Below the pieces are notes generated by a model. That model made no database searches, had not been told where the DNA came from, and worked only from the letters and a program-made list of their open reading frames with translations. A stretch of DNA of 22,443 bases from Candidatus Bathyarchaeota archaeon (GTDB lineage: Archaea; Thermoproteota; Bathyarchaeia; 40CM-2-53-6): NCBI GenBank assembly GCA_963833125.1, contig CAWHWX010000027.1, forward strand, positions 1-22,443, in the 5' to 3' direction. Positions 1 to 22,443 of this stretch are shown piece by piece (position 1 is the first letter of the stretch; every line of letters begins with the position of its first letter). Made by a program: the position numbers and the translations under genes.

Positions 1-256
1 TCTTCACATTACTCATTTTCATGATGCTCATGCGGTTTTCAGTAGTCTATATCGTGTGGAATCGAAAGAAGACGGCGCGGTAGCCCGTCGTGTGTTGCAT
101 TCGAGTTCATGTCGGTCAACGGCCTGCCTCAAAGCAAATCGATCATACCCGCTCTGGGGGAGGCACGTAGATCGTCTGACCGCAGCGCCCACATTCAATT
201 GCTACTGTATTACTCAAATTTCATCAGGAAAACGCGAAAGCGCAGTCAATCAGTAC

Positions 257-469
257 TTAGGTGGTTCTGCGGAAACGCCTGTTCAGTTCTGCGAGAAAAT
301 GGGCTTTCTCTACGATAGTGTTCAATTCCCACCCAAATGTTAACAGAATCTCCACTACCTGGCTGAGGGAGAGACCTGAGTCAGCGGAAACGCGTTCCAG
401 CGCCTCCAGAATATCCTCTCGCAAATAGAGGCTTACCCCTCGCCTACGCCGCTTTACCCGCTCAACCAT
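257..469 (-). CDS. Ribbon-helix-helix (CopG-like) DNA-binding protein
   Basis: 70 aa; beta-strand VSLYL followed by helices EDILEALERVS and GLSLSQVVEILL, the typical RHH pattern. Confidence 0.75.
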   Translation of the reverse strand: MVERVKRRRRGVSLYLREDILEALERVSADSGLSLSQVVEILLTFGWELNTIVEKAHFLAELNRRFRRTT

Positions 470-642
470 GTGTCACTAAGGAGTGCTGCTGTGACTAACG
501 CATTTTACGAGAGTAGACGTGATCTTGTGACTCGAAGGCATACTCACGGCCCGTGGGAAATCATTGTCGCGGTACGACAACTCCCTCGACAATTCCCAAA
601 CCCATGCCGCTATTCACTATTCTAGCAAGGAACCTGTAGACG

Positions 643-885
643 TCAACGCCTCTCCTCCCCTATTTCCCTGGAAGGGTTTTTCGAGGTTGTCGAGACCGAC
701 AAAAGATTCTCCAAGCCCTTGGGTAGGAAGACGATAGCCGGTCCAAACAACTGCACCACGTAATCTACTCTGGTGTCAAGAAGATCCCCGATAGCCTTCG
801 GGAGTGGGAGGAGGTAGCGTTTGCATCGGTAACGGTTCTTCCTCATGTAACGTTTCCAATACCACGTAACCCTAATGCGAACCAT
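643..885 (-). CDS. Small basic protein, possibly AbrB/SpoVT-like DNA-binding fold
   Basis: 80 aa; RYLLPLPKAIGDLL...YVVQLFGPAIVFLP resembles the swapped-hairpin 'xLPK...I.L.P' pattern. Confidence 0.5.
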   Translation of the reverse strand: MVRIRVTWYWKRYMRKNRYRCKRYLLPLPKAIGDLLDTRVDYVVQLFGPAIVFLPKGLENLLSVSTTSKNPSREIGEERR

Positions 886-1022
886 TGTCGACGGTTGGTA
901 TCAGTAGGGCTAAGAATGTTGAAACAATTGAAAGGAAGACCGAGAGAGGTAACCGTGGCTTACCTGCTTTTTGGCATTTAGTCAACAATCTCAAACGAAA
1001 TCTGAGAGGCTGGTATCGTTCG

Positions 1023-1127
1023 TCAGTTATGCTTCCTGTGGATTGTCTCTTCTATCCTATTCAGTTTTGCATCTATCTCATCCAATCTTCGAAGTATCTT
1101 ATTGAAACAAGCTTCAGTATCTATCAT
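1023..1127 (-). CDS. 34-aa coiled-coil microprotein (not in ORF track)
   Basis: Translates as MIDTEACFNKILRRLDEIDAKLNRIEETIHRKHN*; GGAGGG SD-like motif (1135-1140) 7 nt upstream; I/L heptad pattern; co-oriented with the two neighbouring small genes. Confidence 0.6.
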   Translation of the reverse strand: MIDTEACFNKILRRLDEIDAKLNRIEETIHRKHN

Positions 1128-1296
1128 CCATAATCCCTCCTACTTTGTAGGAATCCCGAACTATGACTTAGCTTCTACGAATCGGTTGTAAAAAGGAGAC
1201 TGCAAAAGTTCGGGAGATGTGCTCCATGCGGGTTCGGCCCAACGGAATGGATGGAAATGACAAGGCATACTTTATTGAGGATGATTCTACTGCGTA

Positions 1297-2061
1297 ATGA
1301 CTTGTGGCGAGCGTGTGGAAGGCTTGAAATCTCTTAATGTTTTGTCAGTTCTGTTGGTCGTTATTGTCTTGTCCAGCCTTCTCGCGGGTGTACACGCACA
1401 GAGCCAGACGATAACGATTGGTAGCGCGGTGCAATTGTTCGAGAATTATTTGACCAGACTTGGGAATCCGAACTTAGCTCTCCATGAGGTTGAGGAGTAC
1501 ACGAACAATTTCTACGCCTCATACTACGAGAAAGACACCGGTATCTTCGCATTTCAGATGCTCATCTGGAAGCCTGGTTCTCCTTGGACCGGTGGGATGA
1601 TGGGTAATGGGTTTATGAGTGGTATAGTAATGCCGGAAGTGGGCCCTGACATGATGTGGAATACGAAGTATGGCGTGATGGGAGGGATGATGGGTATCTA
1701 CAGGCAAACTCCAACGAGTAGCATGACGGTTACACGGGAACAGGCGAAGGCGATAGCTCAACAGTATCTTGCCAGTAGTTTCAGTGGTACTATGGCTGGG
1801 GATGTTGATACGTTCTATGGATACTACAATGTGGATGTGTTGTCGAACGGGAACCCGTTGGGTATGCTTAGTGTAAACGGGTACAGCGGTCAAGTGTGGT
1901 ATCATAGCTGGCATGGAAGTTACGTTCAAACTGTCACCATAAGCGACCCGACTCCTGTACCTGAATTTCCTTATGTCCTTGTTACGCTAATGATGGGACT
2001 AGCATTGGTGAGCATTCTCCTGAAAACTTCACCGAGAAAGCGAACGGGAAGTCCCGCGTGA
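1297..2061 (+). CDS. Secreted Met/Gly-rich protein (PepSY-like segment) with PEF-CTERM sorting signal
   Basis: Signal peptide ending VHA-Q; GGMMGNG and MGGMMG repeats; LSVNGYSGQVW; C-terminal VPEF + TM helix + basic tail. Confidence 0.8.
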   Translation: MTCGERVEGLKSLNVLSVLLVVIVLSSLLAGVHAQSQTITIGSAVQLFENYLTRLGNPNLALHEVEEYTNNFYASYYEKDTGIFAFQMLIWKPGSPWTGGMMGNGFMSGIVMPEVGPDMMWNTKYGVMGGMMGIYRQTPTSSMTVTREQAKAIAQQYLASSFSGTMAGDVDTFYGYYNVDVLSNGNPLGMLSVNGYSGQVWYHSWHGSYVQTVTISDPTPVPEFPYVLVTLMMGLALVSILLKTSPRKRTGSPA

Positions 2062-2400
2062 GAACGATACTCTGGGCAACATCAGAACTCCCGTGGGCAT
2101 CGAGTTTGTGTGCGCGAGAATTGCCACTGGATTAACAAAGAAACCTTAGATAAGTCGACTGTCTGCACGACCAAACGGTTTTGACAGCCCGTTGTACCAA
2201 ACGGCACGGGATCCATCAAATAGTACGCAGGGGGCTATTCGAATCCCTCGCTGTACCTGTCCTTTGCTGGATGAACACCGGACCTTTGCCGGTTTGGGAT
2301 CGTGACCGAGGTTTACTGTCGTCCGTGAAAATCAACCGGATGCAGTAATAATCCTGCGTGCATATGCAAGTCAAGGTGGAAACCGATAACATCGGCGAAA

Positions 2401-2661
2401 ATGTTTACCGAAGCGGAAGCCCGGAAGATTGGAGATGCCCTACATATTGACTGGGGCAAAGTGGATTTTCAAGAGTTCGCCATGGGGGTTAATGTAGAAT
2501 TGGAACATGGGAACAGAGATCCAGAAACGAACGTCACAAATAGCGACCCGATCCTAACCGGCAAAATCGCGTTAGCCCACCTCAAGGAATATCCGGATTA
2601 TTACACTAGACTCGCCAAACTCGAGAAAGAAGCAGAAGAAGCCCTAAAGCCCAAGAATTAG
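2401..2661 (+). CDS. DUF5661-like small conserved protein
   Basis: GxxVELEH...KIALAHLKEYPDYYTRL motif. Confidence 0.8.
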   Translation: MFTEAEARKIGDALHIDWGKVDFQEFAMGVNVELEHGNRDPETNVTNSDPILTGKIALAHLKEYPDYYTRLAKLEKEAEEALKPKN

Positions 2662-2712
2662 GCAACGAACACCTTGCCCCCCAGTCTGCAGGTTATCCTT
2701 TTTCTATTGCGT

Positions 2713-3216
2713 TCAGGCTGCTTTAACGCTCGTTGTGTTTTCCGTTTCTTGCATCAGGTTGAATTTCTTGTAGAATAGAAGGTAACTGATGATAATGAAA
2801 TCTGCAATAATGGCAACGTGCATCATGGTACAGTAAATACAGATCGCCCTGACTAGAACCAGCTCTACGAAGACCAAGTACGGAACTATTACAATGCCAA
2901 TGAATCTCCATCCGAACAGAGTTTTCAGGGAGGTCTTGAATAGGGAATCGCTCCCAAAAGCAATGAAATAGACGAGCAGAAGATTGACGATGAAGTACCC
3001 GACCGCAAACAATTCAAGAGGAACCCCGAAGATCTCACTGTATCTACTGCTCAGTACGGCATAGCAGTTGATCGCTATCCCGGGGCCGCTCTGAAGAGGA
3101 CAGAAGGGTAGGTCTTGATTTAATGTGTAGTAGACCACTACCACCATTGAAGAGGCCCAAAGCCCGAATACGGACATGGCCATAAGCAGGACGAGCTTAT
3201 CCCAACTAATTCTCAT
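2713..3216 (-). CDS. Vitamin K epoxide reductase (VKOR) family protein
   Basis: Loop cysteines (PFC...INC..VLSSRYS.IFGVPL), about 4 TM helices, C-terminal CIYC active site. Confidence 0.93.
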   Translation of the reverse strand: MRISWDKLVLLMAMSVFGLWASSMVVVVYYTLNQDLPFCPLQSGPGIAINCYAVLSSRYSEIFGVPLELFAVGYFIVNLLLVYFIAFGSDSLFKTSLKTLFGWRFIGIVIVPYLVFVELVLVRAICIYCTMMHVAIIADFIIISYLLFYKKFNLMQETENTTSVKAA

Positions 3217-3366
3217 CTAGTACCCATCCCCTTCCAACTCATTTCTTGTGAAATGTCTTGGTCCTTGCTCGTCATCATCACGTATACCTACTGGAGTTGA
3301 CATTCAAACCTGTAAACGAACCATTATCCTAATCTTGGATATCCACCGTCAAAGCGTCTTCGTGCA

Positions 3367-3966
3367 GTGTGTTTGGTGTCATCAAAGAAGCCGGTAGAAA
3401 GAAAAAAGGGCCTAAGTAGATGGGAAAAGGCCGGTATTCCATTCATAATCTTGATAGTGGCCTGGGCGGTCTATTCAGTTGCGCAACCATCAATTAGTAT
3501 TCAGCCACAGACCAAGACTTCCTCGACTTTGTCGGGCGGTTATGCACCGGATTTCACGTTGCCGGTGGTCGGACCTAGCGGTCCGACGGGTGGGTCTGTT
3601 TCATTGTCTTCGCTGCGGGGAAAGGTTGTGTTCTTGGAGTTCATGGAGCCATGGTGTTCACACTGCCAGTCAATGGTTCCAACCCTAGAACAATTGCACA
3701 GAAACTATGGTAACGTGACCTTCATCAGCGTCTCAGGCCCGTGGAACGGCGCAAACCAGAATGACGTGGCCAGTTTCGAAAGACAGTACGGGTCAAGTTG
3801 GGCATATCTATATGATTCTAGCGGTTCGATTATGAGTATGTATGGCGTTAGTGCGACACCGACATTCTTCATTATCAACAGAAACGGCTCGATCGCAGCA
3901 TCACTCCAAGGAGACCAAGACTACGCCACGCTTGAGAACATGATGCTTCAATCCTTGCGAAGTTAA
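3367..3966 (+). CDS. Membrane-anchored TlpA/ResA-like thiol-disulfide oxidoreductase
   Basis: N-terminal TM; APDFTL, GKVVFLEFMEPWCSHC, cis-Pro TPTFFII; exact start uncertain. Confidence 0.9.
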   Translation: MCLVSSKKPVERKKGLSRWEKAGIPFIILIVAWAVYSVAQPSISIQPQTKTSSTLSGGYAPDFTLPVVGPSGPTGGSVSLSSLRGKVVFLEFMEPWCSHCQSMVPTLEQLHRNYGNVTFISVSGPWNGANQNDVASFERQYGSSWAYLYDSSGSIMSMYGVSATPTFFIINRNGSIAASLQGDQDYATLENMMLQSLRS

Positions 3967-4103
3967 CTTAGGGATTGACCAGCAGGGTCAGAGTCCGCAG
4001 AGTTCTGTGCCTAATACCAAAGTGGACTAGACTGAACACGACAAGCCACACACACGGCCCGCCCTAAGGTTGGAATAGTCAGCTAACGATTTCCCATCGG
4101 CCA

Positions 4104-4898
4104 TTAATCTTCTTTCTTGGCCTTTCCATGGCGGTGGGCGATAATTTTTGCAATTATGCTAACCGCTATTTCGGCAGGCGTGCGAGATCCTATGTCCAAG
4201 CCTATCGGCGCATTTACTCTTGCCAACAGTTCTTCTGCGATACCCTGCGCCTTCAGGTTGGAGAAAGTGGCTGCGACTTTTTCTTTACTGCCAATCATGC
4301 CTATGTACCCAGGCAGTTTCTTCTTGGAGAGGCATTCTTTCAAGACAACTTCATCGTGCTGGTGTTCGTGAGTCACTATGACGACGCAATCATCTGCATC
4401 GAAATCAATGGACTTGGTTACTTCAACGAAATCGCCTGACTTTACCTCATCAGCCATAGGAAAGCGCTTTCCATTAGCAAACTCCTGTCGGTCGTCAACT
4501 ACAACCACGGCGAACTCAAGCGCCTTTGCGAACTCGGCCAGTGGCACTGCAATATGGCCTCCACCGAAGATGTATACAGTCGAAGTCGCCAAGATAGGTT
4601 CCACGAAGACCTTCACCATCCCTCCGCAAAGAGCGCCAATACCATCCGTGCTCTGTTCGTCAAGCGTGAACTCCAGCAACTTAGAAGTCCTGTCGTGCAG
4701 GCAGCGCAAAGCTTCTTCGCGTACCTTGGCTTCGAGTAATCCTCCTCCAACAGTGCCCAGGCTCGTGCCGTCGGCGTATACCAGCATCTTGAAACCAGTC
4801 TTCCCTGGAACACCTTTCTCACCACTGACTACGGTTGCGAGCGAAGCGTTCGACCGCTCCCGCCTTATTCGCGCGATCTCTTCAAAGATATCGGGCAT
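4104..4898 (-). CDS. xdhC: XdhC/CoxI family molybdoenzyme accessory protein
   Basis: LATVV...PGKTGFKMLV..DG...GTVGGGLLE, CGG, IFGGGHIA, YIGMIGS, APIGLDIG..TPAEIAVSI; probable start ATG at 4898 (MPDIFEE). Confidence 0.92.
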   Translation of the reverse strand: MPDIFEEIARIRRERSNASLATVVSGEKGVPGKTGFKMLVYADGTSLGTVGGGLLEAKVREEALRCLHDRTSKLLEFTLDEQSTDGIGALCGGMVKVFVEPILATSTVYIFGGGHIAVPLAEFAKALEFAVVVVDDRQEFANGKRFPMADEVKSGDFVEVTKSIDFDADDCVVIVTHEHQHDEVVLKECLSKKKLPGYIGMIGSKEKVAATFSNLKAQGIAEELLARVNAPIGLDIGSRTPAEIAVSIIAKIIAHRHGKAKKED

Positions 4899-4951
4899 CG
4901 ACCCATCTTCATTTAATTGGCTGATGACTATCGGTACTTCGATCAATGGTC

Positions 4952-5344
4952 CTATGGTCGCTGCCCAGGTTTCCCTGGGAGTACTGCTGCAAGACGTGGT
5001 GCCTTGTAATCAAAATCCTTCCTAAGCACAAATGAGGTGTAATTGCCGTTTTCCTTCCTAGTAATTACACCTGCGCTTTCTAACATACTGAGATGATGTG
5101 CAACAGTCGAAGGAGGTGTCTTCGAAGCCTGTATTATGTCGCAAAAGCATAACTCTTGGACTTCAAGTAGGCCGAGAATGGTTAGTCGGAGCTCGTGGCC
5201 GATTGCCTGAAAGAATTGTGCTCGCTGAGTAAGCTCCTCATGGTTGTCCATAATGGGATGAGCGATACGCGCTTTCCTCGCTATGCCGCGGAGGTCTTCA
5301 GGTTTCTGTTTCGAGAGGGCGAATTGAGGCATTAATTTAGACAA
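4952..5344 (-). CDS. ArsR/SmtB family transcriptional regulator
   Basis: FQAIGHELRLTIL, ELCFCDI (ArsR ELCVCDL-like), STVAHHLSMLESAGVI; start may be the ATG of MPQF. Confidence 0.88.
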   Translation of the reverse strand: MSKLMPQFALSKQKPEDLRGIARKARIAHPIMDNHEELTQRAQFFQAIGHELRLTILGLLEVQELCFCDIIQASKTPPSTVAHHLSMLESAGVITRKENGNYTSFVLRKDFDYKAPRLAAVLPGKPGQRP

Positions 5345-5376
5345 CGTACGTCAAAGCTCGGAGTGTGGCGCCATAG

Positions 5377-5401
5377 TTATAAAACTAGTTTTCTAGTTTT
5401 A
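5377..5401. promoter_or_regulatory. Perfect 9-4-9 inverted repeat overlapping a TATA box; probable ArsR operator
   Basis: TAAAACTAG-TTTT-CTAGTTTTA (5380-5401) overlapping TTATAA (5377-5382) between divergent arsR and fmdE. Confidence 0.7.
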
Positions 5402-5502
5402 GTCTCGAAAGACAGGGTAAGCAATATACTCGTTCCGAGACTGACCGGAGTCTTGGTTGAAGTAAGCATGAGATTTGGCACAACTATCAGGAGATGGAGA
5501 AG

Positions 5503-6134
5503 ATGACGACACAACTCGTTCCTCCGGAATGGGCTTGGGAGTTTCATGGGCACCAGTGCCCTTCATGCCAATTGGATACCGGATGGGCAAGCTGGCCATG
5601 CAGCGCTTAGGCGTGGATCACGAAGCTGACCACGGATTTTTCATCTTTCCCGAGGTGGGTGAAGGCCATCCCCAAACTTGCATGATGGATGGTATGCAGG
5701 TCGCGACCGGCGCAACTTACGGCAAGGTGCTGATGACTAAGACGTTCTACGGTAAACTGGCCGCTACCTTCTACCATCCTAAGAAGGGCGCGGTGCGCTT
5801 CTCACTGAAACCGGAGTTCGTTGACGCATTTGGGAAGTTCGAGTTCTTCGCATACCGCAAGAAGGGAATCGAGCCTTCCAAGATTCCCCCAGCCGCAGCG
5901 CATGAAGTGATCAAGTGGGTTAACGACCAGTCTGACGATGCAATCTACAAGGTGGAGACTAAGCTGGATTTCACGTATGCTCCGCCGAAGGGTTCGTTCA
6001 ACAAGACCAAGTGCAACGTATGCGGAGAATACGTGTTTGAACGATACGTCCGCTTCAAGGACGGCCAGCCAGTTTGCATACCATGTTCTGGCTTCACTGA
6101 ATCGAGGCAGGATTCCCAGAAAAGCATGCGTTGA
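5503..6134 (+). CDS. fmdE: FmdE family protein with C-terminal zinc finger; one-base frameshift near 5560
   Basis: From ATG 5503: MTTQLVPPEWAWEFHGHQC, then one base is missing in the C run (5559-5561) and it continues as FMPIGYRMG...TCMMDGMQVATGATYGK...CNVCGE...CIPC; restoring a C gives the FHGHxCP motif. Confidence 0.88.
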
Positions 6135-6916
6135 GGTGGAAACCGAACACGGATACGACTCTGATCGCCGAATTTCTCGTTGTCCTAGTGATCTCGCTCG
6201 TATTCTCCATGTTTGGCAAGGGAGGAGGGTCCCTCTACACTCCCATCCTTATTTTGTTTGGCTTAGCCGTGTCCGCCGCGGTATCCACATCCCTATTCCT
6301 CAATCTGCTCGTCGCCCTCACCGCCATGATCGTATTCGCATGGCACAGAATAGTCGACTACAGGATCGCTGCCGTATTTGCTCCCGGGACCATCGCAGGA
6401 TCCATTACGGGGGTACTTATGAGCAGCTGGGTTCCGACAAACGTCGTCCTCGCGATACTCGCTATCTTCCTAGCATTCGCCGGCACCAGGCTGATCCTGA
6501 TGGGAAGGAAGAAAGCTGATGCGAAGAACACTGAGAGGAGAACAATTGTAATTGTTGTGGCCGTAATCATCGTCCTCTACTCCTTCCTGGTTGGTGTGCT
6601 ATCAAGCCTTATTGGAGTTGGAGGGGGACTAATCATTTTCCCATTCCTCGTACTCTATATGCGGCACAATGCACAGAGGGCTGCGGGCGCTAACGCCTTA
6701 ATCGTCACCATCTCGTCCCTTGTCGGAGCGGTAGGGCATGGCATCGTTGGTCATCTTGACTTGCTCGTCGCAACGGCCATTGCGGCTGTCATCGGAGCCG
6801 CCGTCGGATCACAGGTTACCGCGAAGTCCAGCTCACGATTCATAAACGCGGCCTTCGGAATTCTCGTATGGGCCTTCGCAATCGAAATCGCCCTAAGTTT
6901 GCTGGGCGTAATATGA
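6131..6916 (+). CDS. Sulfite exporter TauE/SafE family permease
   Basis: Two GxGGG repeats (FGKGGGSLYTP, IGVGGGLIIFP), about 8 TM helices; TTGA overlap with the fmdE stop. Confidence 0.9.
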   Translation: MRWKPNTDTTLIAEFLVVLVISLVFSMFGKGGGSLYTPILILFGLAVSAAVSTSLFLNLLVALTAMIVFAWHRIVDYRIAAVFAPGTIAGSITGVLMSSWVPTNVVLAILAIFLAFAGTRLILMGRKKADAKNTERRTIVIVVAVIIVLYSFLVGVLSSLIGVGGGLIIFPFLVLYMRHNAQRAAGANALIVTISSLVGAVGHGIVGHLDLLVATAIAAVIGAAVGSQVTAKSSSRFINAAFGILVWAFAIEIALSLLGVI

Positions 6917-7175
6917 TTCTAGCGAGGCAAGATCAGGAACACTTTCAATGGAGGTAGCCATGAGAGCGGAATAAGAACAAGGTCTGGTCCCAGATTTTTT
7001 CCAAGAGGCTTACAATTTGAAAACGCGAGTCAAGGCGTAACTAGGAACTGCTCGAAGAGAACCGTTCCTTCGTAGCTTTCCGTCGATTAGACTAGTCTGA
7101 TCGCGCTAGGAACTCTTACTAACATCTGGCTAAATTACTTCATTCGTATGAAAACTGGATAGGCGTGCTCGTTCA

Positions 7176-9587
7176 ATGACAATTAAGGCGACAGGTGACT
7201 TTGCCGACCTGCCAATTGAGGACACTTACTCAGCATTAAGCACGTCAGCCAACGGTCTGAGCGAGAATGAGGCACAGAGACGCATTAACGAATCTGGCTA
7301 CAACGAATTATCGGAGAAGCGGAAGAACCCGATTCTCGATTTTTTGGAGCGGTATTGGGGGCCAATGCCTTGGCTCTTAGAACTAACGATGGCTCTCTCA
7401 TACATCATAGGCCACTACCTAGAAGTTGGAATAGTCTTTGCACTCCTGACCCTGAATGCTATCATAGGATTTCACCACACTCGCAGCTCTCTGAAAGCAC
7501 TAGAACTTCTGAAGAAACGGTTAGCAGTTAAAGCGAAAATTCTGCGAAACGGAGAATGGGTCGTCAAGGATGCTCGAGAAATCATTCCAGGTGACATCAT
7601 ACAAGTCGGCTTAGGTGACTTAGTGCCGGCTGACGCCAAGATCGTGGCTGGAGAGGTGTCCGTTGATCAGTCAGCGTTGACCGGCGAATCACTTCCCGTG
7701 ACCACACATCAATCCGGGATTCTCTATTCGAGTTCCATCATAAAACGAGGCGAAGCAAAAGCTCTCGTACTCAACACGGGAGCCCACACATACTTCGGAA
7801 AAACTGCTGAATTAGTGAAAATCGCCAAGCCGAAATCGCATCAAGAACAGATCATGTCGGCCATTGTCAAGTATGCAATGTACTTTGGCATCGTATCCTT
7901 GGCGTTAGTGGTAGTAGACGCGGCTTTAACACGCGTCTTAGACGTTTTAACCATCGTCAGGTTCGCTCTAATCTTTCTCATGGGTTCCGTCCCAGTTGCG
8001 CTGCCTGCGGTCTTCGCCATCGTCTTGGCTGTAGGCGCAATGCAACTTGCCAAAGAAGGCGCCCTGGTAACTAGGCTCAATTCCATTGAGGACGCAGCAT
8101 CAATGGAAGTGCTCTGCCTGGACAAGACCGGTACAATCACACAGAACCAACTCTCTGTCACCGACCCTATCCCTTTCCAAGGGTTCGAAAAGAACGACGT
8201 CGCAATAATGGCGAGACTAGCCTCGAAGGAGGAGATTAGAGACGTAATTGACCTCGCCGTAATCGACTACGCAAAGAACCTCCCCGCCTCCGAACAGTAC
8301 ACACAAGACTCGTTTACTCCATTTGAACCGGCCACAAAAAGGTCCGAGGCAATCGTGGAACACGACGGAAAACGATTCAGAGTAACCAAAGGAGCACCAC
8401 AAGTAATCCTGTCTCTGTGCAAGGTGGACGATGAAACTGGAAAGAACGTTAACGCTAATGTGGAATCATTATCGAAGAAAGGCTATCGAACACTCGCGGT
8501 CGCCAAATCAGAGGATAATGATCTAGATAACCTCAAGCTGGTAGGGCTCCTGCCACTGGCAGACCCTCCCAGGCCCGACTCGAAGGAAACGATAGGGGAA
8601 CTGCAACGCTTAGGCGTAAAGACGAAGATGCTGACAGGAGATAACGTGGCAATAGCCCGAGAGATCGCAAGCCAAGTAGACATCGGCATTCGAATCTACC
8701 CGATGTCAAATCTCGAGAAACTACCAGAGGTGGATCAAGCAACTGCTCTGGATGATTATGATGGGTTGGCTGAGATTTATCCAGAAGACAAGTACAGAGT
8801 GGTCAAGCTTCTCCAATCAAGAGGTCATATGGTGGGAATGACTGGAGACGGTGTGAACGACTCCCCTGCGCTCAAACAAGCGGAAGTGGGCATAGCTGTG
8901 AACAACTCAACCGATGTTGCAAAAGTCTCTGCTAGTATAGTCTTAACCGAACCCGGCCTCAAGGTCATCCTCAACGCAATCAGTACGAGCAGACAAATCT
9001 ATCAGCGCATGCTAACGTGGGTTGTCAACAAGGTCACGAAAGTAATCCAATTCGTGGGCGTACTAGTCCTGGGGTTCTTCTGGTTGCACCACATCGTGCT
9101 CTCGGTGCTGGGCATGGTTTTGTTAGTGTTTGCAAATGACTTCGTAACAATGTCACTTGCCACGGATAATGTGAAGACCACGAAGAACCCGAATATTTGG
9201 AACGTGAAAAATATCACGTTAGCTTCACTCGTCATCGGTGCATTCTTAGTTGTGGAGGGAGCAGCGGTCATCTTCGTCGGCACCGATTATTATCATATGG
9301 ATCTAGCCACGCTTCAGACCTTCGTGCTGCTAACGCTAGTCTTCACCAGTCAGTTCAGGGTTCTCATTGTGAGAGAGAGGGGGCACTTCTGGTCGTCGAG
9401 GCCAGGACGAGAACTGGCCCTGTCCAGCCTGGTCACGGTGATTGGATTCGCTTTGCTTGGAGTTTACGGAGTTATCCTACCGCCCATAACCATAGCTCAA
9501 GTTCTACTTGTCTTAGGATTCTCTGCAGTGTTCACGCTTGCCTTAGACTGCCCAAAGTACTACGCGTTTAGGATGTTTGGCCTGTAA
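7176..9587 (+). CDS. Plasma-membrane proton-efflux P-type ATPase (P3A)
   Basis: TGES, PVALP, DKTGT, KGAP, DPPR, TGDN, GDGVND; FANDFVTM in TM6 as in H+-ATPases. Confidence 0.93.
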   Translation: MTIKATGDFADLPIEDTYSALSTSANGLSENEAQRRINESGYNELSEKRKNPILDFLERYWGPMPWLLELTMALSYIIGHYLEVGIVFALLTLNAIIGFHHTRSSLKALELLKKRLAVKAKILRNGEWVVKDAREIIPGDIIQVGLGDLVPADAKIVAGEVSVDQSALTGESLPVTTHQSGILYSSSIIKRGEAKALVLNTGAHTYFGKTAELVKIAKPKSHQEQIMSAIVKYAMYFGIVSLALVVVDAALTRVLDVLTIVRFALIFLMGSVPVALPAVFAIVLAVGAMQLAKEGALVTRLNSIEDAASMEVLCLDKTGTITQNQLSVTDPIPFQGFEKNDVAIMARLASKEEIRDVIDLAVIDYAKNLPASEQYTQDSFTPFEPATKRSEAIVEHDGKRFRVTKGAPQVILSLCKVDDETGKNVNANVESLSKKGYRTLAVAKSEDNDLDNLKLVGLLPLADPPRPDSKETIGELQRLGVKTKMLTGDNVAIAREIASQVDIGIRIYPMSNLEKLPEVDQATALDDYDGLAEIYPEDKYRVVKLLQSRGHMVGMTGDGVNDSPALKQAEVGIAVNNSTDVAKVSASIVLTEPGLKVILNAISTSRQIYQRMLTWVVNKVTKVIQFVGVLVLGFFWLHHIVLSVLGMVLLVFANDFVTMSLATDNVKTTKNPNIWNVKNITLASLVIGAFLVVEGAAVIFVGTDYYHMDLATLQTFVLLTLVFTSQFRVLIVRERGHFWSSRPGRELALSSLVTVIGFALLGVYGVILPPITIAQVLLVLGFSAVFTLALDCPKYYAFRMFGL

Positions 9588-9642
9588 GCACACAAGGAAC
9601 TTGCTCTAGGCAAGTATCGACGATTATCTGAGGCGAAGCAAA

Positions 9643-10815
9643 ATGTTCAGGGAACTCAGTGACCTGCGACACATCAGAAACTTCAACAGAGTAATCCTGC
9701 CCATCTCACTAGCGTTCTTCATCTACACGTTCGGCTGGGGAGTCACGTCCCCCGTCTTCTCCATCTATGTCAACAACGTGACCAAGAATGCATTCCTGAC
9801 GGGGCTTGTGCTTTCAATCACAACCATGGCCGGCATCTTCCTCAACATTCCTTTCAGTATACTCGAAAACAAGATGAACATGAAGCGGGTGCTGCAAGTT
9901 GTACTGCTCTTCTACTCGGCCCTTGCGCTCCTCTACCCGCAAGCCAACGGATTCCTCCTGTTGCTATTGTTGAGCATAGCTAGAGGCATAGCGTCCTCAT
10001 TTCTCTGGCTAACCTCGTGGGCATACATATTCACCTACACCGATAAGGTTGTGAAAGGTAAGGAGACGGGCTTCTTTTCCGAGATGAACGATCTGGCCTC
10101 GGCGGTATCGCCAATTGTCGGCGGAGCCATGTCGATTCTCTCGTTCTTTCTGCCGTTTTATGTGCTGAGCTTGACCAGCTTCGTCGCTTTTGCGGTAGTG
10201 TCAATCCGCCTGAAGAAAAGTCCCAAACCCCAGAAGACATCGCTCAAGCTTCAATTGTCCAAGCTAGTCGGGTACTTTCGCGATAAGAGATTTGTGAAGA
10301 CTGTGGGCTTGATAGTCGTGTTCTATGCGCTGATCAACATCTACTACTCCTTCCTGTCGATTTTCCTCAACGATGAAGGAATATCCATCCCTCTGATAGG
10401 CGTAATTCTCACAGTGGCTTTGCTGCCCGCCGTCGGCCTGGAAGTTCCGATGGGAAATCTAGTGGACAAACATGGAATACGGAAGGTGTTGTCGGTAGCA
10501 GCTATGCTTACCACTCTGACCGCGCTGATGATACCGCTGTCAAGAAACCTGTACTACACTGCCCTCGCTGTGACGGCTTTCACTGTTAGCTATACAATCA
10601 TCTTCATAGCGCTCTATTCCAGGATGTCGGATATCATGAACAAAGACAGAATAACAATGACGGGAGCAATCGCATCATTCAAGGATTTGGGTTACACAAT
10701 CGGCCCGCTTGTCGCTGGCACTCTGATAAGTTCGGTTGGCATCAGCAACACGTTCCTTATTGCAGGAGGAGCTTTCCTCTTTCTGTTGCCTGTTGCAACG
10801 ATACTACACGATTAA
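9643..10815 (+). CDS. MFS transporter
   Basis: 390 aa, about 12 TM helices, motif GNLVDKHGIRK, DLGYTIGPLVAG. Confidence 0.9.
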   Translation: MFRELSDLRHIRNFNRVILPISLAFFIYTFGWGVTSPVFSIYVNNVTKNAFLTGLVLSITTMAGIFLNIPFSILENKMNMKRVLQVVLLFYSALALLYPQANGFLLLLLLSIARGIASSFLWLTSWAYIFTYTDKVVKGKETGFFSEMNDLASAVSPIVGGAMSILSFFLPFYVLSLTSFVAFAVVSIRLKKSPKPQKTSLKLQLSKLVGYFRDKRFVKTVGLIVVFYALINIYYSFLSIFLNDEGISIPLIGVILTVALLPAVGLEVPMGNLVDKHGIRKVLSVAAMLTTLTALMIPLSRNLYYTALAVTAFTVSYTIIFIALYSRMSDIMNKDRITMTGAIASFKDLGYTIGPLVAGTLISSVGISNTFLIAGGAFLFLLPVATILHD

Positions 10816-11130
10816 GCGAGCCAATAGGTGGCTACGATATGGCTAGGAATCCTGACAGAGATACTTATTTCGTTAAGCATTAACGTAGGCGAGACCCAGT
10901 TAATAACAAGTTGGAGATTTGTCATACCCCATCGGGGACAACCTAGGAAAGGACACCGACATTCATTGAAGTTCGCCGCTGATGAAAAGCTTCGTTTTCT
11001 CGTCACTTGGTCTCGGTGACGTATGAGGATCGGTAAGGACTTCTTGAACACAACAAGAAGGAGCCGGCGTGTGGTTAACTTCGCCGGACCGTAAGCAGCG
11101 CCTCAGAAGCGGGTCGCGTTGAGGATATGG

Positions 11131-11328
11131 CTAGAGACCGGCAAAGGGCGGATCGTCTCTAATCGTCTTAGCCCAAGCAGTTACTGCAATGGGAATCCTA
11201 CAAGACTTGCTATGGTATTCGTGGGTTTCAGGATTCCGTGTGCTGAATCCGCAGTTTGTACATTCGAGATCTGATTCTGCGGGGAGTGGCTGGTTGGGTC
11301 TTTCTAGCTGTGTTTGAAGTGTTTCCAT
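11131..11328 (-). CDS. Small putative zinc-finger protein
   Basis: CTNC-x12-H-x3-C spacing; AT-rich TATA-like box (GTTAATAT on -) about 35-40 nt upstream. Confidence 0.55.
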   Translation of the reverse strand: METLQTQLERPNQPLPAESDLECTNCGFSTRNPETHEYHSKSCRIPIAVTAWAKTIRDDPPFAGL

Positions 11329-11425
11329 TGACCATCATCGTCGAGGATACTTCTGCGTGGGATATTAACGTACCGTAAGCGGTACATTGATGTATCTATG
11401 CCCTAGGCCATATGTTATCTCCTCC

Positions 11426-11508
11426 TAATTTAGGGACTCTCGACTTACGTTCTATCATCCACCAAAAGTGGAGACAAGCCCACGAAACAAACAATACTTA
11501 CAGCTGCC
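11426..11508. repeat. Dispersed intergenic repeat, copy A
   Basis: 70/83 identical by manual alignment to 19881-19962; contains TAATTTAGGGA, TCCAC-N5-GTGGA and ACAATACTT. Confidence 0.9.
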
Positions 11509-11522
11509 ACGACTAGGTCTCT

Positions 11523-12038
11523 TTACTTCCGAGAGATGATTCCCTTCTCGTGCAGGTACATCCGATCCCCTGCGATCACCAATACGCCAAAGACCGTTGT
11601 GGCCGTAGCGAGGCTTACCGTTCCGATTACGATATTGAGGTTGGCTTTGATCACAGCGCCACCCAAGTACAACTCGATCAGAAGCAGAAGTAGCGCGAGC
11701 AGTAATGCGAGTGCCGCTGCGGTCGGTCGCGGTTTCAAAATCCAAACGGCAAGGTTACTCACTATGAGAAGCGCTGTCGCGCAGATGCTGAGGAATCTAT
11801 GCATGTACTCTACCTGCGCAGGCCAGTTGGCTGGAAAATTGAGACTACCATTGCAGAATGGCCAGTCGTTACCGCTGAGCGAAGTACCGCCAATGCCGCA
11901 CGCGGCGCCAAAGCCGCTTCCTGAAAGATAGGCTCCAGAGATGAAAACCGCAAATATCGAAACGATGGTAACGTAAACTAGGTATTTTGTTTTCTTAGGC
12001 TGCGGTCTGGGACGCTCTACAAGAGCCCGAGGTTCCAG
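11523..12038 (-). CDS. Short (4-TM) heme A synthase CtaA/COX15-like protein
   Basis: The frame of ORF 11523..11804 stays open upstream to CTG 12038 and encodes GFGAACG...DWPFCNG...VEYMHRF, the CtaA signature; start codon inferred. Confidence 0.85.
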   Translation of the reverse strand: MEPRALVERPRPQPKKTKYLVYVTIVSIFAVFISGAYLSGSGFGAACGIGGTSLSGNDWPFCNGSLNFPANWPAQVEYMHRFLSICATALLIVSNLAVWILKPRPTAAALALLLALLLLLIELYLGGAVIKANLNIVIGTVSLATATTVFGVLVIAGDRMYLHEKGIISRK

Positions 12039-12156
12039 ACCTATCGGTTGCTATTGCGAAGAAACTATTGAATGCAAGGCTTGCGTTTTCGGAGCACCAT
12101 TTCCGATCACGTGCCAATCTTGCCCATAATTCTAAGCGCTCGGCTCTTGCTGTTTA

Positions 12157-12705
12157 TCAGCCGAGCGGACGCATGTACGCGTCGACTCCCATGAAGCGTC
12201 CAGCTCGAGTCAACCATACGACTACCGGAAGGATGAGGAGGTTAAGTAGATTGAAAGAAAGTTCTCCTGGAACGGGATAAGATCCGAATACTACCGTCGC
12301 TGCCCAAATTGTTGCGAGCAGTCCTGTTATGCCCGTGAAGAAGCCAGCGGCCAATGTAACCGATAAAGTGAGCTCTACGATGAACTGAAACCAGCCAAAC
12401 CCGTTGATGTTCGGAATTACCATATTATGCAGGAAATCCCTGTACTGAGGAAACTGAGTGTATGTAGCTTCGAGGTTCAGATAACCCGGAAGCCACCCCC
12501 AACCATTCCACGGGGTCTTTCCAGTCCACCCCCAATACCACGTATACGCTGCGACCAGGCGCACCAGAAACAACGCCAATCCTGTTCCTGGCCGAAGCAC
12601 TTGTTTTCTTCCGAGAAGTCCTCGTATACCACGAGCTACACTTTCGTCTTGACTCTGACCCATAGATGCTGACCCTTCTGCGCCATTGACTTCTGGTATT
12701 TGCAA
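12157..12705 (-). CDS. DoxX / TQO small subunit DoxD-like membrane protein
   Basis: LFLVRLVAAYTWYWGWTGK...VELTLSVTLAAGFFT...AGRFMGVD; true start may be at MGQSQ. Confidence 0.8.
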   Translation of the reverse strand: MQIPEVNGAEGSASMGQSQDESVARGIRGLLGRKQVLRPGTGLALFLVRLVAAYTWYWGWTGKTPWNGWGWLPGYLNLEATYTQFPQYRDFLHNMVIPNINGFGWFQFIVELTLSVTLAAGFFTGITGLLATIWAATVVFGSYPVPGELSFNLLNLLILPVVVWLTRAGRFMGVDAYMRPLG

Positions 12706-12763
12706 TTATGCCCAATTTAAGCCAAGAAGTTTCCATTTGGTTGAGGCAGCGTAAGGACATGGG

Positions 12764-13288
12764 TCAGTGGAGGTTGAGATTCTGTTCCGACGCGACGCTC
12801 TGAGGTCTGGGTCTTATCCTGCATACTCCCGATTTGTTAAGCTTGTATGCTGCCACCACAAGAATTAACATAGCACCTAGCTTGATTGGGATCTGCAACG
12901 CGTTAAGCATGATCCCCACGGCTAGTAGCGCTCCTCCGATACCGCCAGCAACCGCCAATAATGGAACCAGGTAACAGGGACATGCTCCCGCAAGGACGGC
13001 TGCAATGGTTCCCAAACCCAAAACTCCCGTTTTGGAAGCGCTTCCACTTTGCCTTTGAAGAGAGATTTGCCTTATTGAAACTGTAAGCATGATTGCCGTC
13101 AAGAACGTCAATAGCAAATCAAGGAGAAGGTTAGCGTATGCCGATGCTGGGAGATAGAATGTGAAGTAAGGCGCGAAGAAGAGGAATGAGTCAAAGGAGA
13201 GGAGCGTGATTCCGTAGCCAACCATGATTACTACGCTTAACAGAACGTATTTTGCATCTTTGAATGTATCTAGGATGGGGGAACTCAT
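12764..13288 (-). CDS. 4-TM membrane protein with GACPCY motif
   Basis: Hydrophobic 174 aa ORF starting 3 nt after the dsbA-like stop; CxC in TM3 plus a C-terminal Cys. Confidence 0.8.
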   Translation of the reverse strand: MSSPILDTFKDAKYVLLSVVIMVGYGITLLSFDSFLFFAPYFTFYLPASAYANLLLDLLLTFLTAIMLTVSIRQISLQRQSGSASKTGVLGLGTIAAVLAGACPCYLVPLLAVAGGIGGALLAVGIMLNALQIPIKLGAMLILVVAAYKLNKSGVCRIRPRPQSVASEQNLNLH

Positions 13289-13291
13289 TTT

Positions 13292-14047
13292 TTATCCACT
13301 GGTGAGCGAGGCGACCGCCTGTTCGAATACTGATTCTGGTTGGCCGCCTGCGATAGTTATCATCTTGCCGTTTGGTCCGATGAGGAAGAATGTGGGTGTT
13401 TCAGTCACACCAGCTTGAACTCCTAAGCTGTGGTTGGCGTTGATGAGTGCGTCGTATTTTCCGCTGTTGAATGCTTGGTCGAACTCTGTCATGTTCAATC
13501 CCAATTGTTGCGCGAACATGTCCAAGTTTTGTCGGCTAGCCCAACCGCTGTTTGGAGTCTGCTGACTCTGGAAGAGGAGATCATGGAACTGCCAGAACTT
13601 TCCCTGTTCCCCGGCAGCGTACGCTGCCTCCGACGCGGAAACTGAGTCGGGCCCATAGAAATCGAAATCTCGCCACACCAGCTTAACCTTCCCGGTATTA
13701 ACTAGATTCTGTATCAGCATTGCTTCTTGTGATTTGTACCACGCGTCGCAGGTTGGGCATTGGTAGTCGCCGAACTCCACTATTGTTACCGAGGCGTTGA
13801 GTGAACCTAATGTCGGTGGAGAACCGGCGAGTAGGCTGGACGCCAAATCAGACGAGCTTGATACGCCGGACATTGAAGTGTCGAACATACTTGAGGACGA
13901 AGCTGGGAGGACTGTACTGGTTGATGCTGTCGACGAGGGCGTGATAAGGCGCCATCCTACTCCTCCAAGAACAATGATCACTGCTAGAAGGATTGCCAAG
14001 CCGGCAACAATTCTACTAGAGCGCCGGGTACTTGTCCGAGCTTTCAA
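13292..14047 (-). CDS. Membrane-anchored DsbA-like (Thioredoxin_4) protein
   Basis: TM anchor, Ser/Thr linker, VTIVEFGDYQCPTC, EQGKFWQFHDLLF, GVTETPTFF. Confidence 0.92.
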   Translation of the reverse strand: MKARTSTRRSSRIVAGLAILLAVIIVLGGVGWRLITPSSTASTSTVLPASSSSMFDTSMSGVSSSSDLASSLLAGSPPTLGSLNASVTIVEFGDYQCPTCDAWYKSQEAMLIQNLVNTGKVKLVWRDFDFYGPDSVSASEAAYAAGEQGKFWQFHDLLFQSQQTPNSGWASRQNLDMFAQQLGLNMTEFDQAFNSGKYDALINANHSLGVQAGVTETPTFFLIGPNGKMITIAGGQPESVFEQAVASLTSG

Positions 14048-14152
14048 TTCAGCTCGCTATTTCCGCCCTTGATCCGGTGTAGGCCCATAACCATTCCCTT
14101 TAACCATTGCACAGCTTAACAGCCGCAGAAGACCAGCCGCCGCGTTGTTACC

Positions 14153-14202
14153 TAATAATCTTTGACCAGATTCTCTTCCAGAACATCACCATCCATACTC
14201 CA
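14153..14202 (-). promoter_or_regulatory. TATA-like box with upstream CCA repeats at 11-12 bp period (dsbA cluster promoter)
   Basis: + strand TAATAA-N7-CCAGA..; CCA units at 14166, 14178, 14189, 14200; same geometry as 18275-18319. Confidence 0.45.
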
Positions 14203-14333
14203 TTGTTGGATGAAGACTTCGGAATTCGGGAATGTCATATCCGCCGGTTCAAAATAAGTTAAAAGCATCTTACCGAGACAAACATATCACCCAACAACGA
14301 TTATCCTAGGTTTACTGAAAGAGGAAACGAAAA

Positions 14334-14689
14334 ATGAAAGTATTGTTCGTCATCAACGATGCACCCTACGGGTCGGAAAAGGCATACAATGCTTTGAGGC
14401 TCGCCATGGCGATGCAAGCAGGAAATTCTGAAGTCGAGATTCGAATCTTCTTGATGGCGGACAGCGGTAACCTGCCGCGCTGCCTAACCAGTCGACTCCG
14501 CAGGGCTACTATAACGTAGAGCGAATGCTGAAGGCGGTCATCAACAAGGGTGGGCAGGTCAAGGCTTGCGGAACCTGTTCGGAAGCTCGCGGCATCGAAG
14601 GACTCAGTCTGATAGAGGGAGTTGAAATCAGTACGATGAACCAGCTGAAAGACTGGGTCTTCGAGTCAGACAAGGTTCTAACGTTCTAA
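14334..14689 (+). pseudogene. ychN: YchN/DsrE family sulfur-relay protein, frameshifted
   Basis: MKVLFVINDAPYGSEKAYNALRLA...FLMAD; removing extra bases at about 14463 and 14476 gives AVTCALPNQSTPQGYYNVERML...KACGTCSEARGI...DKVLTF*, 117 aa. Confidence 0.88.
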
Positions 14690-14819
14690 GACGACCGTCA
14701 GTCTTGCATTCCTTGGGTTCCTGAGTCCTCTCTTGGCTGCAGGAATACATGTTGTCTCGGAGCTAATCTTCATTCTAAATTCTGCCAGGCTGATCAGATG
14801 AGAGCAATAGTTCCACGAA

Positions 14820-14846
14820 TCGTGGGTTCAAATCCCACCGGCCCCA
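14820..14846 (+). other. Orphan tRNA 3' fragment (T arm + acceptor strand); att-like scar
   Basis: GTGGG-TTCAAAT-CCCAC-CGGCCCC-A: perfect T stem-loop and 7-nt acceptor strand; no matching GGGGCCG 5' half upstream. Confidence 0.8.
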
Positions 14847-14904
14847 CGAATTCAGTTATATGTAGTAGGGCTGAAACCCTAACCCCGGCCCCAATCCGTT
14901 CATA

Positions 14905-14947
14905 CGGGCGTTTTGGGGCTCCGAACCTTTTGTTCGGGGCCCGCCCG
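14905..14947. other. GC-rich hairpin
   Basis: GGGCTCCGAAC-CTTTT-GTTCGGGGCCC (11 bp, one G-U) enclosed by CGGGC/GCCCG. Confidence 0.6.
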
Positions 14948-14987
14948 AGGCTCCAACACGCATTGTACCGAATCATGGACAATGTTC

Positions 14988-15083
14988 GATCATCCACTAA
15001 CAGGGGGGAATTCATGGCTGCTAAACCATCTTATCCGTACATACCCAAAGAACCGAACGAAAATACAACACCACAATACTTTA
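14988..15083. repeat. Dispersed intergenic repeat, copy X
   Basis: 65/96 ungapped identity by manual alignment to 19301-19396; ATCATCCAC...AAAGAACnnAACGAAAA...ACAATACTTTA. Confidence 0.8.
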
Positions 15084-15323
15084 CCCCGACAGAACTGTAG
15101 GAGTAAAACGTGATTCCTGGGCGAAAATCAGTCGATTTCTACGGTAACCTGAACTCGGGTCTAAGTTTCGTGCGTCGCTTTCCGTCTGATTACGTCTGAT
15201 TACGCCGTATGCGAGTACCGTGAGGATTGCTAGTAGTGGTAGGCCGAGTGGATTTTCGGAAATTGGTGGAGCGGTTGCCGCTTGAACTGCGTCTCTAAAC
15301 ATGAGCCAAGATAGGGCGATGAT
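15081..15323 (-). pseudogene. C-terminal remnant of a membrane/surface protein with a PEF-like sorting tail
   Basis: ...IIALSWLMFRDAVQAATAPPISENPLGLPLLAILTVLAYGVIRR: linker, short TM, basic residues; no N-terminal domain in frame. Confidence 0.4.
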
Positions 15324-15338
15324 TCAAGCGGCTTTTCC

Positions 15339-15794
15339 AAGTGTGTGTGCGCGCACCAGATAGATGAAACTCTATGACTCCCCAAACTGATGCCAACCTT
15401 ACCAAGAGTCCCAAAATGAAGGCGACTGCTCCAAGAATCTCAAGGAGGATGAAAAAGTAGGTTAAGGGAATGGCCATGCTTGACCCAAATAGGTTTCGAA
15501 CAAGTCCGTTCGGTTGCCCAGCAGCCAACGCAGTTAACTTTGTGATATCGGAATTTATCCAGATTGCAGCTACAACCAGTCTCAGCGCAACAAAGCCGTA
15601 CCCGCCCCGAGACGTAGGCTCAGCAAAAAGAAATGAACGCAACCCTGAGGTCAAATCAAAATACCCTCTTATCCCTACACCATCAGGGCCCATTGAAATG
15701 CCTATTGCTGATGACCCTAACTTTCCTGAAATCTGAGGTCGTCGATTTGAATCATCGTCGTGGTTCGTCGTTCCATAAGTGTGTGTGCGCACCA
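15339..15794. repeat. Direct repeat pair AAGTGTGTGTGCGC(GC)ACCA
   Basis: Copies at 15339-15358 and 15777-15794, both preceded by TTCC. Confidence 0.8.
15360..15654 (-). pseudogene. Truncated DoxX family gene
   Basis: GFVALRLVVAAIWINSDITKL...LLEILGAVAFILGLLVRLAS; DoxX-like sequence stops at the 15339-15358 repeat; probable TTG start at 15654. Confidence 0.7.
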
Positions 15795-15921
15795 TTAGAC
15801 CCACACACAAATTAATTTGAAATCGCGTGCCACAATATTCATTGGGCGTTCCTCATCTTGCGTTTGCGCAAGCGATCATGATCGGCTGCATTAGTACTAA
15901 AAGATTAACTAGAACAGAATC

Positions 15922-15993
15922 ATGCATGGGGAGTGGCGGGTGAGTGGTGCTCCCACCCGTTCCGCCCTGAGAAACCCCGGAGTAGGGAGCCAT
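15922..15993 (+). ncRNA. Candidate structured 5' leader of queE
   Basis: GGGG(15928-31)/CCCC(15975-78), GCGGGTG/CACCCGT stem, CTGAGA, GTAGGGA; GCTCCC complementary to GGGAGC next to TTG 15993; AT-rich promoter-like box at about 15898-15908. Confidence 0.4.
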
Positions 15994-16799
15994 TGGCAAA
16001 AATCGATTCAAACATTCAATTGAAGAGAACAGAAGTTTCTGAAACGATTGAGCTCATCGAAGAGCCCTACCTGTCTATTCAAGGTGAAGGTAAGTATTTA
16101 GGAGAACCCACGGTTTTCGTTAGAACCGCTCTATGTCCTGTTGGCTGCCATTGGTGCGATAGCAGGTATACTTGGAGTCGAGGTCAAATTTGGGAATTCG
16201 ATAAGCTCAGGGAGAAAGTGGAATCGTTCGATTGCCCCAACGTTTGGATTACCGGAGGAGAACCGCTGATACGAGCCAAGGAATTACGCGGTTCATTCAA
16301 TCCATGAAATCGACTTTTAGATGGTTCATCTGCACGTCGGGTTCTCTCTGGAACACTGACATTAAGGCCCTGATTTCTCACATAGATCATGTTTGCTTAG
16401 ACTACAAGCTCGAATCGGCTCAAGTAAATATTCCAACACGACAGGAATTCGTAGACTTCCTCCTAACTGAGCGACGCAACTCATCCGAGTTCAAGTGTGT
16501 CATCGAGAAGCCTGATGATTGGGATGAGGTTAGGAAGTTAGCGGATCTAACTTATCCTGACGTAGGCTTCACAATACAGCCAATGTATGAAGCATGGATA
16601 GATTCTGACAGCGGGTCGAGGTCATCCTGTCGGCTACGAGTTTCTTAGGCCAGAAGATAGACTGATGAGTCAATTCCCGACGACTACTTACGCAGAGTGG
16701 GCCTCAGATTTTCTGAGGGAACTCCACAACTACCCCCAAGCAAGATTTTTGCCACAATGGCATAAGATGATCTGGCCAGACAAGTCAAAGGAAGTTTAA
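15993..16799 (+). CDS. queE: 7-carboxy-7-deazaguanine synthase QueE (radical SAM), two frameshifts
   Basis: SIQGEG..GEPTVFVR, CPVGCHWCDS, ITGGEP; frame changes near 16290 and about 16600; last frame ends ARFLPQWHKMIWPDKSKEV* (TAA 16797-16799); start uncertain (TTG 15993 or 16020). Confidence 0.85.
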
Positions 16800-16823
16800 C
16801 TCGACGTGGTGGGAGAATGACTT

Positions 16824-17573
16824 ATGATGAATGATAGGAGGGGCGCTGTCTGCTGCATATCGGGCGGTGTAGATTCAGTTACCACAGCATACTACGTGAA
16901 AAAGAAACTCGGGCCTTCCAAGCTGATGTTTATTTTCTGCAACTACGGCCAGCGAACCTACGGTTATGAAGAATTTTGTATTAAGAACATCTCGAAACAT
17001 TTGAGAGTTCCTCTAAAACTAGTAGACCTTCGCTGGTTGGGCGACATAAGTACCTCACTCCTGACTCACCCTGGCAAACGTATCCCGGAAACAAAGGAGG
17101 TCGACATCTGGGATTTAGAGAAGGCAAAACAACGGATGTTGAAATGGTGGGACCCCTGCCGAAACGCAATTCTGTTGCTCGTTGGACTGGCGCACGCTGA
17201 ATCCTATTACATCTCGAAAGGTGAGAGATATGACGTGTACATAGGGATCAGGCGGGAGACACCGGTTGCGATGAAGGACAATACACCTCGGTTCGTGGAA
17301 GAAATGAATCGTTTAGCCGAGCAGGCTACGCATCATGGAGGCTACAGAATATTAGCTCCACTGATAACGTATGACAAGGACAAGGTGGTTAAGCTTGGGG
17401 AAGAGCTCAACGTGCCCTGGATTTACACCTACAGTTGTTACGCGGGGTATGGTTATAGAAAAGTTCACGGTAGAAAATTACCAGTTCACTGCGGCATCTG
17501 CTCCAATTGCAAGAGAAGAAGAATAGCCTTCAATGATAGCGGAGTGGACGATCCATCGATCTACGCAAAATAG
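16824..17573 (+). CDS. queC: 7-cyano-7-deazaguanine synthase QueC
   Basis: SGGVDS PP-loop, NYGQR, P.RNAILL, APL...DK, TYSCY...CGICSNCKRR zinc site; directly follows queE. Confidence 0.92.
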   Translation: MMNDRRGAVCCISGGVDSVTTAYYVKKKLGPSKLMFIFCNYGQRTYGYEEFCIKNISKHLRVPLKLVDLRWLGDISTSLLTHPGKRIPETKEVDIWDLEKAKQRMLKWWDPCRNAILLLVGLAHAESYYISKGERYDVYIGIRRETPVAMKDNTPRFVEEMNRLAEQATHHGGYRILAPLITYDKDKVVKLGEELNVPWIYTYSCYAGYGYRKVHGRKLPVHCGICSNCKRRRIAFNDSGVDDPSIYAK

Positions 17574-17669
17574 ACTAAGCTTACTCGATGCTCGGCGCGC
17601 TGATGCAACTGGGTTTGGTAGGAATGAAAGAGGCTATCGTCGAATTCATCTCAACAGGCAATTTGTGGT

Positions 17670-18242
17670 TTAGTATCCGCCGCCTCCGCCTGAAGTGGTT
17701 GTGGTTGAAGTAATTAGTACGCCAGGCACTGGAAGGGAGTAAGCATACCACACCCCTTTTACTCCTTGACCGTTTGTATCGCCTGGTTTCATGTCCTTTA
17801 TGAAGTAATAGAGCGGCGAACCATTGTAAGTCAACTGCTTGCTCCCATCAGGTCTGGTGATGACGCCAAAGTTCGTTGCATTGAGCCCTGTAGGAAGATT
17901 GAGGTTGTTGGTGTAGAACGCAGGCCAGAACTTTATGCACACGCCTGTGCATGTGCTTGTTCCGTTGCCCGGCGTGTCAGTCTTAAGGAGATACAGTGTC
18001 CAACCTGTAGCATTTGTTAGGTAGAATCCTATCCCTTGTTTGTACACGATATTCACAGAGTATAGAGGAAAGCTGACACTAGACATCACTGTAGTGCTCA
18101 GGGTCTGAGTTTCAGTTTGATTGACTGTTTGAGTCACTGTAGTCGGATGGTTTACGAAGAAGGCGGTAGAGGCTGCGAAGATCACGGTTAAGACTATAAA
18201 CAAGGCCGACAGCGACTTGTACATCGGTTTGACTTGGGACAT
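17670..18242 (-). CDS. Secreted repeat protein, COG4315 / Lipoprotein_15-like
   Basis: TM/signal, Thr-rich linker, GWTLYLLKTD...CTGVCIKFWP...RPDGSKQLTYNGSPLYYFIKD..PGDTNGQG. Confidence 0.88.
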   Translation of the reverse strand: MSQVKPMYKSLSALFIVLTVIFAASTAFFVNHPTTVTQTVNQTETQTLSTTVMSSVSFPLYSVNIVYKQGIGFYLTNATGWTLYLLKTDTPGNGTSTCTGVCIKFWPAFYTNNLNLPTGLNATNFGVITRPDGSKQLTYNGSPLYYFIKDMKPGDTNGQGVKGVWYAYSLPVPGVLITSTTTTSGGGGGY

Positions 18243-18274
18243 AGCTTGTCAGAGTTCACACGGACTACTATGAC

Positions 18275-18319
18275 TACTTAAGCGGATTCCAAGATTGCTC
18301 CAGAATTCTTCCAAGAAGC
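18275..18319 (-). promoter_or_regulatory. TATA-like box with three tandem 11-bp direct repeats
   Basis: TTCCAAGATTG/CTCCAGAATTC/TTCCAAGAAGC (18287-18319) just upstream of CTTAAGTA on the - strand, between the COG4315 gene and the divergent wHTH gene. Confidence 0.65.
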
Positions 18320-18392
18320 CAACGAAATTCGCATAATTCGAGCGCTTTTTTACTACCATGATTCCCCTGACCACGGGTTAGAGGGGCTACGA

Positions 18393-18707
18393 TTGAGTTT
18401 AACGCTGAGCCCCGACCGCTTAAGGCGGGTGCTCCTGTACCTGATCTCAGCGACTAGGGGGGGCCCCGCCCGCACGGTGATAATTACAACCTTGAAAGAG
18501 CAGCCTATGAATGTGAACCAGCTGGCACAACGTCTGGGACACGATTACTCTACGATCAAACATCACTTGGACGTTCTAGTGGAGAACAGGCTCGTTGAGC
18601 CTGCTGGCGCCAAATACGGGCAACTCTACTTTCTTTCCACTGCCCTTGTAGAAAACTATGATGAGTTCATTGCGATATTGGGTAAAGTTGGGAAAAAGCA
18701 AACATAG
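18393..18707 (+). CDS. Winged-HTH (ArsR-like) archaeal transcription regulator
   Basis: LLYLISATRGGPAR...PMNVNQLA..LGHDYSTIKHHLDVLVEN.LV...KYGQLYFLS. Confidence 0.9.
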   Translation: MSLTLSPDRLRRVLLYLISATRGGPARTVIITTLKEQPMNVNQLAQRLGHDYSTIKHHLDVLVENRLVEPAGAKYGQLYFLSTALVENYDEFIAILGKVGKKQT

Positions 18708-18729
18708 GCCATGGTGGAGATTCAGGGTT

Positions 18730-19017
18730 ATGATAGGGCCATTTTGGATTGCAAATATCACGCTTGCGGCTGTGAATGTGGCTGTAGTTGCGGGCGTACT
18801 TTACGTATACACTAGTAATTTTGGTCCATTAAGGTCGAAGCTAGCTTTGGGGTTGATTGCATTCTCAAGCGTTCTCGTACTCCAAAACATCGTGGCAGCG
18901 TTCATGTATTGGGGGCTTGCGCAATCATACACAGCGGCCGTCGCGATACCGATACTACTGATCACCGCACTTGAAACTACAGGCTTACTACTCTTGCTCT
19001 GGGCAACTTGGCGATAG
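18730..19017 (+). CDS. 3-TM membrane protein paired with the wHTH regulator
   Basis: From ATG 18730: MIGPFWIAN...YVYTSNF...LALGLIAF...LQN...LET.GL..L; 22 nt downstream of the regulator. Confidence 0.8.
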   Translation: MIGPFWIANITLAAVNVAVVAGVLYVYTSNFGPLRSKLALGLIAFSSVLVLQNIVAAFMYWGLAQSYTAAVAIPILLITALETTGLLLLLWATWR

Positions 19018-19076
19018 CGAACCTGATAATCGCGCAGGATATGCCTAACCAGACGACTCGTAGAATTCCTCTTCGT

Positions 19077-19329
19077 CCCACCCCAAAGTGGAAAATACGC
19101 GAGCTTCCAACGATGCTCGTAAGTTCGCCCGAGGCTCCAAGAGCCATGCTCAGAACCTCACTAGGCAAAGTAATCCACGGTGCGTGGAGACTATGCGTAG
19201 TGGTAAACACAGCTAACCCACCACTTTTCTAATTTCTCACGCTTTACGGGGGGAAAACCTGGCTAACCCAACTTCTCGGTAAGAAGTTAACAAGTTACCA
19301 AATCATCCACGGGAAGTGGAAAGTGCGCG
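19077..19329. repeat. Three spaced ~25-bp palindromic repeats
   Basis: CCCAC-CCCAAA-GTGGAAAATACGCG (19077-19101), TCCAC-GGTGC-GTGGAGACTATGCG (19174-19197), TCCAC-GGGAA-GTGGAAAGTGCGCG (19306-19329). Confidence 0.75.
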
Positions 19330-19396
19330 ACCACTAAAACACCTTAACACAACACAACTAAAGAACGCAACGAAAACATAGCCCTACAATACTTTA
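19301..19396. repeat. Dispersed intergenic repeat, copy Y
   Basis: Ungapped homologue of 14988-15083. Confidence 0.8.
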
Positions 19397-19501
19397 GCGC
19401 TATACGAGTGAACAAATTACGGTACTTGGTCGATTCCCGAGGCTCCAAACCCCAGGTTCAGAGCCGGTAGAAACCCCACATGTAGGGAGCTTGAACCTTT
19501 A

Positions 19502-19525
19502 GTTCAAATCCCTCTCCCGACGCCA
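19502..19525 (+). other. Orphan tRNA 3' fragment (Ser-like, with CCA); att-like scar
   Basis: GTTCAAATCCCTC-TCCCGAC-G-CCA; starts at the T loop, 5' T stem and rest of the tRNA absent. Confidence 0.7.
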
Positions 19526-19558
19526 GAACTTGGTTCAGAACCTTGAGTTTGTTTATCC

Positions 19559-19849
19559 TCACTTTCTTGCTATGTGGTGGCGTCGTTTTGTTTCATGCGT
19601 GGCCTGCATGAATTCCTGCTCCATTATTCTAACCGCGGGTTCTGCTTTGGCGTTTGGCTGTCGCAGGGCGGCCAATTCTGGGGGTAGATGGCTTCGCATG
19701 TTAGTTTGCCATTCGAGGTCGTTCGTGGGTTCAGGATTTAGACTCTTGAACGTTTCTAGGGTCCTTGACATTCCGTCAACTACCCCGAGATAATAGAACA
19801 TCCATGAGGTTAGCCGTTTCATTGCGGCCTCATTAACTTGCGACCTCAA
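19559..19849 (-). CDS. Hypothetical helical protein
   Basis: 96 aa ORF between the tRNA fragment and repeat B; no recognisable motif. Confidence 0.45.
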   Translation of the reverse strand: MRSQVNEAAMKRLTSWMFYYLGVVDGMSRTLETFKSLNPEPTNDLEWQTNMRSHLPPELAALRQPNAKAEPAVRIMEQEFMQATHETKRRHHIARK

Positions 19850-19880
19850 AACACACCGACCGCTCCCGACTAACCTCCCA

Positions 19881-19962
19881 TAATTTAGGGAATGTCATCT
19901 CACCTTCTGTCATCCACCAACAGTGGAGACAAGCCACGGAACAAACAATACTTGCAGATACC
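19881..19962. repeat. Dispersed intergenic repeat, copy B
   Basis: Direct repeat of 11426-11508. Confidence 0.9.
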
Positions 19963-20100
19963 CCGCTCCAGGCACTAACAATTTTTCCGTTACCGGGTGT
20001 TTTCTAGGAAAACTTTACGGGAATATGCCCCAAAACCTCCCCCACAAAGCCTATACTTAAAAGCCAGACACATATTTTCCCCGCAAGGTTCCGATAAAAA

Positions 20101-20424
20101 GTGCAGTTTTGCCCGAAGTGCGGCCTCGCGCTTCTGCCCACCAAGAAGCAGAAGGCGGTTGTACTTAGCTGTCCAAAATGCGGCTACGAAACCCACCGAT
20201 CAGACCGCACTGTGCAGAAACTTGAGCAACAGAAGGAGAACGTAGTCGTGATCGGCAAGGAGGAGCAGAAGATTCGAACCTTGCCTAAGACCAAGGTTGA
20301 TTGTCCAAAGTGTGGGCATAAGGAAGCATTCTACTGGTTGGTTCAAACCCGTGGCGCTGACGAATCGTCAACACAGTTTTTCCGTTGCACGACCTGCGGA
20401 ACAACCTGGCGAGAAAATTCATAG
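20101..20424 (+). CDS. tfs: Archaeal transcription factor S (TFS/RpoM)
   Basis: Two zinc ribbons (FCPKCG...CPKCG; CPKCG...CTTCG) and acidic hairpin QTRGADE; TATA-like CTTAAAA at about 20056-20062. Confidence 0.97.
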   Translation: MQFCPKCGLALLPTKKQKAVVLSCPKCGYETHRSDRTVQKLEQQKENVVVIGKEEQKIRTLPKTKVDCPKCGHKEAFYWLVQTRGADESSTQFFRCTTCGTTWRENS

Positions 20425-20518
20425 CAGACGCAATTGTCGCGCTCGCAGACCCTTGACTACTTTGAACCCTAACCATGTCCCGCATTATCCCAGACACGAG
20501 TGCCCTTCTGGTTCGGTT

Positions 20519-22210
20519 TCATTTCCTTCGTCTTCTTGATATGAACACTACACAGGATACGACGATTACGGTTCCGACTACGGCGGCGATCGCCATTAAT
20601 CCGTTCACGCCGAAACCTGAAGCAGGTTGCAGTAGAGGGCCGCCGTTGCTTTCAAGTTCTATTCCTGAGAGTATTTGGTGCGGTAACTCTTCGATCCCGT
20701 TGCTGTCAACACTCCAATACTCTAACGTGTTATTGCTCCCTTGAGTGGTGATGTGCGGCTGGCCATCGGTGGCGACGGATCTCGTCGGCCCATTGTTGAT
20801 TCTGTAGTAGATACTGGTTGGTCCTCCGAGGTCATTGAGAGTAACTAGATTAATGGTGAAATCATTCGGGTGAGTGGTTCCATCATAGTCGTTGTCGGTT
20901 TGCAGAGGGATAGGCACGACTCGGTAGATTCCCCAACCGTAAGCGAAGGTGTAGGCTCTGACCACTTCCCCTTTCGGGTTCACCTCGACCAGTACCGCGC
21001 CCGTGCTGTTGGGAAGTGGGGAACCTATTGCGGTTCCAGGTAAGTAGTGGCTTTGCGAGCCAAAGTCAGCGATCCAGTCTCCATTTGGCAATCTATCAAC
21101 TGATCCCCAGTAGGGAGTCCAATCCTCCCTGGGAGCCGTCCAGCTCCAGCTTGACCATGCCGTCATGTTATTTTCATTCACTGTAATCTGCAGCATCCTA
21201 CTGTGAGCGTTGGTTTCTTCGAAGGTCGCGGGGCAGGGGTTGGTGGCGTTGGTTGTGTTGTCGTAGTCATCGTCGAACATTGTGAAGACTTCTGGTTGCA
21301 CTTCCCGAACATCGTGGGCGTGGTACCACAAGCTCGGAACTTGCTTCCCATCCGGACCTAGAAGTGTGAAGTTGCCGCGTCGCCCCAAACACCAAACCGT
21401 CTGGTTAGTTGTCTTGTTGATCTTGCAGAACGTGTCGAGGGCTCGCATGTTCATGTAGATCGTATTCGTCTGGAAATTCCACTGAAGGCTGTTTGCATGT
21501 GTCAGATCGATCACGGTTTGACCGTTAACCACCGTGGTGGCGTTACAGAGGCACTCATCCTTCAGGCTGAAATGTCCGTTCGCATAAGTATCCCACGCCC
21601 AGAGAGGGTTACCATGACTATCGAGTTCGACGATGGTATCCATCAACACGTTCCTGCCATCAATCTGTCTCACATAGCTGCTTAAGGTGAGAAAGGTTCC
21701 AGTCATCGGATTGTAGATCATGTCATGATGGCCATAGACGTTTGGAAAATCAGTGGTCAGATTTGTCCTCAGATTCCAAAAGTGCGTGGCTGTATCTGGT
21801 TCGCCTTCGAACATCAGCATATCGTTACCGATGTACTTAACGGGCGCGTAGATGGGGTTGGTCACCCCTGCAAACCCGGGGATCGAAATCGCTGGACTAG
21901 TGTTAGCCGGGGTCGTTCGGAGATCTAGTAATTGCCCTTTTGTCGTCATTACAACGAGGTAGCTAGTTGGGGTGAGGGAGAAATTTGTCGAGCCGTATGA
22001 AAAGTCCCACAGTCCAAACGCAAGATAACCATCCCATGCGTTGCCGAAGGTTTCGATCTTAACTGGAACAGCGAACGCTGAATCGGCAGGGTGCGTACCC
22101 CGGACCGCACTGGGAAACTGAACGGTGAAACTAAACAAGCAGATGAACAGAATGAGGAGAACTATTCGTATCGGGAGAAGTGAGGATTTCAAACTTCTTG
22201 AGCCAGGCAA
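20519..22210 (-). CDS. Membrane-anchored aryl-sulfate sulfotransferase (ASST)-like protein with Ig-like C-terminal domain
   Basis: Signal peptide; HHD, THANS, NMR, HAHD motifs; WGSVDRLPNG; NTLEYWSVD.NG.EE domain; C-terminal TM + RRRRK. Confidence 0.85.
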   Translation of the reverse strand: MPGSRSLKSSLLPIRIVLLILFICLFSFTVQFPSAVRGTHPADSAFAVPVKIETFGNAWDGYLAFGLWDFSYGSTNFSLTPTSYLVVMTTKGQLLDLRTTPANTSPAISIPGFAGVTNPIYAPVKYIGNDMLMFEGEPDTATHFWNLRTNLTTDFPNVYGHHDMIYNPMTGTFLTLSSYVRQIDGRNVLMDTIVELDSHGNPLWAWDTYANGHFSLKDECLCNATTVVNGQTVIDLTHANSLQWNFQTNTIYMNMRALDTFCKINKTTNQTVWCLGRRGNFTLLGPDGKQVPSLWYHAHDVREVQPEVFTMFDDDYDNTTNATNPCPATFEETNAHSRMLQITVNENNMTAWSSWSWTAPREDWTPYWGSVDRLPNGDWIADFGSQSHYLPGTAIGSPLPNSTGAVLVEVNPKGEVVRAYTFAYGWGIYRVVPIPLQTDNDYDGTTHPNDFTINLVTLNDLGGPTSIYYRINNGPTRSVATDGQPHITTQGSNNTLEYWSVDSNGIEELPHQILSGIELESNGGPLLQPASGFGVNGLMAIAAVVGTVIVVSCVVFISRRRRK

Positions 22211-22443
22211 GTTACTTCACGCGAACAGTTGATCAACGAACTTTCATTACAGTTCCGTGGGCCTTTCCAAGGCCATTTGAAATTGCCTAATAGCCTTTAC
22301 CGAAGAGAAGGTCCTTACGGCAAGGTGTAACTATACCCGCTTGAAAGTTGGAAAAGTTCCTCGGGTCGAGGGCTGGCTTGAACCTCCAGAAACACGTCTC
22401 TTAAATGCGTAGGATTGGGTCACTAGGACACATTCGAATATTC

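Follow-up and report, generated by a model that had tools for sequence, protein, structure and literature searches.

What are the short repeats that lie between gene blocks in a 22,443-nt stretch of contig CAWHWX010000027.1 (assembly GCA_963833125.1; the whole stretch is called the window here) from a soil Candidatus Bathyarchaeota archaeon? A sequence-only reading had described four intergenic loci sharing a palindrome and a box, near orphan tRNA 3' ends, and proposed that they were protein-bound sites of a recombination or replication system. The best reading of these loci is as decayed, stacked attachment-site (att) arms of elements integrating into tRNA-Thr/Ala genes; we think it probable that they are remnants of att arms from an integrative-element family that inserts into tRNA-gene 3' ends via a tyrosine recombinase. 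The window is an accessory-gene mosaic, and the loci sit among gene blocks that map to scattered, unlinked places in genus relatives.

The coordinates of loci and motifs were exact, the repeats are homologous and their enrichment held up against shuffled sequence. The palindrome TCCAC-N5-GTGGA (TCCACNNNNNGTGGA) occurs four times in the window (11458, 19174, 19306 and 19913; 0.03 expected), a number reached in 0/100 shuffles. Five matches were found for the box, ACAATACTT (0.24 expected; 0/100 shuffles reach 5): four on the + strand at 11491, 15073, 19386 and 19945, and a fifth on the - strand at 14338–14346, at the start of a DsrE gene. TCATCCAC also matches four times (11455, 14990, 19303 and 19910; 0.88 expected; 2/100 shuffles reach 4). 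Across the 3,073,301 bases searched of the archaeon's own genome there are eight exact palindromes: the four in the window, two belonging to copies of the same element on C11 and C12, and two unrelated ones on C1. Control palindromes made with the arm letters in each of the 19 other orders occur 0–7 times. With only eight exact palindromes in 3.07 Mb and four of these in the window, the motifs are not genome-wide promoters spread evenly ahead of ordinary genes; the family is low-copy, sporadic and tied to tRNA 3'-end copies and integrative elements, as the sequence-only reading had expected. Nor are the loci remnants of a known insertion sequence or a coding gene that lack a link to synteny breaks.

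Of the four palindrome variants proposed earlier, the one at 19077 has a single mismatch to the family dyad, and the one at 14993, reading TCCAC-N5-GGGGG, falls in the probable left-end remnant (Table 1). The other two were set aside: 14812 is tRNA-derived, its right arm being the T-stem of a tRNA fragment, and 543, with two mismatches and no other family feature, was taken as chance. The box, previously treated as an independent element, is better understood as a variant form of the 10-nt motif ACGGTACTTG (19419–19428), which lies 7–9 nt before the tRNA-derived core.

Table 1. Features of the repeat loci in the window
Feature	Position	Strand	Parts	Basis
Short-form arm copy 1	11416–11523	+	TATA-like TAATTTAGGGA 11426–11436; palindrome 11458–11472; box 11491–11499; degenerate, tRNA-3'-end-like core 11510–11523	nhmmer/blastn homology to 19872–19990, C11 and C12 copies; model R1 match 11455–11522, E 1.7e-16
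tRNA 3' part (fragment X), without 5' half in window	14805–14847	+		
Degenerate tRNA-Thr 3'-end copy and flank-like stretch, then exact copy	14916–14956	+	degenerate copy and flank-like stretch 14916–14938	
Probable integrase-proximal (left) element-end remnant	14957–15019	+	CATTGTACCG 14961–14970; TCCAC-N5-GGGGG 14993–15007	feature order
Surface-protein gene, 3' flank and C-terminal remnant	15020–15302	-	3' flank 15020–15083 holding ACAATACTT 15073–15081; remnant ORF 15081–15302	multi-copy C-terminal anchor signal
Palindrome variant CCCAC-N5-GTGGA	19077–19091	+		one mismatch to family dyad
tRNA-Thr 3'-end copy 2, 15 nt, and flank-like sequence	19126–19157	+		
Exact palindrome, then GAC	19174–19188	+		
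Fairly complete attR-type arm, most complete in window	19303–19465	+	palindrome 19306–19320; box 19386–19394; motif ACGGTACTTG 19419–19428; core 19436–19447	
Copy of second att junction	19463–19525	+		92–96% identity
96-aa accessory gene, P0001 family	19559–19849	-		travels with short-form arm
Short-form arm copy 2	19872–19979	+	TATA-like 19881–19891; palindrome 19913–19927; box 19945–19953; degenerate core 19964–19977	model R1 match 19910–19979, E 1.1e-17

Taken in the earlier reading as one kind, the four loci turned out to be heterogeneous: two right-arm copies, one attR-type arm and one junction (Table 1). The two short forms are 85% identical between 11426–11480 and 19881–19935 and 84% identical between 11480–11511 and 19934–19965, and appear to be right-arm copies with degenerate cores. 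In the attR-type arm, an exact 12-nt tRNA-Thr core (19436–19447) is followed by a stretch similar to what lies downstream of tRNA-Thr genes in the genus, and the same order of dyad, motif, spacer and exact core recurs in G038:C8 and G038:C15. The junction copy at 19463–19525 holds 39 nt common to C16:426568–426630 and C31:55–114, together with 24 nt of the tRNA 3' end from C19:109047–109163. The remaining locus, 14988–15083, is judged from its alignments to be a chimera in which a probable remnant of the integrase-proximal left end meets the flank of an unrelated gene. Its right 63 nt (15020–15082) match the 3' flank of a surface-protein gene (C32:21264–21326) at 98% identity, and 15021–15083 shares 74.6% identity over 63 nt with 19334–19396; downstream, 15190–15275 has about 20 partial genome copies, at the ends of secreted-protein ORFs. 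The feature order of 14957–15019 is that found after the intact tRNA-Thr in G038:C140 and after second Thr cores in G047 and G044, a weak likeness to a left end in which the window row is not convincingly aligned by MAFFT.

Beside the second short form lies the P0001 gene, with a paralog adjoining the C11 copy and a homolog adjoining the G043:C3 copy. It is present in 2/105 genomes of the order, and its 12 relatives in public data are all named no further than 'hypothetical'. Its product is modelled as a bundle of five helices, for which the fold search gave no match (best E 3.5). With this gene adjacent and a TATA-like box conserved, part of the unit could be read as regulatory.

The orphan tRNA 3' ends noticed earlier are real and match exactly the 3' ends of tRNAs elsewhere in the genome; ARAGORN found no whole tRNA in the window. 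Identity extends over 28 nt at 14820–14847 (tRNA at C16:326950–327015), 16–17 nt at 14940–14956 (tRNA-Thr at C12:103243–103347 and C32:34658–34766) and 18 nt at 19502–19519 (tRNA at C19:109047–109160). The tRNA-Thr 12-mer from 14940–14956 recurs at 19128 and 19436, and the stretch after 14924 resembles the sequence following a Thr core in G058 (L085). Since this contig carries no intact tRNA-Thr, the window cores cannot be paired with an attL.

Such a pair is present elsewhere in the same genome. On C12 (- strand), the end of an intact tRNA with an intron lies at about 101740; its last 14–15 nt are found just once more in the genome, 1,524 nt downstream, where a short-form element abuts the repeat on its inner side, and the tRNA 3' end and this repeat are an attL/attR pair. 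Own-genome, genus and metagenome copies have one architecture in common: palindrome, GACAA, box, 9–10 nt and tRNA-3'-end-like sequence. An alignment of 11 copies (window, C11, C12, G038 and five metagenome loci) runs from the dyad through to a tRNA-3'-end-like CGCCCC.GGC.CCA, and seven further genus matches keep the layout of box, 9–10 nt and core-like end. After the second target tRNA, an Ala type as read by ARAGORN, the motif-like GATACTTG stands in direct rather than inverted order, which means that symmetry of the core site is no general feature.

Model R1 has 16 matches in 7/59 family genomes, all within the genus (7/23), and a strict pattern matches in 5/59 (reversed control, 0). CCCGAGGCTCCA is present in 22/23 genus genomes, six of which carry two copies in direct order 0.7–9.1 kb apart; the first copy is an intact tRNA (four next to PGK) and the second is not. 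These paired copies point to tRNA-Thr as an integration hot spot in the genus.

No recombinase gene is present in the window, as had been observed, the archaeon's own 88%-complete genome yields 0 candidates for the family described here, and none of 12 PF00589 matches elsewhere in that genome adjoins an arm copy. In G038:C140, the 10-nt motif in reverse complement, TCCAC-N5-G6 and a 384-aa ORF come in this order after an intact tRNA-Thr; on metagenome contig L031, a 416-aa homolog of this ORF ends 190 nt from a dyad–box–core–dyad array. The gene's 5' end faces the att site in the former and its 3' end does so in the latter. The family (9 sequences) has no match in Pfam (including PF00589) or PHROGs and keeps GRK, RYG..H..RD, W and Y..DK motifs. 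Its structure model (mean pLDDT 81.4) gave 15 matches at E≤0.001, the top ones only tyrosine recombinases: archaeal XerA (4a8e, E 7.9e-5), then Cre, IntI, Tn1549 Int, XerH and lambda Int. By this model the 384-/416-aa family is predicted to fold as a tyrosine recombinase, which places a gene of that fold beside such sites in one relative and one metagenome contig. We predict that the 416-aa-type family acts on dyad/motif/core sites, with the dyad and 10-nt motif as putative binding sites of the recombinase or a helper protein; nothing links the RHH gene at 257–469, an earlier candidate, to the sites. Strong recombinase hits occur in four genus genomes (G038, G045, G051 and G053), with an R1 match in 2/4 versus 5/19 others, a weak recombinase–arm link across the genus.

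Under the mechanism we propose, the elements would target the 3' ends of tRNA-Thr and Ala-type tRNA genes in this Bathyarchaeia genus. Their right end would follow a fixed layout, with the 5-bp dyad (A)TCCAC-N5-GTGGA(GA) followed after 10–70 nt by the 10-nt motif (ACAATACTTG or ACGGTACTTG) and, after a further 7–10 nt, by a core copying the last 12–15 nt of the target tRNA. Integration would leave the right arm just inside the distal repeat (attR), and repeated integration at the same sites, then integrase loss and internal deletions, may have left arms, tRNA-end copies and orphaned cargo genes stacked at ~11.4–20 kb. The window most likely holds a genomic scar of a known kind, whose end-piece design and likely integrase have not been described before; the phenomenon is ordinary in kind and new in detail.

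The units might instead be small modules, mobile or for capture, that have no integrase of their own (cassette boundaries, or a mini-element consisting of attP alone) and are served by a recombinase in trans, with single genes or small gene sets gained, lost and rearranged at them. This reading, which would make the window a tRNA-anchored, integron-like gene-capture platform and not the debris of large elements, strikes us as rather unlikely. Arms and cores in the window do bracket blocks of 0.3–4.3 kb, G038:C8 runs in the order arm, toxin-antitoxin-like pair, arm variant, transporter-like gene, arm and core, and tandem units stand ~100–130 nt apart (L031 275, 377; window 19077, 19174, 19306; C11 173, 71). 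Core and flank-like sequence are also duplicated 308 nt apart (19128, 19436), which would not be expected from simple tandem integration of large elements. However, short arm-to-arm distances can also be produced by internal deletions, the genes between arms lie on both strands, and the left-end remnant (14957–15019) and the neighbouring integrase in relatives fit ordinary elements; no otherwise collinear genome pair was found that differs by exactly one unit-bounded cassette. It is unlikely, too, that the conserved part is a promoter (TAATTTAGGGA, - strand) with an upstream operator dyad, copied along with a P0001-type gene. The TATA-like box lies ~30 nt before the TTG start of the 19849–19559 gene and is similar to the CTTAAAT-type box found ahead of TFS genes at 12 genus loci; gene, box and dyad co-occur in three places (window 19559–19965, C11 and G043:C3), and sites of dimeric regulators typically keep the dyad invariant and leave the spacer free. 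Yet the TATA-like box is missing from C12, C11 and all five distinct metagenome copies, where conservation starts at the dyad, the C12 copy sits between convergent genes, and the best-conserved stretch runs away from the gene into box and tRNA-like core, which a promoter leaves unexplained. With no fold match for its model, nothing marks P0001 as DNA-binding.

That the unit encodes a small structured RNA, a hairpin with a single-stranded tail, is very unlikely, although a stable 5-bp hairpin with a variable loop is followed by a conserved A-rich stretch and, each of the two short forms in the window has a TATA-like box ~22 nt upstream, on the + strand. The region has no Rfam match at E≤1, the upstream box is conserved in no more than three copies, and the unit's 3' end is a tRNA-end copy tied to att repeats. 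Across 22 dyad copies, gathered by a pattern tolerating ≤2 mismatches and so biased against seeing covariation, 0/5 dyad pairs show a compensatory change and departures break pairing, a conservation that seems easier to reconcile with sequence-specific recognition than with an RNA helix. It is extremely improbable that the dyads are origin-recognition-type boxes or sites for the Rep protein of a replicon, as their symmetry and the presence of several of them in a stretch of about 250 nt (19077–19320) might suggest: a Pfam scan of 32 ORFs revealed no gene for Orc1/Cdc6, Rep or a primase, no AT-rich unwinding region is present (GC 0.48–0.50 over 18.5–20.5 kb), and the copies all share one orientation, whereas inverted boxes would flank an origin. 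The replication role once proposed has no support.

Read as decayed att arms, the loci have several known counterparts. A lambda-type attP combines a core with arm sites in tyrosine-integrase elements, for which Williams is said to have set out tRNA sublocation classes in 2002. Like tRNA-gene att arms, those described here have direct repeats identical to a tRNA 3' end, conserved element-side sequence with a dyad and short repeated motif beside the core, and, in one relative, a tRNA with a neighbouring recombinase gene; the differences are that the recombinase family is invisible to PF00589 and PHROGs, that the 5-bp dyad of the putative arm is invariant while its 5-nt spacer is free, and that the cores match two different tRNAs. 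CIMEs, cis-mobilizable elements described for Streptococcus ICE relatives, keep their att sites and have lost recombination genes. The 1.5-kb C12 islet and the 0.3-kb unit 19140–19447 are CIME-like candidates, att-bounded remnants without an integrase that a related element's integrase could in principle move, but there is no sign of mobilisation here and the domain of life differs. Integrons have reportedly been described in archaea by Ghaly et al. in 2022; as with attC sites and CALINs, repeated imperfect palindromic sites lie between unrelated accessory genes with no integrase nearby, but the window units are without R''/L''-L'/R' end symmetry, have a 5-bp dyad at one end only and end in tRNA-derived sequence, and the window genes, unlike those of integron arrays, occupy both strands.

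A further counterpart is provided by archaeal cryptic and tandem integrated elements. According to Krupovic et al. (2019, PMC6563490) and Badel et al. (2021, PMC8371274), archaeal elements are known to integrate in tandem, lose integrases and exchange modules. Like our loci, they target tRNAs, have short att repeats and form arrays at a single site, and they often lose the integrase and carry unrelated accessory cargo. The two surveys covered Thaumarchaeota and cultivated archaea, and 'arm-type' and 'Bathyarchaeota' each occur 0 times in the text of the review PMC8371274. In contrast to the elements of those surveys, here only arms and cargo survive.

The palindrome TCCAC-N5-GTGGA (the dyad) occurs four times in the window against 0.03 expected, ACAATACTT four times on the + strand and once on the - strand (0.24 expected), and TCATCCAC four times (0.88 expected). 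Two short forms of the repeated unit (11416-11523 and 19872-19979) share 83-85% identity, and two long forms (14988-15083 and 19301-19396) 74.6% over their last 63 nt. The loci are homologous, and the repeated motifs described in a sequence-only reading of this DNA are borne out; of the palindrome variants it listed, the one at 14812 belongs to the first tRNA fragment and the one at 543 is taken as chance. Genome-wide, eight exact dyads were found: four in the window, two in further copies of the element and two in unrelated places. Control dyads whose arms permute these letters have 0-7 occurrences each, and nhmmer finds four clear copies of the repeat family in this genome. Since there are only eight exact dyads, half of them in the window, the dyad is not a general promoter or terminator signal and marks a low-copy repeat family.

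To the copies of this genome we added those found by a pattern search in relatives of the genus (5 of 59 family genomes; 0 with a reversed control) and seven metagenome stretches, about five of them distinct. A sequence-only model built on an alignment of 11 copies gave 16 matches in 7 of the 59 family genomes, all within the genus. Conservation runs from the left arm of the dyad through GACAA and CGGAACAAACAATACTT, then over 9-10 nt, to a CGCCCC.GGC.CCA-like terminus that resembles the end of a tRNA (the core); left of the dyad, sequences differ among copies. The long form at 19303-19447 has ACGGTACTTG 25 nt beyond the 9-nt box that lies 3' of the dyad, then 7 nt and an exact Thr 12-mer. Two contigs of a relative (G038:C8 and G038:C15) carry the dyad and the same 10-nt motif, which stands 9 nt before the exact Thr end. 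The short-form ACAATACTTG + 9 nt + core aligns with ACGGTACT.G + 9 nt + core of G038, and one copy in a second relative (G041) has the intermediate ACAGTACTT. Because the spacing to the core is equal in the short forms and G038, we read the box, by eye, as a likely variant of the 10-nt motif.

The locus at 14988-15083 is composite: on contig C32 of the same genome, the 3' flank of a surface-protein gene matches its right part (15020-15083, box included) at 98% identity. Unit copies on G043:C3, a contig of another relative, have PKD surface proteins, a PadR regulator and a terminase gene as neighbours. The stretch 15190-15275 (-) encodes a C-terminal membrane-anchor signal, ..PLGLP.LAILT.LAYGVIRR, which is found about 20 times across the genome where ORFs of secreted proteins end and probably represents a sorting tag specific to the lineage.

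Features in the window and at related loci. Positions without a contig refer to the window; other C handles are contigs of the same genome, G handles genomes of relatives and L handles collected loci.
Feature	Position	Strand	Relation
tRNA 3' piece	14820-14847		Last 28 nt of tRNA C16:326950-327015
tRNA-Thr 3' piece	14940-14956		Last 16-17 nt of C12:103243-103347 and C32:34658-34766
C-terminal remnant of surface-protein gene	15081-15302	-	Follows 15020-15083
Thr 12-mer repeats	19128 and 19436
tRNA 3' piece	19502-19519		3' end of tRNA C19:109047-109160
Further element copies with exact dyad	C11:104-175; C12:100215-100284	- (both)
Second right-end sequence	C18:188550-188850	-
Second right-end sequence	G041:C1 (L081 10865); G044 (L086 2337)

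ARAGORN called no whole tRNA in the window. The orphan tRNA 3' ends of the earlier reading are nonetheless real, as shown by exact identity to tRNA 3' ends: the window holds three exact Thr 12-mers and two other tRNA 3' pieces. Only 18 tRNA-model matches exceed the Rfam cut-off in the whole genome, and most of its tRNAs are called with introns by ARAGORN, some implausibly long. Interruptions are common in the tRNA genes of this lineage, and too few of these genes are detected, so that additional att targets may have escaped notice. Directly 3' of a broken DsrE gene lies a non-coding stretch of about 105 nt (14696-14807) that is 82-95% identical in at least seven genus genomes and on C7:28436-28540 of the same genome, an identity above that of most coding matches; it has no Rfam match, and the C7 similarity ends at the start of the tRNA fragment. 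An integration junction may here have cut a small RNA gene that lacks annotation.

The units are probably att-arm relics of tRNA-targeting integrative elements. On contig C12 (-), an intact intron-bearing tRNA ends near 101740. Its last 14-15 nt occur only once more in the genome, 1,524 nt downstream, with a short-form element directly inside the distal 15-nt repeat. The segment forms an attL/attR-type islet with two small genes inside. A direct repeat of the target tRNA 3' end bounds the insert here and at paired cores in the genus. The Thr 12-mer occurs in 22 of 23 genus genomes, and six of them have a pair of Thr cores in direct order at a distance of 0.7-9.1 kb; each pair begins with an intact tRNA, which in four genomes directly follows the PGK gene, and its second member is a bare repeat. 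On G038:C140, a single base separates an intact tRNA-Thr from the reverse complement of the 10-nt motif, after which come TCCAC-N5-G6 and a 384-aa ORF; left-end sequence of this type also follows the second Thr core in two other relatives (G047 and G044). Directly after the core at 14940-14956, the window has CATTGTACCG and then TCCAC-N5-G5 (14957-15019), the order of G038 with weak similarity. On a metagenome contig (L031), a 416-aa homolog of the ORF ends 190 nt from a dyad-box-core-dyad array.

An intact target tRNA at the boundary is present for the C12 copy and in relatives and absent from the window. The window makes up all of contig C27, which carries no intact tRNA-Thr; its array has either lost the connection to its tRNA or is cut off by the contig end. 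Around the Ala-type tRNA, flanking sequences vary across eight genomes, with relatives too distant for a precise empty site, and the motif-like sequence after this tRNA is in direct, not inverted, orientation. A fraction of 0.19 of the sampled words was present in one public soil-metagenome DNA run, and next to none in two runs from that study; the runs listed included no RNA. Contigs from public reads over the window were sparse (150-270 nt) and without joints; loose read ends at 19525 and 19937 show that other copies exist elsewhere. These reads weigh neither for nor against excision or expression.

The 384-aa ORF and its 416-aa homolog define a candidate recombinase family with no Pfam match at E<=0.01 (PF00589 included), no PHROG match and nothing below E 0.39 among PDB sequences; only eight public clusters, all unnamed, belong to it. 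In an alignment of nine family sequences the GRK, RYG, RD, W and Y-DK positions are invariant; of the putative catalytic residues, assigned by eye, R211, R312, W336 and Y348 are invariant and H309 is kept in eight of nine. The AlphaFold (AF2) model has a mean pLDDT of 81.4, and its top Foldseek matches, 15 at E<=0.001, are XerA (archaeal), Cre, IntI, Tn1549 Int, XerH and lambda Int. As these are all tyrosine recombinases, the predicted fold identifies the family as a divergent tyrosine recombinase. A candidate integrase gene next to an att site is present on G038:C140 and L031; the window has no integrase gene, and a search of the genome itself gave no candidate homolog of the family. Co-occurrence with the arms is weak: the arm model matches two of the four genomes with strong recombinase matches and five of the 19 others. 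Gene orientation relative to the att site is opposite in G038 and L031, and at seven further related loci the motifs lie near the gene only in L087 and ARAGORN finds no tRNA in six, so the att plan is not generalised. Other large ORFs beside the G043 copies are unrelated to the family, with hhalign probabilities of 0.1-0.3% against the recombinase alignment.

Other explanations of the repeats fared less well than integration arms. A conserved dyad could belong to a structured small RNA. Across 22 copies its arms are nearly invariant, its spacer is free and departures break pairing; none of the five dyad pairs showed compensatory change, in a test biased by pattern-collected copies, and the unit had no Rfam match at E<=1. 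The only match at that threshold was a weak one to a tmRNA model, on the tRNA fragment (14759-14849). We judge a structured RNA very unlikely; the behaviour of the dyad fits protein recognition of sequence better than it fits an RNA helix. A role as part of the promoter of TFS was rejected, because the element is missing upstream of TFS in 12 genus loci. The core flanks might instead have been halves of an integrase gene split on insertion, as in SSV-type elements. When ORFs from the integrase-rich start of contig C16 were compared with the window by tblastn, nothing scored below E 0.04, so the flanks are not halves of a split gene of that set. That start (C16:1-13500) has six PF00589 integrase matches within 13 kb at the contig end and is crowded with ORFs that overlap and occupy both strands; the DNA may be of foreign origin or binned in error. 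A 96-aa gene at 19559-19849(-) accompanies the short form, with a paralog adjoining the C11 copy and a homolog adjoining the G043:C3 copy, and occurs in 2 of 105 genomes of the order. We considered it as a DNA-binding helper and discarded this, as it has no Pfam or PHROG match and its model is a five-helix bundle without a fold match (best PDB match E 3.5).

The sequence-only reading had taken the loci for protein-bound sites of a recurrently integrating element. This stands in part: the units are linked to tRNA-end copies and to integration, and a recombinase would bind and recombine at the arms. On the att-arm reading, the repeats are scars of site-specific integration. A bolder reading seems quite unlikely to us, namely that the dyad-motif-core units are a working tRNA-anchored gene-capture system of Bathyarchaeia rather than debris, in which a profile-invisible tyrosine recombinase family recombines short attP-like units with a tRNA 3'-end copy, switching between tRNA-Thr and tRNA-Ala and stacking and shuffling small cargo as integrons do with attC. 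Unlike integron attC sites and cassettes, which carry imperfect inverted repeats at either end (R''/L'' with L'/R') and have a nearby or ancestral IntI, the unit bears a single 5-bp dyad, confined to the left edge; the window also has no IntI-like gene, and its genes lie on both strands. If the arms were active sites used in trans, they would offer archaea a simple route for stacking accessory genes at tRNA genes. Passages of two papers (PMC6563490, PMC8371274) describe how integrated elements of archaea insert in tandem at one site, lose their integrases and exchange modules, so the att-arm relics belong to a familiar type of feature; what is new is how the arm is built, the use of two tRNAs as targets, and a recombinase family that profile libraries overlook. 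Mobile elements of Bathyarchaeia are still poorly charted, and the signature of dyad, 10-nt motif and tRNA-end core, with the recombinase family missed by Pfam, provides a tool for finding integrated elements in them.

The assembly (3.07 Mb, 39 contigs) is 87.8% complete with 7% contamination. The window carries an archaeal gene set (TFS, QueC/QueE, a DsbA-like protein and a P-type ATPase), and its gene blocks match unlinked places in relatives, while some match paralogous blocks on C16, C17 and C32 of the same genome. From these matches we regard the window as a patchwork, largely of accreted accessory genes (redox, metal, queuosine and surface-protein) and not core chromosome, which bears on how the metabolism of this MAG is read. 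The DsrE (14334-14689) and QueE (15933-16648) genes are each split into two ORFs by a frameshift or stop, and QueC, the neighbour of the broken QueE-like gene, is whole, a combination consistent with decay of cargo genes. Compared with the window, one public contig lacks 1 nt at 16610.

A paralogous block at C16:423468-426630 corresponds to 12820-14017 and 19463-19541 in a different order, with a DsbA/membrane gene pair 83% identical and a tRNA-end junction 92% identical to that of the window; modules are common to, and reshuffled among, islands of this genome. A second TFS copy (C4:81699-82028) shares 95% identity with that at 20101-20424; the match is confined to the coding region, with a gap of 1 nt close to the start, and the flanks are unrelated. 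The C4 flank matches the usual upstream region of the genus and the window flank two other genus genomes; the pair could stem from gene conversion, from duplication or from two strains binned together. A second conserved right-end sequence (..CTTGGTCGACAGTTCTAAACGACGG..) lies 5' of Thr-core copies in three genomes, and the flank that comes after the core copy on C18 is also that of the intact tRNA-Thr of C32. This points to a further element family with this target and perhaps to mixed strains in the bin.
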